Origin: Candidatus Hermodarchaeum yapensis | GTDB taxonomy: Archaea > Asgardarchaeota > Hermodarchaeia > Hermodarchaeales > Hermodarchaeaceae | DNA length: 64,000 nt | Assembly: GCA_016840405.1 (NCBI GenBank) | Contig: JAEOSK010000006.1 | Coordinates: 9,473 to 73,472, forward strand | Reading direction: 5' to 3' | Shown here: piece by piece, positions 1 through 64,000 of the stretch | Layout of the letters: every line of letters starts with the position of its first letter | Numbering within the stretch: position 1 is the first letter of the stretch | Position numbers and translations under genes: made by a program | The notes under the pieces: model-generated | The model's database searches: none | Told to the model about the DNA's origin: nothing | Seen by the model: the letters and a program-made list of their open reading frames with translations, nothing else

Positions 1-1195
1 ACATGTAGCCTAGTTGGCTTATTGTGCTAAAGGCGAGGACCTTCTTGAGTTCGTTTGCCACTAACGCCATTGTTGCAGCCATGAAGGCAGTAAAGGTGCC
101 GATGATAGCGATGATGAGGAAGAAGTTTAGGAGGGCATTTTGGGCAATGGCGTAGAGTGCGGGAATCATAATAGTACTGAGAGCGAAGTATCCTTGGACT
201 AGAATGGGTGACATTCGGGCAACCAAGTATACACCGGCTTTGACCATGGCGGCAGCGTGGATAAGTGCAGATACAGTAGTGGGCCCAGCCATAGCTTCTG
301 GAAGCCAGAACTGGAGTGGGAATTGGGCACTTTTACCAATGGGACCAAGGAAGAAGAGGAGAAATACCGTTAACAACAGAACACCATTCAGTACAATAGC
401 CATTTGGCCAAGCCATGCATAGTCCGTGAGGAGTGCTTGATAGTTGAGGGTTGGATTTCCTGCGGAGACAGTGAAGAAGAAAATGAAGATAATGGAGATG
501 AGGAGTCCGACATCACCGACGCGGGTGACGATGAAGGCTTTCATACCGCTGTGTGAATTGAGCTCGCCTTCAGTTACATCCCCAAGCTGGTCATCATGAA
601 CCATATTGGATCGATTGTACCAGAAACCAATGAGTGCGTAAGAGCATAGGCCAACGATTTCCCAGCCAATGAACGTGAGGAGGAGGTTGTTGGCCATGAC
701 CAGGATGACCATTCCACCGATGAAGAATTGCATGAAGAACCAATAGCGCGAGAGGGAAGAATCACCCTTCATGTAACCTAGGCTATAGGCGAGGATTAGG
801 AAGCCGACGCCAGTGGCGACACATGCCATGAAGACAGACAGGGGGTCAATGAGCATCCCCCAATCAATAGTGATCAAACCAGGAACCGAGATCCAAGGTG
901 AAGTAACTTCTAGCCATTGTGTGCCATCCCAAGCCACTCCGGAAAAGATGGCAGAGATCATTGAGAAAGCCATGAGCATGCCGAGGTAGCCAAAGAGGAT
1001 GGCGCTGTAGTCTCGGGCTTTTGGATGGAATTTCGCTAGAAGTGGAGCAAGGACGGCTCCAAGAATGGGGAATCCCCAGCAAAGCCATGCATTGTAGGGA
1101 TAGAACATTTGACCAAAGATCACTGCAGCAATCAAGATTATGGCTGCAATTATGACAATGATTAACCCGACGACCCTATTCTGTGAGTTTGACAT
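1..1195 (-). CDS. NuoL/MrpA(MnhA)/MbhH-like antiporter-type membrane subunit. Only the N-terminal part is present; the gene runs off the left edge.
   Basis: Absent from the ORF track because it is open at the window edge. My minus-strand translation from ATG 1195-1193 gives MSNSQNRVVGLIIV... It carries the family motifs TFIGWEIVGLCSYALIGFW, GKSAQFPLQFWLPEAMAGPTTVSALIHAAAMVKAGVYL and LKKVLAFSTISQLGYM. Confidence 0.9.
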   Translation of the reverse strand, partial: MSNSQNRVVGLIIVIIAAIILIAAVIFGQMFYPYNAWLCWGFPILGAVLAPLLAKFHPKARDYSAILFGYLGMLMAFSMISAIFSGVAWDGTQWLEVTSPWISVPGLITIDWGMLIDPLSVFMACVATGVGFLILAYSLGYMKGDSSLSRYWFFMQFFIGGMVILVMANNLLLTFIGWEIVGLCSYALIGFWYNRSNMVHDDQLGDVTEGELNSHSGMKAFIVTRVGDVGLLISIIFIFFFTVSAGNPTLNYQALLTDYAWLGQMAIVLNGVLLLTVFLLFFLGPIGKSAQFPLQFWLPEAMAGPTTVSALIHAAAMVKAGVYLVARMSPILVQGYFALSTIMIPALYAIAQNALLNFFLIIAIIGTFTAFMAATMALVANELKKVLAFSTISQLGYM

Positions 1196-1215
1196 TTTTC
1201 TTTTTCACCTCAGAG

Positions 1216-1551
1216 TTAATGACGTAGTTTGTTCAGTTTTCGGATGTCGAGGGTTCCGAATTTATTGTATGCTCGAATGATGAAGGCTAGCGCAATGGCA
1301 ATGACGCCACCACCGATACAGATACTGACGATGACGATTGCTTGAGCTAGTAGGTCAATGTAAAAGCCCTGCCAGGCAACGGCAAAGGTGATGAAGTTCA
1401 AGTGAGCTCCGTCAAGAAGTAATTCTAGGGCAATAAGGAACCTGATCATATTTCGCTTCGTCGCCATTCCATAAATTCCAATAGCATACAGGAAGACTGC
1501 GACGATGAGGAATACATAGATGGGGACGCCTAACAATTCAAGATATGACAT
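1216..1551 (-). CDS. NuoK/MnhC/MbhG-like small membrane subunit
   Basis: 111 aa with 3 TM helices. The ALELLLDGAHLNF segment is typical of NuoK/MrpC. It lies directly upstream of the NuoL-like gene on the same strand. Confidence 0.85.
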   Translation of the reverse strand: MSYLELLGVPIYVFLIVAVFLYAIGIYGMATKRNMIRFLIALELLLDGAHLNFITFAVAWQGFYIDLLAQAIVIVSICIGGGVIAIALAFIIRAYNKFGTLDIRKLNKLRH

Positions 1552-1557
1552 TTTGAA

Positions 1558-1857
1558 TTACTCCTCCTCCATTGCTTCTGTTGACTTTGGTTCAGCCACG
1601 TGGAAAAAGATTGAGGCCGCCAGAGCGGCGACAAACAGAAACACGCCTTGTAGAACCATATCGATGCCCCGATAATGCCATAACATTTCACCGAGTGCAT
1701 GGATCATATCATAAACGTCATCCGGTGAAACAAATCGAGTCAGTGGAATAGGATCCTGAGGAATCAACACTACTCCAGCCATTCCCATTACAATCAGATA
1801 TGCAAAGAGAAGTCCAAACAACAATGTTAGGATAAAACCTACTGCTTTGATTCTCAT
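1558..1857 (-). CDS. MnhB/MbhE-like membrane subunit
   Basis: 99 aa. It has a WHYRGIDMVLQGVFLFVAALA segment (MnhB-domain-like YRG.D...E/Q). There is a 4-nt overlap with the upstream gene. Confidence 0.6.
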   Translation of the reverse strand: MRIKAVGFILTLLFGLLFAYLIVMGMAGVVLIPQDPIPLTRFVSPDDVYDMIHALGEMLWHYRGIDMVLQGVFLFVAALAASIFFHVAEPKSTEAMEEE

Positions 1858-2228
1858 GTCACGTCCTCCTCTTCGATTTCACCAGTACCACGACGTGTCG
1901 ATAACGAAACAGCAGCCACTAACAGAATCGTAACTGCCCCCGCATAAACTGCGAGCTGGAAAAAGGCCACCCACGGGGCAAAAAGCGCCAAGTAAATTAA
2001 TCCAAGCGCAATAGCGGATCCTGCCAAATAGAGAGCAGAATGTAAGAGATCTTTATCTTCCATTGCTAGAATGGCAAATACCACCACAAGAATAAGCAGC
2101 CCATATAAAGAATACACGGAAAATGGTGGACCTAACAGCATAAACAAAGACAATACGATGGCTACGGCTATTATTGCCAGTAGCCCAACGACCACAGTTC
2201 GAGATAACGACATCGTTGGAATCTCCAT
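1854..2228 (-). CDS. NuoJ/MbhD-like membrane subunit
   Basis: 124 aa and hydrophobic. It has a FQLAVYAGAVTILLVAAV segment resembling the NuoJ motif. It is the first gene of the minus-strand membrane-arm operon. Confidence 0.6.
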   Translation of the reverse strand: MEIPTMSLSRTVVVGLLAIIAVAIVLSLFMLLGPPFSVYSLYGLLILVVVFAILAMEDKDLLHSALYLAGSAIALGLIYLALFAPWVAFFQLAVYAGAVTILLVAAVSLSTRRGTGEIEEEDVT

Positions 2229-2229
2229 T

Positions 2230-3700
2230 ACGGTAACTGGAGTACTTAGACCCGCCTTTTTCTTGCTTCTGCTTAAAAGTGTAGCTACAAGTTTGACTTT
2301 TTTTCATCACATTGAGCAACTTGACACTTTTCACAAAGTATTTTGAAAAGGTGAACTACCCCTGCTTTCATGCAGTGGTTTCCATCGAGTCCTCTACCCG
2401 GGGAACATGGGGGAGGGCTGTGTGTCGATGTAAGCCATGCAAGAAAGCTTGTAATGGCTCCCCGTTTACTGGGGGTTGCTGCAATAGGAACCGCACCATA
2501 AGGTTTACTGCGGCATTCTGATCTCGATTAAAGGGGGTTCCACAATCGCATTGAATAAGACGTTCCGATAACTGACGATCTCGAACCGTGCCACATACAC
2601 AGCATCTCTTGGTTGCCTGCGTCTCGTCAATTCTTATCACTCTTTTACCTACTTTCTTGGCTTTGTAGGTCAAGAATTGGACGAATCGCCCCAAGAAGTC
2701 GGTGTTCTGGATAGAATGATGTAGTGTTCGAGTTGCTGCATCCTGTCGCCGACACCCCGACACTTGTTTTTTCCGCGCCATCTGTTTCACCACGAGATTC
2801 CCAACGATGATCGTGTTAGCCCGAGTATTCATAACCACTGACTTGGAAATTTTATGTTGAAAATCCCGTAACTGGTTAGCCAGTTTCCGTCGCATCTTCA
2901 GCAATTTTCGCTGATAGAACCACCATCGATTACTAGATTCTCGACAATGATCGCGTCGCGATTGTACTTCTCGAAGTTTGTCTTTCCAGTACAGGTCCGG
3001 ACGACGATTGCGAATTTGGACGAACTTTCCCTGTGGGTTCACTGCCGTGACCAAATTGATCACCCCCAAGTCAATGGCTTGATACCGTCCATTGTCTACA
3101 TATGGGGGAACTGGCACCTCGCAGGTGATGGCGACAAACCATCGACGTCGTTGATCTTGAAAGATTTCCACCTGCTTGATTCTACCGCTTAGAGGTGGTA
3201 ACTAAGATAACGCAAACTCAAGTTCAACTCCCGAAGGATGACGGTGGGCGAAACGAATCTTCTGGTGATCAACATCAAATACAAATCCGGATTGATTATA
3301 GCACAATGTAGTAAAGTAGTGTTTGCCCTTACAGCGGGGAGGTCGGGCTTGGATATCGCCGCGATGCCAGCAGGCGAAGAACGACTTGTAATCGGCATCG
3401 AGACGTCGTAACACCATTTGCAGGACCTTTGAATAGACCCAGGCATATTCGGGATATTTTACTTTGAGAACAGGCAGGAAATTTTGTTGTTGTATGTACG
3501 TGATGTAGATGCGCTCGGTCTTCGGTTTCGTACGATTGGTTGCCCACCGTTGGCGTCTTTCGGCAAGGGCAAAGTTGTAGAGAAGGCGACATTTTTCGGA
3601 TAACGCCCACAAGACATGGGCTTGTTCCGGCGTAGGAGCTATGCGGATTTTTCGTGTCAGCAGCATCCGGGTCATGGAACAATAAAAAAGTCATCGGCGT
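2230..3700 (-). mobile_element. IS200/IS605-family tnpB-only (IS1341-like) element; boundaries approximate
   Basis: Contains only a TnpB/OrfB gene. It is wedged between the two divergent halves of the hydrogenase/Mrp-like cluster. The ends were not mapped. Confidence 0.55.
2368..3675 (-). pseudogene. tnpB: TnpB (IS200/IS605 OrfB) RNA-guided-nuclease-family gene interrupted by one in-frame TAG (3202-3204)
   Basis: ORFs 3202..3675 and 2368..3171 are in the same frame. The joined reading is ...VELEFALS-TAG-LPPLSGRIKQVEIFQDQRRRW... N-terminus is LLTRKIRIAPTPEQ. RuvC-I is AIDLGVINLV, the Zn ribbon is CCVCG...CDCG, and RuvC-III is NRDQNAAVNL. The usual xEDL position reads IIVGNL. Confidence 0.85.
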
Positions 3701-3791
3701 TTTTCAGTCTGTGGGAGAGGTGCTGATAACTATTGGGCGATTCTTCTCCGCCTTGAAAAATGGGGACTTCTTGGCAAATAAATTAAATACG

Positions 3792-4394
3792 GTGAAAGCG
3801 CCCCAACTCCAGATAGGAAGTATTCTTCAAGGAGGATTGCTAACCGTTTCGCTACCCCCCATCATCTCGGTATTTGGGTTTAAAGACTCAGGGAAAACGA
3901 CAGTGGCTACAGGCATTATTAAGCATCTTAATAGTCTGAACCGTTGTGTTCTTAGTGCGAAACATGTTGGAGAACCTACCTTCTCAATTGATAGCCCAGG
4001 AACAGACTCATATCGGCATTTGGAAGCAGGTGCAACAGCAACATTTCTCCACAGTGAAACCTCAACCACACTACTTCTTAGCGAACCAGTCAAAGATTTA
4101 TGGGCACTTTTAGAATTGGGTGTAAAGGCAGTCCCTGTTGATGTCATCGTTGTCGAAGGCTTTCGCACTTGGACACAACAAAACCAGCAAATTGCAAAAA
4201 TCATCTGCATCCGAACAATAGAAGAAATCTCTGAGTTTCAAGCCGAAACAGCAAGCCCTATTCTTGGTCAATGCACGCTGAACCCAGAGATCCAATCGGT
4301 CATCAATATTCCTGATGAATTGCCCTTCCTCCTCGAAGCTATTGACAAATGGCTTCTTACAGCCCCCTCCATACCTATAGGTGAAAAAAAATGA
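3792..4394 (+). CDS. mobB: MobB-like P-loop protein (molybdopterin-guanine dinucleotide biosynthesis adapter family)
   Basis: P-loop FGFKDSGKTT, then ...DSYRHLEAGA... and VVEGF, as in MobB. The track ORF starts at 3654 but that 5' end overlaps tnpB. In-frame GTG 3792 or TTG 3837 (preceded by GGAGGA) are more likely starts. Confidence 0.7.
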   Translation: MKAPQLQIGSILQGGLLTVSLPPIISVFGFKDSGKTTVATGIIKHLNSLNRCVLSAKHVGEPTFSIDSPGTDSYRHLEAGATATFLHSETSTTLLLSEPVKDLWALLELGVKAVPVDVIVVEGFRTWTQQNQQIAKIICIRTIEEISEFQAETASPILGQCTLNPEIQSVINIPDELPFLLEAIDKWLLTAPSIPIGEKK

Positions 4395-4558
4395 CCAATG
4401 ATGATAGGAAAACTACACTCATTGTTTTTGATCGTGAAATAGTAATAAACGATTACGTAGATGGTTTGCTCCAAAAGGTTGTGCTCGCTGTCGTCTCCGC
4501 ACTTCGTGCACCAAAAACCAAGGGCACAGAAAAGGTTCGGATTGAAATATCTGATTAA
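4391..4558 (+). CDS. Small hypothetical protein (55 aa), possibly translationally coupled to mobB
   Basis: ATGA start/stop overlap with the mobB-like gene. My translation is MTNDDRKTTLIVFDREIVINDYVDGLLQKVVLAVVSALRAPKTKGTEKVRIEISD. It falls below the ORF-track length cut-off. Confidence 0.3.
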   Translation: MTNDDRKTTLIVFDREIVINDYVDGLLQKVVLAVVSALRAPKTKGTEKVRIEISD

Positions 4559-4692
4559 CGCTTCATCAAAGACAATAGCAGGTTCGCAAGGTGAATTGCC
4601 CCTAAAGAAAAAATTCTAGTGGGAGCAAGCCTTTTATACAAAGCCAAACCCTTTGACTGCTAACGAGCCAAACCCCGTGGTGAACCCGGAGA

Positions 4693-5025
4693 ATGCAATT
4701 TACTTGGTTAGAAAACATCCAAGGATTTGGGTGGTTCCTTGCCGCCTTTGGCGTGATTCTTCTTATTGTTCTACTACTGTATTGGATTGGCAAACGAATC
4801 GCCCCGAGTAATCCGAACAAAGAAAAGGAAACAACCTATGCATGTGGTGAAGATATCCCAGGCGTGAAGACCCAATTCCATTCACACCTTCTTCGCTATG
4901 CTGTGTATTTTACGATTTTTGATATCATAGCCTTTATACTGGCAACCTCGATGGGCATTTTCGGATGGGTTCCCCTCATCTATCTGGCCGTCGCCTTTGT
5001 AGCAATTCTAATCTTACGTAAATAG
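4693..5025 (+). CDS. NuoA-like membrane subunit
   Basis: 110 aa with 3 TM helices. It has a YACGE motif (NuoA YECG) and LRYAVYFTIFDI. Confidence 0.8.
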   Translation: MQFTWLENIQGFGWFLAAFGVILLIVLLLYWIGKRIAPSNPNKEKETTYACGEDIPGVKTQFHSHLLRYAVYFTIFDIIAFILATSMGIFGWVPLIYLAVAFVAILILRK

Positions 5026-5037
5026 GAGATTAACAAA

Positions 5038-5472
5038 ATGGGTGTCGTTGATCGTCTTGTCACATGGGCTCGCATTAAATCCCCATGGATACTCCACCTG
5101 AACTCAGGGGGATGCAATGGATGCGATATCGAAATCCTTGATGCATTAACACCTCGTTACGACCTTGAACGGTTTGGTGTCCTGTTGAAAGGCAGCCCAC
5201 GCCATGCTGATGTACTCTTGGTTAGTGGGCCGATTACAAAACAGGTTGCAAAACGGTTTCTACGTATTTACAATCAGACTCCAGATCCCAAATTTGTCGT
5301 TGGAATCGGTGCCTGCACAATGTCAGGTGGTGTCTTCCGGGAATGCTATAACGTGATGGGGGGATTAGATGGTGTGATCCCCGTGAATGCTTGGATCCCG
5401 GGTTGTCCACCAAAGCCTGAGGCAATTATTTATGGTGTTGCCGCACTACTCGGAAAGTTAGCAGGCGGATAG
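5038..5472 (+). CDS. NuoB / energy-converting [NiFe]-hydrogenase small subunit (MbhJ/EchC-like)
   Basis: Motifs GGCNGCDIE ... GACTMSGG ... GCPPKPE. The CNGC spacing is the group-4 hydrogenase type rather than the complex-I CCxxE type. AGGAG lies upstream. Confidence 0.9.
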   Translation: MGVVDRLVTWARIKSPWILHLNSGGCNGCDIEILDALTPRYDLERFGVLLKGSPRHADVLLVSGPITKQVAKRFLRIYNQTPDPKFVVGIGACTMSGGVFRECYNVMGGLDGVIPVNAWIPGCPPKPEAIIYGVAALLGKLAGG

Positions 5473-5498
5473 GGATAAGTTTTGGTTAACGGAGGTAA

Positions 5499-6002
5499 AT
5501 GATTATGGCAAAAGAAGAGAAACCCCCAAAGAAGCCGACGAAGAAAGAAGGCGCAATGATGGCTGAAATTGAAAAAGCCATGGGTGATGATTTCATTTCA
5601 TCCGAGTTCATGCGGGAACACAGTATCTATGTGACCGTAAAAGCTGAAGCGGTTCGTAAAGCGGTTGATTGGATGAAAACAGAGTGGGGTCTTACCCACT
5701 TGTCATCGATTACAGGGATGGACCTACGAGGTGAACTAGCCGTGATTTACCACTTCGAAGTGAAAGCCGTCTCCGTGAGCCTTCACATCCAGGTGCCTAC
5801 TTCACACCCTGAAGTCGATTCAATCACTCCCCTAATTCCTGGTGCTACGTTGTATGAACGAGAGGTTCATGACCTCCTTGGTGTTAAATTCAAGGGCCAC
5901 CCGAACCTCAAACGATTAATTTTACCTGAGGACTGGCCCAAGGATGTATATCCTCTTCGAAAGGATTGGGAATCACCCCGTCTGGATAAGCCTGATAAAT
6001 AG
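5499..6002 (+). CDS. NuoC/MbhK-like subunit
   Basis: Motifs LSSITGMD, AVIYHF and ATLYEREVHDLLGVKFKGHP are typical of the NuoC 30-kDa subunit. GGAGGT lies upstream. Confidence 0.85.
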   Translation: MIMAKEEKPPKKPTKKEGAMMAEIEKAMGDDFISSEFMREHSIYVTVKAEAVRKAVDWMKTEWGLTHLSSITGMDLRGELAVIYHFEVKAVSVSLHIQVPTSHPEVDSITPLIPGATLYEREVHDLLGVKFKGHPNLKRLILPEDWPKDVYPLRKDWESPRLDKPDK

Positions 6003-6081
6003 TAAGTCACCTAATCTTCTCTAAGTAGTCTCATTATCAAATGATTAATGAGAATGATTACCAAGTGAAAATAGTTTAGAG

Positions 6082-6990
6082 CTATTTGGGTTTGGCAGGT
6101 TTACCTGCGAGTTTTGTTTTACCACCTACGGTGCCATCATCAAAGTGGGGTGACCGATGAAGGCTATCACCATATTTTTCAATTTCTCTGGCTTCGTCTG
6201 CAAGAAGAGCAGCAGTTCGCATCATCTCATGCGCAGAAGCTACTGTGGGGATGTATTTTTCGTGCTCTTTTTGCTTGAAACAACCCTTGATGGCAATGGG
6301 TGCGACGGCGGTGGCGATTTCGTAGGCGGCCATCGCTTTGGCACGAGCATAGGGATTTGTGAATTTACCTGCGCTGACAGCTCGTGAAGCATTAATCACT
6401 AAGGTAGGGACTTTCGGTTCTTTACCTGCAACAATATTAGCAATGGCTTCGTCTAATGCTTGTAGTACTCGACGAAGAGCTCCAGTAGCTGCTAATACAC
6501 GGATGACATCAGCATTGAAGAGCACCATTTCTGTCGGATCCAAGAATTCCCGACGCGCTCCAATCATGGAATCAGCAGGGATCAGGATGTAACCATAACC
6601 TTCAGCGGCTAGGGCTTCCCGTTGATCTTTGGGTAAGAGATCTGATAGAATAATGACAGGTATACCAGCTTTCTTGATCACTTCTCGGGCTTTGGCTGGA
6701 CCTTTAAGTGCGGCATTCGGGCTGGGGATTAATACAAGCTGAGGTTTCTGTTCAATAAGCTGTTGTGCGCTACGTTCGGCCACTTCCTCGTTCATCTTGG
6801 CACCGGAGCCAACAAGAACGACATCGAAGTTTTCGCGTTCAGCGCGTTCATCGAATAAGAGTTCGAGGAGGGGAGATGTTCCGATATTACCTAATTTCAA
6901 TACACCAAGGAGAAAGGGAGTTGAACTCAAACTAAGACCACCACAAAGTGTGTTGTATATGTAGCTGGTTCTGTCGTGGTTACATGACAA
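6082..6990 (-). CDS. mtd: F420-dependent methylenetetrahydromethanopterin dehydrogenase
   Basis: KLGNIGTSPLLELLFDERAERE..., GARREFLDP, ASAHEMMR and LADEARE match my recollection of Mtd. The N-terminal 30 aa of the track ORF look spurious. TTG at 6900 (giving MKLGNIGTS) is the likely start. Confidence 0.9.
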   Translation of the reverse strand: MSCNHDRTSYIYNTLCGGLSLSSTPFLLGVLKLGNIGTSPLLELLFDERAERENFDVVLVGSGAKMNEEVAERSAQQLIEQKPQLVLIPSPNAALKGPAKAREVIKKAGIPVIILSDLLPKDQREALAAEGYGYILIPADSMIGARREFLDPTEMVLFNADVIRVLAATGALRRVLQALDEAIANIVAGKEPKVPTLVINASRAVSAGKFTNPYARAKAMAAYEIATAVAPIAIKGCFKQKEHEKYIPTVASAHEMMRTAALLADEAREIEKYGDSLHRSPHFDDGTVGGKTKLAGKPAKPK

Positions 6991-7039
6991 AAGTGTTTAG
7001 TTTCAAGTGAGAAAAACAAATGTAAGGGGTTCGGGGTGA

Positions 7040-8095
7040 TTATGGGTTGACTTTGGGAGCAGCGATTCGTCGGAGGCGGTCAAGGTTTTCTGCTTCGATT
7101 TCTTCATGAAGGAATAATTTGGCGGCAATCATTTCTTCGATGAGGCTTTCACCTTGTTCGCTTCGAGCAAGGACGGTTGACCATTTTCCAGGAGTTCCAG
7201 CTCCACCTACAGAAACGTCGGCAAAGTCCGAAGAAAAATCGCGGCAATGATGACAGCCAGGATCCACCCAATCTTGGGCTTCTTTCAAGGGAATCTTCAA
7301 CGATTCTTTAACACCCCGAGGGTAGACGAGAAGCTTTCCTTTGATGTCGAGTTTTCGGAGATTCTTCAGAGGAACACCTAGATCGTCGACGATTTTTTGT
7401 TGCATGAGTTCATCGAATTTGAAAGTCTCACTGCAAAAGAGTCCGATGGTAAACACGACCGTTCGATCAATTCGTTTCAGTGGGGCTAGTCGCATACGTT
7501 GTATTGCTTGGATATGACACGGTGTACCAACCAGTGCAATCTGTTTCAGTTTACGATCTTTGATTGCCTCCTTTAGTGCCACGAGATTCGGTGAGCGAGT
7601 GTAGCGGGATTTCGAAGCTGCAACGATTTCCTTTCTTGTTGTTGCCACTTGGGGCAAAGGATGCCATGGGTTATCCGGGTCAACTCCAGAGAGGACGGCA
7701 CCTTCAATCTTACCCGTTTCTAAAAGATGGACAAGCATGCCAGTAACAATTCCACCGTCTTGCGCACGTTTGCGAATTGACTCGTCAGCATTTCGAAGTG
7801 CGTATGCTTGACGGTAAACACCGAGTGCTGGATCACGTGTGGCATCCTCTCCAAAGACTTCGGTATAGAGGGGTCCATAATCATCAATCATCCTTGGACA
7901 TGACTTCCAACAGAACTCACACTTATTGCACTCCTTCACCAACGTTGGTCGAAGGTTTTGCAGTTCTATTGCTCCGATGGGACATGCTGCTTCACAGCCA
8001 CCACAGCTGCAGCATTTGCCAGCATCAATGACATTTGCTTCTAAGTGCTCAAATCCAAGTTTCTCAGGCTTTTCCTTACTCAACGGAATCACCAA
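7040..8095 (-). CDS. FrhB/FdhB/FpoF-family F420-binding protein with an N-terminal 2x[4Fe-4S] ferredoxin domain
   Basis: Cluster motifs CCSCGGCEAACP and CNKCEFCWKSCP. The remainder has an FrhB-like length and layout (GTPCHIQA motif). It is adjacent to and co-oriented with mtd. Confidence 0.75.
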   Translation of the reverse strand: MVIPLSKEKPEKLGFEHLEANVIDAGKCCSCGGCEAACPIGAIELQNLRPTLVKECNKCEFCWKSCPRMIDDYGPLYTEVFGEDATRDPALGVYRQAYALRNADESIRKRAQDGGIVTGMLVHLLETGKIEGAVLSGVDPDNPWHPLPQVATTRKEIVAASKSRYTRSPNLVALKEAIKDRKLKQIALVGTPCHIQAIQRMRLAPLKRIDRTVVFTIGLFCSETFKFDELMQQKIVDDLGVPLKNLRKLDIKGKLLVYPRGVKESLKIPLKEAQDWVDPGCHHCRDFSSDFADVSVGGAGTPGKWSTVLARSEQGESLIEEMIAAKLFLHEEIEAENLDRLRRIAAPKVNP

Positions 8096-8186
8096 ATTTC
8101 AAGAACATATTTTTGTAGACAAAGAGGTGTTCTGTCTACTTAAACCTGCCATCCACACCAGCCATTGATGAATAGTGCGCTTGAGG

Positions 8187-8636
8187 TTAGTCCAGTTGGG
8201 TTATCTTAGGTTCCACATGAACCTTACAGACAATTGAACGGGTAATATGACAGTATTTTTCTGTTAGCGTGATAGCTCGTTTAACCTGAGAAAGCTTGGC
8301 GTTTTTGGGTACCGTGATCACCATGGTGATGTAGATCTCTGTGAACTGCCAGCCACCTTCAGGATGTCTTTGGAGTACACCGTGTCCAGTAGCTTGATGA
8401 GCCACTAGTGGTTGTTTCATCCGATTCATCATACTGGCAAAGGTGGTGATATAACAGCCCGTCACTGCTGACATGAAGAGATCATGGGGGGAGTATGCGT
8501 TTGGTTTACCTTCCCATTGAAGGGGGGAGGTGAGTGGAAGAGATGGTTTATCTTCAGGAGTAATAGTACCTTCTTTTCCACTTATCCAAGTGCTACTTGC
8601 ATTGAACTCGTGAAATTCGACAGGTTTGTCACTCAT
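8187..8636 (-). CDS. OsmC/Ohr-family peroxiredoxin-like protein
   Basis: 149 aa. It has SPHDLFMSAVTGCYITTF and a C-terminal EKYCHI, the two-Cys layout of OsmC. Confidence 0.8.
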   Translation of the reverse strand: MSDKPVEFHEFNASSTWISGKEGTITPEDKPSLPLTSPLQWEGKPNAYSPHDLFMSAVTGCYITTFASMMNRMKQPLVAHQATGHGVLQRHPEGGWQFTEIYITMVITVPKNAKLSQVKRAITLTEKYCHITRSIVCKVHVEPKITQLD

Positions 8637-8782
8637 CTTGGACCCTCGGGCAGCCCTGAATTGAATTAGACTTTTAGCTGTTCGGGAGATTCAACACTTC
8701 ACCAAGATGCAACAGCGAAAAAAGTATTAGGGCGCCTGTTGGACACAATCATATCTTCCTAGATGCTTCAGGTGAATCATGC

Positions 8783-9904
8783 ATGACTAGCAGTTTCGCA
8801 AATATGGATCCATTACAAGTGCAAAAAGGCTATCGAGATCCGAAACTCGCCCAACAAGCTGCACAAAAAATTAAAGAACTCGCTAAAGACGAAACTTACA
8901 AATTCATGCACTTGTGCGGCACTCACGAATATACCATTACGCACTCAGGAATTCGTCAGCTTCTCCCAAAAAATGTCGAACTAATCGCAGGACCTGGTTG
9001 TCCTGTTTGTATTTGCCCACCAGAAGATGTAGCGTTGGCAATTGAAGTGGCACAGCAACCAAACGCGCTTTTGACGACTTATGGCGATATGATGCGTGTA
9101 CCTGCAGGAGATCTGGGTTCTCTGAATTTAGTTCGAAGTAAGGGTGCTAAGGTCCAAGTCGTGTATAGTATGATGGATGCGATTATTGCTGCAAAGGAAA
9201 ATCCTGACAAGGAGGTTGTGCACTTTGCCATTGGTTTTGAAACCACTACGCCACCAACTGCCGCAGAAATCTTAGGTGATCCTCCGGAAAATTTCAGTGT
9301 TCTGGTTAGCCATCGACTCATTCCACCTGCAGAGGTATTTCTCCTCGAACAAGGTGAAGTGGGACTTCATGGATTCTTACTGCCTGGTCACGTTTCTGTG
9401 ATAATTGGAGTTCAGGGCTATGTTTCGATTTCAGAGCAATATGGAGTTCCTCAAGTGGTGGCCGGTTTTGAACCCTTGGACGTGTTATTAGGGCTGGTTA
9501 TGCTCTTACGCCAAGTAAAGGAGGGACGGGGAGAAGTTGAGAACCAGTATACACGAGCCGTTACCTATGAAGGTAATGTGAAAGCTCGAGAGATGATTGA
9601 CCAGGTTTTCCAGCCAGTTGATGCTCGATGGAGAGGAATCGGACTAATTCCTGAATCGGGACTTGCATTACATGAGAAGTACATGAATTTTGATGTCCGG
9701 ACCCGATTCGATATTAAAATTGAGCCACAGAAATTTGAGATGCCACCAGGATGTAAGTGTGGTGAGGTATTGCGGGGGATTTTGCGTCCAGAAGAGTGCC
9801 CGTTGTTCGGTTCAGGGTGTACACCAGAGAATCCGATTGGTCCATGCATGGTGTCTACGGAGGGGACTTGCAGTGTGGTGTATGGGGCTCAGCCGATTCC
9901 TTAA
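8783..9904 (+). CDS. hypD: [NiFe]-hydrogenase maturation protein HypD
   Basis: Motifs CGTHE, GPGCPVC, GFETT, PGHVS and a C-terminal Cys-rich CKCGEVL...CPLF...CTPENPIGPCMVSTEGTC. Confidence 0.95.
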   Translation: MTSSFANMDPLQVQKGYRDPKLAQQAAQKIKELAKDETYKFMHLCGTHEYTITHSGIRQLLPKNVELIAGPGCPVCICPPEDVALAIEVAQQPNALLTTYGDMMRVPAGDLGSLNLVRSKGAKVQVVYSMMDAIIAAKENPDKEVVHFAIGFETTTPPTAAEILGDPPENFSVLVSHRLIPPAEVFLLEQGEVGLHGFLLPGHVSVIIGVQGYVSISEQYGVPQVVAGFEPLDVLLGLVMLLRQVKEGRGEVENQYTRAVTYEGNVKAREMIDQVFQPVDARWRGIGLIPESGLALHEKYMNFDVRTRFDIKIEPQKFEMPPGCKCGEVLRGILRPEECPLFGSGCTPENPIGPCMVSTEGTCSVVYGAQPIP

Positions 9905-10241
9905 CTTTGGCTAGCTTTTTTGCAAGAACTGCTTCGTGGAATCCTGGGCTTTCCAACCATTGGGCAGCTATTGTTTCAACTTCATCGACTTTAGCTCTAA
10001 GATAGCGGTCAATAAGGATTTCTCGATGAATGTTAGGAATGCCTTTGTCGCGCCAAAAACCCTCAGATTGTTCAGATGAGAGTTTTCGTGGATTTCCTCG
10101 AGCAATGGGTTGGTCGATCACATATCGGGCGAGCTGGGCTGCGAGAAGTTTAGAGTCTGTGCAAAGGAGGCGACCACGAATCCATAACCGACAATTGGTG
10201 CGACCTTGACAGGGACCTCGGGCGATGGAACAAAAAACCAC
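9855..10241 (-). CDS. Hypothetical protein (weak call)
   Basis: 128-aa ORF. Its 3' end overlaps the hypD 3' end by 50 nt (convergent). I recognised no family motif. Confidence 0.25.
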   Translation of the reverse strand: MVFCSIARGPCQGRTNCRLWIRGRLLCTDSKLLAAQLARYVIDQPIARGNPRKLSSEQSEGFWRDKGIPNIHREILIDRYLRAKVDEVETIAAQWLESPGFHEAVLAKKLAKVKESAEPHTPHCKSPP

Positions 10242-10318
10242 TACAACTCACCTTTGTATAGTATCTCGTCGCAGGATTCAAAATGGCATAAACCTTTTGG
10301 TGCTACAGATAACTCGGA

Positions 10319-11263
10319 TTAGCCAATGGGCCAGTAAAGATCTTCAGTAGCTGTGGTGGCTTCGGCAATATCCCGCATCAGAGTGAGTAGAGCAAAGACA
10401 TCAAAATTGGTGCCTTCACCAATGGTCACAAATCGCTGATTTTCACTAGTAAAGGCATTTTCAGGATTCCAGTCAGTGGGCCAGGCAGGTACGGTTTCTA
10501 GTTGAATCATGGTTTGATTATCCCCAGTCACTTGGGTCACAATTAAGGGTACAGTGGGAAGACGGAGGAGAAAGGTTTCAGGGCGGAGAATATCGTCACT
10601 ACCGCTACGCACGACTTGTAGGGGAGGGAAGAAGCGTGTGCCAACTTCACGTTCCAAGGGATAAGTGATGAGTTGACGAAGTGTGGCTTCGTCTTTAGGG
10701 TGGAGCGCCCGCGTCTCCAAGGATTCTCGAAGGAGTACAGCCGTTGTGATAAGATCATTGGGCTTCGTTACATTGGCAGGGAGTTTCGGAGCAGGACCAC
10801 GATGAATATCAAATGCGCCGTTTGGATTGAAGCCTTCAGGCGTGATTCCTGGATGACTCGGGTTGAGTGTGAGCCAAAGAGCAAAGGGGAAAATGGGAGG
10901 CTCTTTGGAAAGCGCGGTAATTTTGAGTTTGTTCGAAAATGGACGAGTAAGGTATAGTGTATCAAAATGGTCCTTCGAGGAAAGCTGTACAACCAGGGTG
11001 AATCCTCCGAAATCGATTGGCTCAGGAGTTTTCCCACGCATTTCCATGTCGACTGCTGCTTCAGAAGATTCTTTGACACGACTAAACGCATTAGGCATGA
11101 GAAGAAGTTCAGGTTCCCCCGAGGAATAGGGTTCAAGTTGGTCAAGGAGTGAAGTAAGGAGTTCGGTATGTTGAGTAGTTGCAACTCGATCTAGAAGTGT
11201 GAATAATTCAGTGTTTTGTTTTCGAAGACTTTCCATTGCACCAGCCAACTCAAAGATGAACAA
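10319..11263 (-). CDS. Hypothetical protein, distal gene of the adh-aor operon
   Basis: 314-aa ORF starting 4 nt after the aor stop, on the same strand. I recognised no motif. Alternative ATG at 11236. Confidence 0.6.
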   Translation of the reverse strand: MFIFELAGAMESLRKQNTELFTLLDRVATTQHTELLTSLLDQLEPYSSGEPELLLMPNAFSRVKESSEAAVDMEMRGKTPEPIDFGGFTLVVQLSSKDHFDTLYLTRPFSNKLKITALSKEPPIFPFALWLTLNPSHPGITPEGFNPNGAFDIHRGPAPKLPANVTKPNDLITTAVLLRESLETRALHPKDEATLRQLITYPLEREVGTRFFPPLQVVRSGSDDILRPETFLLRLPTVPLIVTQVTGDNQTMIQLETVPAWPTDWNPENAFTSENQRFVTIGEGTNFDVFALLTLMRDIAEATTATEDLYWPIG

Positions 11264-11267
11264 ACCA

Positions 11268-13115
11268 TTACTTATCTAAATCTGCGAGTCCCACTTTTTT
11301 AAGGGCAGCGGCTGATGGAAGCCCAGTTTTTCGATCCCAGTCTCGATAAGCGTAGTAGTCATTAAGTTGTTTTTCGAGATTGGGAACCATACCATTTGTA
11401 CCTCCATCAGGAAGTGGTTGAAGGAGTAGTGAAGGAAGACTATCATCTTCAGATTTAAACCCAAGATTCAGATTAATGAGTCGTTTTAAAGTGATGATGC
11501 GGTCCCCAATGTGCATTAACTCTTGTGGGGTTGTATTACGACCAACCACTAAATTGAAGAATTGGGTGATTTCATCAACTGAATAGGTTGGGAATTGACA
11601 CATTATCAATGAGTTGGACACTTGTCGCCAACTTTGCGATTTAGCGGCGACTTCACCCATCCCCTCGTCGGTTTGAGGGTCATCAGCGTCAATTCCTAGT
11701 TCCATTATGACCTGTCCCTGTAGGACCATATACATATCGCCATCGAGATGAGTACCACCACGAGGACTTGTAGCATAGCTTGTTGCCATACCGAAAAGAG
11801 CACGCGGGTCCCAACAGGACACTTCTAAGCCTTTCACATGAACGGCTAAATCCGCTGCATCATATCGTTCACCCATTGACCGCGTTCCCTCAGCTAAAAT
11901 AGCGCCGAATCCCTCACGGTATGCGATTTTGGGTATTAATTTAATAACAGGCTCAGGGTCACCCCAAACAAGGTTCATTCCTACCTCTTTGAAAGTGAGT
12001 TTATTTTGGTCCATGAGATAGTAGGCAAAACCGATGCTATTACCTGTACTGATCGTGTCTAATCCAAGATCATCACAAAGGTAACCGGCTTTAATCACAG
12101 CATCCAAGTCGTCTATGAGCATCATCGAACCGAGAGCACCAATAGTTTCGTACTCAGGTCCATTTACTCGTGGTAACTTAAATTTCCCTTCGGAGACTTT
12201 GACTATCCGTCCACATTGGATTGGACACCGATGACACCCATCAAAGCCGACCAAACGTGTTTCTGACATAGTTGCTCCGCTGATATTGTCATGAGTAGGA
12301 AATTCACCCTGGGTGAAGTATTTGTTGGGCATGGCTCCAATTTCCTGCGCAGGACCCACAGCAGTAGCAGTACCCATTATTCGATAACAGTCGGGCATGA
12401 AGTCTTTCATCATTATCTTATTTACAGGCCGCGCGAGTTCTACAATTGCATCATGATTCGCCACAGGAACCGGCTGATCTCCCACAACAATCATTGCTTT
12501 CAGATTCTTACTACCCATGACTGCTCCTAGCCCCATCCGTCCGGCAGCTCGTGCACCTTCTGACATAATATTAGCGTATTTGACTAGATTTTCACCAGCA
12601 GGTCCGATGCTAAGGGTAAAAAAACGCTTTTCATCGATATCTTTTCGTAAAAGCCGTTGTGTAGCAGAAATAGTGTGTGACCAGATGTGATTAGCATCCT
12701 TCAATTCAGCCTTACCAAAAAGCAGAGAAAGGTAAATGGGCTTCTCTGCTCGTCCTTTTATGAAAATTCCATCGTATCCAGCTTGTCGCATTTCAGCACC
12801 AAAATATCCACCAATATCGCTTTCACCCCAGAGTCGAGTGAGAGGTGAACGTGTACAGATAGCCATTCGACCAGAACTAGGTACAGCCGTTCCAACAAAT
12901 GGCCCCGCCATTAAAAGCAGTGGATTGTCAGGTCCTAGCGGCTCGATTTTTTCTGTTAATAGTGGATAGAGCATCCTAGCAGCCAGTCCAGCTCCACCAA
13001 TATATTGTCGTGCCCAATCAAGTGGTGTTGGTGAATCCTTGAGGGTTCCCGTTGTAAGGTCAACGTTGAGAATTTTTCCCGTGTAACCGTAGCTATCCTT
13101 TTTTGCCATATTCAT
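11268..13115 (-). CDS. aor: Tungsten/molybdopterin aldehyde:ferredoxin oxidoreductase
   Basis: 615 aa. The N-terminus GYTGKILNVDLTTG...YIGGAGLAARMLY and the overall length are typical of the AOR family. Confidence 0.9.
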   Translation of the reverse strand: MNMAKKDSYGYTGKILNVDLTTGTLKDSPTPLDWARQYIGGAGLAARMLYPLLTEKIEPLGPDNPLLLMAGPFVGTAVPSSGRMAICTRSPLTRLWGESDIGGYFGAEMRQAGYDGIFIKGRAEKPIYLSLLFGKAELKDANHIWSHTISATQRLLRKDIDEKRFFTLSIGPAGENLVKYANIMSEGARAAGRMGLGAVMGSKNLKAMIVVGDQPVPVANHDAIVELARPVNKIMMKDFMPDCYRIMGTATAVGPAQEIGAMPNKYFTQGEFPTHDNISGATMSETRLVGFDGCHRCPIQCGRIVKVSEGKFKLPRVNGPEYETIGALGSMMLIDDLDAVIKAGYLCDDLGLDTISTGNSIGFAYYLMDQNKLTFKEVGMNLVWGDPEPVIKLIPKIAYREGFGAILAEGTRSMGERYDAADLAVHVKGLEVSCWDPRALFGMATSYATSPRGGTHLDGDMYMVLQGQVIMELGIDADDPQTDEGMGEVAAKSQSWRQVSNSLIMCQFPTYSVDEITQFFNLVVGRNTTPQELMHIGDRIITLKRLINLNLGFKSEDDSLPSLLLQPLPDGGTNGMVPNLEKQLNDYYAYRDWDRKTGLPSAAALKKVGLADLDK

Positions 13116-13146
13116 AACCTCAAGAAGTAGAATCCGTTCAGGTGGT

Positions 13147-14316
13147 TTAGAAGTCGATGGATTTTCCGTCGTACATGTAATGCCAGAAGCGTTTCATATC
13201 TTCAGTTGTGGGTTCTCGGCAATTGAATATGTTCACAGCGGATTCCGATGTCAGGCGGACTAAATCATCAAAGTTCTTTTCGAATTTTGCTTTTGGTATT
13301 CCATATTCTTTGAGACTACGAGGAACCTCTAATTCCTTCATTATCTTTACAATCTTATCGCGTAACTTGATGGTGGCGACTTTATCATCATCGCTTGACT
13401 CCGCCACGCCAACGGCTCGTGCAAGTTCTCCATAGAGATCCGAGTGAGTCTTCATGGCATATTCAATAGAATACGGAAGAACCAACCCGACCGTAATTCC
13501 ATGGGGCATCTTAAAGATAGCTCCCATGGCATGACCAAATGAATGGGTGATGCCCAAGAAGGAGTTACTCCAGGCAAGCCCACTAATAGATGCAGCATTA
13601 TGGAGCTTTTCACGTGCCTCTGAATCCTCAGGATTTTCATACACCCGAGGGAGGTATTCTAAGATCATTCGAGTACTGTGAATGCTTAATCCATTGCTGA
13701 AATCGTTACGCCATTGAACCGTATATCCATCAATTGCTTGAGCTAGCGCATCCATTCCGGAGGAGGCAATGACCTTAGGAGGCAAGGATTTCGTGAGTAG
13801 AGGGTCCAAAATGGATACATGTGGTATCAAAACCGGGTGGTTGAGTTCCATTTTGTACTTTTCCTTACTGTTCGTAATGACCGCGGATGCAGTTGCATCA
13901 GAACCCGTTCCGGATGTCGTGGGGATGGCAATCAGAGTTGTTTTCTTGATAGTTATTGGTGTTAGCGGCATAATTTCCAGCATTGGGAGATCAGGGTGTT
14001 CGAATAGGACTTGGGTTACTTTGGCCACATCCAAAACTGAACCGCCACCTAATCCTATGATAAGGTCAGGCTTGAACTTCTGAGCTAGTTTTAGACTCTC
14101 ATGCACCACTTCTTCGGGTGGTTCAGGAGTCACCCCATCAAAGCTTGCCACATCTTTTCCGCTTTCCTTGAGTTTCTCCATCACCAATTCCAAGAAGCCC
14201 AGTTTGACAATTGTTTTGTCTGTCACAACGAAGGCACGGTTTCCTTCAACCTCTTTCAGATAATCTAAAGCACCTTCACCAAAAGCGAAAACCCGTGGAG
14301 AACGAAAATACCACAC
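13147..14316 (-). CDS. Iron-containing (type III) alcohol dehydrogenase
   Basis: GLGGGSVLDVAK motif and His-rich metal site (...HSFGHAMG...). GTG start. Lies 31 nt upstream of aor. Confidence 0.9.
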   Translation of the reverse strand: MWYFRSPRVFAFGEGALDYLKEVEGNRAFVVTDKTIVKLGFLELVMEKLKESGKDVASFDGVTPEPPEEVVHESLKLAQKFKPDLIIGLGGGSVLDVAKVTQVLFEHPDLPMLEIMPLTPITIKKTTLIAIPTTSGTGSDATASAVITNSKEKYKMELNHPVLIPHVSILDPLLTKSLPPKVIASSGMDALAQAIDGYTVQWRNDFSNGLSIHSTRMILEYLPRVYENPEDSEAREKLHNAASISGLAWSNSFLGITHSFGHAMGAIFKMPHGITVGLVLPYSIEYAMKTHSDLYGELARAVGVAESSDDDKVATIKLRDKIVKIMKELEVPRSLKEYGIPKAKFEKNFDDLVRLTSESAVNIFNCREPTTEDMKRFWHYMYDGKSIDF

Positions 14317-14454
14317 TTTACAACTACCTCAAAGTTATTTAGTCAACGATGAACTCTTCTACTGAACCTTAGCCCAAGTTCACCGTGCAACCAATAATCG
14401 GTTCACATAGAAAAGTAATAGGGATAGGGGACGAAATACAATCCCGAATTGTAA

Positions 14455-14862
14455 CTATGGAAATTCTGTTTTAATCATCTGAGCGGTTCGTACTAGCTCC
14501 TTAGCGGCACGGGTTGCCCGCATAACCTTTGCCCGGTCACCAATTAGTTTCATCCTACGGGTCAGTAATGCTTTGATAGGATCTAAGCGACCTTCAATGA
14601 TTTCTTTCCAATTTGCATATTCTCCTTCATAAACGAAAGCGGTCTCTTTTGCATCACGGTTGGGTAGCATTTCATAACCACGACATTTTCCATGCCACAG
14701 GTCCATATACATCACAACTTCTTCATTGATTCCTTTTTCTTTGTCGGGCCATACGATGAAAAGAAAGTCGCCTTCCCATGTTGCGGCAGCGTCTTCATAT
14801 GCTTCATTTTCATTTAGGGTTTTAACGAAGGATTCAAGCCAATCTGGTGTGCCAAATTCCAT
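14455..14862 (-). CDS. SCP2 sterol-carrier-like domain protein
   Basis: MEFGTPDWLESFVKTLNENEAYEDAA...LDPIKALLTRRMKLIGD is SCP2-like. The track ORF (to 15156) overlaps the divergent phosphoesterase gene, so ATG 14862 is preferred. Confidence 0.65.
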   Translation of the reverse strand: MEFGTPDWLESFVKTLNENEAYEDAAATWEGDFLFIVWPDKEKGINEEVVMYMDLWHGKCRGYEMLPNRDAKETAFVYEGEYANWKEIIEGRLDPIKALLTRRMKLIGDRAKVMRATRAAKELVRTAQMIKTEFP

Positions 14863-14997
14863 TTTTTTCACCGGAGTGTTTTGATAACAAGTGAGGGTTA
14901 TTGATTTATATCTGGTCTTGACGTTCAAAGAATTTTCATCCAAATTTCTTAATACTAAGTCATTGAAGATATTAGTTGTAATGTGAGATGAAACAAA

Positions 14998-15771
14998 ATG
15001 GCTAAGTATACGATCGTCCAAATTTCTGATCTTCATGTCGGTGAAGCTGGTTATCGGCGTGACATGGTTGTTGCAGCAATCGAAGAAATAAACAAAATCA
15101 AACCAAATCTCGTCGTGGTGGCCGGTGACTTGACATGGAATGCAGTGCGTGAACAATTCATAGAAGCCCGTGATTTACTGCAGAATTTAAACTGCCCACA
15201 AATCGTAACGATGGGAAATCATGACGGGTTTAATGTAGGATATCTGATGTTTGAAGAACTGTTCGGCCCTAGATATGCTGAATATCAGGATGAAAGCGTC
15301 TTTGTAATGGCAGTAGATAGCTCCGAGCCAGACTTAAACACGGGACATGTGGGCAGAGATGGGCGTGGGTTTATTGATAAAGCGTTTTCAAAGGTTGATG
15401 ATGATCTATTGAAGATATTTACTTTACACCATCATCTTGTTCCGGTGCCTCGTTCTGGTCGAGAGAGAGATAGTATGGTGGATGCAGGGGACTTGCTAGA
15501 ATTGCTAATGCATAAAGGGGTGAGTCTAGTGTTAAGTGGACACCGACATTATCCCTGGGTATGGCGTCTTGAGAATATGGTGCTATCTTATTCAGGGACA
15601 AGTGGCAGTCCAAGATTACGAGGAAGCCCTTGTCAGAATTATAACATTATTAAAATCGATAAGAAAACTGTGGAAATTTCGACGAAGTTAATTGGTGGAC
15701 CTCATCGTCGTCGAGGCAAATACCGATGGGGTAAACGCGGCATTACTTGGTGGAGCGAGATTAAGACTTGA
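14998..15771 (+). CDS. Calcineurin-like metallophosphoesterase
   Basis: Motifs ISDLHVG, VVAGDLT, GNHD, HHHL and SGHRH. Confidence 0.85.
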   Translation: MAKYTIVQISDLHVGEAGYRRDMVVAAIEEINKIKPNLVVVAGDLTWNAVREQFIEARDLLQNLNCPQIVTMGNHDGFNVGYLMFEELFGPRYAEYQDESVFVMAVDSSEPDLNTGHVGRDGRGFIDKAFSKVDDDLLKIFTLHHHLVPVPRSGRERDSMVDAGDLLELLMHKGVSLVLSGHRHYPWVWRLENMVLSYSGTSGSPRLRGSPCQNYNIIKIDKKTVEISTKLIGGPHRRRGKYRWGKRGITWWSEIKT

Positions 15772-15802
15772 GAAGTTAGTGGATAGTCTCTTCTGCGTTC
15801 AG

Positions 15803-16783
15803 TTAAGTCTGCATTATACTGCGTAAGAGATCGATATCAATATTGCTTCCACTGGCAACAATTACAACGTTTTCGTCCGTATCGAGCTGAATTTTTTTCT
15901 CAAGAAGAGCCGCGATTCCCACGACACCAGCGGGTTCAAGAACACGACGTTCGTTTTCTAAGGTCCAACGAATCGCTTGACGCAACCCGGATTCTTCTAC
16001 TAGCACAACGTCATCGACATACTGCAATCCAAAATCAAGATTCAGTTGTTCTGTGTTTCCAGCTAGCCCATCGGCAATGGTTGGCTCTACGGGTACATAA
16101 AAAAGCCGTTTTGCTTTGAAATTTTCATAGAATGCACGAGTCGCAGTGGTTTGCACCCCCACTATCCGGATGTGGGGATTCACCGTTTTAACCCAAAAAG
16201 AGATGCCAGAAATTAATCCCCCGCCACCAATGGGAACCACAACCACATTGACCTCCGGGTAATCCTCAAGAATTTCATAGCCCACTGTTCCCTGTCCAGC
16301 TATGACTAAAGGATCCGCATATGCGTGTATTATGGTCGCTCCAGTTTCTTTAGCGAATTCCACACTATGAGCTGCAGCAACATCATAGTTGGCACCATGT
16401 TGAAGGATGGTCGCACCATATTGTTTGATTTTGTTCATTTTCAGCTGGGAAGCTTCTTCAGGAACAACGACAGTCGCAGGAAAGTCTAGTTGTTGGGCAG
16501 CATAGGCCACTGCTAGTCCATGATTACCCGATGAGGCTGTAACAACACCTGGACCAGCCGTTTCCGGGGGAAGAGAAGCAGCTTTATTGTAGGCACCTCG
16601 AAGCTTGAAAACGCCAGTGCGTTGGAGACATTCCCATTTCACAGATACCGATGCTCCACTAATACCAGAAAGGTTTGGTGAAAATTCAAGAGGGGTATGC
16701 AAAACAATTCCCTCAAGCCGTTTCCGAGCTTGCATGATCATAGCAGGTGTAAGAGGCAGCGATTTTTTTGTAGTCTGACCCAT
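15803..16783 (-). CDS. PLP-dependent threonine/serine dehydratase (threonine ammonia-lyase type)
   Basis: Motifs FKLRGAYN (PLP lysine), SSGNHG and GGGGLISG. At 326 aa it lacks an ACT regulatory domain. Confidence 0.85.
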   Translation of the reverse strand: MGQTTKKSLPLTPAMIMQARKRLEGIVLHTPLEFSPNLSGISGASVSVKWECLQRTGVFKLRGAYNKAASLPPETAGPGVVTASSGNHGLAVAYAAQQLDFPATVVVPEEASQLKMNKIKQYGATILQHGANYDVAAAHSVEFAKETGATIIHAYADPLVIAGQGTVGYEILEDYPEVNVVVVPIGGGGLISGISFWVKTVNPHIRIVGVQTTATRAFYENFKAKRLFYVPVEPTIADGLAGNTEQLNLDFGLQYVDDVVLVEESGLRQAIRWTLENERRVLEPAGVVGIAALLEKKIQLDTDENVVIVASGSNIDIDLLRSIMQT

Positions 16784-16908
16784 AGCATCAATCTCCTTAA
16801 ACCGAGATATTCAGCGTTCTTAGATAACGATTTCTCAGCGATTAATTCCAGTTTAGCGGGTGGTGCGATTGTTTATAAGCATGCTTTTTCGATAATGGAA
16901 CCCAGAGC

Positions 16909-17388
16909 GTGACATTCATGTCCTTAGATGAATTTCAAGAGAAAATGAGTTGTCGACGATGTGGTCGACCACGAATCATAACGCGTGTTAGTAAACCGAA
17001 AACTGATCTGGTTAAGCTGTATATGCGTTGCCCAGTACACACTTCAGAAGTCGTCTATCGGATGCCTTTGAGTCTATATGATGCAGCCAGTGGAATAATC
17101 CGAGAACATGTGCTTTTGTGTCGAAAGTGTGGGCAACCTGTTGAAATTACCGGACAGCATGCAGGCAAATTATCGACAAAAGTTCGGATTCTATGCCCCG
17201 AGCATGGTGATGGAGAACGGTTGGTGAATAATTCACTTTTTGATCCCATCCTTGCGGCTGTCCCTGCCAAAGCAGCACCAGAAGCCGCAGTGCCTACTGG
17301 TACCTCAAAGTTTTGTTCCAGTTGTGGTTCACCAGTTCCGGCCCCTGAAGCCCAGTTTTGTCATAATTGTGGGGCTTCGATAGATTAG
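16909..17388 (+). CDS. Zinc-ribbon protein with an internally duplicated CxxC...CPxH module and a C-terminal double zinc ribbon
   Basis: First module is CRRCGRP...(21)...CPVH. Second is CRKCGQP...(21)...CPEH. An Ala/Pro linker follows, then FCSSCG...FCHNCG. Confidence 0.6.
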   Translation: MTFMSLDEFQEKMSCRRCGRPRIITRVSKPKTDLVKLYMRCPVHTSEVVYRMPLSLYDAASGIIREHVLLCRKCGQPVEITGQHAGKLSTKVRILCPEHGDGERLVNNSLFDPILAAVPAKAAPEAAVPTGTSKFCSSCGSPVPAPEAQFCHNCGASID

Positions 17389-17441
17389 GATCATTCAGTT
17401 CAACCTATCTGAGAGGGAAGAGGTCCAATCAAACGTCCCTC

Positions 17442-18233
17442 TCATTCAGGTTTATTTGATTTGGGTGGATACACCTTCCGTGCTGAGGTCACATATCCTG
17501 TATGACCGATCATGCGAGTTTCTGGACGTGTTTTCCCTTTTCGAACCATGATTTCTCTTTCAATAAGCTCTCGAGTAACGATTTCAGTGAAATGAGAGGT
17601 GTATAAGGCGTCAACGGTTTTCTGCGTTTGTTCAATAGTGGGTGAAAAAGAGACAAAGACACCACCACCTTTCAATACAGTATAAGCTAAGGGGACGACC
17701 TCCCACGGCACAGCTAAGTCTAACACAATGGTATCAACATTCGTCTCCGTAATCCCTTCAAGAATATCCTGCTGTTTAATGGTCACAAATTCTTGAAGCC
17801 CAGCTTTCTTCAGATTCTTTGCTGCAGCCTTGGCGAAATCTTCACGAATTTCATATGAAAAGACATGACCAGCAGGAGCAACGTGATATCCAAGCAAGGA
17901 GGCGAGAGCCCCACTACCAGTCCCTGCTTCTACCACCACTGAGCCAGGTCCTATACCAGCCAACAATAGAATTAATCCAGCATCCTTCGGGTACACAATA
18001 TTGGTTTGCCGCCCCATCTTCACCGCACGATCACGAGGTAGTGGAGGCAATGCAGCAACTTTTACTCCTAAACTCGTTGAAATCAGACTGCCATACTCTT
18101 GACCGATAACATCATCATATTGTAGAATTCCTCGATGGAGATGAAAAGAAGACCCTGCATCAACTCGGCGTAACCAATTTCTCCGGGCATCCAAATAGAA
18201 GAGAACTTGGTCACCATCTTTTATTTCAGTCAT
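17442..18233 (-). CDS. trmI: tRNA (adenine-N1)-methyltransferase, TrmI/Gcd14 family
   Basis: VVEAGTGSGALASLL SAM motif, with a Gcd14-like N-terminal beta domain and matching length. Confidence 0.8.
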   Translation of the reverse strand: MTEIKDGDQVLFYLDARRNWLRRVDAGSSFHLHRGILQYDDVIGQEYGSLISTSLGVKVAALPPLPRDRAVKMGRQTNIVYPKDAGLILLLAGIGPGSVVVEAGTGSGALASLLGYHVAPAGHVFSYEIREDFAKAAAKNLKKAGLQEFVTIKQQDILEGITETNVDTIVLDLAVPWEVVPLAYTVLKGGGVFVSFSPTIEQTQKTVDALYTSHFTEIVTRELIEREIMVRKGKTRPETRMIGHTGYVTSARKVYPPKSNKPE

Positions 18234-18351
18234 AACGCCTTCACCAATGTGATTTTATTCAATGCCCTTTTTCAGCCTTCTGTACATGAGAGAAAGGACG
18301 AGTAATAGACCCCAAAGGCTCAAATTCTCCTTTGTGAACTAATCTCATAGA

Positions 18352-19401
18352 ATGAACCTGCAAAATCCAAATCCTTGCCAACGCCCTGCCCTCCATTATG
18401 AACAGCTTGCTTCAGACAAAGTTCAGTGTGGTGTGTGTGAACGCCGATGCACAATAGCTCCAGGGAACCGGGGAGTGTGTGGAGCTCGAAAAAACCTTGA
18501 TGGCAAATTAATTGTCCTTACCTATGGTGACATCAGTTCAATTAGTGCTAATCCCATCGAAAAAAAACCACTTTTCCATTTTTATCCAGGATCCCGAGCA
18601 CTCACTATAGGCAGCTGGGGATGCAATTTTGCTTGTCCCTGGTGTCAGAACTGGAGTATTAGCAAACGTCACGCAAATCCTAGTCAGTGTAACCACCTCT
18701 CACCTCAGGATTTCATTGAGGAAGTTCACCGAACCGGTTGTCAGGGGACAAGCTTTTCCTTCAATGAGCCTACAACCGCTTTTTTCGAATACGCTCTTGA
18801 TGTTATGCCAATCGCTCATAACGCGGGATTGTATAACACATTCGTGTCCAATGGTTACATGACAGCTTCAACGCTACGTCGATTAGCAGAAGCAGGATTG
18901 GATGCTATGAACATAGACATCAAGGGCTGCCGAACGGCGGTGCAGAAGTTATGCAAAATTGATACGGAAAAAGTGTGGAGCACGGCTCAATTGGCACGTG
19001 ACCTGGGTATTTGGATAGAAGTTACTACTTTGGTAATCCCGGGGTTCAATGATTCGAATCGATGTTTAGCACAAATAGCACATCGTATTCATGATGAACT
19101 GGGAGAAGAAGTCCCGTGGCATGTGAGCGCGTTCTATCCCGCATACAAAGCCCGAGAACATGGCCTGAATACTCCCACCCCAACCTCAACCCTTGAACAT
19201 GCCTACGCCCTAGGAAAAAAGGCAGAACTCTTCCATGTCTATTTAGGAAATGTGCCTGGTAACACCTCAGAAAACAGCTACTGTCGACAATGTAATGCAT
19301 TACTCATCAAGCGGCGAACTTACGATATCACACTTGTACATCTTGATAGGCAAGGCGCGTGTAAGAAATGTGGATCGTCGAACCATTTCATTTTCTCTTA
19401 G
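18352..19401 (+). CDS. AmmeMemoRadiSam-system radical SAM enzyme (PflA-like activase family)
   Basis: N-terminal CGVCERRC plus the radical-SAM GCNFACPWCQNW (CxxxCxxC). Confidence 0.8.
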   Translation: MNLQNPNPCQRPALHYEQLASDKVQCGVCERRCTIAPGNRGVCGARKNLDGKLIVLTYGDISSISANPIEKKPLFHFYPGSRALTIGSWGCNFACPWCQNWSISKRHANPSQCNHLSPQDFIEEVHRTGCQGTSFSFNEPTTAFFEYALDVMPIAHNAGLYNTFVSNGYMTASTLRRLAEAGLDAMNIDIKGCRTAVQKLCKIDTEKVWSTAQLARDLGIWIEVTTLVIPGFNDSNRCLAQIAHRIHDELGEEVPWHVSAFYPAYKAREHGLNTPTPTSTLEHAYALGKKAELFHVYLGNVPGNTSENSYCRQCNALLIKRRTYDITLVHLDRQGACKKCGSSNHFIFS

Positions 19402-19524
19402 GGGCTTTAGAAGAGTCGACAGAGTAGAGGAAACAGTTAAGGGCATTCTTTGTAATGTTGGAGTTAAGGAGGAAGCAGAGAAGTTTGGGGATTTATAATG
19501 CTTATTCAAAAGTAAAGTAGTGAA

Positions 19525-20912
19525 ATGCCATCTAAGAGGGCCAATCATCAACTCTCCTTAAGTTATCCTTGTGAATCAACCTATCATCCCGGTTGTATTG
19601 AGGAGTATCAATCTTCAATTGCAATTACCATCCCTGGCTATCTCTGTGATCTTACCATTGCTCAGGAAAAAGCATTAACAGATCTAATGCGACAATTCTG
19701 TATTGCACGTCGTTTAGCCTTTACTTTGTGTAATAAGGGAATTCCATATTCATTGATTGAGAAGCACCTTCAAGAAAAAACAGGTTTAAATTCCCGTTAT
19801 ATTAAGGATGCCATCTACTCAGTGAAGAATCTCCCTTCAACAGGTGTTACTTTTGGTGGCAAGAATAATCAATTTAGTAGAATGACAGGAAAAATTTCTC
19901 AGGAGGAATACACGAAGCGGAGAAACTCAATCCTCATATCACGCGGGGACAAAACGAAGAAAGGCAATCTCAATCTTCGAGTTATTAATGAAAATACTAG
20001 TATCAAACTTGCATTAATATTGGCAGAAGGTTCTGGATTGTTACGACGCTATTCATTCCAGACAAATACTATGCTGAATTTAAGGAAATATTAGATGGAC
20101 AAAAACCATATCAAGTTATAATAAAGCGCCGTGAAAACGATAAAAGGTTTGATGTTCGAATTACGGTTACAATAACGCCAAAGATTATTAGCAGAAGTCG
20201 TGTAATGGCACTTGATATAAATTCAGGGCATGTTGACTTTGCTATTCTTGATGATAATCTGCAATTGATTCAATTGGGACGAATTAATTGTTTCACCCTT
20301 TTGTTTGCGTCAGCAAAAAAACGTGCACACTATCTTTTCAAATTTGTTAATCTTATAACAAGAATTGCACAACATTTTGATGCAATGGTCATAGTAGGGA
20401 AGTTAAACACAGGAAGATTTCGTTCTCGGAACAGGCATGCAAATCGACGAATAAAGCAGATGCCTCAATATAATCTTCGACAGATTCTCAAATATAAGCT
20501 ATTACTCGAAGGCATTCCAGTTGAAGAACGTTCAGAAGCATATACTTCAAAAATTGGAAAAGACTTAGCAGCATTGATTGGAGTAGATACTCATAAAGCG
20601 GCGGCAATTCTTTTTGCCCTCAAATTTCTTGATTATCCGAAATTCATGACATTACGCTCATCAACCCAAGATGAGAAACATCTCCCACTCCGTGTTCAAG
20701 CATATAATGAAGGCAATGGAAGTCGGAGTACAACAGAGCTAAGAGTGGGAAGCGGACTTACTGTCCTATCCAAGACTTACCGTCTAGGATACTATGACAC
20801 CACAGATGGTGGAGGCTACCCGGCAATACCAAGTAGCTGGGGGCTCTCCAATTTTGCTGAGAGCCTGAAGCCAAATTTAGTCCAAAGAATCGTTAAAATT
20901 GTTTTAGACTAA
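19525..20912 (+). pseudogene. TnpB-like (OrfB) gene lacking the zinc finger, disrupted by a frameshift near 20019-20040
   Basis: ORFs 19525..20094 and 20205..20912. The second frame is open upstream to 20019 (IGRRFWIVTTLFIPDKYYAEFKEILDGQKPYQVIIKRRENDKRFDVRITVTI...). RuvC-I-like ALDINSGHVDFAILD; then EAYTSKIG...GVDTHKAAAILFALK with no CxxC pairs. By eye it is more A+T-rich than its flanks. Confidence 0.6.
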
Positions 20913-20988
20913 GTTTTCGGTAACTTGGAAGCAGTGTGGAAGCATCCTCAAGGAACCCTAATAAACTAAGTGTAACCTAGGAAAAGTC

Positions 20989-21987
20989 ATGGAATCCACA
21001 ACTAAGCCTATTGAAACCATGACAGCATTGAAGTGCCAATCTTGCAATGCTCCTCTCACCGTCTCACCAGATGACGTGGTTATTGTTTGTGGTTACTGTG
21101 GATACACAACTACAATTGAAGGAGATAAAATTGATAATCACTTCGTGTTGGAACCCACCGTTGACGCTTCAGATGTTAGAGAGAAAGTCACTGACTGGGT
21201 AGGACGAGGTGGTAAAGCTCAAGTGACAGAAGCAATTCTTCGATTCGTACCCTTTTGGGTTGAAGAAATGCACGCACACTCGACATATCAAGGATACAAA
21301 AAACATCAAGAAACCGAATACTATACGGATTCACAGGGTAAACGCCGCTCACGGACCAAAATCGAATACGAACCGATTCAAGGAACTTTTGATGAGAATC
21401 GCTCCATCAATGTGCTATGCCGACGTGGCGCCACATTCTATAGCCAAGGTGAGCTGGATAAGGCACTTCAAGTAACGAAGAGGGAGGTTAAACCTTTCAA
21501 TTATAATTCGATCACTGCAGCTGAAAAGAATCCCCTCTTTTTGAATAGCGAATTAACCGACGCCGATGCGTATGAAATTGCTGAAACCTATGTTGAAGAT
21601 GACCATCGAAGCCGGGCTGATTCGAGGGCAACGGAGATTTGGGATTGTCATACGAGAATCCAAAAAACCGGTTCCTACCTTCTCCACGTCCCTCATTGGC
21701 TCGTTCGATATCGATTTGGTACTGAAACCTATCGAGTTGGAATTGATGGTTATACAAAGAAGGTGCTGAAAGGCGAAGTCCCCGTTACCACCGCCTTTCG
21801 CGCAGCAATGTATTTTGTCAGCATCCTCTTTCTGTTCATCGGTACGGTGGGAACCTACTTCGTAGCTGAATTTCTTAGACCGCAAGGGCTAGAAATGCTA
21901 TCCTTTGCCGTAGTTATCCTTAGCCTTATCATTGCAGCCTTTGCAATTAGGCAAACGTTCAAGATAAGCTCAGAGAAGCGTGAATAA
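20989..21987 (+). CDS. Zn-ribbon / two-TM membrane protein, paralog 1 (YdjG-like architecture)
   Basis: N-terminal CQSCNAPL...CGYCG ribbon. Central HVPHWLVRYRF...YRVGIDGYTKKVLKGEVP. Two C-terminal hydrophobic helices. Confidence 0.7.
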   Translation: MESTTKPIETMTALKCQSCNAPLTVSPDDVVIVCGYCGYTTTIEGDKIDNHFVLEPTVDASDVREKVTDWVGRGGKAQVTEAILRFVPFWVEEMHAHSTYQGYKKHQETEYYTDSQGKRRSRTKIEYEPIQGTFDENRSINVLCRRGATFYSQGELDKALQVTKREVKPFNYNSITAAEKNPLFLNSELTDADAYEIAETYVEDDHRSRADSRATEIWDCHTRIQKTGSYLLHVPHWLVRYRFGTETYRVGIDGYTKKVLKGEVPVTTAFRAAMYFVSILFLFIGTVGTYFVAEFLRPQGLEMLSFAVVILSLIIAAFAIRQTFKISSEKRE

Positions 21988-22018
21988 ATCCAAAATGGAG
22001 AAAATGGGTGATTAAAAA

Positions 22019-23005
22019 ATGGCAAAGAAACATTGTCCGAATTGCGGTGGAGCACTGGATATCCATCCAACTGATGCAATCATTACCTGTTCATATTGCG
22101 GGACATCCTTCACACCTGATGGTACAAAAATGAAGGAACATTTTGCTCTCCAAGTTAATTACTCAGAGAGTGACGCACTGGACACACTCAAAGCCTATCT
22201 TGTCAAGGTGCCTGGCGTAGCTAATGACCTCGCACAGCAAATTTCCTTGAAAGAGATCTCCATGACGTACTATCCATATTGGGTCTATACCGTGCAAGGT
22301 GACGTTTCCTATCGGGGCATCGATAAGAAGGCAAGTTTCCGTGGTCAGTCAGGAGGACGATATTCAAGCATTCACTGGGAGTGGGTTGCAGAATCGGGTC
22401 ATCAAGAACAAACCCGACAAATTCGTCTCTATGCTGGCCCCAAGGTTCGAGGAGAAATTGTGAACTATCCTATCGCAACCCGATCTCGTCGTTACTTCAA
22501 TTTCGAAGAAGCCAAACAACATACCGCCAACGTGCTATTTTCGAAAGTATCAGAGGAAGCAGCAAAACAACAAGCAATAGGAACTACAAAGAACATCATC
22601 TATTCACGGATTAACCGGGAAACGGAACGAGTTGAAGAAGCCAAGGAGAACTTCGTTGTTACAGATCATGCCTACATACATGTACCCATCTACCACATTC
22701 AATTTACTGTGGGTGGAGGTAAAACATACGAGGCTGCACTCGATGCTTCAAATGGCCGGGTAATCTACACAGAGATTCCGCGGACTACAGGGTTCAAACT
22801 GAAGGCTCTAGGCTCTGCAGCCTTTTGGTTTATACTCACAATAATTGGCGCGGCTGTTGCCTTCTTGTCATACCAAGGGATTCATCTGATATCAGGATTG
22901 GATCTCTTTTATCCAGCAATTGGCTTAACGACAATTTCAGGCATCCTTGGAATACTCACGCTCTACTATGTTACCCGAGGAGTAACCGCGGAAAGAGCAC
23001 GCTAG
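22019..23005 (+). CDS. Zn-ribbon / two-TM membrane protein, paralog 2
   Basis: CPNCGGAL...CSYCG, YYPYWVY and HVPIYHIQF...YEAALDASNGRVIYTEIP, with two C-terminal TM helices. Same layout and length as the preceding gene. Confidence 0.7.
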   Translation: MAKKHCPNCGGALDIHPTDAIITCSYCGTSFTPDGTKMKEHFALQVNYSESDALDTLKAYLVKVPGVANDLAQQISLKEISMTYYPYWVYTVQGDVSYRGIDKKASFRGQSGGRYSSIHWEWVAESGHQEQTRQIRLYAGPKVRGEIVNYPIATRSRRYFNFEEAKQHTANVLFSKVSEEAAKQQAIGTTKNIIYSRINRETERVEEAKENFVVTDHAYIHVPIYHIQFTVGGGKTYEAALDASNGRVIYTEIPRTTGFKLKALGSAAFWFILTIIGAAVAFLSYQGIHLISGLDLFYPAIGLTTISGILGILTLYYVTRGVTAERAR

Positions 23006-23009
23006 ACTC

Positions 23010-23215
23010 TAGCCCTCCAAACCATTACAGGTTCGATTCACTACACACTAATAGAGGATACTATCAACAAAGTGGTCCACAACGAGTCCCAGCAAGCGAT
23101 TCAGTGAGACTAACAAGATTTTGTGAACTACCCCGCCCTGAAGCTTGGGGCTTCCTGCTTCGACGCTTCAGCCAGTGCTGACAGCTCCACAGGCTCTTCC
23201 CGAGGTTCCCTCGGT
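23010..23215 (-). ncRNA. Candidate omega-RNA / right-end scaffold of the TnpB element
   Basis: It overlaps the 3' end of tnpB, as is usual for omega-RNAs. Minus-strand hairpins are CCGAGG-gaa-CCUCGG and CUGAAGC-(20 nt)-GCUUCAG, followed by GGGCGGGG. Inference only. Confidence 0.35.
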
Positions 23216-24309
23216 GCCATGATGGATCGTAATCCTATCATCTTGATGTTTTGGGCAGCGTTAGAGTCCCGATCATGCTGCTTATGACACTTAGGACAGG
23301 TCCATTCTTTTTCTGAGAGAGTTAACGCGTTATACTTGAAGCCACAGGCTGAGCAGAGCTGGCTCGTTGCCTCGAACCGCCCTAACGTTATGAATGTCAC
23401 GCCATACCACTCAGCCTTATATTTTAACATCCTGTGAAAGCTAGCCCACGCCGCGTCTGAGATATGTCGTGCTAGTCTACGGTTTCGGATTAAACCTTGT
23501 ACATTCAGGCTCTCCATTATGATCGCTTGGTTCTCGCGTATCAGTCGTGTTGAGAGCTTCTGTTGAAAATCCACACGCTGGTTAGTGACGCGCTCATAGC
23601 ATCGTGCAAGCCTCAGTCTAGCTTTCGTTCGATTTTTTGATCCCTTTTTCTTTCTACTCAGTCTTTTGTGAAGACACCGTAATCTCATGAGCGCGCACCG
23701 AAGGTGCCTGTGATTATCGATTTTCTCACCACCCGACAAGGTGGCATATGTGGTGATACCGACATCAATTCCAATCGAACTCTTTGTAGTGACTCTTCTC
23801 TTCCTGGGAGGAGATTTTCCATCCTCGACCACAATAGAGATGAAGATCTTGCCAGTGTTGGTTGAGACAACGGTGCACGTTTTTGGAATGCCCTCAAATC
23901 TTCGATGAAAGACGGTTTTTACTTGACCAATCTTTGGTAGTCGCACTCTTCGGGTATCAAAGTCGACTGTAAAGAATTGTGGGATATCAAAGGACTGTCT
24001 GTGTTGTTTTCTACTCTTGAATTTAGGATATCCGTACCTTTTTTCATCGTGATTGGCGCGTTGAAAGAAATGTTTGAAAGCTAGGTGGAGCCGCTTGACT
24101 GCCTGTTGGAGGGACTGGGAATTGACATGCTTAAGAAATGGATGGTCCTGTTTAAGTTGTATGAGGAGGTGGTTCAGGTCGTACCAGCTCAGACTCTTGC
24201 CGTCCTCATCATACACACGCATCTTTGTTTCTAGTGCCCAGTTATAAACGAACCGACAGGCATCCGTGTTTTTCCGAATTCGTTCGCGCTGAATCTTGTT
24301 TGGATACAA
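23128..24309 (-). CDS. tnpB: TnpB (IS200/IS605 OrfB) RNA-guided endonuclease family, apparently intact
   Basis: N-terminus (Y)RLYPNKIQRERI. RuvC-I is IGIDVGITTYATLS, RuvC-II is AIIMESLNVQGL. Zn ribbon is CSACG...CPKCH. RuvC-III is HDRDSNAAQNI. TTG start; no ATG or GTG is available further upstream in frame. Confidence 0.9.
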   Translation of the reverse strand: MYPNKIQRERIRKNTDACRFVYNWALETKMRVYDEDGKSLSWYDLNHLLIQLKQDHPFLKHVNSQSLQQAVKRLHLAFKHFFQRANHDEKRYGYPKFKSRKQHRQSFDIPQFFTVDFDTRRVRLPKIGQVKTVFHRRFEGIPKTCTVVSTNTGKIFISIVVEDGKSPPRKRRVTTKSSIGIDVGITTYATLSGGEKIDNHRHLRCALMRLRCLHKRLSRKKKGSKNRTKARLRLARCYERVTNQRVDFQQKLSTRLIRENQAIIMESLNVQGLIRNRRLARHISDAAWASFHRMLKYKAEWYGVTFITLGRFEATSQLCSACGFKYNALTLSEKEWTCPKCHKQHDRDSNAAQNIKMIGLRSIMAPREPREEPVELSALAEASKQEAPSFRAG

Positions 24310-24460
24310 ACGATACCTGTAGGTTCGCAGTATATGATTAGGTTTCTCAACGGGCTATTCGAAGATCTTGATTCACTCCCCACCAGAAAGAAGGGTTCTT
24401 CACGAGATTTTATAAGCCCTTAGCACAATGCCTAGATAGTGATTGTCGAGGTGACTCCCG

Positions 24461-25006
24461 TTGGGAGATGATGATAAACCCTCTATTATGGAAAAAGTCG
24501 ATGACGAACGCACCCTTACACAAAAAATTATGAAATTGATCCCAGGATGGCGGGGATACCGGATTAAGGAAGAACGGCGCAACGCTGATCGAATCCTTCG
24601 TGACCAAATAGTTAACCGTCTTCGTAGCTGTCAAGATACCATTCAAGACATCCGAGTAGCTGTCGTTGATGCAGAAATTGAATATGCCTACCGTACTGTT
24701 GATTCTCTAATGAGTCGGACTGAAAAAATCATCAGTCAAATTGAACATGCAGATTATGGATACAGACCCTTTTTCGATGCTATCAAAATTAAAGAAGATG
24801 ACCTCATGAACATGCTCAGATTTGACACATGGTTCACTGAACAGGTTCAAGAGTTTGACCGGCGTTGTAGTGACACTCTAACGCTTGTTGAAGATGCACC
24901 TGATGAAGCCGTTGGACACATCAAAGATCTTCGGAAAATGGTTTCAGAAATGAGCCGAAAGTGGAAAGATCGAGAGCAAGTGATAATGGGTGTTGAAGTA
25001 GTCTAA
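24461..25006 (+). CDS. Hypothetical all-helical (coiled-coil-like) protein
   Basis: 181 aa, rich in charged heptad-like segments (GYRIKEERRNADRILRDQIVNRL...). It lies between the Zn-ribbon paralogs and the SPFH gene. Alternative ATG at 24488. Confidence 0.6.
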   Translation: MGDDDKPSIMEKVDDERTLTQKIMKLIPGWRGYRIKEERRNADRILRDQIVNRLRSCQDTIQDIRVAVVDAEIEYAYRTVDSLMSRTEKIISQIEHADYGYRPFFDAIKIKEDDLMNMLRFDTWFTEQVQEFDRRCSDTLTLVEDAPDEAVGHIKDLRKMVSEMSRKWKDREQVIMGVEVV

Positions 25007-25016
25007 ATGGATCTGG

Positions 25017-25034
25017 GTCCTTTTTTGGACCCTG
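25017..25034 (+). terminator. Hairpin GGGTCC-TTTTTT-GGACCC just after the stop of 24461..25006
   Basis: Perfect 6-bp inverted repeat followed by T-rich sequence. Archaeal terminators are oligo-T based, so a functional role is an inference. Confidence 0.3.
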
Positions 25035-25305
25035 ATTTTCTTTTCTTTACTAACCAAAAACAACCAAGTTCCTTAAGCGGAAAATCGGTTGGGCCATTTG
25101 CTGATATCATGAATGGTGGCTATGGTTAATCTTTATACGTCAGCGGGATTTCACAAGTGTGATTTCTTCGAAATATTGTGGTGTAAATTTTTTGCATTCG
25201 TTTAAAATTAATTTGAGTGATGTAGTAAAGTTGAAAAGGCTGGGCACGAAAGACACCTCAAACCTTCTATAACCCCCAACTGGATTTCCAGGGGGAGAAA
25301 GAATC

Positions 25306-26295
25306 ATGCCAGAGATTATTGAATGGAAGAAAATGCGTAAGGACGATATGGTCTATCGTTGGCCTAATGATCTCGTGAAATGGGGCAGTCAGTGTCTCGT
25401 TCGCGAAAACCAAGCAGCCGTCTTTTATCGTGATGGAAAAGCCCTTGATGTAATGGGTGTTGGCCGTCACACACTCACCACAGCTAATGTACCTATTCTC
25501 ACAGGAATTCTTCGAAGGATTGCCGGCTTTGACAAGTCACCCTTTACTGCTGAAGTCATCTTTATCAACATGACCAAATTCCAAGGGAAGTTTGGCGGTC
25601 GAGGGCAGACACGTGATTTAGCACCCCTCATGTTTCATGGAGAATTCTGGTACGAAATCGACGACGCTCAAATCTTCGTCAACGAAGTCGTAGCAGGAGA
25701 GAACTATACAACCCAAGACGCCACGACCTTTATTCGATCCAAATTCGTCGAATTGGCGATGGACGAATTGTCAGGTTATTCACTTCAAAATGCCATGACC
25801 AGGCTTGATGAGACCAGCATGAAGGCAAAGACTCGATTAGCTGATAAATTCGAAGAATACGGTTTGAAATTGTTAGACATGGCCTTTGCCGGCATGGATA
25901 CTGAACCCGAATACCGTGAACGGCTCTTCTTCGCTGCTCAAGGTGTCACTGGTCAGCAGGTCCTCACCGCTGAGACAATGCGTCGAAGTGCCGAAGCCCT
26001 AGGTCAAGGTGGAGGAGCAGCCGCTGCCGGTTCAGGAATAGTGCTCATACCACAACTCGCCGATATGATGCGCCAGTCACAGAAACCACAAGATGCAGGG
26101 GTCACTGCTGTAATGTGTCCCTATTGTGGTGAAGCAGCTCCACTCCACAAGAACAAGGCGCCCAAGTTCTGTCCGAACTGTGGAAAGGTTCTCCGGAAAC
26201 AAGTCGAAGCACAAGCGAAGGCGAAGAAGTTCTGTCCGAACTGTGGTGCCCCTGCAAAGGGTAAGTTCTGCGCTGAATGTGGCGAAAAGCTTTAG
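25306..26295 (+). CDS. SPFH/Band-7 domain protein with C-terminal zinc ribbons (YdjI / COG4260-like)
   Basis: N-terminus IIEWKKMRKDDMVYRWPNDLVKWGSQCLVRENQAAVFYRDGK is typical of the YdjI / 'virion core protein-like' SPFH family. The C-terminus has CPYCG, KFCPNCG, KFCPNCG and KFCAECG. GGGGGAGAAAG RBS upstream. Confidence 0.8.
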   Translation: MPEIIEWKKMRKDDMVYRWPNDLVKWGSQCLVRENQAAVFYRDGKALDVMGVGRHTLTTANVPILTGILRRIAGFDKSPFTAEVIFINMTKFQGKFGGRGQTRDLAPLMFHGEFWYEIDDAQIFVNEVVAGENYTTQDATTFIRSKFVELAMDELSGYSLQNAMTRLDETSMKAKTRLADKFEEYGLKLLDMAFAGMDTEPEYRERLFFAAQGVTGQQVLTAETMRRSAEALGQGGGAAAAGSGIVLIPQLADMMRQSQKPQDAGVTAVMCPYCGEAAPLHKNKAPKFCPNCGKVLRKQVEAQAKAKKFCPNCGAPAKGKFCAECGEKL

Positions 26296-26304
26296 GTGGA
26301 CACT

Positions 26305-26334
26305 GGGGCTTTCGCCCCTCCTTCTTTCTTTTTT
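26305..26334 (+). terminator. GGGGC-TTTC-GCCCC hairpin followed by a T-rich tract
   Basis: Lies 10 nt after the stop of the SPFH gene, followed by tccttctttcttttttcc. Confidence 0.4.
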
Positions 26335-26458
26335 CCATCAGTTGTAGTTTTTGCCAACTAGAATTATCTAGGTTGTAAGTTATACTTTTCAGCTTGTTTA
26401 AATACAGCTAATCAGCTGGTAGTAATGAACACGTGTTTCCTACTTAGTGGTCCCAATC

Positions 26459-27853
26459 ATGAAAGGATACGCTAAAAACCTATCATTTGCCCTCTTCGGA
26501 TTTTTGCTACTCTTCCTTCTTGTTCCTGGTCAATCTCAGGCACTTCCTCCTCAATACTGGACACCAGGAATTGAACAACAATTCTTTGGTCACACCTTTG
26601 CGGAGCATATGTGGACCAACGATTCCATCGTCTTCGAGTCGGAGAACAACGACACCGTTCAGTTCATAGCGAGCTACTTGAATTACGAAGATGCAGGAAA
26701 AAGCTTTCAGGCGATGCTCATCGCCTTGGGTGTTGTAGAAAACGAAAATGGCACCCAATCAACTCTTCCATACCAGCTTTTTGGTCTCCATTTCACGACC
26801 AAAGATAACAAGGATGTCTTCGCTGGATCCTTGCTGGCCTTCCTCTTCGGGTTCAACGACACAGACCACAACGGTGTGCCAAGTCCCGGGGAAAACCGGT
26901 TCTTCATCATTCCATATGGTTTCAACGAAGGCAATTCTACAGCCCCTCTGAGCATCGAAGCGATTCCTGTAACGAAACTATCTGAAGACCACTACCAGTT
27001 TGGCATTCGTTATCAAAATCTGTATGGACGACTGATTTCGGCCAACGATGCTGGGGAATTTTTACTAACTTTGCTCATGCCGTTATTTGAAATCACATTC
27101 AGTGAATTAACAGTAATCTATGATATTCAGATTGATCGTGAAACAGGAGAAATTACCACGGAGACATATTATACGATTGGACAGGTCACTGAATTTCTAT
27201 TTCTAGGGACATCAGTTCCCAACTTTCATGAAGCCTTAGGTGATATTGGAATTGGTGTCGCACATCTTGGCATCGTATTAACTCCGAGATACTACGTCCG
27301 TACAGCAGGTGGACTTCCAGTCAGTGGAACCGACCAATCCTTAGCCAACATCACAACGGATTTGCGAGGACGACAACGAGCCTTTGCTCTGACAACACGA
27401 GGAACCTACGATGTCATCAATGAAACTACTGATCCTGATACAACAATTCAATCGAATCTTCCCGCGTACAGTTGGATTCTCTCTCCAGAGCCAATTGACC
27501 TAATCCTAATGCTATGGCAATTACCAATTTCAGCGACTATCTTCAGTATTTTTGCATATGCTATGAGTGATTATCTACAAAATCTCTTCAGTGGTCCACT
27601 CGATGTGTTGAATCATGCAGATACGATTTTCAATACGGCCGCCTTTTGGTTTGGCATCACATTTCCCGAATCCAATGGCTATCGTGTTGAACACGACCCT
27701 GTGTATACTGCATTTTCGAATATAGGACAATTCGCCAGTCCCCTTGGGTTAGTTATCTTGGGATGCATCGCGTTAATCGCCCTCATCATTGTAGTTCTTC
27801 AAGTCATCCGAGCGAATGGGCGAACGAAAAACAACCACACCAATCAAAAATGA
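26459..27853 (+). CDS. Secreted, sequon-rich surface protein with C-terminal TM anchor, paralog A
   Basis: Signal-peptide-like MKGYAKNLSFALFGFLLLFLLVPGQSQA, at least 7 N-x-S/T sequons after it, and a C-terminal hydrophobic helix plus basic tail. Clearly paralogous to 28937..30322. The track ORF starts at 26447. Confidence 0.7.
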   Translation: MKGYAKNLSFALFGFLLLFLLVPGQSQALPPQYWTPGIEQQFFGHTFAEHMWTNDSIVFESENNDTVQFIASYLNYEDAGKSFQAMLIALGVVENENGTQSTLPYQLFGLHFTTKDNKDVFAGSLLAFLFGFNDTDHNGVPSPGENRFFIIPYGFNEGNSTAPLSIEAIPVTKLSEDHYQFGIRYQNLYGRLISANDAGEFLLTLLMPLFEITFSELTVIYDIQIDRETGEITTETYYTIGQVTEFLFLGTSVPNFHEALGDIGIGVAHLGIVLTPRYYVRTAGGLPVSGTDQSLANITTDLRGRQRAFALTTRGTYDVINETTDPDTTIQSNLPAYSWILSPEPIDLILMLWQLPISATIFSIFAYAMSDYLQNLFSGPLDVLNHADTIFNTAAFWFGITFPESNGYRVEHDPVYTAFSNIGQFASPLGLVILGCIALIALIIVVLQVIRANGRTKNNHTNQK

Positions 27854-28032
27854 ATCTAATTCTATGGAGTGCTCTCCAATGCGATTTCCCCGTCCTTTGT
27901 TTACCGAAACCCTCAACGACCCTCAGATTTGTGACGATATGTATAAAGGCGTATCATCTTCAGGGAATATAGAACCAGGATAGTATCGGTAGCTAGCTAC
28001 CAAATCATGATTTGACGGGGATGAGCTGACCA

Positions 28033-28779
28033 ATGACAGACCTTGACGAATTCCTCACAGCCATTGGACATCCATTACGCCGTCAAATCCTCGAAACCGT
28101 TTATTCTCATCCCGATATCTCGTATTCACAAATCCTAACTCGAGTAAATATTTCAAGTGGAAAACTGAATTTCCATTTACAGAAATTGGAACCTTTTCTA
28201 GCCCAAGTGGAAGGGCAATATCGCATTTCAAAAGAAGGATTGAAACTTTATCGCACGTGGCAACAGCTTGAAGGTCGATTAAGTGGTACTAAAACTCCAA
28301 AAAGTGAAAGACCAGGATTCTTCGCATTTCGTCGGACAATAGCGTTTTTCATTGATATTGCATTGATTCTGTCCCTTTTATTCATCGCAGCAGATGTATC
28401 TTCGCTAATTTTTGAACCCGCTTGGTGGCTCTGGAGTATACCAGTACCTGTTTTTTTAACGCGAATTATTGAGATGATGGTGTTATACCCTCCCGATTTG
28501 ACTGTAGTGTTAATCCGAGCTTTTGTACTAGCGATTTTGTGGATGTATTTTACAATTATGGAAGGGTATCGAGGGCAAACAATTGGTAAGATGATGCTTG
28601 GTGTTCAAATTATCCAAGTTGGTGGGGCTCGCATGATACCCCATGCTGCAGCCATTCGCGCCTTGACAAAAGTACTCATTCTTCCTTTTGATCTTCTTGT
28701 TGGTCTGATAAAATCGCGTAAAGCGGGTTTTCTCCGGTTCTTTGGCCAATATACTAGATCTTGGGTTATTCGAGCATAA
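28033..28779 (+). CDS. ArsR-like winged-helix domain fused to an RDD-family membrane domain
   Basis: N-terminus AIGHPLRRQILETVYSHPDISYSQILTRVNISSGKLNFHLQKL (wHTH). The C-terminal half has 3-4 TM helices with RRTIAFFIDIALI (RDD-like). Confidence 0.7.
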   Translation: MTDLDEFLTAIGHPLRRQILETVYSHPDISYSQILTRVNISSGKLNFHLQKLEPFLAQVEGQYRISKEGLKLYRTWQQLEGRLSGTKTPKSERPGFFAFRRTIAFFIDIALILSLLFIAADVSSLIFEPAWWLWSIPVPVFLTRIIEMMVLYPPDLTVVLIRAFVLAILWMYFTIMEGYRGQTIGKMMLGVQIIQVGGARMIPHAAAIRALTKVLILPFDLLVGLIKSRKAGFLRFFGQYTRSWVIRA

Positions 28780-28936
28780 GTGGTCGAGGACTACTACACG
28801 AATTTTTTACCGATTTCTTAGTTAACCGCAGTTTTCTAGATAGAAAACTAAACTTATCAGCTTCTTTAAATTCGCATTTTGAGAGGGAAAACTAACGAGC
28901 TTTATCAAACCCAAAGCGGTTTGGGTGAGCTAAAAA

Positions 28937-30322
28937 ATGAAACTAAAATGGAAAATTCTTCCCGCAGTGTTTCTAATGTTTGCATTCGTACTTCTCTCTC
29001 CAGCGACAACCCAAGCACTCCCCCCAGAAACTTATAATCCAGGCGATGAAGCAGCCATCTTTGACGGCCACACTTTCACTGAGGATTATTGGACCGTTGA
29101 GAAAACATTCACGGATGATGCAACTAATGATAGTGCAGAGATCATCATGAGCTACGTCAATTATGGTGGAACGGGCGGATTTCATGCAGCCCTATTAGCT
29201 CTTGGTGATGTTTATGACTACTCAGAAGACACCAACTCAACACTTCCTTACCAGTTGTTTGCGATGCACTTCACGACTCCGTCCGGTAAAGAAATCTTTG
29301 CTGGGGCAGTCTTTGCCTTCCTCTACGCTTTCAATGACAGTAACTTGAATTATGTTGTTGATGGCGCTGAAGAAAGATGGTTCCTTGTTCCCTTCGGTTG
29401 GAATGGTGGTAACCGCACAGCTGATCCTGTTGCTAGTGCCGTTGAAGTGACCAATCCTGAACCAGGACATTACCGATTTGGTGTGACTTACGAGAATCTG
29501 TACTGCCGAATCGTCATCCCCATCGAAACGGGGCTTGTCGAATTCTTAGCTTCTCTCCATCTTCCACTCTTCGAAGTGCAAATCAGTGAACTGACTTTCA
29601 CCTACGACATTGAAGTTGACACAGACACGGGTGAGATTACCGCAGAAACCTTCTACACTATTGGTCAAGTCCAAGCATTTTATGCCTTGGGTCAGACCTT
29701 CAGTGACTTTGCGGAAATCAACGCAGCTCTCACAAACGTCACCGTGGGGGCCGCTCACTTTGTGACGGTCTTTGGCTCCAACTATTGGGTCGAAGAAGGA
29801 ACAACCACTCCTATGCCAGCAGCGGATTGGATTACTGCCAACGTTACCACAGATCCTGCAGGCAATGAACGTGCATTTGCTGTAGGAGTTCGAGGTACAT
29901 ACGACCTCATCAACGAGACAGATTCCACCACTGTTGAATCAGGTCTACCTGCTATCAGTTGGATCTTCTCGCCAGTACTTAGTGACCTCCTCTTTCTTGC
30001 CTGGCAACTACCAATTTCTGCGGACTTTCTCTCCGTCTTCGCTTATGCAGTAAGTCCTACCCTACAGCTGTTCTATGACGGCCCACGCGATGTCTACGAC
30101 AATGCTAATACACTCTATGGAGCTCAAGCATTCTGGTACGCAATTGCCTTCCCACGTTTCGGCGGGTATCGAATCGAACACGACCCAGTGTACACCGCCT
30201 ATTCAAACATTGGCCAAGCAGCACCGCCTGGTATCCCTGGATTTCCATGGGAAGCCGTAATTATCGGTGTGGTTGCCTGTTTAACAGCGGTCTTCCTCGT
30301 GCGTCGCCGTAAAAAAGCTTAA
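28937..30322 (+). CDS. Secreted, sequon-rich surface protein with PGF-CTERM-like anchor, paralog B
   Basis: Signal peptide MKLKWKILPAVFLMFAFVLLSPATTQA. It shares blocks with paralog A (STLPYQLF..HFTT, WQLPISA, YR.EHDPVYTA.SNIGQ). The C-terminus is PGIPGFPWEAVIIGVVACLTAVFLVRRRKKA. Confidence 0.7.
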   Translation: MKLKWKILPAVFLMFAFVLLSPATTQALPPETYNPGDEAAIFDGHTFTEDYWTVEKTFTDDATNDSAEIIMSYVNYGGTGGFHAALLALGDVYDYSEDTNSTLPYQLFAMHFTTPSGKEIFAGAVFAFLYAFNDSNLNYVVDGAEERWFLVPFGWNGGNRTADPVASAVEVTNPEPGHYRFGVTYENLYCRIVIPIETGLVEFLASLHLPLFEVQISELTFTYDIEVDTDTGEITAETFYTIGQVQAFYALGQTFSDFAEINAALTNVTVGAAHFVTVFGSNYWVEEGTTTPMPAADWITANVTTDPAGNERAFAVGVRGTYDLINETDSTTVESGLPAISWIFSPVLSDLLFLAWQLPISADFLSVFAYAVSPTLQLFYDGPRDVYDNANTLYGAQAFWYAIAFPRFGGYRIEHDPVYTAYSNIGQAAPPGIPGFPWEAVIIGVVACLTAVFLVRRRKKA

Positions 30323-30480
30323 ACCACATAGTGGTGATCCGGTTCCAAGCATCCGTTCGTCCAGCGGGGTCGGGCGGATCTCTTCTCTTTTTTTCTTTTG
30401 TTGAGTGCGAGAACTGTTGATTTTCAATATGATTGGTAATTCGGAACGAATTAAAAGTAGATAAAATTAACAGTGTTAAC

Positions 30481-31176
30481 ATGCCTGTTCGTGAAATTAT
30501 CGAAATAGATGAAGAGCTGTGCAACGGCTGTGGGGAATGTATTCCCAATTGTGAAGAGGGGGCCCTGCAAATAGTCGACGGGAAGGCTCGATTAATTCGA
30601 GATGACTTATGCGACGGGCTAGGAGCTTGTTTAGGTCATTGCCCAACAGGAGCGCTCAAAATTATCCACCGTGAAGCACCAGATTTTGACCATGCAGCAG
30701 TTGAGGAACATTTGGGGAAAATGAAAACCACCGACTGTGCCTCCTGTGACGTGGTTGTGGATGCTTCTGCAGCCGAAACAGCAACTCGGATAGAAGGAAA
30801 AGTTGTGCCTATTGGACAACGCCAATGGCCCATTGCATTGCGATTGGTGTCAATCAAAGCACCCTTCTTCAAAGATGCTAGTCTGTTGTTGACAGCCGAT
30901 TGTGTACCCTTTGCGTACCCAGAGTTTCAACAGAAATATTTGCCTGGGAAAGTGTTAGTTTTTGGATGCCCGAAATTTGATGATGCTCAAGGATATGTAA
31001 ATAAATTGACACAGATTTTTCAGCAGAATGCGATTCAGAATGTAACTGTCGTGAAGATGGAAGTCCCGTGCTGTTCTGGGCTTCAGCGAATTGTGGAAAT
31101 CGCCATTAATCAATCTGGAAAAAAGATCCCAGTCGAAAACGTTACGATTGGATTATCAGGTTCCGAAAAAGCCTAG
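30481..31176 (+). CDS. 4Fe-4S dicluster domain protein with a Cys-containing C-terminal domain
   Basis: CNGCGECIPNC and CDGLGACLGHCP, with C-terminal FGCPKFDD...VPCCSG. ATG 30481 is preferred over the track start at 30433. Confidence 0.7.
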   Translation: MPVREIIEIDEELCNGCGECIPNCEEGALQIVDGKARLIRDDLCDGLGACLGHCPTGALKIIHREAPDFDHAAVEEHLGKMKTTDCASCDVVVDASAAETATRIEGKVVPIGQRQWPIALRLVSIKAPFFKDASLLLTADCVPFAYPEFQQKYLPGKVLVFGCPKFDDAQGYVNKLTQIFQQNAIQNVTVVKMEVPCCSGLQRIVEIAINQSGKKIPVENVTIGLSGSEKA

Positions 31177-31199
31177 ATAACGAAAATTAGAATAGTCGA

Positions 31200-31700
31200 C
31201 TATTCTGATTCTGCTCGTGTGCGTCCGAGGTCATCTACTGCGTGTTGGATCTCACCATAGGGTGGTTCTACCAAGGGATTATTCGTTATCCATTTCCATC
31301 GAATGAACCCTTCTGGACTGATTACGAATACTGCTCGTTTAGCTGCTGTGTAGTCTTTGAGTTTTCCTAATCCATCCTGGACGACATCATAGGCACGGAC
31401 GACTACTCGGTTGTAGTCACTAAGGATTGGGAACATGAGCCGGTTTTGTTCCTTGAAGGCGCGATTAGTGAAAGGATCATTTACACTGATAGCTAGAATC
31501 TGTGCATTCATGGATTCGAAGTTGGCTAGGGAGTCTCTGAAATGACATAACTCTCGTGTGCAGACTTCAGTAAAAGCGCCTGGAAAGAATGCAAGGACAA
31601 CAATTTGTCCTTTGAATTCTTTGAGTGTTCGTTGTTCGATGTCTGTATCATAGAGTTTGATTGGTGGGGCGGATTGACCAATTTGTAATCGTGAAGACAC
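31200..31700 (-). CDS. Peroxiredoxin (AhpC/TSA, Bcp-like)
   Basis: FFPGAFTEVCTRELC active-site region. GTG start. Confidence 0.85.
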   Translation of the reverse strand: MSSRLQIGQSAPPIKLYDTDIEQRTLKEFKGQIVVLAFFPGAFTEVCTRELCHFRDSLANFESMNAQILAISVNDPFTNRAFKEQNRLMFPILSDYNRVVVRAYDVVQDGLGKLKDYTAAKRAVFVISPEGFIRWKWITNNPLVEPPYGEIQHAVDDLGRTRAESE

Positions 31701-31839
31701 AAGTTTTCCTCCTAAACGGGATAATGCGCGTGTTTTGTCAAAAGCCTTTTCATAAGGAAACGGAAATACTCCACGGTCTTACTACGGGGTCTTTGCCTAA
31801 ACGCTTTTGAACGGGCAACCCCGCATCTAGGCGTAGTCA

Positions 31840-33267
31840 TTGGAGTTCTTGGAGGTAAATGGCATGCCACAACCAAAGCTAGGATTAATCACACCAAACG
31901 AGCTGGCTCTGTTTTTAGATTATTATGAGTTAACCAGTGCGAAAACCGACTTCGATTATGACAATCATGCCGTCGTCACGCAAGAATATTTTGTCAGACG
32001 GTTACCCTTTGGAAGCTACCTTGTTGCTACTGGCCTTGAACAAGTCATCGCCTTTATCATGAATCTGCGATTTGAAGAGAAAGATTTGGGATGGCTGGAA
32101 GCAACTTCAGGTCCGGATTTCAGAAATGGGTTCTTAGACTACCTCATGAACTTCAAATTTAGTGGAGACATTCATGCGGTGCCTGAGGGAACGATTGTCT
32201 TTCCAAATGAGCCAATCATCAATGTCACCGGCCCCACAATTGAAGTCCAAATTCTTGAAACGTATTTGCTTAACGTTATGAACTTCCAGTCACTTGTGGC
32301 TACGAAAACTGCAAGGATGGTTGACATTGCAGACCAGCGAACCATAGTGGATTTTGGCGCCCGACGCGCTCACGGTCGTGATGCCGCCATTCTTGCAGCC
32401 CGGGCAGCCTATTTAGCAGGTGCGACTGGTACATCGCTAGTATTGGCTGGTAAGAAATGGGGTATTCCGTATATTGGCACGATGCCCCATGCCTTTATCA
32501 TGAATCGTCCAACCGAACTTGAGGCATTTCGTGAATATAGTAAATCTTTCCCACATAACACCATTCTTCTGGTCGACACTTACGACTCGCTAGAAGGAGT
32601 GCGAAATGCCATCATTATTGGTAAAGAACTCCGAGACCAGGGATACAGATTGCAAGGAATACGATTAGATAGTGGAGATTTAGTGCCCCTTAGTTTTGAA
32701 GCCCGAAAGATATTGGACAAGGCTGGATTTGAAGATGTGAAGATTTTCGTAAGTAGTGATCTTGATGAATATCGAATCGAGGAGATGATTCGGGAAAAGG
32801 CCCCGATTGATGGATTTGGTGTCGGAACCCGGCTAGTTACAGGTGCTAACTTCAATCCCATTACCCGAGAGGGAGGAGTTTCAGCGCTACCAGGCGTGTA
32901 TAAACTCGTCGAACGCATCGGAAAAGACGGTCATGCTATTCCAAAGACTAAACTCAGTGCAGATAAGATTCTGGTACCTTATCGCAAGCAGATTAATCGC
33001 CTTTTAGACGACGATAGCCTGTTTAATCGTGATGTAATTTCAAGATGGGATGAGCCGATTGCTGATGCAGAACCCATATTGATCCCCATCATTGAACAAG
33101 GACGTCTAACATATAACTTCCCGACCCTAAAAGAAAGTCGAGCATACTGTACACAACAAATCAACCGATTACCTAAACCCTATCGATTACTCTCCGATTC
33201 CCCAATCTACCCTGTTAAACTCAGCCCTAAACTAGAACAAGCTAGTGCCTCCCTTCACAGTGAATAA
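31840..33267 (+). CDS. pncB: Nicotinate phosphoribosyltransferase
   Basis: YYELT...TQEYFVRR, GTMPHAFI, LVDTYD and GIRLDSGD motifs. It is convergent with the nicotinamidase gene. Confidence 0.85.
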   Translation: MEFLEVNGMPQPKLGLITPNELALFLDYYELTSAKTDFDYDNHAVVTQEYFVRRLPFGSYLVATGLEQVIAFIMNLRFEEKDLGWLEATSGPDFRNGFLDYLMNFKFSGDIHAVPEGTIVFPNEPIINVTGPTIEVQILETYLLNVMNFQSLVATKTARMVDIADQRTIVDFGARRAHGRDAAILAARAAYLAGATGTSLVLAGKKWGIPYIGTMPHAFIMNRPTELEAFREYSKSFPHNTILLVDTYDSLEGVRNAIIIGKELRDQGYRLQGIRLDSGDLVPLSFEARKILDKAGFEDVKIFVSSDLDEYRIEEMIREKAPIDGFGVGTRLVTGANFNPITREGGVSALPGVYKLVERIGKDGHAIPKTKLSADKILVPYRKQINRLLDDDSLFNRDVISRWDEPIADAEPILIPIIEQGRLTYNFPTLKESRAYCTQQINRLPKPYRLLSDSPIYPVKLSPKLEQASASLHSE

Positions 33268-33308
33268 TGTGTGAATTCTTCTAATGCTTCATAGCCTTAT
33301 TTCGAGGC

Positions 33309-33848
33309 TTATTTGAGGACGGATTTTGCGTCAGTAATTTTGGCACCATAATATTCTTTGAGATACGCTAATCCGGATTCATGATCTTCAGCTGTAAACG
33401 AGTCCACGCCATCTTCAGGAATGAGGATTTTGTAACCTCGAAAGAATGCATCAGCGGCCGTGTGCCGTACGCATAAATGGGTGTGGAGACCGGTCAGGAC
33501 AACCGTGTCAACTTTTCGACTTCGTAATACTGAATCCAATGGAGTTTCGAAGAAGCTACTGTATACGTGTTTTCCGATTACAATATCCTCTTCTTCAGGG
33601 GTAAGCTCGGGAATAACTTCGGCACCTTCTGTGCCTTCAATGGCATGGGGTCCCCACTTAGCCATTTCAAAATCAGTATCCAGATGGCTGTCATTGGCAA
33701 AGATCACTGGAAGTGCCTTTTTATGGAAACTGTCGATGAGCGTACGAATATTGGGGATAATTCGTTGGGCTCGGTCGCATTTGAGTGAACCCGTGACAAA
33801 GTCATTTAACATATCGATGATAATTAGGGCTTTCATTGTGCTCAACAC
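33309..33848 (-). CDS. pncA: Nicotinamidase / isochorismatase-family hydrolase
   Basis: ALIIIDMLNDF, a Lys-containing middle segment and a TGLHTHLCV catalytic-Cys segment. Confidence 0.85.
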   Translation of the reverse strand: MLSTMKALIIIDMLNDFVTGSLKCDRAQRIIPNIRTLIDSFHKKALPVIFANDSHLDTDFEMAKWGPHAIEGTEGAEVIPELTPEEEDIVIGKHVYSSFFETPLDSVLRSRKVDTVVLTGLHTHLCVRHTAADAFFRGYKILIPEDGVDSFTAEDHESGLAYLKEYYGAKITDAKSVLK

Positions 33849-34001
33849 TGTTTAGATTTCTCTGTGTTAAAAGAGTATTGAACTAATTAAAAAAAATCGG
33901 AGTCAGAAAACAAGGAGGATGGTGTGCGAAGTTCACTACAAATATAAAGCAGAAGTATTATCGCTTGCATCAATTTATCAAAATTATAGAAGTGATGATA
34001 C

Positions 34002-34496
34002 ATGGAAATTAGCAAAGAGCTTCAAGAAGCAATTAATGATCAACTTAACTTTGAACTTTACTCAGGCTACATCTACCTTTCGATGGCAGCCTATTTCGAA
34101 TCCATTAATTTGAATGGCATGGCTCACTGGATGAAAATCCAAGCTAGTGAAGAATACGAACACGCCATGCGTTTCTGGGAACATATTTCGGATCGTGCAG
34201 GACTTGTGATTCTTAAAACCATTGAAGGTCCAACCAGGGAATGGGATTCGCCCTTGGCTGCATGGGAAAATGCCTACGAGCATGAGAAGATTGTAACGGA
34301 ACGTATCTTCAAGATAGGAAAACTCGCAGAGAAGTTGGGTGATAAATCAGCTATTCCATTGCTCAATTGGTTCTATGAAGAGCAGGTTGAAGAAGAAGAA
34401 CAAACCCAAAAAGTAGCCGATCTTCTTCGCATGATTGGTGATAATCAAGGCGCTTTATTCATGCTTGATGGTCGGCTTGGAAGCCGAGAAAAATAA
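34002..34496 (+). CDS. Ferritin (non-heme)
   Basis: LNFELYSGYIYLSMAAYF and SEEYEHAMRFWEHI ferroxidase-site segments. Confidence 0.9.
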   Translation: MEISKELQEAINDQLNFELYSGYIYLSMAAYFESINLNGMAHWMKIQASEEYEHAMRFWEHISDRAGLVILKTIEGPTREWDSPLAAWENAYEHEKIVTERIFKIGKLAEKLGDKSAIPLLNWFYEEQVEEEEQTQKVADLLRMIGDNQGALFMLDGRLGSREK

Positions 34497-34601
34497 TCCC
34501 TGCATTTCTTCATTCACCAATAATCCCACAGTAATTCGAAAGCCTTTATAGAAAAGGCATCCCTATCGTTTTCCAATCACTTGACTTGAGGTGATAGGAC
34601 A

Positions 34602-35018
34602 ATGGCGAGTAAAAAGCTCATAGATATGTTAAACCAAGCAATCTCAATGGAGCTTCAAGTTAGTATCCAATACATGTGGCAACACGTTCGGATATATGGA
34701 ATGCATTCAGAATCAGTAGGTGGCATCCTCAAAGAAGTTGCAATAACCGAGATGAAACATGCCGAGGAAATCGCAGAACGCGTAGACTACCTCGGTGGAG
34801 AGCCCACAACGAAACCAGCCCCCATCACTGTTGGAAAGACACCTGAAGAAATGCTCAGCCTTAATAAGAAAGCAGAAGAGGGGGCAATCGCCTTCTACCG
34901 AGAAATCATCAAAACCGCATCCGATGAAGGTGACATCGTCACACGAAAACTCTTCGAAGACATCTTGGCAGATGAAGAAGACCATCACAACACTTTCAGT
35001 GGACTCTTAGAAAAATAA
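34602..35018 (+). CDS. Bacterioferritin-like ferritin-fold protein, tandem copy 1
   Basis: ELQVSIQYMWQH..., EMKHAEEIAERVDYLGGEP and ADEEDHHN (di-iron ligand pattern E/ExxH). Confidence 0.85.
   Translation: MASKKLIDMLNQAISMELQVSIQYMWQHVRIYGMHSESVGGILKEVAITEMKHAEEIAERVDYLGGEPTTKPAPITVGKTPEEMLSLNKKAEEGAIAFYREIIKTASDEGDIVTRKLFEDILADEEDHHNTFSGLLEK
34743..34810 (+). repeat. 68-nt tract identical to 35181..35248 (inside tandem bfr-like copy 1)
   Basis: ataaccgagatgaaacatgccgaggaaatcgcagaacgcgtagactacctcggtggagagcccacaac occurs in both copies at the same gene-relative offset (438 nt apart). Confidence 0.9.
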
Positions 35019-35039
35019 CATGATGGAGCACGGATCAAA

Positions 35040-35456
35040 ATGGCTAGCAGGAAGCTACTTGACCTCTTAAATAAAGGAATCGCCCGGGAATTACGAGTGT
35101 CAGTTGAGTACATGTGGAACCACGTAAAGATAGCTGGAATGGAATCAGAATCACATGGAGATATATTCAAAAAAATCGCGATAACCGAGATGAAACATGC
35201 CGAGGAAATCGCAGAACGCGTAGACTACCTCGGTGGAGAGCCCACAACTGAACCAGATCCAATTACAGTTGGAAAGACTCCACGTGAAATGTTTCAAATC
35301 GCTCTCGAAGCAGAGGAAGGAGCGATTAAACTCTATCGAACCATAATCAAACAGGCTGATGAAGAGCAAGACTTTGTCACCCGTCGCTTGTTTGAAGGAA
35401 TTTTAGCTGATGAAGAAGACCATCACAACGTGTTTCTCAAACATTTGAAGAAGTGA
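35040..35456 (+). CDS. Bacterioferritin-like ferritin-fold protein, tandem copy 2
   Basis: Same length (138 aa) and motifs as copy 1, starting 21 nt downstream of it. Confidence 0.85.
   Translation: MASRKLLDLLNKGIARELRVSVEYMWNHVKIAGMESESHGDIFKKIAITEMKHAEEIAERVDYLGGEPTTEPDPITVGKTPREMFQIALEAEEGAIKLYRTIIKQADEEQDFVTRRLFEGILADEEDHHNVFLKHLKK
35181..35248 (+). repeat. 68-nt tract identical to 34743..34810 (inside tandem bfr-like copy 2)
   Basis: Direct comparison of the two genes. The flanking sequence is clearly diverged. Confidence 0.9.
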
Positions 35457-35466
35457 TCCACCATTG

Positions 35467-35510
35467 CAGTTGATGGTGAAATCCCACTCAACTGCCATTC
35501 CTCTTTTTCT
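35467..35510 (+). terminator. CAGTTGA-(14 nt)-TCAACTG hairpin followed by ctctttttcttcc
   Basis: 7-bp inverted repeat 10 nt after the stop of bfr-like copy 2, then a T-rich tract. Confidence 0.4.
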
Positions 35511-35568
35511 TCCACTCCAACTAGCATGATGTTTATTGACACCATTCCTGTGAATTGGTCAACGATTT

Positions 35569-36492
35569 CTAAAATCCGAGGATTACAAGCCAAATTCCTA
35601 GCACAGTAAACAGTGTTCCCAAGAGAATCAGTGGCGTAATTTTTTCTTTCAAATAGAAGATCGCCAAGGGAAGGGCAAATAAAGGAGCTGAAGCAGCAAC
35701 AACTGAAGTAACAGCCGCTCCCGTAATTGCCACCGTGGAAACATACAAAAGTGAACCTATACCCATTCCGAAAAACCCAGCAACCAGTACGATTTTTGAT
35801 GCCCGTTTAGTCGGCTTTGGCATTCCACGCTTACGAGCAATGAGAAATATCGGAAGAAGAAAAAGCGAACCAACCGTGATTCGAATCAGGTTGGCATCGA
35901 TTGGATCCACTCCAATTAGACCGATTTGCAGAATCACAGTTGCCGTCGCCCAACAGAACGCCGCGAGTACCGCGAGGGCTATACCGATTTTATCCCAACT
36001 TTTCTGAACCTCAGATTCCAAACTTTGTGACGCTGCTTCTTGTTTTGCCTGTTCTCTCGTGATGAGGCTCACTCCTACTACCGCAAGAAGAGCCCCTGCA
36101 AGTCGGATAATTCGTAAGGCTTCACCGAGAAAGATGATAGAGAACAAATAGGTGACAAGGGGAAAAATCATGGCAATTGGAAATGCTCGCGAAACGCCAA
36201 TACGCGACTGGCTTGTTAGATACATCAAGTCACCAAGTCCCGCTCCAAATATGATTGACCCAGCCAGAAAAGGAATTGAAGTGAGGGGAACGTTGAACCC
36301 CGTTGGGTAGAGCAGAAGAAATACAGTAACAAATATGACTGGAAGCGCAATCCACATTTTGAATGCATTGATTGCTGTCGGTTGGATTTCAGCACTCTGT
36401 GATTTATAGACAACATTAGAGATACCGAATAGCGCCGCTGCTGTGATTCCCATGAAGACACCAGCAAGAAAAAGCTCGGGAGGCACTGCCAT
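35569..36492 (-). CDS. EamA/DMT-family transporter
   Basis: 307 aa, about 10 TM helices, with two-fold internal repeat organisation. Confidence 0.75.
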   Translation of the reverse strand: MAVPPELFLAGVFMGITAAALFGISNVVYKSQSAEIQPTAINAFKMWIALPVIFVTVFLLLYPTGFNVPLTSIPFLAGSIIFGAGLGDLMYLTSQSRIGVSRAFPIAMIFPLVTYLFSIIFLGEALRIIRLAGALLAVVGVSLITREQAKQEAASQSLESEVQKSWDKIGIALAVLAAFCWATATVILQIGLIGVDPIDANLIRITVGSLFLLPIFLIARKRGMPKPTKRASKIVLVAGFFGMGIGSLLYVSTVAITGAAVTSVVAASAPLFALPLAIFYLKEKITPLILLGTLFTVLGIWLVILGF

Positions 36493-36641
36493 AATGAACT
36501 ACCAACACTTTCACAATAATTCCTATAGAGACTCTGATGTGTGGTTTTAGACTAAAAGTTGTGTCCATGTTGCAGAGAGGCAAGTTTTTTGAAGAGGATG
36601 TGAACAAGGTGGGTACACTTTGGAACTGGAGGTGCCCTCCA

Positions 36642-37199
36642 ATGTACCCAATTGACATCCTACTTGAAGAACACAAATTGGTTGACAGAGTTTTCGAAAT
36701 TATTGAGAAGGTCCGCGATAAGCTTGAGGATAAAGAAGAAGTACCTGCCACCGTTTTCTGGAAGATCGTTGATTTCATTCGCGGTTACGCTGATGTGATA
36801 CATCATAGCAAAGAGGAAGACATCTTATTTGATCAAATGCGTGAGCACGATGAGGAACTGTCAGACGATGTACAAGATAACATCGCTGTCCTCATTGAAG
36901 AGCACATTGAAGGTCTTGACTACGCCAATGAGATGCACAAAGGCATCCGAGCCTATCGGCGTGGAGATCCCGATGCTCGGGAAGAAATACTAGATGCAGT
37001 GAATAATTATCTCAAGATTATGAAACCTCACTTTAAGATGGAAGAAGACGACGTCTTTCCAGCAATGGTGGGTGTTCTTAGTAAAGAAGAGAAAGACAAG
37101 ATGAAAGCTGATTTCGAGCGATTCGACGAGATCTTGGGTGGTAAGGAAGTTCATAAACGCTACGCCAAAATTGTTGATGAGCTGGAAAAAGCGTTTTAA
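36642..37199 (+). CDS. Hemerythrin-like (HHE cation-binding) domain protein
   Basis: MYPIDILLEEHKLV..., HHSKEEDILF and EEH segments. A GGAGGTG RBS lies 8 nt upstream of ATG 36642. The track ORF starts at 36537. Confidence 0.8.
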   Translation: MYPIDILLEEHKLVDRVFEIIEKVRDKLEDKEEVPATVFWKIVDFIRGYADVIHHSKEEDILFDQMREHDEELSDDVQDNIAVLIEEHIEGLDYANEMHKGIRAYRRGDPDAREEILDAVNNYLKIMKPHFKMEEDDVFPAMVGVLSKEEKDKMKADFERFDEILGGKEVHKRYAKIVDELEKAF

Positions 37200-37382
37200 C
37201 CAGTTCTAATTCCAGGAACCATACGAAAGGAAGACTTGATTCTAGAACCAAGTGATAATGACATGTGTGCCTTGTTTTTTCTTTTCTGGAAGGCGGCTAG
37301 GAGCTTTTTATTCATTCTATAAGAGAAAAGCAAATCTTTTTCGACCAAACCGCAGTTAGTAGTGGATTAACACTTCAACACT

Positions 37383-38006
37383 GTGATAATTATGACTACA
37401 ACGAAAGAGGAAAAGCGTTCATTTGACTGGGATCGCGTCTTCGGTGGAATTGGATCGATAACCTTCGGTTTGCAACTTCTCTCGTTTCTGATACTTCTAG
37501 GAGCGGGTATTGTATTTTTGCTCATGCTATCTGGCATCTGGGGATACCTAGTAGCCAATGAAGACATCTTTATATTCGTCTTATTACTCGCAGGTGGCTT
37601 TGCATTTCTTGTCTTCGTTTGGTTGCTCGGAATCTTCCTTCGCTTCCATCGGGGAGTAAGAAAATTCATTGTTGGGCAAGGCGTCGGTGATATCGATGCT
37701 GACGATTCAGCGACAAAAACCATTCTTGCACTCTTTGCGATTTCTGTGCTATTTGTGTTAGTTGCAGGAATCTATGGATATTATCTGTTTTGGAAATACA
37801 TCCTAGATTCATGGGGTGTCGCCTGGCTAGCCTCAATGGGATTGACTGGAGTGTTCTTCTACGAGATTGGATTACTAACCGTTTGGATTGCTCTCGGAGT
37901 GATTATCATCACTTTCATCATGCAGATTCTAACACTCGCCATTAATCGGTATGCGGGAAGGCTCGTCGCTTCTGTTGACAGTGAAGCTGAACACCCGGGA
38001 TCATGA
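37383..38006 (+). CDS. Hypothetical integral membrane protein
   Basis: 207 aa with 5-6 predicted TM helices. No motif recognised. Confidence 0.5.
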   Translation: MIIMTTTKEEKRSFDWDRVFGGIGSITFGLQLLSFLILLGAGIVFLLMLSGIWGYLVANEDIFIFVLLLAGGFAFLVFVWLLGIFLRFHRGVRKFIVGQGVGDIDADDSATKTILALFAISVLFVLVAGIYGYYLFWKYILDSWGVAWLASMGLTGVFFYEIGLLTVWIALGVIIITFIMQILTLAINRYAGRLVASVDSEAEHPGS

Positions 38007-38058
38007 CAAAGAGTCTAGACGTCACAGTCTAATAGATCGTTATCCACAAAACTGGAAT

Positions 38059-38826
38059 ATGACCACCAATCTTCGGAGTCAATGGCAGGCTAATGCGAGG
38101 GCTTATTCCAAGTTAATCGCGGAGAAAGGCACCCCACATCATCGTGAGATTCTCAACCCATGCATTGAACGGCTAATGGGAGATGTGCTAGGAAAATACA
38201 TTCTGGATGCTGGTTGTGGAGAAGGCTACCTTTCGCGTTTGTATGCACAAAAAGGCGCAAAAGTTACTGGGGTTGATTTTTCTCCTAGCCTGATTTCAGA
38301 ATCCAAACAACGCTCCCAAAACTTCGATATTACATATCTTGTCGGAGACATTTGCCAGTTAGAAGATATACAGGCAAACCAGTTTGACATTGTTCTCTGC
38401 AATCTTGTACTTCTCAATGTGAATTGCTTAGAAAGCAGCCTTCAAGAATTTCATCGTGTGTTACGGTCAGGAGGTTTTCTCATCTTTTCAGTTGTCCATC
38501 CTGCATTCAACGTGTATGGACCTGGCCAATGGGAACTTGGAGAAAAAGATCCTACAACAGGTCGGCGAAAAGGGCAATATTTTAAAACTGATAATTATCA
38601 CACTGAAAAAGAGTTCCAGATAAGATGGAATAGTCGGACAGGAGAGGGATTTCCAAAGAAGTTCAGTTTCTTCCATCGAACAATAAGTACCTATGTTAAT
38701 ACGGTTATCGAATCAGGGTTTCAGTTAGTAGCTTTCGAGGAACCGCTTCCATCAACGGACGCACCGTTTTTTGAACGCGAAAGACGTGTGCCATTCTTCC
38801 TTGTAATTAAAGCTGAAAAATCTTGA
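38059..38826 (+). CDS. Class I SAM-dependent methyltransferase
   Basis: ILDAGCGEGYL motif I and VDFSPSLI motif II. ATG 38059 is preferred over the track start 37951, which overlaps the previous gene. Confidence 0.85.
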   Translation: MTTNLRSQWQANARAYSKLIAEKGTPHHREILNPCIERLMGDVLGKYILDAGCGEGYLSRLYAQKGAKVTGVDFSPSLISESKQRSQNFDITYLVGDICQLEDIQANQFDIVLCNLVLLNVNCLESSLQEFHRVLRSGGFLIFSVVHPAFNVYGPGQWELGEKDPTTGRRKGQYFKTDNYHTEKEFQIRWNSRTGEGFPKKFSFFHRTISTYVNTVIESGFQLVAFEEPLPSTDAPFFERERRVPFFLVIKAEKS

Positions 38827-38833
38827 ACCACGC

Positions 38834-39472
38834 TCAGGTACGAATCTTCTGAGGAAGAAGTAGCGAAACTTCAGTAAACCGGTGAGGCCGCTTTAGCAAA
38901 CGGGAGATAAAGCGCGTGAAAAGACGTTTATCTTCACCACATGCTGCAGCGAAACCTACGGGTGAGAGGCCCACTAAGATGAAACGAGTCGTTGCATTTA
39001 GAAGAGATGATTCAGTATACGGAGCTTTGGCGGTTTGTGATTCACTGTTTTCGAGCCCAGAGTCTTCGGTGATAAAAAGCGCTCCAGCTGATAGTCCACG
39101 AGGATGACTTTTTGTAAGTATTACGAATAATGGTGTATCCAGGGTGAGAGTAATTTCCTGAGGAGTTCTCACTTCTTCGATGACAGTTTTAATGGCCCAT
39201 TCATCGTTTTGGCGAATTAATTCTAACAGTTGATTAAGAAAGGATTCACCTACGACCACCGTAGATGGAGAAAGGAGGGATTCTGCATCCTGAAAATCGA
39301 GTGCCACCCGAATCTCTTGTCCTTCGGCCTCGCCTCGAATTATAACAACCCAGTTACTAGGTTCCTCCACCTTATTACACCTGAATGATTTAGAGAACTT
39401 GTAGATTGATGAAGGCACAAGAAGAAATAACTCTTCGTACTTATGGCGTGATGAACGGAAAACCACGAGCAT
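38834..39472 (-). CDS. Hypothetical protein
   Basis: 212-aa ORF with no recognised motif. It overlaps the upstream gene by 32 nt unless GTG 39418 is the start. Confidence 0.4.
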   Translation of the reverse strand: MLVVFRSSRHKYEELFLLVPSSIYKFSKSFRCNKVEEPSNWVVIIRGEAEGQEIRVALDFQDAESLLSPSTVVVGESFLNQLLELIRQNDEWAIKTVIEEVRTPQEITLTLDTPLFVILTKSHPRGLSAGALFITEDSGLENSESQTAKAPYTESSLLNATTRFILVGLSPVGFAAACGEDKRLFTRFISRLLKRPHRFTEVSLLLPQKIRT

Positions 39473-39845
39473 ACACGGTTACTGTGCCTTCTAGACTTCC
39501 TAGAGCACAGACAATCGTAATGGTGTAGGTACCAGTAATATCGAGCCATGGAGTCGTAACGGTTGTTGTTGATGTATCAATAGAAAGTGAAGCATTGAGC
39601 ACGGTATTCGATGCATCTCGAATTTCATAGCCCCAGACGGCAGTAACGGACGTGAGTGTTATAATAACCTGCATCTGAGAATTTGGCCAATTGATTGCTC
39701 CTGGAATATTCGTTGAAGAAAGAACCCCAGTAAGACTAACTGGCGTCGATTGTACCGCAGAGGGGAATGCTAATCCGAGGTAAATTCCAGCGGAGATTAT
39801 TACTATGATGATGATCCCAATGGCAACCTTTTTTCCTGTTTTCAT
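39441..39845 (-). CDS. Hypothetical membrane-anchored, Thr/Ser-rich beta-type protein
   Basis: N-terminal anchor KKVAIGIIIIVIISAGIYLGLAF, then T/S/V-rich sequence with sequons (NAS, NTV). Confidence 0.5.
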   Translation of the reverse strand: MKTGKKVAIGIIIIVIISAGIYLGLAFPSAVQSTPVSLTGVLSSTNIPGAINWPNSQMQVIITLTSVTAVWGYEIRDASNTVLNASLSIDTSTTTVTTPWLDITGTYTITIVCALGSLEGTVTVYARGFPFITP

Positions 39846-39986
39846 TATCTACTCACCTTCAGAATTTTCTTCTATTAGGTCCATGTTCTATTTATCATTC
39901 TTGCATGCTATGAGTAACTTTGTTATTCGTCCGAATAAAATATGAAAAAGATCTGAACCATAAGAGGCGCAAGGAGTCAGAATAAC

Positions 39987-41546
39987 TTGCCATTTCAGAT
40001 TGATCTCATTATTCATAATGTTAACATCATCACCATGGATCCTGCTATGCCTAGAGCTGAAGCGATGGCGGTTACGAATGGACGGATTATCGCGCTTGGC
40101 TCAGAGGAGGAATTGAAACCGCTTTTTGAGAATGCCAAAGATATCATTGATGGAAAAGGCCATACGGTGCTTCCGGGATTCATTGACACTCATGCCCATT
40201 TGGCTGGACTTGGTCGCAAATTATTTCACCTGGATCTTGGCGACACTACATCCGCAGAAGAAGCTATTCAATTAGTTGGAGAACGGGTGAAAAAGAGTCC
40301 ACCTGGTAAGCTCATATTAGGTTACAGCTGGGATGAAAGCAAATGGACAACTCCTCGTTACATAACAAAAGATGACCTAGACCTGATTGCTCCTGATAAT
40401 CCAATCGTGTTGATTCGAGTTTGTGGTCATCTAGTAAGCACAAATTCAGCAGCGCTTAGGCAATTAGACATTGATGCAACGCATCCAGGAGTTGACAAAG
40501 ACAATGACACTGGTGAACCAACAGGAGTTCTCCGGGATATTCCCATTGATACTAGGAAATTAGAAACCGATGAGGAAGATTTGGCTCAATCTATTATTGC
40601 TGCATGTCACTTCGCAAACAGCGTTGGTGTCACATCCGTACATGAGAATCTATACCGCCAACAGTTACAAACCGTTGCAGCGTTCATTAAAGTCCGACAA
40701 GCACAACAACTTACCGTGAGAGTGTATGCCAATCTTGAAACTCAACTATTGGATAAGCTTGCAGGGCTAGGCTTACCTACCGGACTAGGAGACGAATACT
40801 TCAGGTTAGGCGGTGTGAAGGTTTTCATAGATGGATCCTTCGGAGCCCAAACCGCAGCACTTTCTCAACCTTACCAAGACCACTCAGAATCTGATGGCCT
40901 CCTACTCTTCGATGAAGAGGATTATCGATTTCTTCTCAAAACTGCCAACCAATTGGGGCTCCAAGTGAGTACTCATGCTATCGGTGACCGGGGGATTGAC
41001 ATGGTTTTGAGAGCGCATGAACAAGTGAGCAAAGCTAAGTTCGTGAAAGAACTTCGGCACAATATCATTCATGCTGAATTTCTTACACAACCGTTAATCG
41101 ACCGAGTGAAAAAGTTGGATATACTTTTACTCCAACAACCGAATTTTGTGCATCGATGGGGACTCCCCGGAGAGATGTATTATTCCCGTCTGGGCCCGGA
41201 ACGTGCTCAGCAATTAAACAATTTCCGGAAAATTTTAGATGCCGGTATCAAAATCGCGTTTGGATCTGATTGTATGCCGATGGACCCGATTTATGGAATC
41301 TATTCGGCTGTGACACACCCTAACCCTGCGACGCGAATTACTGTGGAGGAGGCAATTCGACTCTATACTGCTGATGCAGCATATGCCAGTTTTGAAGAAC
41401 AAGATAAAGGAACGCTTGCCCTCGGAAAACTAGCTGATTTCATACGCATTTCCGGAGATCCCTTCACCCTGAAACCTGAGAACTTACGGAATTTGAAAGT
41501 ACTTGAAACCTATGTTGGTGGACGTCAGGTCTTTTCAAGTCTCTAA
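39987..41546 (+). CDS. Amidohydrolase-family metal-dependent hydrolase (YtcJ-like, amidohydrolase 3)
   Basis: VLPGFIDTHAHL, a later HAIGD segment and a C-terminal GSD segment. TTG start. Confidence 0.85.
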   Translation: MPFQIDLIIHNVNIITMDPAMPRAEAMAVTNGRIIALGSEEELKPLFENAKDIIDGKGHTVLPGFIDTHAHLAGLGRKLFHLDLGDTTSAEEAIQLVGERVKKSPPGKLILGYSWDESKWTTPRYITKDDLDLIAPDNPIVLIRVCGHLVSTNSAALRQLDIDATHPGVDKDNDTGEPTGVLRDIPIDTRKLETDEEDLAQSIIAACHFANSVGVTSVHENLYRQQLQTVAAFIKVRQAQQLTVRVYANLETQLLDKLAGLGLPTGLGDEYFRLGGVKVFIDGSFGAQTAALSQPYQDHSESDGLLLFDEEDYRFLLKTANQLGLQVSTHAIGDRGIDMVLRAHEQVSKAKFVKELRHNIIHAEFLTQPLIDRVKKLDILLLQQPNFVHRWGLPGEMYYSRLGPERAQQLNNFRKILDAGIKIAFGSDCMPMDPIYGIYSAVTHPNPATRITVEEAIRLYTADAAYASFEEQDKGTLALGKLADFIRISGDPFTLKPENLRNLKVLETYVGGRQVFSSL

Positions 41547-42527
41547 TGGCCGCTTCCGCATCAAAAATGCAGTCGTTTCTTGAAGGTTAGGAAATAGCGT
41601 TTGGCCAGGCTGTCGGGATACTCGTAAAGCAGCTACCGCATTGGCGAAGACTGCAGCCCGACCCATAGTGGCTCCAGAAATCATACTCACAGCAAAGCCA
41701 GCATCAAAGGCATCACCGGCCGCTGTAGTATCCTGAACCTCAACATCGAAGGCAGGTATATGATGTTGATCACGTTTTGTTGCTAACAAACAGCCTTTCT
41801 TGCCTAGTTTTACTACGAGAGCAGGAGCTCCAGCTTCGATGAGTAGTTGAGCTCCTTTCCGTGGACTACGCTCACCTGTTAGCGCCTTGACTTCATCACC
41901 ATTTGGAAAAAACACATCAACAAATTGAAGAATTTCTTTTACCTCTTCAACAGTATCGTCTGACCAGTCAGCAGGATCCCAGCCTGTGTCGAAAGATGTT
42001 GTTGCTCCCCGTGATTTTGCTAGTTTTAATAATTCTACTAAAGGTCGACCTTGAAGAGCATCTAGAAGGTGATACCCAGCTAAATGAACCCATCGCGGTG
42101 GTGGATCTTGTTTGAGACATACTTCAAGGTCATCCAGTTGGAGTTGGGCGTTCGTTCCTTTGAAGGTGACAAAAGCCCGTTCACCATCTTCGCGTATCAT
42201 GGCAATTGTGACTCCTGTCGAGGAATCCTCGGCGAGTCGTAAGCATTGAGTATCGACATCAACCTCTCGAAAAGCTTTCAACACGACTTCGCCAAATTGG
42301 TCAACCGCTAGACGACCTGCAAATCCTGTTTTGACACCAAGGCTAGCCGCACAAAGGGCAAAATTCGCCGCAGATCCTGCAGCCCGAGTCAGCATTTCAG
42401 GCACAACAACTTCGCGACCAAAACCTGGCATCTTTTCCAATTGTGGAAATACAAATTCAGCATTTGCATCCCCAATTGCCAATATTTGTACTACCGTCGG
42501 GATGACCACTCTTTTTTGCTGATTCAT
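41535..42527 (-). CDS. PfkB-family carbohydrate kinase
   Basis: DTTAAGDAFDAGF signature and an N-terminal GG-containing lid region. Confidence 0.85.
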   Translation of the reverse strand: MNQQKRVVIPTVVQILAIGDANAEFVFPQLEKMPGFGREVVVPEMLTRAAGSAANFALCAASLGVKTGFAGRLAVDQFGEVVLKAFREVDVDTQCLRLAEDSSTGVTIAMIREDGERAFVTFKGTNAQLQLDDLEVCLKQDPPPRWVHLAGYHLLDALQGRPLVELLKLAKSRGATTSFDTGWDPADWSDDTVEEVKEILQFVDVFFPNGDEVKALTGERSPRKGAQLLIEAGAPALVVKLGKKGCLLATKRDQHHIPAFDVEVQDTTAAGDAFDAGFAVSMISGATMGRAAVFANAVAALRVSRQPGQTLFPNLQETTAFLMRKRPLET

Positions 42528-42639
42528 TTTTCTGACCCCGTAACCAACTCTAAATGTTGAGTGGACTAAGTATTGACATTCTCCACGATTGAAATCGGGA
42601 GATTTGTGGATTTATGATACTCCAAAGGGTATGCCACCA

Positions 42640-43080
42640 CCCTGTTACCCAGTTCCACCTCATGACCGTGCTAGCTGATTCGCCACCGAATCCGTGAGCG
42701 CAGTCATCACGGGTGCAAGCCCTATTCTAGCGAGGGGTCGTTGCTTTGCGGTGAAGAATAGTCCGCTGCCTGTTAAGAGGGGTTGCCGTGGTGTTGAAAG
42801 ACACGCCAGGTGGGATAAGGTTTATTATGTTCCCTTGGAGACTGCCAAATCTTCAGCGGCTCACCGCACTAGCTTTTTAGCGTGAATCTATATAAACGCC
42901 GCGGCGATAAATCAACCCGAATAAATGCGATGCCCTGATCGCTAAAGTTAGCCTAATATTAATATTGGGAATATCCGCTCCGCTTACTCGGCTAAAAGAA
43001 GAAGGGGATGAACGCTCTTGCCTGTTGGCAATGAGGCGTTCTCACCTGCCGGATTGGCTTTCAAGCGATATCTGATTGTT
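42640..43080 (+). ncRNA. Candidate structured non-coding RNA(s); identity unresolved
   Basis: A gap of about 590 nt between two minus-strand genes, with only one weak 63-aa ORF and visibly higher G+C. Stacked hairpins: 42677-42692 GAUUCG/CGAAUC; 42692-42712 CCGUGA/UCACGG; 42711-42722 GGGU-GCAA-GCCC; 42791-42804 GUGUU-GAAA-GACAC; 42952-42969; 43010-43041. G-U pairs and GNRA loops work only on the + strand. A U5 tract lies at 42874-42878 and TATATAAA at 42889-42896. Confidence 0.45.
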
Positions 43081-43120
43081 TGGTTGATTCGTTGTTCGTA
43101 GATGGCACTTAGACCTGTTT

Positions 43121-43561
43121 CTACCCGCGAACCAATGTGATTTCCATAGCTGAGACGTTTGCGACGTTACCCTCTGCAGTTTTGACTTGTTCAGTGGAGA
43201 TCTCAATTTCGCTGACGACAAGATCAGTCATGAAGCGATTTCGGAGAACTTCAGCTACGTCCACAGCACGACTGATGGCTCGACCACGCGCTTTAATGAC
43301 TAGTTCCTCTGGATTTCGATTGAGTTGAGTAACACAAGCAGTAATGTAGCTCATTAGCGGTTTACTGCCCACGAATACGACGCTTTCATCACGCCGGGTC
43401 TTTGGTGCTTCAGCCTTTTTCTCCTCTTTCTTCGGAGCTTTTTCGGCCTTTGGTTCTTCAGCTTTCACTTTTTCAGCTTTGGGTTCTTTTGCTTTGGGTT
43501 CTTTTGCTTTTTTAGTCTCAGCAGACTTGGATTCTTTAGACATTTTGGATATTTCCTCCAT
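43121..43561 (-). CDS. albA: Alba DNA/RNA-binding protein with a Lys/Glu/Pro/Ala-rich N-terminal tail
   Basis: C-terminal 90 aa VVFVGSKPLMSYITACVTQL...LVIKARGRAISRAVDVAEVLRNRF...VSAMEITL is canonical Alba. The first ~55 aa are KAKEPKAKEPKAEKVKAEEPKAEKAPKKEEKKAEAPK. Confidence 0.85.
   Translation of the reverse strand: MEEISKMSKESKSAETKKAKEPKAKEPKAEKVKAEEPKAEKAPKKEEKKAEAPKTRRDESVVFVGSKPLMSYITACVTQLNRNPEELVIKARGRAISRAVDVAEVLRNRFMTDLVVSEIEISTEQVKTAEGNVANVSAMEITLVRG
43476..43505 (-). repeat. Tandem 15-nt repeat (gctttgggttctttt x2 on the + strand) encoding KEPKA-KEPKA in the Alba tail
   Basis: Direct reading of 43476-43490 and 43491-43505. Confidence 0.8.
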
Positions 43562-43730
43562 CTCTGGTTGTATTGTATTCTAGTTTCACCAGATTGTCTT
43601 GTGACCTATTGCAGAAGGAGTTAGAAACCTCCTCCGCAATATTGGTGAGTGGAATCGATACTCTGGCTATAACTTTAAAATGTTTGGTTTAACCCCGATT
43701 TTCGTGACTTCAAGGAGAGAGCCAATTTGA

Positions 43731-44810
43731 TTAATCAAAACTTTGACGTTTTCGCCAAAGAACTAATAGAATCAGCACAATTACAACTATAACAAGAATC
43801 ATTAATGCAAAAATGAGGGGTAAAAACCACGGATCCGTTACTCGGAAAATGGTGGGGGCAACCAGTTGTTTTTGTACGAAAGCTTCAACGACTCGTCCTA
43901 CGGCTTCTAAGGATTCAGGTGAGCACTTATCGGGCGTATCCTCTAAAGTGTGCCATGGAGGATAATCAAAGTCAATAATATCAATAGCGGGAATTCCTGC
44001 CCTCAAGAATGGGCGATGATCATCACCGATGTTATAGCCAGGAACATCGAGAAACACATCATCATATTGAAGATCTGCCGCAATTTGCCAAATGGCATTG
44101 ACGAGGGAGGGGGTAGAACTGAGCTCGTGTTTCAATTGTAAATCTGCATCACCCATCATATCAAGAAGGACTGCTGCCTGGATGTTGTTTTTCTGATACT
44201 CCGTTAGACTGTTCACGTAATAGGTTGATCCAACAATATAGTCCCATCCATTCCAATTTCCTGAATCCTCGGCATCAACAAAGAGAAGAGTGACTGCGTT
44301 TTGTGCCCCCTCAGGAAGAACACAGGCTAGCTCAAGAAGTGCAGCGACACCACTGGCGCCGTCGTTAGCCCCTAGAATTGGTTGTGCCCGATTTTCCAAG
44401 TTTGAATCCATATCAGCTATGGGTCGAGTATCGTAATGAGCAATTAATACATAACGTGGTGAGCTACTCGCACCTGCGATAATATTACGAAGCGGCGTAT
44501 CCAAGTGTGTCCAAGTTTGCCTTTGTATGTTCCAACCTTGGTTTTCCAGTGATGCAATAATGTAATCGCCACAAGCCGTAAGGTTGCTTGAACCCGGCGG
44601 ACGTGGACCAAAGGCACATTGATCTTCTAAATATGTGAAGGCGCGAGTGCCGTTAAATTCCAAACAACATTGTTGCGGAAGAATTGAATATTCATTAACG
44701 GCTGTGAATTCTTTTGATGAATTCACTGGAAGTGGGAGAAGCAAGAGTGTCAGTAATACAACCATTGTGAAGACAATAATCACCGAGTGAGATTTTGAAT
44801 GACGGTTCAT
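43731..44810 (-). CDS. M28-family metallopeptidase (aminopeptidase / glutaminyl-cyclase-like) with N-terminal signal anchor and C-terminal TM
   Basis: IAHYDTRP, GANDGASGVAALLELA and FVDAEDSG metal-ligand motifs. ATG 44810 (MNRHSKSHSVIIVFTMVVLL) is preferred over the track start 44966. Confidence 0.8.
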   Translation of the reverse strand: MNRHSKSHSVIIVFTMVVLLTLLLLPLPVNSSKEFTAVNEYSILPQQCCLEFNGTRAFTYLEDQCAFGPRPPGSSNLTACGDYIIASLENQGWNIQRQTWTHLDTPLRNIIAGASSSPRYVLIAHYDTRPIADMDSNLENRAQPILGANDGASGVAALLELACVLPEGAQNAVTLLFVDAEDSGNWNGWDYIVGSTYYVNSLTEYQKNNIQAAVLLDMMGDADLQLKHELSSTPSLVNAIWQIAADLQYDDVFLDVPGYNIGDDHRPFLRAGIPAIDIIDFDYPPWHTLEDTPDKCSPESLEAVGRVVEAFVQKQLVAPTIFRVTDPWFLPLIFALMILVIVVIVLILLVLWRKRQSFD

Positions 44811-44915
44811 AGATGCACCCGAATTGATGACTACGCCCTTAGAAAGGAATTGAGCAAACCCGAAACCTATAAAAGTAGTGGACTGATGCCAACCGTCACA
44901 GCCTGGTGCTCTAGT

Positions 44916-45308
44916 ATGTCGAAAGAATCTGATGAACTCAAACGCATCCGTGAACGGAAAATGCAAGCGTTAATCAAAGAGCAAGAGCGCCGTGAAGCCG
45001 TCGAATCATTAGTAGCTGATCGTGAAAAAGAAAGGGAACAACTGATTCAACAGTTATTCCTGCCGGATGCCGTGTCATATCTGGAAGAACTCAAGAAAAC
45101 GAAACCGAAGATTGCAAATCGCATTGAAGATCTAGCCATTGCACTCTATTTGCGACAGCAACTGATTAACCGCATCCCCAAAACTGGCGTTATTATGGTT
45201 CAACGCAAATTAGAAGGAGTCGAACCAAAAATCACCGTTAAACGCCGCGGAGAAGATGAAGTAAGCTTTTATGAAGCTGTAAAAAAGGACCTTGCGGATA
45301 AGCACTGA
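44916..45308 (+). CDS. PDCD5/TFAR19-like DNA-binding protein (MTH1615 family)
   Basis: ELKRIRERKMQALIKEQ..., LFLPDAVSYLEELKKTKPKIANRIEDLAIAL and KITVKRR match the archaeal PDCD5 family layout. The ATG 44916 start avoids overlap with the divergent peptidase gene. Confidence 0.7.
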   Translation: MSKESDELKRIRERKMQALIKEQERREAVESLVADREKEREQLIQQLFLPDAVSYLEELKKTKPKIANRIEDLAIALYLRQQLINRIPKTGVIMVQRKLEGVEPKITVKRRGEDEVSFYEAVKKDLADKH

Positions 45309-45373
45309 AACCCAAGAAATCCACTATGATTTCTTAGAAAATTTCCGTTGGTTCAGGGGTACATTTATTGTTC

Positions 45374-45859
45374 TTAATAAGCTGCCGAGGGTACGGTCCC
45401 AGCGGAGGTTTCTTTTAAAACCCGACCTTGTTGATTCTGGAGAGCAACTCGAATCACACTTACTGCATTTGCACCCCAGACAGTTCGTTTGATATCTCGC
45501 TCCAGCATTTTCACTGCAGCACCATTGGTTAGCTCCTGAAACGCCGTTGGACCCATGTGGAGTAATAGATGAAGAACTGTACCTGATTCGTGGAACAAGG
45601 GATCAGGGGGGAGGTCAATTTCAGGGGTTTCAATGGATGAGGCAATGGTTGATGGTTTCCAATGGAAATAGCGTTTACGGGCTTCTCTTCGAATATCCAC
45701 GAGCCCTGCGCAACATAACACTTCAATGACATCGTAAAGACGTCGTTTTTCTTTAAGTGGCAATCCTAGATGCATGAGGAGTGTATTGGCCGTGTATTCC
45801 TGCTGAGGATGTTCCCGCAAAAAACTGATTACATGGCTAGCAATTTCGCCTAATTTCAT
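45374..45859 (-). CDS. E2F/DP-like winged-helix DNA-binding protein
   Basis: KEKRRLYDVIEVLCCAGLVDIRREARKRYFHW parallels the E2F/DP recognition segment [27 protein letters not shown]. ATG 45859 (MKLGEIASHV) is preferred. Confidence 0.6.
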   Translation of the reverse strand: MKLGEIASHVISFLREHPQQEYTANTLLMHLGLPLKEKRRLYDVIEVLCCAGLVDIRREARKRYFHWKPSTIASSIETPEIDLPPDPLFHESGTVLHLLLHMGPTAFQELTNGAAVKMLERDIKRTVWGANAVSVIRVALQNQQGRVLKETSAGTVPSAAY

Positions 45860-46139
45860 GGTGATATCCTCGCCCAGTCCAAAGAATTTCAAGGGTTCGT
45901 GAGGGCCCACTCAGAGGAAGATGATAAGCCAACCTCATCACCTTTGGACCCAGTACTCACTTCCCTCGAAATCTAAGTGATGTTCCTATCTCTTCTCCCT
46001 TCTTGTTAAAAAGTGCTGGTAATACGTTTCGTGCCATTCGTCCAAATTGCAGTAACATTAGGAGTTCATTATAAATCAGGAAAAGGACAGAGCTTAAATC
46101 AGTAAATTCCCAGCTATTGGGTGGGGTTCTTCAGTCGGA

Positions 46140-47360
46140 ATGAGGAAATATCGTTTGTGGCAAATAGCAGTGTTTCTCCTCTTGATTTTCCTCGTAGCAC
46201 TGCCTCCCCACCGAGTTAATGCCTTTCAATATTTTCATTATTGGCGAGTAACCTTTTCTGGCTCGATAGAAGTCCATGGGAATGAATCGCTCCCAATTTC
46301 TTCTTACTGGAATTATATTGGAAATCGATCATGGCAAACCTGCGAACAACTTTCTTTCAATATAGTTCATAACTCTGAAACTATCGTGCCCTCAGAGCTT
46401 GGCGAAGATATCGATGGCAACCCTAGGCTTAGTTTGGACATTGGACCTCTTTTAGAGCCAAATGACACCCTGCAATGGGAGGAGGAATGGCTATTTACTG
46501 TCTCAGATAGGCGACCTAGTCTCCCTCAAATTAGTATCGAACAGTCAGGGACCCTTGAAGAAGTTGAATCTCTATTAGGAACAGAAGATTACCTGCGTTA
46601 TACTTCTGGGACAATGTTATGGAAGACTTGGAACCAGTCCTTGCTCGATCTTGCACAAGTTATCCAAGAGGGAATTCCAGAAGAGTCTCAAAATAATATT
46701 CTCGCCTTGGTTCATGCGTCGATTGCGTGGATTCAAGCAAATATCACAAGATCGACTGGGATAACTGAACCCCAATATCCTGAGGAGACCGTAGATAGTC
46801 AAATGGGCGATTGTGACGATCAGTCTAATTTGCTTATTACACTTCTGCGGATTCACAATATACCCTGCTATCTCTTGACTGGTCACTGGTTTCAGAATGC
46901 TGCCCGAACGCATGGATATCTTTGGGGGTCCGTCGAAGAAGATGCCTATCTTTATGTTGATTGGCAGAATTCAAATGGTCATGGTTGGGCAATGGTTTAT
47001 GTTCCACCCTGGGGATGGCTTCCGTTTGATTTAATTGCAGCCGGACCAGGGAGTGACCCGATTGATACATACTACAATTCACTGTATGCTACTGGAGGAC
47101 CATTTGTAACCTTATGGCAAATTTTAGCCAGCGATTATATTGCCGAACGGCGAACAGAAAAAGTTGAACTCTTTGCTCATCAACTCCATCGAGTGGAAGA
47201 AGAAGTATGGCATAGCTTTGGCTCACTGCCAATTATTGACAATCAGTACCTAACAACAAATGTTGCCACAATACTTGCCCTCACTACTACTCTAATATTA
47301 TTAACCAGCCTTGTTGTAGTTGCGTATCGACGCCAACCGGAGGAGGACCCGGAACAGTGA
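46140..47360 (+). CDS. Transglutaminase-like cysteine protease-fold protein, secreted with C-terminal TM
   Basis: Signal-like N-terminus. GDCDDQSNLLITLLR (catalytic Cys), GHGWAMVY (His), LPFD (Asp). C-terminal hydrophobic helix. Confidence 0.8.
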   Translation: MRKYRLWQIAVFLLLIFLVALPPHRVNAFQYFHYWRVTFSGSIEVHGNESLPISSYWNYIGNRSWQTCEQLSFNIVHNSETIVPSELGEDIDGNPRLSLDIGPLLEPNDTLQWEEEWLFTVSDRRPSLPQISIEQSGTLEEVESLLGTEDYLRYTSGTMLWKTWNQSLLDLAQVIQEGIPEESQNNILALVHASIAWIQANITRSTGITEPQYPEETVDSQMGDCDDQSNLLITLLRIHNIPCYLLTGHWFQNAARTHGYLWGSVEEDAYLYVDWQNSNGHGWAMVYVPPWGWLPFDLIAAGPGSDPIDTYYNSLYATGGPFVTLWQILASDYIAERRTEKVELFAHQLHRVEEEVWHSFGSLPIIDNQYLTTNVATILALTTTLILLTSLVVVAYRRQPEEDPEQ

Positions 47361-49126
47361 CCCCACCGGTAATGCCGAGTAAGCTGTATTCAGAGTACGT
47401 ATTCGATGGTCATGAGGTTGCCCCCCGATTTTGGGGACCAATCCCTCTTAATATGAAGGAAGCCGTGACCATCAGTCGTCCTCTAATCAAAGGATATCGC
47501 ACCAATCAACAACCCCTCTTTTCCCCAGAGCGATTTAGCCGATTTTGTGATGCATTACGAAATATTCATCGAGAATATCAAGGACTAACTCCGAAGGTGA
47601 AGAAGAACTTAGACCTCCTAGAAGAACAGATAGCAGTTGTAGAGGCAGGACACCAACCAGCTTTGTTTGGTGGCCCCGGCTTTGTAATTAATAAACTCAC
47701 CACCATTGCCCGACTCGCAACTTTACAGAACACCGCTCCCATCATGTTTGTGGGCGACCACGACCATGAACAAAAGGAATTAACCGTAATTCATTTGCCT
47801 AGCCCAGGACCCCGAGGAATCACATTCTCGATGCCTGTCCCCCGTGAATACAAACAATCACCTATGCATGTGTTACCACTCCCCACACAAACCTGGTTTA
47901 GCCAAGCACTAACGAAGATTTCGTCAACCTATCATGAACTAATTGCAGGAATGCCCAAGAAACAAAAAAGCCAATACGAGAATCGAATCCAGACGCTTAC
48001 CAGCATCCTTGAATCAACATTCACCCAGGCAAGCACTATTTCGGAGTGGAGTATACTCCTATGGATGCAGATCGTTAATCTCTCGCAGGATAGTGGAATC
48101 TTATTCCAAATTTTTTCGAATTCGAGCATACGCCAACTCATGCTCCCAGCTTTTGAGTATCTATTGAAATCCCAAACCCGCTCTCGCCTCATCCAAGCCC
48201 TAAATCATAGTGGAAGCCAACTCAAAGAATTTGGCTATACTCCAGGCATTGGTGTTCGCGCTGAAGATTACGTACCCTTTCATCTTGAATGTCCAACAAA
48301 GGGCTGCCACCGAACCCGTTTGGATCCTACTCTCACTCACCCATCGACTAACAGCAAGGTTGAGATAAGCACCCGTTGTCCTAAATGTAGAACCGAGCAT
48401 TCAATCCTGATAAAAGAAAAATCCCCGGACCTCAGCCCTTGGGCTGACTTTCTTTCACCCCGAGTTGATACACGTGCGTTTCTCGTACAAAGCTATACAC
48501 CCGTGATTCTACATGTGGGAGGCGCTGGCGAAACGGATTATCACGCCCAAGTGTCCCCCGCACTCGAAGCAATTCAAAGCATATCTCCAATCTTCTTTCG
48601 ATATAATCGTCTTTATTATGGAAATCCTTGGACTCGACGCCAAGCACAGAAACTCTCGAGTGAAAACCTCAATTCACTTCAACCGAGTGAACTTCATTTC
48701 CATACCTCTGCAATAACAACTGGATATAATGAAGACAATCCCGGAGTAACTCGTTCTCTCTTTGCAGCAAGTGGAGAATATATTCTAGAAACCGCAGCAC
48801 AACTCATCTCAGATGAATCCCGACTTGAGAGGGAACGAATGGATACAATCATACAACAACGTGAAGCTACAGACCCAACATCCAAAGAAGAGCTGCAATC
48901 AAAGGTAGGTGTTCTAACACGTAGACGCCAACTAGTCCAAACCTATCTTTCACAAATGTTCGGTCGATATTCTCCCGAACGATTGGGACAAGAATCAAGT
49001 TTTGTATGGATAGACAGCGCCATTTCCCTTGGTCCCAATGAACTCTTCAATCGTCTTTCAGCGCATTATCAGCCGCTGACACCACCGGCTGCCACACACT
49101 ATCTCTTTGATGAACCTAATGAATAG
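47357..49126 (+). CDS. bshC: BshC-family protein (bacillithiol biosynthesis cysteine-adding enzyme, YllA/UPF0747)
   Basis: VVEAGHQPALFGGPGFVINKLTTIARLA and PIMFVGDHDHEQKEL parallel BshC GGQQxGLxxGPLYTIxK and FWxAGEDHDxDE. VGGAGETDYH parallels AGPGEINYW. There is a GTGA start/stop overlap with the upstream gene; alternative ATG at 47372. Confidence 0.7.
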   Translation: MTPPVMPSKLYSEYVFDGHEVAPRFWGPIPLNMKEAVTISRPLIKGYRTNQQPLFSPERFSRFCDALRNIHREYQGLTPKVKKNLDLLEEQIAVVEAGHQPALFGGPGFVINKLTTIARLATLQNTAPIMFVGDHDHEQKELTVIHLPSPGPRGITFSMPVPREYKQSPMHVLPLPTQTWFSQALTKISSTYHELIAGMPKKQKSQYENRIQTLTSILESTFTQASTISEWSILLWMQIVNLSQDSGILFQIFSNSSIRQLMLPAFEYLLKSQTRSRLIQALNHSGSQLKEFGYTPGIGVRAEDYVPFHLECPTKGCHRTRLDPTLTHPSTNSKVEISTRCPKCRTEHSILIKEKSPDLSPWADFLSPRVDTRAFLVQSYTPVILHVGGAGETDYHAQVSPALEAIQSISPIFFRYNRLYYGNPWTRRQAQKLSSENLNSLQPSELHFHTSAITTGYNEDNPGVTRSLFAASGEYILETAAQLISDESRLERERMDTIIQQREATDPTSKEELQSKVGVLTRRRQLVQTYLSQMFGRYSPERLGQESSFVWIDSAISLGPNELFNRLSAHYQPLTPPAATHYLFDEPNE

Positions 49127-49162
49127 TAGGACATTGAAAGTATATTTTTACTAGACAAGAAC

Positions 49163-49693
49163 ATGGAGTGCCGAACAACCATGAATTTGCTTGATATCAT
49201 TAAAGGTCGACGTAGCATTCGCAAGTACCAATCCCGGGAAGTAGAACAAGAGAAGATTGAAAAAATTCTCGAAGCTGCACAATGGGCACCTTCAGCGTCG
49301 AACCGCCAACCCTGGCATTTTATTGTAATTCGGGACCCTGAGACACGCAAGAAGCTCGGTGCTATTCATTCACATGGCAGATTCATGAAAGAATCTCCAG
49401 TGGTAATTGCCGTGCTTGGAGACCCTGAAGCTCACGAAAAATATTTTCTATGCGACCCTCATCAAGCGATCCAGAATCTCATGCTTATGGCACATTGGCT
49501 TGAATTAGGAACTTGCTGGATGGGTGTTCGGGGAACTTCATTTGAACCAAAAATGAAAACACTCCTAGGTGTCCCAGATTCACTCCACCTAATTTGTACG
49601 ATTTCTCTTGGATATCCGAATGAGGAACGAACGAAAACACGCAAAGCATTATCAGAGATTGTATCCTGGGAACGCTACGGACAAAGAAAATGA
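49163..49693 (+). CDS. Nitroreductase-family flavoprotein
   Basis: RRSIRKYQSREV...AAQWAPSASNRQPWHFIVI. Confidence 0.85.
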   Translation: MECRTTMNLLDIIKGRRSIRKYQSREVEQEKIEKILEAAQWAPSASNRQPWHFIVIRDPETRKKLGAIHSHGRFMKESPVVIAVLGDPEAHEKYFLCDPHQAIQNLMLMAHWLELGTCWMGVRGTSFEPKMKTLLGVPDSLHLICTISLGYPNEERTKTRKALSEIVSWERYGQRK

Positions 49694-49702
49694 ATTGTTA
49701 GT

Positions 49703-50809
49703 CTAGGTTTGAAGCACTTTTTTGTAGATAGCTTCGTATTGTGGCACAACTTTGTCAACCGTATGGCGTTCAATAATGGTTTGACGGGCCTTCGTCCCAA
49801 GGTTGTTTGCTAGCGTTTGATCTGTGAGTATCGCATACAATTTGTCTGCCAACGCATCGATATCCCCAAAGGGCACCAGAAGCCCATTTTCCCCATTATC
49901 AATTATTTCTGGAATGCCACCCACTGCTGTTGAAACGACGGGTAATCCAGCACTCATTGCTTCTAAGAGTGATAATGGGGCGCCTTCGAGTTCGGAGGTT
50001 AAGGCAAAAGCGTAGCCACAGCGTAGATATTGATAGATGTCCCGTTTAAAACCGGGACATTTGACCCTGTCATTCAATTCGAACTCGCGAATCAAGCGGT
50101 CGACCTCTGGTCGTGTTGGACCATCACCAAGCAGAAGTAATTCGACATCATCCAGCTTATCAACAATCTGTGCAAATGCGGTTACTAAGTCTTGAACGCG
50201 CTTAACGGGACGAAAATTGGACACATGTATCACTTGGCGTTTTCCATCATTTGTGGTAAATTCACACGCGTTTGGTTTGTATAATTCAGTGTCAGTAAAA
50301 TTCGTGATTGGTTCAACCACACATCGTATTCCCAAAGTTTGTTCAGCAGTTTGACAGATATGTTTAGTAACGCATGTAACTGCATTGGCACTCTCCACTG
50401 AATAGCGCGTAGCAAGTTGATAGGAAGGGTCTGCGCCCAGAGTATGCACATCAGAACCATGTAATGTTACAACATAGGGAATGCCCGTCATCTGCTGAGC
50501 CATATTAGCAGATACGGCATGCGGGATAGCATAGTGAACATGTAACAGGTCCAATTCATATTTTTGTGCGACTTGAACCATTCGAGATGCAAGAGCAACA
50601 GTGTAAGGAGGATATCGAAAGAGGGGGTATTCTAGCACATCAACGAGATTTACAGTGACGTTCTCGTATTGACCTTCTTGGAGCTCGAATGGCACTTCGT
50701 AAGTGATAAAGTGCACTTCATGTCCTCGTTTACCAAGTTCGACCCCTAACCTTGTGGCCAGAAGTCCAGAACCTCCGACTCCAGGGTAACATGTAATTCC
50801 AATTCGCAT
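49703..50809 (-). CDS. bshA: GT4 glycosyltransferase, BshA type (N-acetyl-alpha-D-glucosaminyl L-malate synthase)
   Basis: MRIGITCYPGVGGSGLLATRLGVELGKRGHEVHFIT, VTLHGSD, IHVSNFRPVKRVQD and LLEAMSAGLPVV closely track my recollection of Bacillus BshA. Confidence 0.8.
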   Translation of the reverse strand: MRIGITCYPGVGGSGLLATRLGVELGKRGHEVHFITYEVPFELQEGQYENVTVNLVDVLEYPLFRYPPYTVALASRMVQVAQKYELDLLHVHYAIPHAVSANMAQQMTGIPYVVTLHGSDVHTLGADPSYQLATRYSVESANAVTCVTKHICQTAEQTLGIRCVVEPITNFTDTELYKPNACEFTTNDGKRQVIHVSNFRPVKRVQDLVTAFAQIVDKLDDVELLLLGDGPTRPEVDRLIREFELNDRVKCPGFKRDIYQYLRCGYAFALTSELEGAPLSLLEAMSAGLPVVSTAVGGIPEIIDNGENGLLVPFGDIDALADKLYAILTDQTLANNLGTKARQTIIERHTVDKVVPQYEAIYKKVLQT

Positions 50810-50924
50810 TGTCTGTCGAAAGGCATCCTGTCTTTCCTACCCTTATGTGTTGCTCTATACGTCTGTTAACACTCCACCCTAAGACGAGGAAACCTTTAGG
50901 GAGAGAAACAGCGTAATATTCAGT

Positions 50925-51602
50925 ATGTCCGATTCCTCGTCTCACCACCTTCTAGTCGTGGCAGCCCACCCCGATGATGAAACATTCGGATGCGGAGGCA
51001 CCATTGCCCTTGAAAGGGCAAACGGAAACCCAGTTACAGTGTGCTGTCTTACAGGCACCGTCGCCCGACACCGAGAATTAGAAGCTGCCTGCGAAACGCT
51101 AGGTGCAAAAGTTATTGCACTGAAAGCCAAAGATATGACGCTAACAATTTCGGATGTAACTAAAACCCTCATTCCGATTATTCATGAGAAACGTCCAGAA
51201 GTCATCATTTCCCACAGTGCCGAGGATTACCATCCAGATCATCGCATCGTCCATGAAGCAGTTCTCCGTGCAGCAGAATGGGCAGGTCATTCGACACAAT
51301 ATAAGAGTAAAGCTTGGCGCCCGAAGCGCCTTCTCTTCATGGAAATCAACAACCTTCTCTCCATGCCTACGGTGCTAGTCGATATTTCTGATTATATTGA
51401 GCTGAAAACTGATGCGATTTATGAATATGCGAGTCAAATGAAAAAAACCGAGGAATACTATCTCTTCTTCAATTTACAGAAAGGACGATTACGGGGTCTG
51501 CAAGCAGGAACTGAATATGCTGAAGCCTTCCAAGAAATCCTCATGCCCATTCATGGACCTTTCTATTCCCCGACACCAACTGTCAAAACAATATTTTCCT
51601 AA
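50925..51602 (+). CDS. bshB: PIG-L/LmbE-family deacetylase (BshB candidate)
   Basis: VVAAHPDDETFGCGGT and HPDH motifs. It is divergently paired with bshA (115-nt spacer). Confidence 0.65.
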   Translation: MSDSSSHHLLVVAAHPDDETFGCGGTIALERANGNPVTVCCLTGTVARHRELEAACETLGAKVIALKAKDMTLTISDVTKTLIPIIHEKRPEVIISHSAEDYHPDHRIVHEAVLRAAEWAGHSTQYKSKAWRPKRLLFMEINNLLSMPTVLVDISDYIELKTDAIYEYASQMKKTEEYYLFFNLQKGRLRGLQAGTEYAEAFQEILMPIHGPFYSPTPTVKTIFS

Positions 51603-51624
51603 TCTGAGCCCTTCAACCAAATGA

Positions 51625-52659
51625 TTAGTCAAGAGGCGGCGGAATTTCAATCCGAGACCCCCGAATTTTTTTTACCCAGTCCTCAAACGCTGGACCCGTT
51701 GGCTTCTGTTGATAGAGATCTGCCCGATTTGCTTCAAGGAGATTTTCGGATAAACCTAACACCTCAGCTATTGTAAGAATCTGATGCCCCCGATTACTCG
51801 CTAACCTCTGAATAGGATTCAACCAATTCAACCAGTTTTGATCTCGAAGCAAATGATGGTCAACAACGATCATAGGGATCTTGTCAGCAAGCAGCCCTAA
51901 GTTTTCAGTAGCGTTTACTAAAATTTCAGGCCTGACCTTCTCCGGTGAAAGATATGTGGGAGGACCCGCCAGAACCAGCACATCGGGGTTTTGCCCTATA
52001 ATCCATTCTGCGGTGGATTTCACCATTGGACCTTGGACATCTGAAGCATGAACCAGCGTAAAATCTCCACATCGGATGGTCGTCATAATTACCCATCCGA
52101 GTTTCGTTCTATCTTCACCATGAGGAACAGCAGGCGAAAACCGAATCACCGTTTGTCCAATCTTTAAGGCTCTACCATCAGCGTACACAACTTCTTCAGC
52201 GACTTTCCTGACACTCCTAACGAAATTATATCCTCGCCGTTGTTGAGAGTAATTAATGTGGAGACGAATATCCTTACAATAAATTCGATGGTCTTGATAC
52301 AGGCTAGAAGCCTCGTCACGTGACGACCAGAAATAGGCGAAATTTTGGAAGAAAGGCATGAAATGATCATGGTGAAAATGAGAAACCACAATCAAATCTG
52401 TTGATTGAGCCACTGAATCAATTTTCTTCCTAATAGATTTCAGTAACCGATATTCCTCAGGATGAGGGTGATAACTATCTCGAAACCCAAGAGCTGCACT
52501 AGGATCGATGAGTATGGATGTATCATCGGTTTGAACATGAACCGCTAGACTTCGAACACCAAGACTTTCTGCTGCTAATGGCGTAATCACCATATCCTTA
52601 CTAAGTTGGATATTTCCAGAGGTAACTGATGGTGATTCGCCCATTGTAACTGACTCCAA
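51625..52659 (-). CDS. MBL-fold metallo-hydrolase
   Basis: VVSHFHHDHF (HxHxDH) motif and later His/Asp ligands. Confidence 0.75.
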   Translation of the reverse strand: MESVTMGESPSVTSGNIQLSKDMVITPLAAESLGVRSLAVHVQTDDTSILIDPSAALGFRDSYHPHPEEYRLLKSIRKKIDSVAQSTDLIVVSHFHHDHFMPFFQNFAYFWSSRDEASSLYQDHRIYCKDIRLHINYSQQRRGYNFVRSVRKVAEEVVYADGRALKIGQTVIRFSPAVPHGEDRTKLGWVIMTTIRCGDFTLVHASDVQGPMVKSTAEWIIGQNPDVLVLAGPPTYLSPEKVRPEILVNATENLGLLADKIPMIVVDHHLLRDQNWLNWLNPIQRLASNRGHQILTIAEVLGLSENLLEANRADLYQQKPTGPAFEDWVKKIRGSRIEIPPPLD

Positions 52660-52792
52660 ATACGGAAGATTGTGATAATCTACCTACTAATTCAATCACT
52701 TGCGCATATATGCTCCCCATCCTTTACTTGGGAAAAAAATGAAAAAGAGTATTGGAGTTCGGAACTTGATCTTTATCCCGAACCCTTGAGTT

Positions 52793-53995
52793 TTAGTCTA
52801 TACGTTTTACTAATTCGTCAGGATTTGGTAGCTTTTTAACCTGCTCAGGTTCTTTTCGGAAGCGAACACCAGATTCGGCTTCTATGCTTTCTGTGTAGAG
52901 GACTTCACCTTCTATGGTCACATCTCGTTCAATGTAAATTACACGACCATAGAGGTTTTTCACCCGAGCACGTTCTTCAACCCGAATCGTATCACCATAA
53001 AAGGACTCCCCACGGACCCGTTCCGAAACCGTGATGTCAGGACTTTCAACAAAGCCAGACACCTCACCCCGACGCCCGATTCGAAATTCCTTTACTGCTT
53101 TGATGCGAGTACCCTTAATCGATCCACCAATATCAATGATAGGAGATTCGATAAGATTCCCTGCTCTGAGCGATCCACCTACCTCAATTTCCCTTGCTAC
53201 GATGAGATCTGTATTCACAACAACCGATCCACCAACATCTAAATTCTCAGCTAGAACTAGTGATGCTTCAGCTTTTACGGACCCACCTACATCAACAATT
53301 CTACCCGTGGCTTTCCCCCCGAGTTTCGCTGCACCACCACAATCCAGCATTTCAAATGTCAGGTCACCTTCGCTCTTGAAAGAGCCCCCAACATCAATAT
53401 TAAGTACTTTGGAGCCAGGACCAACAACCACAGCCCCACCGACATCGATGTCTCCAATCTCGACAGCCCCTTCAGCTTTGAATGCCCCGCCAACGTTTAC
53501 TTTCCCAATGGTGCCTGTATTGCATTTTACGGCGCCACCAACATTAATGGTCTTTGAATCAACTTTCCCCTCGATTTTCACTGCACCACCAACGTTAATG
53601 TCCTCAACGGTAGCATCGCCTTTGACAGATAGTGCACCTCCAATCGATACTTTTGAGGCCTGCAAATCCTTACCGACAGAAAGAGCAGCCCCAACATCAA
53701 ATTTATTCGCGGTCGCCGAACCCTCAATTTCAAGCTTCCCATTTTTGACACGAACCGACCGGGTGACGACTAGATCCCCGTGGATTTCTGTGGTGTTGCG
53801 GCCATCAATTTCAAGATACTCAGCTTTCAAGGATCCCTCAATCACAGTATCTTCGCGAATAAACAGTTCACCATCGATGACGATTTCCTTCCCTTTTTCT
53901 GGGACGATCGTTCGACAGTTCTCAACTTTCACATCACCTTTGATGTGACCCAATTTGAGTTCATGTTCATTTTTGAACTGTAGTTTTTCACCCAT
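52793..53995 (-). CDS. Bactofilin-like (polymer-forming cytoskeletal, DUF583-type) beta-helix repeat protein
   Basis: About 10 consecutive repeats of 17-22 aa centred on (D/N)(V/I)GG(A/S)xK (INVGGAVKIEG, INVGGAVKCNT, VNVGGAFKAEG, IDVGGAVVVGP, IDVGGSFKSEG...). ATG 53995 is preferred; the track start is 54031. Confidence 0.7.
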   Translation of the reverse strand: MGEKLQFKNEHELKLGHIKGDVKVENCRTIVPEKGKEIVIDGELFIREDTVIEGSLKAEYLEIDGRNTTEIHGDLVVTRSVRVKNGKLEIEGSATANKFDVGAALSVGKDLQASKVSIGGALSVKGDATVEDINVGGAVKIEGKVDSKTINVGGAVKCNTGTIGKVNVGGAFKAEGAVEIGDIDVGGAVVVGPGSKVLNIDVGGSFKSEGDLTFEMLDCGGAAKLGGKATGRIVDVGGSVKAEASLVLAENLDVGGSVVVNTDLIVAREIEVGGSLRAGNLIESPIIDIGGSIKGTRIKAVKEFRIGRRGEVSGFVESPDITVSERVRGESFYGDTIRVEERARVKNLYGRVIYIERDVTIEGEVLYTESIEAESGVRFRKEPEQVKKLPNPDELVKRID

Positions 53996-54157
53996 TTTAC
54001 ATGTCTCCAGACATTTCGCTAATGAAACCAAGGTATTAGTTATTTAAAAGGCGGACTCACAATTTGGGGTCACATAATGTTACTTTACTCACATTTTGTA
54101 AAATAGTACCAATTGAATGATTTGATAGCCTAGGAGTTCTCCCTTTACCAGCACGGT

Positions 54158-54466
54158 TTACTGTTGGTTGACCTTTTTTGATTTCCGTTTAGAACCCAGT
54201 TGACAATATGAACCGACAATCACTAGAAGCAAGCTGCCTCCCACGATAGCTACAATGATGCCAATAATCATAAACGGAATGTAGATAAGTGTGGCTTTTC
54301 GTTTTTCTTTCTTCGTTTGTGGTGGAACATGCTCAGTGATTTCAGGAGGATAATCACTCATCGCCCACACACGGGGGCTAAACCCGATCATTACTGCAAG
54401 TAAATACAATGTGAAAACAATTGCGAAGATGGAACCATGAACGACGATATACAAAAAGAGACTCAT
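54158..54466 (-). CDS. Hypothetical small membrane protein
   Basis: 102 aa with 2-3 TM helices and a basic tail. Confidence 0.4.
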   Translation of the reverse strand: MSLFLYIVVHGSIFAIVFTLYLLAVMIGFSPRVWAMSDYPPEITEHVPPQTKKEKRKATLIYIPFMIIGIIVAIVGGSLLLVIVGSYCQLGSKRKSKKVNQQ

Positions 54467-54516
54467 TGTCGAATTCTACCGATTTTAAAATTATGTTTTT
54501 GTTTCCTACTTGAGAA

Positions 54517-54828
54517 TTAAAAAGGTGTTACTGGTTCGGGCATAGGCATTCCCACAAACCCAATCATTCGTTTATACATCTCTAGATATTGACGCCCACG
54601 AACTGTTACCCGGAAGAGCCGACGTCTTTCCTCTTCTACTAATTCGACAAGCCCACGTTCCTTAAGAAAATCTAGCGTCGTTTTTGCACGATCAACAGGA
54701 AGATTAGTAGATCGAGCAGCCCGAGTTAATGGACAATAACCATGAATGATAATGATACGAATAAGCATGGCATAGATATCGTAACGAGTGCGTTTATGAA
54801 CGGGGGCTTCAATTGAAATTGTCATCAC
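54517..54828 (-). CDS. Winged-helix transcription regulator (small archaeal wHTH type)
   Basis: YDIYAMLIRII..., LTRAARSTNLPVDRAKTTLDFLKERGLVE and FRVTVRGRQYL. Confidence 0.55.
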   Translation of the reverse strand: MMTISIEAPVHKRTRYDIYAMLIRIIIIHGYCPLTRAARSTNLPVDRAKTTLDFLKERGLVELVEEERRRLFRVTVRGRQYLEMYKRMIGFVGMPMPEPVTPF

Positions 54829-55004
54829 CTTCTCTAAGAAGTCTTGTCTATAGTGCGTCGTATATTCCTTTTAAAGAAAAGCTCTGGATTATGTTTTTTG
54901 TAGTAAAGAAGACTGTTAAGCCAAGTATCGAAAAGGTTTTTCTAGGGTGGCTCGGAAAGGGTCGAACACTCCCACAGGCACAAAACAATATTGAGGCAAT
55001 AAAC

Positions 55005-55412
55005 ATGGGAAAACGAATTGAAGAAATCACTCGACTACTTGACGAACTCGAAGTTAGATTTGAACTCAAAGAGGAAACCATTGTTGCCCTCTGGAAAACT
55101 GAAAAATGGGAAAACCTCGTTGTCAACTTCATCTTCTCGCCAAACGAAATCTGGCTCACTATTGTTGGCTGGCAAAAATTCCCAGAACTCTCAGAAACAG
55201 ATGCGGCCGAATTCTACAAGAAACTTCTTGCTGAAAGTTGGAACTATAATGGGGTCAAATATTGTCTGGATCCTGATGGAGATCTTGCTGTTGTCGTTGA
55301 AACGGCAGATATGGAGATTAGCAAGGAAGAGCTTTCGCGTTACATTCGTCAAGTTTTGAATGCCGCCGATGAGATGTATGATTGGGTTCCAATAGAAGCT
55401 TGGACGGAATGA
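55005..55412 (+). CDS. Hypothetical acidic protein, possibly YbjN/chaperone-like fold
   Basis: 135 aa from ATG 55005. The upstream part of the track ORF overlaps the divergent wHTH gene. The fold assignment is a weak impression only. Confidence 0.4.
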   Translation: MGKRIEEITRLLDELEVRFELKEETIVALWKTEKWENLVVNFIFSPNEIWLTIVGWQKFPELSETDAAEFYKKLLAESWNYNGVKYCLDPDGDLAVVVETADMEISKEELSRYIRQVLNAADEMYDWVPIEAWTE

Positions 55413-55505
55413 GTTTTTCTATCAGAAATTTAATCTCAAACATGCTTTCGCTAACTGGTTAGAGACGAAAAGTTGGTAAAAAACAAGGAGAAGTATGGCA
55501 GTAAA

Positions 55506-56048
55506 TTAGAGTTTCTTTGTTGTATTGCGATCAAGATTGATTCCTAAGACTTTCAGGACATCAGCAATTTTGACGAGTGTATTGACACAGCCGTCTCGGA
55601 AAAGGAGAATTCCGCGACCAACGAGACCGAGTTTTTTTAGGAGGAGGCCACCGAGAAGGGCTTCCTTTTCACAGGCAATCCCAAGGATTGCATGTGGTTG
55701 GCTGAAATCGATGATTTTCTGAGCCATACTTCCACCCGGGAGAATGTAAACCCCTTTGTAGTTGAGTTTTTTTGCCGCTGCAGAAATTTGGTGGACTTGG
55801 CATTCAGGATTACAGTGTTGACAGACATATCCATGTTCTCCCAGGGGTGCTTTGCAATCTGATTCACGAAGACATTGGGGAACAAAAACAATCCGTTCTT
55901 CAGGAGGTGTTTTTTGGAATTCCTCTTGGTGTTCACCGTTCATTTTTTGGATATAGCCTTGCATGACTTCTTTCTCAGTGCAGCCATTCTTTGTTGCTTC
56001 ATCTTTGATTTTAGTCAAGACTTCTAATTCAATGGTGGAATCAGACAT
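55506..56048 (-). CDS. DUF116-family protein
   Basis: FVPQCLRESDCKAP...YVCQHCNPEC...ILPGGSMA...LGIACEKE matches the DUF116 Cys pattern. Confidence 0.65.
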   Translation of the reverse strand: MSDSTIELEVLTKIKDEATKNGCTEKEVMQGYIQKMNGEHQEEFQKTPPEERIVFVPQCLRESDCKAPLGEHGYVCQHCNPECQVHQISAAAKKLNYKGVYILPGGSMAQKIIDFSQPHAILGIACEKEALLGGLLLKKLGLVGRGILLFRDGCVNTLVKIADVLKVLGINLDRNTTKKL

Positions 56049-56116
56049 TTACAGGAACTCCAAGGGGAGGACATCAGGAGCTGAGTGAAATTACTCATTA
56101 GGGGCACACCATATAT

Positions 56117-57067
56117 ATGTATCAGAAGCGCCAGTGGATTTTCTTGCAGAAAGTGTGTGCCATGGACACTGAGAAGTCGGGTACAATCTTCATACTCATT
56201 GGTCTGACAGTGTATGGAATTCATCCAATCATAGTCGAATTTGGAGGGATGGTTGTTGCTCCCCTTATCTTTGCATCAACAGCAGCGCTAATTGCAGGAT
56301 GTGTTGCACTTATTTTGGCAAGAAGGACAACACCCCCGATAAATAGGGACATTTCACGATCTGATATGAAACGACTGGTGACGGCAGGTGTTCTGGGAAC
56401 ATTCCTTGCCTTTGCTTGCTTCTTTGTTGGATTACAATTGACAAGTAGTAATAATGCGGCGGTTATTCTTCGATCCGAGTTGGTGTTTGCCTTATTGTTT
56501 GGTTATCTCTTTCTTGACGAAACGATCTCCAAGCGCCAAGCCGCGTTGATGACATTAATGCTTGGAGGAGTATTGCTCGTTTTGGCGACGACACAATTAT
56601 CAACAATAGGTTTTGGAGATATTCTCATCCTTATCACTCCCCTTGCATGGGCTGCAGGACACACCTTTGCAAAACCAACCTTGCAACGAGTTGCCACGTG
56701 GACTGTAGTAACTTATCGGAATCTTGTTGGGGGAACTTTGCTTCTCCTTCTCGCAGGAATCTTACTTTGGCTCGGAGCGCCCATAATCCTTGTTCCTAAT
56801 TTATGGCTAGTTGTTTGTGTGATTCTCGTTGAAGCCATTGTAATTCTTTTAGCCCATGGTCTTTGGTATGAAGGCATTAGTCGTATCAACCTCGGAAAGG
56901 CAACGGCTTTGATTGCTCCAGCACCTTTGGTAACATTCCTGTTATCTATCTTGATTTTTCAAATTCCTCCGACGATATGGCAACTTCTCGGAGCATTGAT
57001 TGTGATTATATCAACAATCCTCCTCAGTCGAGAGGTCAGCTTACGTCGTAATAGCGACTCGCTTTGA
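56117..57067 (+). CDS. EamA/DMT-family transporter
   Basis: About 10 TM helices with a duplicated EamA layout. Alternative ATG at 56163. Confidence 0.75.
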   Translation: MYQKRQWIFLQKVCAMDTEKSGTIFILIGLTVYGIHPIIVEFGGMVVAPLIFASTAALIAGCVALILARRTTPPINRDISRSDMKRLVTAGVLGTFLAFACFFVGLQLTSSNNAAVILRSELVFALLFGYLFLDETISKRQAALMTLMLGGVLLVLATTQLSTIGFGDILILITPLAWAAGHTFAKPTLQRVATWTVVTYRNLVGGTLLLLLAGILLWLGAPIILVPNLWLVVCVILVEAIVILLAHGLWYEGISRINLGKATALIAPAPLVTFLLSILIFQIPPTIWQLLGALIVIISTILLSREVSLRRNSDSL

Positions 57068-57147
57068 ATTAGAGAAAACAAAGATCTATTTAGAAAGATA
57101 GAAAACTGTCTACTAATTTTACTCTGAAATATTTAATGTGATAGAGC

Positions 57148-57813
57148 TTAGAGAAGCATGATGTTGTTCAAGTCATCTACCCGGAGCTTTCCAATCCGTC
57201 CCGCCGTTTCGATAACTTGCTTCAGCTCCTTTTGATCTACATCTAATGTAAAGTATTTCTTGAGCCCTTGAGTGATGTCTTTGATGCTGAGTGAACGGTT
57301 TTTATCACCATCAAAGAGTTTGATGGTAAGATTGCGAAGGTCTTCGAAGCGGTTCCAAAACCAAATGAACCAAATCCAGTCGCTTTCTTTCACTGTATAG
57401 TAGTCGGGTTCGATTTCAGAGACTGTTAGATAGAGCATGACAGCGAGTTTGGCTTCTTTAGCTCCCAAATCATTGACATACTTTAGAGTTTGAACAGCTG
57501 AACGCCCTGTGTCGACAATATCATCGATAACGAGTACGCGCTGCCCTTTTACGGGGAGGGGAGAGCGAACTGGTATGACTGCGTCTTCCTGATGTTCGGC
57601 TGTGGTGTCTAGCCAGTGTTCGACTTTGAGGGCATATAGGTTGGGGTTCCCCATGAAGTCTGACATTAAGCGTCCGGGAACAAAACCACTTCGAGCAATT
57701 GCCAAGAGAAGGTCCGGTTCGTATCCTGAATCGGTTACCTTGAAGGCAAGCTTTTTCGAATAATCATAGATTTCGTCATAACTGACGAATTGACATTTTA
57801 TTGCTTCAACCAT
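57148..57813 (-). CDS. Purine phosphoribosyltransferase (archaeal Hpt-like) with a C-terminal extension of about 65 aa
   Basis: VLVIDDIVDTGRS PRPP motif and an N-terminus YDEIYDYSKKLAFKV...LLAIARSGFVPGR. Confidence 0.8.
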   Translation of the reverse strand: MVEAIKCQFVSYDEIYDYSKKLAFKVTDSGYEPDLLLAIARSGFVPGRLMSDFMGNPNLYALKVEHWLDTTAEHQEDAVIPVRSPLPVKGQRVLVIDDIVDTGRSAVQTLKYVNDLGAKEAKLAVMLYLTVSEIEPDYYTVKESDWIWFIWFWNRFEDLRNLTIKLFDGDKNRSLSIKDITQGLKKYFTLDVDQKELKQVIETAGRIGKLRVDDLNNIMLL

Positions 57814-57894
57814 GAGACACAGCTCCTACTGAGCGTGCACGAGCCAAAAAGGTGGCACTTCCATAAAAGTGTCTAGCCCATCTACTTGGTGCAT

Positions 57895-58971
57895 TCAATC
57901 CTTCAGGTAGGAACGTAATACACGAAGGGCTCGAAGTGTTATCCATTTGGAGGGTTTTCCCTTCTTCTCAATGTCATGCCAGAATTTTCCGTTGAATGTG
58001 TGTTTGAGTAACCATTTGCCATCAGATTGTTGTGTTTTCAAGACGATGTTAATTGATTCGTCCATTCGGGGATCTTTGACACCTAGACGGGTGAGTGTGT
58101 CAAGGACTTCGAGGATATCTGAGTTATAGAAAAGTGGGAACCCAAACCGTTTCCAACCCGCCTTCTCCTTACGAGTGCCATCGGGATGTCTGAGATATTT
58201 GAAAATTTGATTTTCAAAGATGAGTTCAACAATTTGATCGATAATTGCATTGATCCGTTTTGAACGGTATTGATTGGGAAAAGTGGAGAATGCTTTCAGC
58301 ACTTTGCACAGCCCCATGTAGCATAACTGTGGGAAAACTGTCTCAGCATTTATGGGATAAGCGCGACACTTCCATCCAACTTGTGTATCATCATAGTGAT
58401 CGAGAAGGAAGTGGACTGTCTTTTGTGTTCGGGGGTCATCCAGATAACCAAAATGTGTTAGGTAGTAGAGGATGTTTGCATCAAGGCAACATGTATCACT
58501 GACTGTGCTAGCATATCCCCGGTCGGTTTTGGGGCGTACAGTAGTAAAGTGACCTGAATTGAGTTGGAAGGTGAAGAGCTGCTCAATTCCACGTTCAATA
58601 GCTGGTAATCGTTTTATTCCGAATTCAGCCAGAATAAGAAGAGAGTGAGTCGTAGCAGTGTATTTATTCGCGTAGATATGTTCTGGCTTCGCCCAATACC
58701 CTTCGGGATATTGGGCATTAAGAATGGCCTGAACCTCAGGAGATTGAGGGATAGCATCCTGAGCAGTCAGAACTTCAGAATCCGTAGGAGACAAATTCTT
58801 GAGATGTTGTAAGGCCCAAAACCGAACGCTAGGGGTTTCTGAATCTAGAAGCCACTCGATTACTTCGGGACGGGCTATGTCGTGATAAATCATAGTTTTA
58901 AAATCATGTCCAAGAGGATAAAAAGGTGTGAGAAGGGGAATTACGGAGTCAGTATACTTGAGGACAAACAT
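57895..58971 (-). CDS. Hypothetical protein, possibly alpha/alpha-toroid (prenyltransferase/terpene-cyclase-like repeats)
   Basis: 358 aa with recurring aromatic-rich helical segments (GYW, DGKW). No catalytic motif recognised. Confidence 0.45.
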   Translation of the reverse strand: MFVLKYTDSVIPLLTPFYPLGHDFKTMIYHDIARPEVIEWLLDSETPSVRFWALQHLKNLSPTDSEVLTAQDAIPQSPEVQAILNAQYPEGYWAKPEHIYANKYTATTHSLLILAEFGIKRLPAIERGIEQLFTFQLNSGHFTTVRPKTDRGYASTVSDTCCLDANILYYLTHFGYLDDPRTQKTVHFLLDHYDDTQVGWKCRAYPINAETVFPQLCYMGLCKVLKAFSTFPNQYRSKRINAIIDQIVELIFENQIFKYLRHPDGTRKEKAGWKRFGFPLFYNSDILEVLDTLTRLGVKDPRMDESINIVLKTQQSDGKWLLKHTFNGKFWHDIEKKGKPSKWITLRALRVLRSYLKD

Positions 58972-59003
58972 TCCAGGCAGTGACGGAATAAGGTATAGAT
59001 GAG

Positions 59004-59816
59004 CTAGACCGCGCCCTCTAAAGCCTTGTCACAATTGCACTTGTCCTGGGTTTCAGACATATTGGGAATGACTTCGTTGAGGAGTTTTTTGACTTTGCCG
59101 AGATTTTCACCCATGGTTTTTTGGACTTCCTCGTGGCTGACTGGTTTCTCAGCATACACGTCATAGTCGGTGATCATGGAAACATTGGTGAAGCAGAGTT
59201 GAGCCTCACGTGCAAGGTACACTTCGGGGTGTAGAGTCATACCAATGATATGGAAACCTTGAGATCGGTAGAATCGTGACTCCGCCTTCGTTGAGAATTG
59301 GGGTCCTTCAATCGTGATGAGTGTGCCTTTATGGTGATAAGGTAGTTTGAGGGCTTTGGCTTTGCTGGCGATGAAATTTGAGAGGTCAGGACAGAAGGGT
59401 TCGGCAACAGACACATGAGCGACTGTACCTTCTTCAAAGAAAGTACGTTTGCGGCTTCGGGTCCAATCAAAAGCTTGGTCAGGAATAAAGAGGTCACCCG
59501 GTTTGATTTCGTCTTGAAGGCTGCCAACGGCTGAAACCGTGATAAGACGTTTGACACCGAGTGATTTGAGAGCCCAAATGTTAGCTCGATAGTTAACTAG
59601 GTGTGGAGGGTAGGAGTGGGCGCGACCGTGACGAGGGATGAAGGCGACACGTCGGTTTTTGAGTGTCCCAATCATAACTTTGTCAGAGGGAGCTCCGAAA
59701 GGTGTGTAAATCTTGAATTCCTTAATTTCGGTGAACACTTCAGGGTCATAAACACCAGTACCACCGATCATACCAATGGTGACTTTTTCAGGTGATTTGA
59801 CAAGCATTTCTCTCAC
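59004..59816 (-). CDS. mtnP: S-methyl-5'-thioadenosine phosphorylase
   Basis: IGMIGGTGVY, FIPRHGRAHSYPPHLVNYRANIWALKSLGV and ITDYD motifs. Confidence 0.9.
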   Translation of the reverse strand: MREMLVKSPEKVTIGMIGGTGVYDPEVFTEIKEFKIYTPFGAPSDKVMIGTLKNRRVAFIPRHGRAHSYPPHLVNYRANIWALKSLGVKRLITVSAVGSLQDEIKPGDLFIPDQAFDWTRSRKRTFFEEGTVAHVSVAEPFCPDLSNFIASKAKALKLPYHHKGTLITIEGPQFSTKAESRFYRSQGFHIIGMTLHPEVYLAREAQLCFTNVSMITDYDVYAEKPVSHEEVQKTMGENLGKVKKLLNEVIPNMSETQDKCNCDKALEGAV

Positions 59817-59909
59817 TTATATTGTTGAATGATTTCGTAAACGTGAAAGGGGTATCGGGTTCTGCTCTTAAGTCTGTATGGTTGGCTTCAAGTGGTTAAG
59901 CGCAGAGTA

Positions 59910-60374
59910 TTAAGAGACTTTTTCGAGTTGTACTTCACCATAAAGTTTGAAGTCCTCTCCCTTCTTTGCCTGTTCCAACCCTTCTAAAATCTGAGTGGGA
60001 GAAACTTTGGTAATAAATGAGCACCAGCGCGTTCCTTTAAATTGTGTAGGAAGAGGTTCGAACGTTATATCGAAGCGGAGTGCAGTAGAAGAGTGTTCAT
60101 AGGAGACTTCATTGGTAACGAACCCATATGAGAAGAATGATTTTCTTCGAAACACCTTGTTGAGAACATCAAAGAAGAGTACAGAAATTTCTTGATTGAT
60201 AATTTTGTCATTCTGTTTGGTTTCATATATTCCCATGATGGCCCTCCTACCTAATTCCAGAGTAAGCTTAATGATGCTTTCTAATTCGCCTGTTTCACCA
60301 AACTGATCTGTTGATCTGCCCTTCCATTGTCCAATCAAGAAGTGCCAGTCCTCAAGAGGGGAATCTGTTGTCAT
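59910..60374 (-). CDS. Hypothetical protein (beta-barrel/lipocalin-like impression)
   Basis: ATG 60374 (MTTDSPLEDWHFLIGQWKG) is preferred over the track start 60497. No firm motif. Confidence 0.4.
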   Translation of the reverse strand: MTTDSPLEDWHFLIGQWKGRSTDQFGETGELESIIKLTLELGRRAIMGIYETKQNDKIINQEISVLFFDVLNKVFRRKSFFSYGFVTNEVSYEHSSTALRFDITFEPLPTQFKGTRWCSFITKVSPTQILEGLEQAKKGEDFKLYGEVQLEKVS

Positions 60375-60526
60375 GATTTGCCACCGGACAGTTCTATCGT
60401 TATTGGCAGGCACACTGCATGGCAAACGATAAAGGTCTTTGGAAATGCCGAAACCTACCCAATTAATAACCATTAGATTGTCTAAGGAGTCAAGCACTGC
60501 TGTGAATCCTGAGTTGGTGGTTTTTT

Positions 60527-60967
60527 ATGTCGCGTGACCGTGAACTTGAATTGGAATCCGAACTGCGTGGACGAACCCTTCGAGTTTATTTTGAAATGTT
60601 ATCTGTACGGGGAGCAATCGGACCGCGTGAATTACAACGGAAGCTAAGTTTGTCTTCTCCCAGCCTGGCAGCGTATCATCTGGATAAATTAGTTGAGTTG
60701 GGTCTCGTTCAACGAGAGCGGGGAGAGTATTCCGTTGAGGAAGTGGTTCAGGTTGGAGTCTTAAAGCAGTTCATTTGGATAGGTCGACGGGGATTACCAC
60801 GTCACCTCTTCTATGCGGCGTTCTTCACGGGAGCATTGATCACCTATATGGTGCTATACCCACAATACCTGACTTTCGCGAATGTGGCTGCATGGCTCTT
60901 CGGATTTAGCGCTATGGGGTTGTTGTGGTATGAAACATGGCGATCCCTTCGAGATGTACCGAAATGA
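60527..60967 (+). CDS. Winged-helix domain protein with a two-TM C-terminal segment
   Basis: LRVYFEMLSVRGAIGPRELQRKLSLSSPSLAAYHLDKLVELGLV followed by two hydrophobic helices. Confidence 0.6.
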   Translation: MSRDRELELESELRGRTLRVYFEMLSVRGAIGPRELQRKLSLSSPSLAAYHLDKLVELGLVQRERGEYSVEEVVQVGVLKQFIWIGRRGLPRHLFYAAFFTGALITYMVLYPQYLTFANVAAWLFGFSAMGLLWYETWRSLRDVPK

Positions 60968-61023
60968 GGTGTTCTAAAACGTAGTCTAATAACCTACACC
61001 TACCACATTATAGGTGAACAATC

Positions 61024-61341
61024 GTGTCGACACAAACATCAAAAAAACGGAACCGGCGACGTGAACTTTACTTAATTGCTGGATTAGTGGTCGGTATATG
61101 TCTCATGATTACACCAGTTCTTTTTCATGCAACAATGGGTTCCCTATCCCCATTCACACGGGTTTACTCGGAAGGCGAATTCTGGGCTTCCGGGACAATT
61201 GTCACTCCTTTAGATGTGATCATCGAGCTGTTTTGGTTAGTTGTCCCGATAATTTTTCTGATTATTGTTCTCTATGTTTTAGGCGGACGCCGGACGCGTT
61301 GGGCGGGATATGATGAAGCCGTCAAATTGACCCGTCGTTAA
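61024..61341 (+). CDS. Hypothetical small membrane protein
   Basis: 105 aa with two TM helices. GTG start. Confidence 0.4.
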   Translation: MSTQTSKKRNRRRELYLIAGLVVGICLMITPVLFHATMGSLSPFTRVYSEGEFWASGTIVTPLDVIIELFWLVVPIIFLIIVLYVLGGRRTRWAGYDEAVKLTRR

Positions 61342-61448
61342 AAGCGTCTTATGGTAGAGCCAGTGCTTAAGAGCATTTAAGAGGCATAAATTGGTCAGAG
61401 CAGTACTAAGGCAAAAACACGTGATTATGAAAATATCCAAGAGATATC

Positions 61449-63263
61449 GTGATATCTAGTTTAGTGAGAGTATGGGTTATGCGAATGACAGCATCTGAAC
61501 TTCGGAAGCGCTACATTCAGTTCTTCAAAGAAAAGGACCATGCTGTTATTCCTTCAGCCTCACTAATTCCACAACTGGACCCAACTGTTCTATTCATGAG
61601 TGCGGGCATGCAACCACTTGTGCCTTTCCTCCTTGGTCAACCCCATCCCCAAGGCACTCGATTAGTCAATGTGCAAAAGTGTATTCGAACAGATGATATT
61701 GATGAAGTAGGAGATACTTTCCATCTCACCTTTTTTGAAATGCTGGGCAATTGGTCATTGGGTGATTATTGGAAACGTGAAGCTATCGAAATGGCAATGG
61801 AATTTCTCACAAACCCAAAAACCGGGCTAGGATTGAAGAAACAGATTTTACACATTACTGTCTTTGAAGGTGATGATCAGGTCCCTTTCGACGAAGAAGC
61901 CGCCAGTGTGTGGGAAGAGCTTGGAATTTCTCGTGATCAAATTCACCCACTCCCATACAAAGATAATTGGTGGGCTCTCGGGGATACAGGACCACAGGGA
62001 CCTGACACCGAGATTTTCGTTGATATTGGTACACCACTATGTTCTGATGAGTGCCGTCCAGGTTGCGGATGCGAGAAGTTTGTTGAAATCTGGAATCTCG
62101 TCTTTATGAGTTATGATCGATCTGAAGATGGAACACTTACACCACTGGAAAAGAAGAATATCGATACGGGCATGGGGCTAGAACGTGCCCTCCAAGTCCT
62201 CAACAAACTACCCAGCGTATTTGAGACCGGTGTGTTCAAGCCGATAATGGATAAAATTCGTGAAATCACAAAGATTTCTGATTCTACACCAGAACAGATG
62301 CGATCAATGCGTATTATTGCTGATCACATCCGTTCAGCAGTGATGGCACTAGCAGATGACCAAGGACTTGTCCCATCGAATGTGGAACGGGGATATGTCA
62401 TACGCCGCTTACTTCGAGTTGCCATTCGGCAAGGTCTCCAGCTTGGCATCGAAGACTATTTTCTCAAGCAAATCGTTCCAGAAGTCTTTGACATACTAGG
62501 AAAGGAATACGATGAGCTCCTGAGAAACAAGACACATGTTCTTAATGAAATTGAAAAGGAAGAGAAACGATTCCGTACGACGGTTCGTCGAGGTCTCCGG
62601 ATTGCAGAGCGGACGCTGAAAGAAAAAGGCATTCTAACCGGAAAAGATGCGTTCATGTTATTTGCGACCTATGGCTTCCCCATCGAAATGACCGTTCAGA
62701 TTGCTGAAGAGAATGGCCAGAAAGTCGACTTGGATGAATTTCGAAAGGAGTTTGAAAAGCATCAACAAATTTCCCGTGATGCAACGCAACACCGTTTTAC
62801 GAGCGGATTGGCGGATCATTCAGAAGAAGTTATCCAGCTTCATACGGCAACCCATTTACTTCATACTGCGCTACATCGTTTCATTGGATCTTCTGTTTAT
62901 CAGAAGGGCAGCAATATTACCAAAGAACGATTGCGATTGGATGTTCAGTTAAATCGCAAATTAACTCCTGAGGAATTACAGCAAATTGAAGAATGGGTTA
63001 ACAAGATAATTCAACGTGATTTACCCGTTACTTTTGAAACCATGACTCCAGAAGAAGCCCAAAAACAAGGCGCTTTAGGTTTCTTCGGGGAAAAATATGG
63101 AGAACATGTCAAGGTCTATTCAGTGGGGGATGTCTCTAAAGAAATCTGTAGTGGACCTCATGTTGAAAATACTGGTCTTCTAGGCACGTTTCGTGTCGTA
63201 AAACAGAAACGAATCGGTGCTGATACGCTTCGCTTACGAGCCGTACTAGAACAGAAAGACTAG
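61449..63263 (+). CDS. alaS: Alanine--tRNA ligase, bacterial type, short form lacking the C-Ala domain
   Basis: ELRKRYIQFFKEKDHAVIPSASLIP..DPTVLFMSAGMQ, CIRTDDIDEVGD..HLTFFEMLGNWSLGDYWK, editing-domain HTATHLLHTALH and CSGPHV. The likely start is ATG 61479 or 61485. Confidence 0.9.
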   Translation: MISSLVRVWVMRMTASELRKRYIQFFKEKDHAVIPSASLIPQLDPTVLFMSAGMQPLVPFLLGQPHPQGTRLVNVQKCIRTDDIDEVGDTFHLTFFEMLGNWSLGDYWKREAIEMAMEFLTNPKTGLGLKKQILHITVFEGDDQVPFDEEAASVWEELGISRDQIHPLPYKDNWWALGDTGPQGPDTEIFVDIGTPLCSDECRPGCGCEKFVEIWNLVFMSYDRSEDGTLTPLEKKNIDTGMGLERALQVLNKLPSVFETGVFKPIMDKIREITKISDSTPEQMRSMRIIADHIRSAVMALADDQGLVPSNVERGYVIRRLLRVAIRQGLQLGIEDYFLKQIVPEVFDILGKEYDELLRNKTHVLNEIEKEEKRFRTTVRRGLRIAERTLKEKGILTGKDAFMLFATYGFPIEMTVQIAEENGQKVDLDEFRKEFEKHQQISRDATQHRFTSGLADHSEEVIQLHTATHLLHTALHRFIGSSVYQKGSNITKERLRLDVQLNRKLTPEELQQIEEWVNKIIQRDLPVTFETMTPEEAQKQGALGFFGEKYGEHVKVYSVGDVSKEICSGPHVENTGLLGTFRVVKQKRIGADTLRLRAVLEQKD

Positions 63264-63291
63264 CACATGGTTAACATGTTGTGAGTGATTT

Positions 63292-63786
63292 TCAAGATAA
63301 AGCGTCTTTCTTTTCTAAGGGAAGCGGCATAATGTACATTTGGGAGATATACTGGGAACCTCCACAGGCACAAGTTCCTGCTTTCTTGAAAACAAAATCG
63401 TCCTTTTCCCAAATCCGTTCACTAGTGCGGCCACACTCATCACATTGAAGCTTAACTACGACTCCAATTTTCCTGTATTCAAGAATATAGCGGTTGAGAC
63501 GAGCATTAACAGTTCCCGCAATGCCATAGATAACCATGGATAAAACAAAAGTGAGCATCAGTAGATAGTAAAACCATTGAGGTAAAGGAAAGCCAGAACC
63601 TGTTAGGATCAGGGGAATATATGTCATATACATAAGAATACCTAATTCAATCATGAGTGAAACAAGTAGTGCTGAAGAGATGAGCCCCATGATTCGACTT
63701 GTTCGTGCATACGATTGGATACGCTGAACTAGCCTACGAACATGATCAATGGTGGGTTTGGGTTCTTGCCATGGTTCTACTGTCAT
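63292..63786 (-). CDS. Hypothetical membrane protein with a C-terminal zinc ribbon
   Basis: Three TM helices, then CDECG...CACGG. Confidence 0.5.
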   Translation of the reverse strand: MTVEPWQEPKPTIDHVRRLVQRIQSYARTSRIMGLISSALLVSLMIELGILMYMTYIPLILTGSGFPLPQWFYYLLMLTFVLSMVIYGIAGTVNARLNRYILEYRKIGVVVKLQCDECGRTSERIWEKDDFVFKKAGTCACGGSQYISQMYIMPLPLEKKDALS

Positions 63787-63865
63787 TCTTCGTCATGGGG
63801 GCAAAGTAAACGAAGGCTTAAAAGACTTCCGAAGCTGCACCTAGTCCAAGGAGCCCTACTTTGTG

Positions 63866-64000
63866 ATGAATCCACAGAAGAGAGTAAATATTGACGAAAA
63901 AGCTATGAAATCTGATTCTCCTGTTTTAGCAGTTGATGCCGTTATTCAATTGGAGGATGGAAACATCATTTTCATTCAACGACAGAACCCCCCGTTTCAA
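63866..64000 (+). CDS. Probable NUDIX hydrolase, N-terminal fragment (runs off the right edge)
   Basis: My translation is MNPQKRVNIDEKAMKSDSPVLAVDAVIQLEDGNIIFIQRQNPPFQ. The VDAVI...G.IIFIQR pattern is typical of the strand preceding the Nudix box. Confidence 0.45.
   Translation, partial: MNPQKRVNIDEKAMKSDSPVLAVDAVIQLEDGNIIFIQRQNPPFQ

Follow-up and report, generated by a model that had tools for sequence, protein, structure and literature searches.

The window, i.e. the whole 64,000-nucleotide stretch of Asgard archaeal DNA that was analysed, contains four neighbouring genes on one strand. They code for two paralogous proteins (A and B), a helical protein (HEL) and an SPFH protein (Table 1). 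As claimed in an earlier note on this DNA, the four genes and a TnpB gene on the opposite strand are present, all five ORFs at the coordinates given there. By sequence comparison, the locus encodes proteins related to two components of a Bacillus membrane-stress complex, YdjG/YdjI (SamG/SamI), and in addition a helical protein that is uncharacterised. An IS-free relative, L094, is 91–92% identical to the window (blastn) and lacks both TnpB insertions.

Table 1. Features of the locus, in window coordinates.
Feature	Position	Strand	Description
Degenerate TnpB-like IS remnant, just upstream of gene 1	19479..21004	+	1526-bp segment missing in L094 (blastn)
Split ORFs of the IS remnant	19525..20094 and 20205..20912	+	Frameshift between the halves
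YdjG-like protein A (gene 1), 332 aa	20989..21987	+	N-terminal Zn ribbon, alpha+beta centre, two C-terminal TM helices
YdjG-like protein B (gene 2), 328 aa	22019..23005	+	Paralog of A, same architecture
Intact IS200/IS605-type element, tnpB sole gene	23123..24406	-	Limits from comparison with IS-free L094
tnpB ORF	23128..24309	-	guided_TnpB (NCBIfam), 312.6 bits, cut-off 100
Candidate archaeal TATA box TTTATAA	24409..24415	+	45 nt upstream of the helical gene start codon
Helical protein HEL (gene 3), 181 aa	24461..25006	+	Large family without Pfam model
Terminator-like hairpin GGGTCC-TTTTTT-GGACCC with T-rich tail, directly 3' of the helical gene	25015..25042	+	Consensus match only
YdjI/SamI-type SPFH protein, 329 aa	25306..26295	+	Band_7_1, Gly/Ala-rich linker, two C-terminal Zn ribbons, no TM helix
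Terminator-like hairpin 3' of the SPFH gene	26305..26328	+	Consensus match only

Proteins A and B share 24% identity over 304 aa (BLASTP, E 6e-23). Each carries a single CxxC...CxxC ribbon (C16/C19/C34/C37 in A, C6/C9/C24/C27 in B) and hydrophobic C-terminal helices, at about 264–296 and 298–327 in A and at 261–291 and 296–318 in B. The AF2 model of protein A (pLDDT 84) places helices at 268–295 and 304–323. As annotated, the ORF of protein A begins with 30 nt that come from the upstream IS remnant and hence differ from L094; the start codon conserved in gene 1 is probably the ATG at 21019 (M11). A profile of the archaeal YdjG-like family aligns with B. subtilis YdjG over 251 columns (hhalign 99.4%, E 2e-21), and BLASTP recovers YdjG with both protein A (E 2e-8) and protein B (E 4e-6). 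Residues 176–251 of protein B give a weak PepSY/YpeB match below the cut-off (Pfam, E 0.012). The earlier note had suggested a relation of the paralogs to YdjG/YdjH, which holds for YdjG. Identity of either paralog with YdjH was rejected, as YdjH is a TPM-domain protein (Pfam 3e-23); a TPM-domain protein was found neither in the window nor in 90 related loci.

The SPFH protein matches Band_7_1 (Pfam, 80.2 bits, cut-off 24), Zn_ribbon_3 and DZR, with four CxxC motifs at 271, 289, 310 and 322 that make up the two Zn ribbons. Its proposed assignment to the YdjI type is well supported by similarity to YdjI (BLASTP E 1e-18, 24% identity) and by the common architecture of Band_7_1, low-complexity linker and C-terminal Zn ribbon. 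The protein is 42–49% identical to SPFH proteins following HEL genes in other archaea and 24–27% identical to YdjI and the SPFH protein of locus L007, which on sequence grounds places it in the HEL-linked clade.

HEL is rich in charged residues (38% D/E/K/R, pI 5.05). AF2 predicts an all-helical compact bundle (pLDDT 79, pTM 0.72) with helices of 41, 22, 34 and 23 residues. The family comprises 1111 representatives at 50% identity (E<=1e-3); members with a source name are all called 'hypothetical protein', with no named member seen. Two motifs characterise it, PG(F/Y/W)xGY..KE.RR.AD..LR and (A)xYGYxGFFDxxKI..E..LD.LY.FD, and one end of the predicted bundle has two loops with conserved aromatic and basic residues; these motif loops are modelled with moderate confidence (pLDDT 54–79). 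The sole library model recognising HEL full-length is NCBIfam NF047596, 'LIMLP_15305 family protein', which matches residues 10–175 (E 2e-11) with 44 bits, far below its equivalog cut-off of 210. By this match, the Leptospira hypothetical proteins of that model belong to the same superfamily; the one paper with the locus tag LIMLP_15305 names it solely as a neighbour of an sRNA (PMC7567364).

The earlier note had suspected in HEL, from its position, a PspA/ESCRT-III-like partner. No such relationship appeared in any test run (Pfam, hhalign, PDB profile, Foldseek). Pfam displays neither PspA_IM30 nor Snf7 in HEL, and hhalign of the HEL family profile gives 0.47% with B. subtilis PspA and 0.45% with an alignment of four PspA/Vipp1 sequences. 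With all PDB sequences as targets and E<=10 as the limit, neither PspA nor Vipp1 nor ESCRT-III is among the matches listed for the HEL profile. Foldseek against PDB, a database with many PspA/Vipp1 entries and the CdvB2 filament, returns nothing at E<=1e-3; phage PspA/IM30 (rank 2, E 0.03, TM 0.25–0.31) and CdvB2 (rank 18, E 0.3) are non-significant. An amphipathic N-terminal helix (alpha0) is not seen in HEL (hydrophobic moment 0.13–0.37, mean hydrophobicity negative), and the AF2 helix lengths are unlike the alpha1/alpha2+3 hairpin.

Rather than occupying the position of PspA, HEL forms its own large family coupled to this SPFH clade. We found 80 loci with the HEL-family pattern, at 27–38% identity to the HEL of the window and mostly from Bathyarchaeia. 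Among the 75 of them with at least 600 bp downstream of HEL, a Band_7_1 SPFH gene starts -1 to +26 bp after the HEL stop in 73, and the encoded proteins usually carry four C-terminal CxxC motifs; HEL lacks an adjacent SPFH gene in L056 and L065. YdjG-like genes are present in 34 of the 80 loci (about 40%), immediately upstream in 23, and recur in varied arrangements such as a single upstream copy or a downstream pair. In L007 a YdjG-like gene follows a Band_7_1 gene without HEL, as in Bacillus. Counted by family, HEL occurs in 85 loci, SPFH in 79 and YdjG-like proteins in 41, the next commonest neighbours in at most 24, so that the linkage of these three exceeds general synteny. At 50% identity, the HEL sequences form 13 clusters. 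They are spread over Bathyarchaeia, Nitrososphaeria, Thermofilaceae, Brockarchaeota, Frey-, Jord- and Thorarchaeota and a DPANN archaeon, with bacterial loci (L050/L075, L089) as well. Some MAG contigs labelled bacterial encode a HEL at least 50% identical to that of Bathyarchaeia and may be mis-binned. PspA is absent from the window and all 90 related loci, and no ESCRT, Vps4 or adaptin-type genes were noticed among the neighbours inspected there.

The suggestion of a coherent four-gene set is thus borne out: its core recurs in the 80 distantly related loci, and the set is syntenic in other Thorarchaeota, including IS-free versions (L001/L002, L003, L094). The Thorarchaeota context of radical SAM, PCMT/GCD14 methyltransferase and RDD/HTH genes is kept down to 63% HEL identity, a shared chromosomal context typical of a core gene set.

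The intact TnpB element, which the earlier note placed between genes 2 and 3, is confirmed by NCBIfam (IS200_TnpB, 2.9e-113) and by comparison with L094. Its ORF also matches OrfB_IS605, Cas12f1-like_TNB and HTH_OrfB_IS605 (Pfam); GATTTT stands on either side of the element, which is single-copy in the window. In the upstream remnant, the second ORF matches TIGR01766 (2e-12) and guided_TnpB (1.4e-11) in NCBIfam, and the translation is without the C-terminal Zn finger. The two insertions are recent strain-level events and probably do not inactivate the module. That the intact element uncouples an operon, as had also been suggested, appears doubtful, because the Thorarchaeota genes look like separate transcription units. 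The TTTATAA box, a putative TATA box of the helical gene, lies directly beside the IS junction and at the same place in L094, and a terminator-like hairpin follows the helical gene. The sister strain L095 has the identical insertion. Between HEL and SPFH, Thorarchaeota tolerate a 1.3-kb gene (L003) and a 4.8-kb block (L094/L095); the spacing is 300 bp in the window, 200–245 bp or whole genes in Thorarchaeota relatives and 0–26 bp elsewhere. Tight co-translation is therefore not required in that lineage.

Among the closest known systems is the sigma-W operon pspA-ydjGHI (renamed pspA-samGHI) of B. subtilis, which likewise has YdjG-type and YdjI-type genes on one strand; its YdjG resembles the paralogs in Zn ribbon, alpha+beta YpeB/PepSY-like region and C-terminal TM segment. 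However, the Bacillus operon encodes PspA and YdjH/TPM, whereas the archaeal locus has neither and adds the unrelated HEL as constant partner of its SPFH clade. The archaeal YdjG-like proteins are duplicated, with one Zn ribbon and two TM helices, compared to two Zn ribbons and one TM helix in Bacillus. The host is an Asgard archaeon, and its SPFH protein has the low identity to YdjI given above.

In SPFH/NfeD operons (stomatin-NfeD; flotillin-YqiJ/YuaF), a small partner gene lies just upstream, near-invariantly and often with overlapping stop and start. The HEL-SPFH pair resembles them in the tight coupling of an SPFH scaffold gene to a dedicated upstream partner. NfeD partners sit in the membrane and have an OB-fold, whereas HEL is an unrelated, soluble and all-helical protein that Pfam does not match to NfeD, and the SPFH protein of the locus is of the TM-less Band_7_1 clade. 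Archaeal 'Meth_adaptin' ESCRT loci encode proteins that combine SPFH, coiled-coil and Zn-ribbon parts (Makarova et al. 2024, PMC10936438). These SPFH proteins are similarly archaeal, have Zn ribbons and are discussed with YdjI and membrane remodelling, but their genes lie in Vps4/ESCRT neighbourhoods of methanogens; the passages considered here make no mention of HEL (PMC10936438).

We hypothesize, with a probability of roughly 60%, that the locus is related to the YdjG/YdjI (SamG/SamI) module but lacks PspA and is built around a different, dedicated partner protein. This follows from sequence homology, with YdjG for two of the four proteins and with YdjI for a third, from the absence of PspA and YdjH and from the near-invariant coupling of HEL to SPFH genes. 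In B. subtilis, soluble YdjI is recruited to the membrane by YdjG/H (PMC8581546), and the SamGHI complex acts and signals even without PspA (bioRxiv 10.64898/2026.02.06.704340). By analogy, the proteins may form a physical complex in which the two YdjG-like proteins, anchored by their TM hairpin, would be the membrane attachment site, with Zn ribbon and alpha+beta domain facing the cytoplasm. Bathyarchaeal YdjG-like proteins are without TM helices, so this anchor role would not be universal. SPFH proteins oligomerise, and the soluble SPFH protein would be recruited to the YdjG-like proteins and assemble beneath the membrane. HEL would serve this SPFH clade as a dedicated and probably stoichiometric partner, which may complete or cap the assembly or tie it to the membrane via an aromatic/basic tip formed by its two loop motifs. 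Most likely, such a module would serve membrane-stress sensing or membrane organisation.

An unlikely alternative is that HEL, as a functional analogue and non-homolog, replaces PspA (and YdjH) of the Bacillus operon, i.e. that SPFH brings it to sites of membrane damage, where HEL would form oligomers and seal or remodel the bilayer. In Bacillus, PspA shares an operon with the YdjG/YdjI pair and is recruited by it (PMC8581546); in the archaeal module, which lacks PspA and TPM, the additional component that is constant is HEL. Its charged helices, its aromatic/basic loops and the faint Foldseek matches to the ESCRT-III superfamily would fit as well. However, the predicted bundle is compact rather than a long hairpin, alpha0 is missing, and the translational-coupling-like spacing suggests a fixed-stoichiometry partner, not an inducible effector. 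Much less probable is that HEL belongs to the PspA/Vipp1/ESCRT-III superfamily by descent and has diverged extremely. HEL shares with these proteins a helical, charged nature, a similar size class and the place beside a YdjI-type SPFH gene, and this positional analogy with pspA and two weak Foldseek matches are all that speaks for descent. The profile, Pfam and structure searches described above, together with the misfit in helix lengths, make a fold other than the ESCRT-III hairpin more likely.

A conflict or defence cassette, or another non-housekeeping one, appears improbable; its SPFH/Zn-ribbon proteins would sense phages or act as effectors of abortive infection, and the IS elements would reflect a variable island. 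The presence of two TnpB insertions and the variation among strains in the genes lying between HEL and SPFH would fit it, Zn-ribbon-rich membrane proteins are frequent in defence systems, and a CBASS study reportedly discusses B. subtilis PspA and ydj genes. On the other hand, PADLOC gives nothing beyond Zn-ribbon noise for any of the four proteins, no meaningful PHROG match and no plasmid copy of the module were found, and the Thorarchaeota context is constant. That the genes are mere neighbours by recent common ancestry is the least credible reading. Flanking genes are also syntenic within Thorarchaeota, which gives conservation there little weight by itself, but HEL and SPFH genes are still adjacent where HEL identity is 27–38%, in several phyla and in both domains, in loci that are not near-identical genomes. 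YdjG-like genes recur there in different arrangements, and other flanking genes are less conserved.

Domain links to envelope-stress systems also speak for the proposed module: one HEL-family protein is fused to DUF4178, and in the bacterial locus L089 a Zn-ribbon/TM/Toastrack (DUF4097) protein is encoded between HEL and SPFH; DUF4178 and Toastrack domains are PSP partners (PMC11237479).

As membrane organisers, SPFH proteins are universal, and to our knowledge their working partners are poorly known beyond a few bacteria. The closest database relatives of the stretch studied here carry Thorarchaeota/Promethearchaeota labels, which places the window in an Asgard archaeon. The five open reading frames described in the earlier note, namely two Zn-ribbon/membrane paralogs (A and B), a small helical protein (HEL), an SPFH protein and a TnpB, were all recovered at the positions assigned to them there. 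They are listed in the following table, together with further features of the locus.

Features of the gene set and its insertions, in window coordinates
Feature	Coordinates	Strand	Description
Degenerate TnpB-like insertion	19479..21004		1526 bp; split ORFs 19525..20094 and 20205..20912; missing in the Thorarchaeota locus L094
Paralog A, 332 aa	20989..21987	+	N-terminal CxxC-x14-CxxC ribbon; two C-terminal hydrophobic helices
Paralog B, 328 aa	22019..23005	+	N-terminal CxxC-x14-CxxC ribbon; two C-terminal hydrophobic helices
TnpB IS element	23123..24406		GATTTT on either side; limits from alignment with the IS-free L094
TnpB ORF	23128..24309	-	Pfam HTH 4e-10, OrfB_IS605 (RuvC) 2e-24, TNB Zn-finger 7e-23
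TTTATAA	24409..24415	+	Retained next to the intact IS, 45 nt ahead of the HEL start
HEL, 181 aa	24461..25006	+	All-helical by AF2, pLDDT 79, pTM 0.72
SPFH protein, 329 aa	25306..26295	+	Band_7_1, Gly/Ala-rich linker, four C-terminal CxxC; looked for hydrophobic (TM) segment, none
Two paralogs, about 465 aa	26447..27853 and 28937..30322		46% identity, E 2e-138; signal-like N-terminus, C-terminal TM

The gene set recurs elsewhere in IS-free Thorarchaeota versions, and its core in a wider set of genomes. With HEL members sharing YGYxGFFD as query, a scan of GTDB species genomes yielded 80 loci, in which HEL is 27–38% identical to the window protein and forms 13 clusters at 50% identity; open reading frames were called in these loci and then searched iteratively with the four window proteins. 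Of the 75 loci whose sequence continues for 600 bp or more beyond HEL, 73 have a Band_7_1 SPFH gene that starts between -1 and +26 bp past the HEL stop codon, mostly with four C-terminal CxxC motifs. YdjG-like genes are present in 34 of the 80 loci (23 directly upstream), and the next commonest neighbour families occur in at most 24. In four loci (L028, L063, L068, L083) the YdjG-like genes form a pair located downstream and encode proteins of about 325 aa with two TM helices, as in Thorarchaeota, and the Bathyarchaeal YdjG-like proteins are about 247 aa long and have no TM helices. Directly after the SPFH gene, 24 loci, most of them Bathyarchaeal, encode a multi-TM protein of about 115 aa (e.g. 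L061, 9532..9876), which may represent an alternative membrane anchor.

The majority of these loci are labelled Bathyarchaeia; the others are assigned to Nitrososphaeria, Thermofilaceae, Brockarchaeota, Frey- and Jordarchaeia, a DPANN archaeon, Methanocella and several bacteria. Five loci labelled bacterial or Methanocella (L027, L047, L074, L077, L078) encode a HEL at least 50% identical to Bathyarchaeia HEL and may be mis-binned. On the other hand, L050/L075 and L089 look like genuine bacterial HEL loci. In L089, from a Pyrinomonadaceae MAG, a protein combining a Zn ribbon, a TM segment and a Toastrack (DUF4097) domain is encoded between HEL and SPFH (8673..9938); Toastrack and DUF4178 are partners of PSP systems (PMC11237479), which links the HEL-SPFH dyad to a known PSP-partner domain. 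Genes upstream in L089 resemble GvpF/L- and GvpG-like gas-vesicle genes.

The SPFH protein proved to be of the YdjI type, as had been supposed. It scores 80.2 bits on Pfam Band_7_1 (PF13421, COG4260; gathering cut-off 24, residues 16–195), a model on which B. subtilis YdjI reaches 146.9 bits, and its alignment to YdjI spans the full length, Zn ribbon included (E 1e-18). Its C-terminus matches Zn_ribbon_3 (32.1, cut-off 27) and DZR (27.8, cut-off 27.3), the CxxC motifs being located at 271, 289, 310 and 322. Identity amounts to 42–49% with the HEL-linked SPFH proteins, compared to only 24–27% with YdjI and with the Band_7_1 protein of L007, a locus in which this gene stands without HEL and precedes a YdjG-like gene. 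A double Zn ribbon of the same C-terminal type is also present in a 159-aa protein encoded at 16909..17388 of the window; counterparts of 156–161 aa are found upstream in other Thorarchaeota, with DZR matches in L002, L003 and L094.

Paralogs A and B share 24% identity over 304 aligned residues (E 6e-23), and the TM helices of paralog A are predicted at 268–295 and 304–323 (AF2). The earlier note had related this pair to YdjG and YdjH of the B. subtilis pspA-ydjGHI operon. As reference, this operon was recovered from a metagenome contig via a pattern derived from the published ydjG primer (PMC8581546); Pfam assigns PspA_IM30 to PspA, Zn_Ribbon_TF to YdjG, TPM to YdjH (TPM_phosphatase, PF04536, 3e-23) and Band_7_1 plus a Zn ribbon to YdjI. 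The relation to YdjG stands: judged by sequence, both window paralogs are homologous to it, since the profile of the archaeal paralog family (A4) matches YdjG with an hhalign probability of 99.4% (E 2e-21, 251 columns) and single-sequence BLASTP likewise finds YdjG (E 2e-8 for A, 4e-6 for B). The hhalign match covers YdjG residues 50–319, from the second Zn ribbon to the C-terminal membrane segment. In the reverse direction, jackhmmer seeded with YdjG retrieves the archaeal family; it also drew 107-aa Zn-ribbon proteins and fragments of 70–132 aa via the ribbon alone, which were discarded, the set at E<1e-30 being kept.

YdjG consists of two N-terminal Zn ribbons, a YpeB-related NTF2-like domain and a TM segment (PMC11237479). 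In contrast, the window paralogs carry a single Zn ribbon, aligned with the second one of YdjG, and two TM helices instead of one. A central alpha+beta region is predicted in the YdjG-like protein (AF2 model), and paralog B shows a weak PepSY/YpeB match (E 0.012). The AF2 model of paralog A contains a beta-hairpin with unusually long strands (78–113 and 119–143; pLDDT about 74–95 across residues 78–143), which is shorter in Bathyarchaeal homologs. Such a hairpin in the predicted model might point to an oligomeric ring. Foldseek on the YdjG-like model returned only beta-pore-forming toxins and ring-building-motif proteins (E>=0.05, TM<=0.16), and these matches were dropped as evidence.

The relation to YdjH did not hold. 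None of the four window proteins matches the TPM domain (PF04536) in Pfam, and jackhmmer searches seeded with YdjH and with PspA gave nothing within the 64-kb window or 90 related loci. In B. subtilis, the soluble YdjI reaches the membrane through YdjG and YdjH and in turn recruits PspA (PMC8581546). According to a 2026 preprint, in which the genes are renamed samGHI, the SamGHI complex is a membrane stress sensor, and its developmental phenotype is independent of PspA (10.64898/2026.02.06.704340). The link between YdjG/H/I and PspA has been described only in Firmicutes (Ravi et al.), and Makarova et al. name YdjI only in passing, in a different SPFH context.

HEL had been suspected to occupy the place of a PspA/ESCRT-III-like protein, a suspicion that its genomic position invites and that the searches for sequence and fold do not bear out. 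Pfam finds neither PspA_IM30 nor Snf7 on HEL. The HEL family profile aligns with hhalign probabilities below 0.5%, both to B. subtilis PspA (0.47%) and to a four-sequence PspA/Vipp1 alignment that includes an E. coli member (0.45%). Against all PDB sequences the profile retrieved no PspA, Vipp1 or ESCRT-III at E<=10, and the single sequence, like the profile, gave noise only. Foldseek of the HEL model against the PDB returned nothing at E<=1e-3: the top match is the four-helix bundle of IncA (E 0.07, TM 0.41), and CdvB2 ranks 18th (E 0.3, TM 0.29). In BFVD, a viral library, a phage PspA/IM30 takes rank 2 (E 0.03, TM 0.25–0.31, rmsd 28 A). All these structural values come from a model of pLDDT 79 and compare a closed monomer with open polymers; the CdvB2 and phage PspA matches are treated here as noise typical for helical proteins. 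Foldseek revealed no fold with the long alpha1/alpha2 hairpin, and HEL has no amphipathic alpha0, residues 5–26 showing a hydrophobic moment of 0.13–0.37 and negative mean hydrophobicity. An identity with PspAA (Ravi et al.) was rejected as well, because PspAA contains a four-stranded beta-sheet. The label "archaeal PspA-like", tempting and unsupported, should be dropped for HEL.

HEL instead belongs to a family of its own. Searching 1.84 billion representatives with its profile yielded 1111 members at E<=1e-3 (456 at E<=1e-10), nearly all 165–190 aa long. Family members carry no Pfam domain, and every name given in their sources is "hypothetical protein". Scans of HEL against Pfam, NCBIfam, PADLOC and PHROGs gave one match in total, a sub-threshold, full-length one to the equivalog model NF047596 of the LIMLP_15305 family (44 bits, E 2e-11; cut-off 210 bits), which indicates from sequence that HEL is a homolog within the LIMLP_15305 superfamily, outside the equivalog itself. 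The Leptospira paper that mentions LIMLP_15305 and its supplement (PMC7567364) contain no annotation of neighbouring genes. A full-text literature search turned up neither a description of the HEL family nor one of a coupling between HEL and Band_7_1 genes, and a tblastn search of 72,556 plasmids with a bacterial HEL gave no match. Rare fusions within the family (members P0135, P0132/P0159/P0185 and P0100 are listed with such fusions) add a C-terminal DUF4178 (Pfam 2e-16), an N-terminal Zn ribbon of the DZR/Zn_Ribbon_1 type seen on the SPFH protein, or an N-terminal TM helix.

HEL is 38% charged with a pI of 5.05, and its predicted helices span 9–24, 30–70, 74–95, 112–145 and 147–169 (AF2). 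Two motifs are conserved, PG(F/Y/W)xGY..KE.RR.AD..LR and YGYxGFFDxxKI..E..LD.LY.FD, and they sit in the loops that connect helix 1 to 2 and helix 3 to 4. These loops, rich in W/Y/F and R/K, lie at the same end of the modelled up-down bundle, which suggests a binding tip, possibly one that contacts the membrane interface, a Zn ribbon or the SPFH domain.

The gene coupling and the homologies are demonstrated; the role of this tip is inferred, as is a possible mechanism, proposed by analogy with B. subtilis: the two 2-TM YdjG-like proteins would dock the SPFH protein beneath the membrane, the docked SPFH protein would oligomerise there, and HEL would act as its dedicated partner. We hypothesize, with a probability of roughly one in four, that HEL is a new and widespread family of SPFH-coupled membrane effectors (mainly in archaea, in some bacteria) working on an ancient YdjG/YdjI (SamG/SamI) core, or the missing wall or lid subunit of a two-component SPFH cage. 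If this is true, lineages swap effectors on the YdjG/YdjI core, with PspA and TPM in Firmicutes and HEL elsewhere, and HEL as effector would let Asgard, TACK and other archaea repair or remodel membranes by a route other than ESCRT-III. In contrast to pspA-ydjGHI of B. subtilis, the archaeal SPFH/YdjG module comes without PspA and with HEL as a new partner, and it is not Asgard-specific. The data point to an unnamed conserved partner family (more than 1000 sequence clusters, no Pfam model), encoded nearly always directly upstream of one SPFH clade, and extend the YdjG/YdjI pair, minus PspA, to archaea including Asgard. The set of HEL, SPFH and YdjG-like proteins could show how SPFH proteins without TM segments are assembled on membranes, and whether PspA has been added to the system instead of lying at its core.

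The Thorarchaeota loci L001/L002 (HEL 63% identical) and L003 (85%) carry the four genes in IS-free form. L094 is likewise IS-free and very close to the window, with a paralog A of 97% identity and a nucleotide identity of 91–92%. The TnpB gene lying on the opposite strand, in the spacer between genes 2 and 3, is full-length, as had been noted, and its element is common to the window and L095. In NCBIfam it scores 312.6 on guided_TnpB (cut-off 100) and 378.7 on IS200_TnpB, under the "exception" cut-off of 425. The element contains no TnpA, and scanning the window for Rfam families and tRNAs gave no match, with no Rfam family at gathering score. The tnpB reading frame ends within 5 nt of the element end, its last approximately 34 residues reaching past the conserved TnpB core (23123..23230, minus strand), so an omega-RNA would have to overlap the coding region.

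A second, degenerate TnpB-like insertion between a radical-SAM gene and paralog A had been overlooked. Its gene is frameshifted and truncated and lacks the C-terminal Zn finger. This insertion takes the place of the initial 30 nt in the annotated paralog A frame, which makes M11 at 21019 the probable conserved start. Within the window there is no second copy of either IS, nor a further TnpB by tblastn.

Terminator-like hairpins follow HEL and SPFH. Together with the position of the IS beside the retained TTTATAA, they suggest that the genes are probably organised in two or three transcription units in Thorarchaeota. The proposal that the IS uncouples an operon is doubtful; the element, so placed, would not need to disable anything.

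The spacer between HEL and SPFH is a hot spot of gene gain and loss in Thorarchaeota. A 4.8-kb block of six genes occupies it in L094 (8880..13651, where the six include tRNA_edit, Metallophos and an SNF transporter) and in L095, and is absent from the window (junction near 25143–25146). L003 carries a cation-efflux gene there (8790..10073), and nothing is inserted in the window or in L001. Downstream of SPFH, the two paralogs of about 465 aa, of which the one at 26447..27853 has no Pfam match, flank an HTH+RDD membrane protein (28033..28779), and this trio (26447..30322) is kept downstream of SPFH in other Thorarchaeota (L001, L003).

Follow-up and report, generated by a model that had tools for sequence, protein, structure and literature searches.

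A gene-less IS200/IS605-type element with an omega-RNA-like right end between the Alba and pfkB kinase genes of Candidatus Hermodarchaeum yapensis

Gene-less mobile elements and the gap between kinase and Alba

The element IS608 of Helicobacter pylori inserts seamlessly at TTAC, finishes in TCAA at its right end, and carries subterminal hairpins about 8–10 nt from the right end and about 20 nt from the left end. Palindrome-associated relatives known as PATEs are gene-less derivatives of the IS200/IS605 family, and some of them encode omega-RNAs that are used in trans (Meers et al. 2023, PMC10055086). PATEs of Haloquadratum walsbyi have been described (PMC3119063), and omega-RNAs of archaeal IS200/IS605 (IS1341-type) elements are expressed in several archaea (PMC12558985). 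In the architecture of the TnpB omega-RNA, the guide segment adjoins the right end of the element and is derived from its flank (Meers et al., PMC10055086).

Here we consider a stretch of 64,000 nucleotides from Candidatus Hermodarchaeum yapensis (the window), taken from a genome of 2.7 Mb in 77 contigs that is 86% complete. Positions 42528–43120 of the window form an ORF-free gap of 593 nt between the ORFs of a pfkB-family kinase and of Alba, the latter with an N-terminal extension of about 60 aa that is rich in Lys, Glu, Pro, and Ala (Table 1). No ORF in the gap exceeds 63 aa. The original prediction described it as the longest non-coding gap in the window, which we confirm for internal stretches without an ORF of at least 100 aa; the window edge (1–1215) is longer. 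We consider it highly probable that the gap is composite, consisting of a gene-less, PATE-like element of the IS200/IS605 family at 42573–42952 and, beside it, the 3' untranslated region and terminator of Alba with the original promoter of the kinase. These two parts, the element and the Alba tail at 42954–43120, are unrelated.

Like PATEs, the window element lacks a protein gene, has kept IS200/IS605 ends, and carries an omega-RNA-type module at its right end; by analogy, it would depend on TnpA and TnpB supplied in trans. It differs from PATEs in its greater length (~380 nt), in a TATA-like putative promoter of its own, and in an extra 5' domain of about 150 nt that is not found in tnpB-bearing copies. 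It also differs in its setting, an uncultured archaeal class from which 19 species genomes were compared, and in a genome in which no TnpA was detected. With IS608 the element shares seamless insertion at TTAC, the TCAA end, and the spacing of the right-end hairpin, and the left hairpin spacing of IS608 is seen in one paralog (C14a, below), whereas neither tnpA nor tnpB lies inside the element and the left-end hairpin of the window copy has decayed. The right-end module resembles the TnpB omega-RNA or reRNA (ISDra2 type): in full-length relatives it sits 3' of tnpB in tnpB sense, overlapping the final codons of that gene and reaching as far as the right end. Several of its helices covary on the tnpB-sense strand, and any guide would, by analogy, be derived from the flank. 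Unlike those modules, the one in the window is detached from tnpB and apparently has its own promoter, and it matched no Rfam family. Gene-less derivatives of IS200/IS605 are known already, and what is particular here is the TATA-like promoter, the extra 5' domain, and the seat between a host promoter and its gene.

Table 1. Features of the gap and of its neighbours, in window coordinates
Feature	Positions	Strand	Basis
pfkB-family kinase gene	41535–42527	-	Pfam PF00294, E 4e-54; ATG 45 nt beyond the right end of the element
Right-end flank, would-be guide (TACTTAGTCCACTCAA) should the RNA work as an omega-RNA	42557–42572	-	Position; by analogy
Gene-less IS200/IS605-type (PATE-like) element, ~380 nt	42573–42952	-	Empty sites in relatives; left end 42952, right end 42573
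Right-end/omega-RNA-like 3' module, three helices, ending ...CUCCCGAUUUCAAUCGUGGAGAAUGUCAA	42573–42664	-	Covariance model R1, 88 bits
Further covarying hairpin of the 3' domain	42665–42725	-	RNAalifold, three short copies
5' domain of a putative ~300-nt RNA, closed by long-range GCGGUG/CACCGC	42726–42870	-	Conserved among the three short copies alone; weak, strand-ambiguous fold
TATA-like box, TTTATATAGA on the minus strand	42889–42898	-	Alignment of three short copies
Degenerate left end	42899–42952	-	Comparison with paralog C14a and tnpB copies
Remnant of the target/TAM tetranucleotide	42953–42956	-	TTAG here, TTAC in empty sites
Putative ancestral kinase promoter, AGCGGAUAU and AT-rich box	42957–42993	-	In relatives, ~45–60 nt upstream of the kinase ATG
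Alba 3' UTR with likely terminator	42994–43120	-	Conservation with Alba CDS; hairpin and U tract
Alba gene	43121–43561	-	Pfam PF01918 over residues 61–122

Empty sites, paralogs, and family membership

The insertion is directly supported by empty sites in relatives. In the sister species G002 and G005, with flanks about 95% identical, the flank upstream of the kinase runs straight into the equivalent of 42954 and about 380 nt are missing. Ten further species of the genus that have the locus also lack these nucleotides (12 of 12 in total without the insertion). Read on the minus strand, with slashes for junctions, the empty site is ATTAC/TACTTAG and the filled site is ATTAG/GCTAAC...GTCAA/TACTTAG. 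At greater length, the empty site reads ...ATAATTAC/TACTTAGTCC... and the filled site ...AATATTAG/GCTAAC...GTGGAGAATGTCAA/TACTTAGTCC..., so that ...GTGGAGAATGTCAA is the minus-strand end of the element. This distribution indicates that 42573–42952 was inserted in the lineage of the present species alone. The boundary also bears on two features that had been attributed to the gap as a whole. Enrichment in G+C holds for 42573–42953 (0.504, compared with 0.445 for the window) and does not hold for 42954–43120 (0.449). The hairpin CCTAATAT/ATATTGGG at 42952–42969, which the original prediction took for an RNA helix, straddles the junction 42952/53 and is thus an accidental by-product of the insertion.

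The first ~150 nt of the element in plus-strand reading recur elsewhere in the genome, twice on contig C14 (C14a and C14b) and once each on C65 and C27. C14a and C65 match the window element over its full length. C27 and C14b share the terminal ~100 nt alone and then run into ORFs that match PF07282 (TnpB zinc-ribbon/RuvC; matches at C27:22266–22451 and C14:95567–95761) and carry CxxC...CxxC and HRD motifs. The shared module lies right after the tnpB stop codon, with tnpB sense corresponding to the minus strand of the window, and closes with ...AATCTCCCGAyyTyrrTCGTGGAGARTGTCAA, immediately beyond which the flanks diverge. A coding role for the insert was considered and rejected, as tblastn with the TnpB ORFs recovers just the last ~13 tnpB codons, which the short copies retain; the element has no ORF longer than 63 aa. 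In a blastn search of the genome and the retrieved loci, the left ~230 nt of the element had homologs nowhere but in the short paralogs C14a and C65.

Lengths of the three short copies are 375–381 nt, and pairwise identity is about 74%–76%. The C65 copy (381 nt) is seamless, with TTTTTAC/element/TGCTCAACG here and TTTTTAC/TGCTCAACG in G002, an exact junction, and C14a (~375 nt) is a seamless insertion after GTTTAC in comparison with G002 and G005. TTTAC thus precedes both paralogs, and CTTAC precedes a tnpB-bearing copy, G010:C46. Filled and empty sites of all three short copies lack a target duplication. Insertion 3' of TTAC without target duplication and a right end that finishes in TCAA are what we take to be the hallmarks of IS608-type elements. 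Given its seamless TTAC insertion, TCAA end, right-end hairpin, homology to the ends of tnpB-bearing copies, and lack of a protein gene, the element belongs to the IS200/IS605 family and is IS608-like.

A covariance model (R1) built on the terminal 96 nt of the element found 17 copies, spread over seven of the 19 genomes compared across the class. Of these copies, five stand directly behind a full tnpB frame and one behind a partial frame; the other 11 are orphans, some of which occupy orthologous sites in several species. The terminus was GTCAA in nine of the nine copies first compared, with flanks diverging at once; among all 17 matches, 14 end in GTCAA and three divergent ones (G013:C91, G010:C22, and G013:C338) end in GCCAA. 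At the other end, C14a has a hairpin 20 nt from the junction, similar both to the hairpin of the right end and to the left ends of the tnpB copies C14b and G010:C46. In the window copy and in C65, this hairpin has decayed or looks different. With a degenerate left-end hairpin and with TTAC changed to TTAG, the window copy may be immobile.

A search of the genome for a Y1 transposase (PF01797) came back empty, although at 86% completeness the assembly could hide one. Such an enzyme would be needed for mobility and does not define the element structurally. Both tnpB genes of this genome that are followed by this right end have in-frame stops, so the cognate nuclease may be missing as well. An intact-looking tnpB frame of 395 aa is open upstream of the module at G013:C91.

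Fold, strand, and transcription of the element

The right-end module has a covarying, three-helix structure. Across the 17 copies, in an alignment (A7) that we note was fitted to the covariance model, 12 of 26 pairs show compensatory changes (0 of 500 shuffles were as good), 35 cells are doubly changed compared with 11.6 expected, and 89.6% of paired cells can pair compared with 36%–52% in controls with slid partners. In the terminal right-end hairpin, seven of 12 pairs covary, which could equally reflect a hairpin of single-stranded DNA recognised by TnpA.

The strand of the fold is also directly supported. G-U pairs are abundant on the tnpB-sense strand (13 of 17 copies at one pair, for example) and would be A-C mismatches on the opposite strand, so the domain with the best support belongs to the window's minus strand. 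For the 3' domain (42573–42725), the consensus energy of the three short copies is -53.6 kcal/mol on the minus strand and -43.4 kcal/mol on the plus strand. RNAalifold on these copies gave 18 compensatory pairs, and the inner hairpin, GAUUCG-GUGG-CGAAUC in the window, becomes GACGCG/CGCGUC and UACUUG/GAGUA in the paralogs. These results contradict the plus-strand folding proposed originally. The gap does contain a covarying, RNA-type fold, as had been suggested. Folding of the whole gap as a single sequence beats shuffled sequences modestly on either strand (z of -1.91 plus and -1.82 minus), and these z-scores fail to tell the strands apart.

The individual sequence motifs of the original prediction are all present, including the helices GGGT-GCAA-GCCC (42711–42722) and GTGTT-GAAA-GACAC (42791–42804), the long-range pairings of GCGGTG (42748–42753) with CACCGC (42862–42867) and of AGTCCGC (42760–42766) with GCGGCT (42856–42861), the T5 run (42874–42878), and the box TATATAAA (42889–42896). 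The suggestion that this box divides two units was a useful hunch, but the box itself reads as a TATA box of the minus strand. Its counterparts in the three short copies are TTTATATAGA, TTTTTATAGA, and TTTTTATGAG, about 320 nt (316–324) upstream of the element end, and we interpret it as a putative promoter of the element RNA that would point towards the kinase. Between this box and the 3' domain lies the 5' domain, whose fold is weakly supported (z-score of -1.15) and ambiguous as to strand.

Two contigs from RNA libraries overlap the gap. We note that such contigs give neither strand nor ends nor expression level, that DNA carry-over is possible, and that gaps in the coverage of RNA runs (42728–42932, for example) carry no weight. 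A wetland metatranscriptome contig of 293 nt, 91% alike, bridges the 5' end of the kinase and the 3' domain of the element (42425–42716). The second contig, of 232 nt and from another library, covers 42959–43166 and is contiguous with the 3' end of Alba; its left flank differs and is like the empty site. Both contigs would fit transcription that continues past the right end into the kinase, and Alba transcripts that reach into 42954–43120. DNA runs from marine sediment, seawater, and an estuary also contain the stretch, and the estuary run (X7) has the filled locus at an identity of at least 99%.

Taken together, the best reading of 42573–42952 is an IS608-like, non-autonomous element that brings along a promoter and, on the minus strand, an omega-RNA-like gene. 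The element entered a TTAC site between the likely Alba terminator and kinase promoter on one side and the kinase start codon on the other. In minus-strand order it consists of a decayed left end, the TATA-like putative promoter, a putative structured RNA gene of about 300 nt, and the right end; the last ~100 nt of the RNA gene show homology to the scaffold of the omega-RNA and to the hairpin of the right end that are found behind tnpB genes. In the mechanism we consider likely, an RNA from the element's own promoter would read past the right end into the flank, which would supply the guide (TACTTAGTCC...). A TnpB nuclease acting in trans could then use this RNA to cut empty sites flanked by TTAC, which would help the element to be retained, and a Y1 TnpA, also in trans, could mobilise the element as single-stranded DNA. 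We infer the use of the promoter, the ends of the RNA, its use by TnpB, and any present-day activity from the arrangement of these parts.

The Alba tail and alternative explanations

The remainder of the gap, 42954–43120, has a different history. It is 72%–95% conserved in 12 relatives of the genus, as well conserved as the Alba coding sequence with which it is contiguous. A model of this block (R2) matches 13 of 14 other genomes of the genus, weakly in G006 (55 bits) and not in G009, and has no match beyond the genus, sister genus included. In G006, the block stays with Alba though the downstream gene is not an intact kinase. By inspection, Alba of the sister genus is followed by a similar GGGAGAACG...GUUCUCCC hairpin (GAGAACG) and a U-rich tract but by no kinase. 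On the minus strand, the block contains a small hairpin (~43063–43081), a long hairpin, GAGAACGCC...GGCGUUC (~43006–43047), whose apical part varies among relatives with pairing kept, and a pyrimidine/U tract (42994–43007), followed by GCCGG, then AGCGGAUAU, and then an AT-rich box. The simplest reading is an ordinary Alba 3' UTR with a hairpin and U-rich terminator, and then the ancestral kinase promoter, which the insertion would now separate from its gene.

We also considered whether this block is an independent small RNA or a cis-element for autoregulation of Alba. The degree of conservation, the invariant motifs CCGGCAG, GAGAACGCC/GGCGUUC, and UUGCCGG, and a minus-strand fold z-score of -3.3 are in keeping with such a role, as are indels of 1–2 nt among relatives, which rule out coding. 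However, the hairpin and U-rich tract have the usual layout of a terminator and are common to the sister genus, the block has no Rfam match, and RNA-library contigs extend into it from the Alba coding sequence. Covariation is essentially lacking, as the helices are almost invariant and most pairs never vary. By eye, no conserved C/D box, H/ACA motif (ACA after the lower stem), or K-turn was seen in 42954–43120. We therefore regard a separate small RNA or cis-element as unlikely. A leader of the kinase was rejected for this block too, as its conserved part stays with Alba even where no kinase lies downstream.

For the element itself, the original prediction had raised the idea of a housekeeping or novel structured RNA on the plus strand, related perhaps to RNase P, MRP, or SRP RNA and functionally tied to Alba. 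The local helices and GNRA-type loops it described do exist, the 5' domain folds slightly better on the plus strand across the three copies, and a GC-rich helix with a bulged U superficially recalls P4 of archaeal RNase P RNA. Nevertheless, a search of the whole window against Rfam 15 at gathering thresholds gave no match, and a search of 42400–43250 at E<=10 gave nothing but a chance match to a snoRNA within the kinase coding sequence, with none in the gap; neither RNaseP_arch (RF00373) nor Archaea_SRP (RF01857) matched in either search. With ARAGORN, the window yielded neither a tRNA nor a tmRNA. Both RNAs were sought elsewhere in the genome, as had been advised, and were found on other contigs, RNase P RNA at C17:9705–10091 (166 bits) and SRP RNA at C24:22360–22699 (121 bits), which refutes both identities for the gap. 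The absence of 42573–42952 beside Alba in every other species of the genus excludes a housekeeping RNA, none of the paralogs lies next to Alba, and the tnpB right-end homology and G-U pattern place the best-supported domain on the minus strand. Adjacency to Alba is coincidental, as the insertion went into a TTAC site that happens to lie there, and we consider a plus-strand RNA of this kind very improbable.

Two other explanations accept the insertion but differ in what it now does. The element could be an inert relic, an internally deleted tnpB element that makes no guide RNA and does not move, with helices inherited from masters that were once active. The TAM mutated to TTAG and the degenerate left end of the window copy would fit this, as would the lack of a detected TnpA, the two broken tnpB genes, and the many orphan modules, including those at orthologous sites. 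On the other hand, copies that are only ~75% identical are still of nearly equal length and retain the TATA box as well as compensatory pairs, and an RNA-library contig spans the 3' domain. In addition, all three copies are inserted relative to sister genomes with flanks that are 92%–95% identical, which suggests that mobility was fairly recent. Divergence of 25% among the copies, combined with their absence from close relatives, could be explained either by diverged masters or by precise excision in the relatives. We regard an inert relic as possible, if somewhat unlikely. A takeover by the host, in which the element serves as a mobile promoter and 5' leader and kinase transcription now begins at the TATA box of the element and passes through the structured RNA, seems to us more doubtful. 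The promoter would face the kinase, whose ATG is 45 nt from the right end, the insertion split the kinase from its putative ancestral promoter, a T5 run is lacking from the element's minus strand, and an RNA-library contig joins element and kinase. The C65 paralog, in the same orientation, likewise lies 49–70 nt upstream of an ORF of 508 aa. However, C14a faces the 3' end of the neighbouring gene, the placement may merely follow TTAC sites in AT-rich promoter regions, and the contigs reveal neither a single transcript nor its strand. A conserved cis-leader or riboswitch of the kinase, as distinct from a takeover, was rejected: the kinase leader of the original prediction is right just in the trivial respect that the insertion now lies upstream of the kinase, and 42573–42952 is missing upstream of the kinase in 12 of 12 relatives.

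The reading of the element as non-autonomous, IS608-like, and equipped with a putative promoter and an omega-RNA-like gene removes a false lead, as the gap holds neither a divergent RNase P RNA nor a housekeeping RNA linked to Alba. It documents a gene-less IS200/IS605 family of this kind in a poorly known archaeal class. The exact TTAC and TCAA junctions, together with the covariance model, make such elements easy to annotate and should keep the family from being mistaken for a novel structured RNA. If they act as proposed, these elements would show in nature how a guide RNA can be uncoupled from its nuclease, and an insertion that lands between a gene and its promoter offers, on a small scale, a natural experiment on their influence on host expression. 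More speculatively, and with little confidence, the ~380-nt elements could form a distinct class of self-contained mobile guide-RNA genes, with a promoter, an enlarged omega-RNA under selection, and IS608-type ends, that parasitise TnpA and TnpB in trans. Selection on the RNA would then account for copies that are 75% identical but agree in length and in compensated helices. If so, self-contained guide-RNA genes that land at TTAC sites in promoters might rewire host genes, such as the pfkB kinase here, by giving them a new promoter and a structured leader.

Genes beside the window copy and its paralog

Insertions of 28-30 nt occur in Alba at 43483 and 43502 in RNA-library contigs from related strains, so the repeat length in the N-terminal extension of the protein differs among strains. 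In G006, a genome of the same genus (locus L070, G006:C27), the Alba 3' element, a conserved block that is probably the 3' UTR and terminator, is followed by a gene other than the intact pfkB kinase. Synteny is interrupted there, since kinase similarity downstream of Alba is limited to a weak 51-aa match. The full-length paralog on contig C65 lies upstream of a 508-aa ORF, mirroring the placement of the window copy upstream of the kinase.

Coordinates of features in the window and in compared genomes
Feature	Location	Strand	Remarks
TnpB-type (PF07282) loci	window, about 2500-2691, 17293-17394, 20469-20555, 23245-23448
C65 paralog	L039:1501-1881 = G000:C65:73499-73879		same orientation; 508-aa ORF begins 49-70 nt downstream
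Alba N-terminal extension	window 43391-43561	minus	~60 aa, Lys/Glu/Pro/Ala-rich; precedes Pfam Alba domain (residues 61-122)
Orphan right-end pair	L048 (G010:C20), L044 (G014:C40)
Orphan right-end pair	L049 (G014:C15), L045 (G005:C339)
Orphan right-end pair	L056 (G010:C22), L050 (G013:C338)

TnpB-only elements and their right ends

The 2.7-Mb source genome carries a heavy burden of tnpB-only elements, with no transposase visible: PF07282 loci number ~32, several with in-frame stops, and no Y1 TnpA (PF01797) was detected genome-wide. Elsewhere in the class, three pairs of orphan right-end modules retain tnpB remnants of just 20-45 codons. Within each pair the species differ and the flanks beyond GTCAA or GCCAA are identical, so the modules apparently occupy orthologous sites; they look like old insertions kept through speciation. 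G030, a 1.4-Mb genome from a different and distant family of the same phylum, has a 91% identical counterpart of the right end's last 32-33 nt, which comprise the hairpin and GTCAA (L016:1501-1532, L021:1501-1532); the sequence upstream is unrelated. The transposase-recognised end is thus shared well outside the class.
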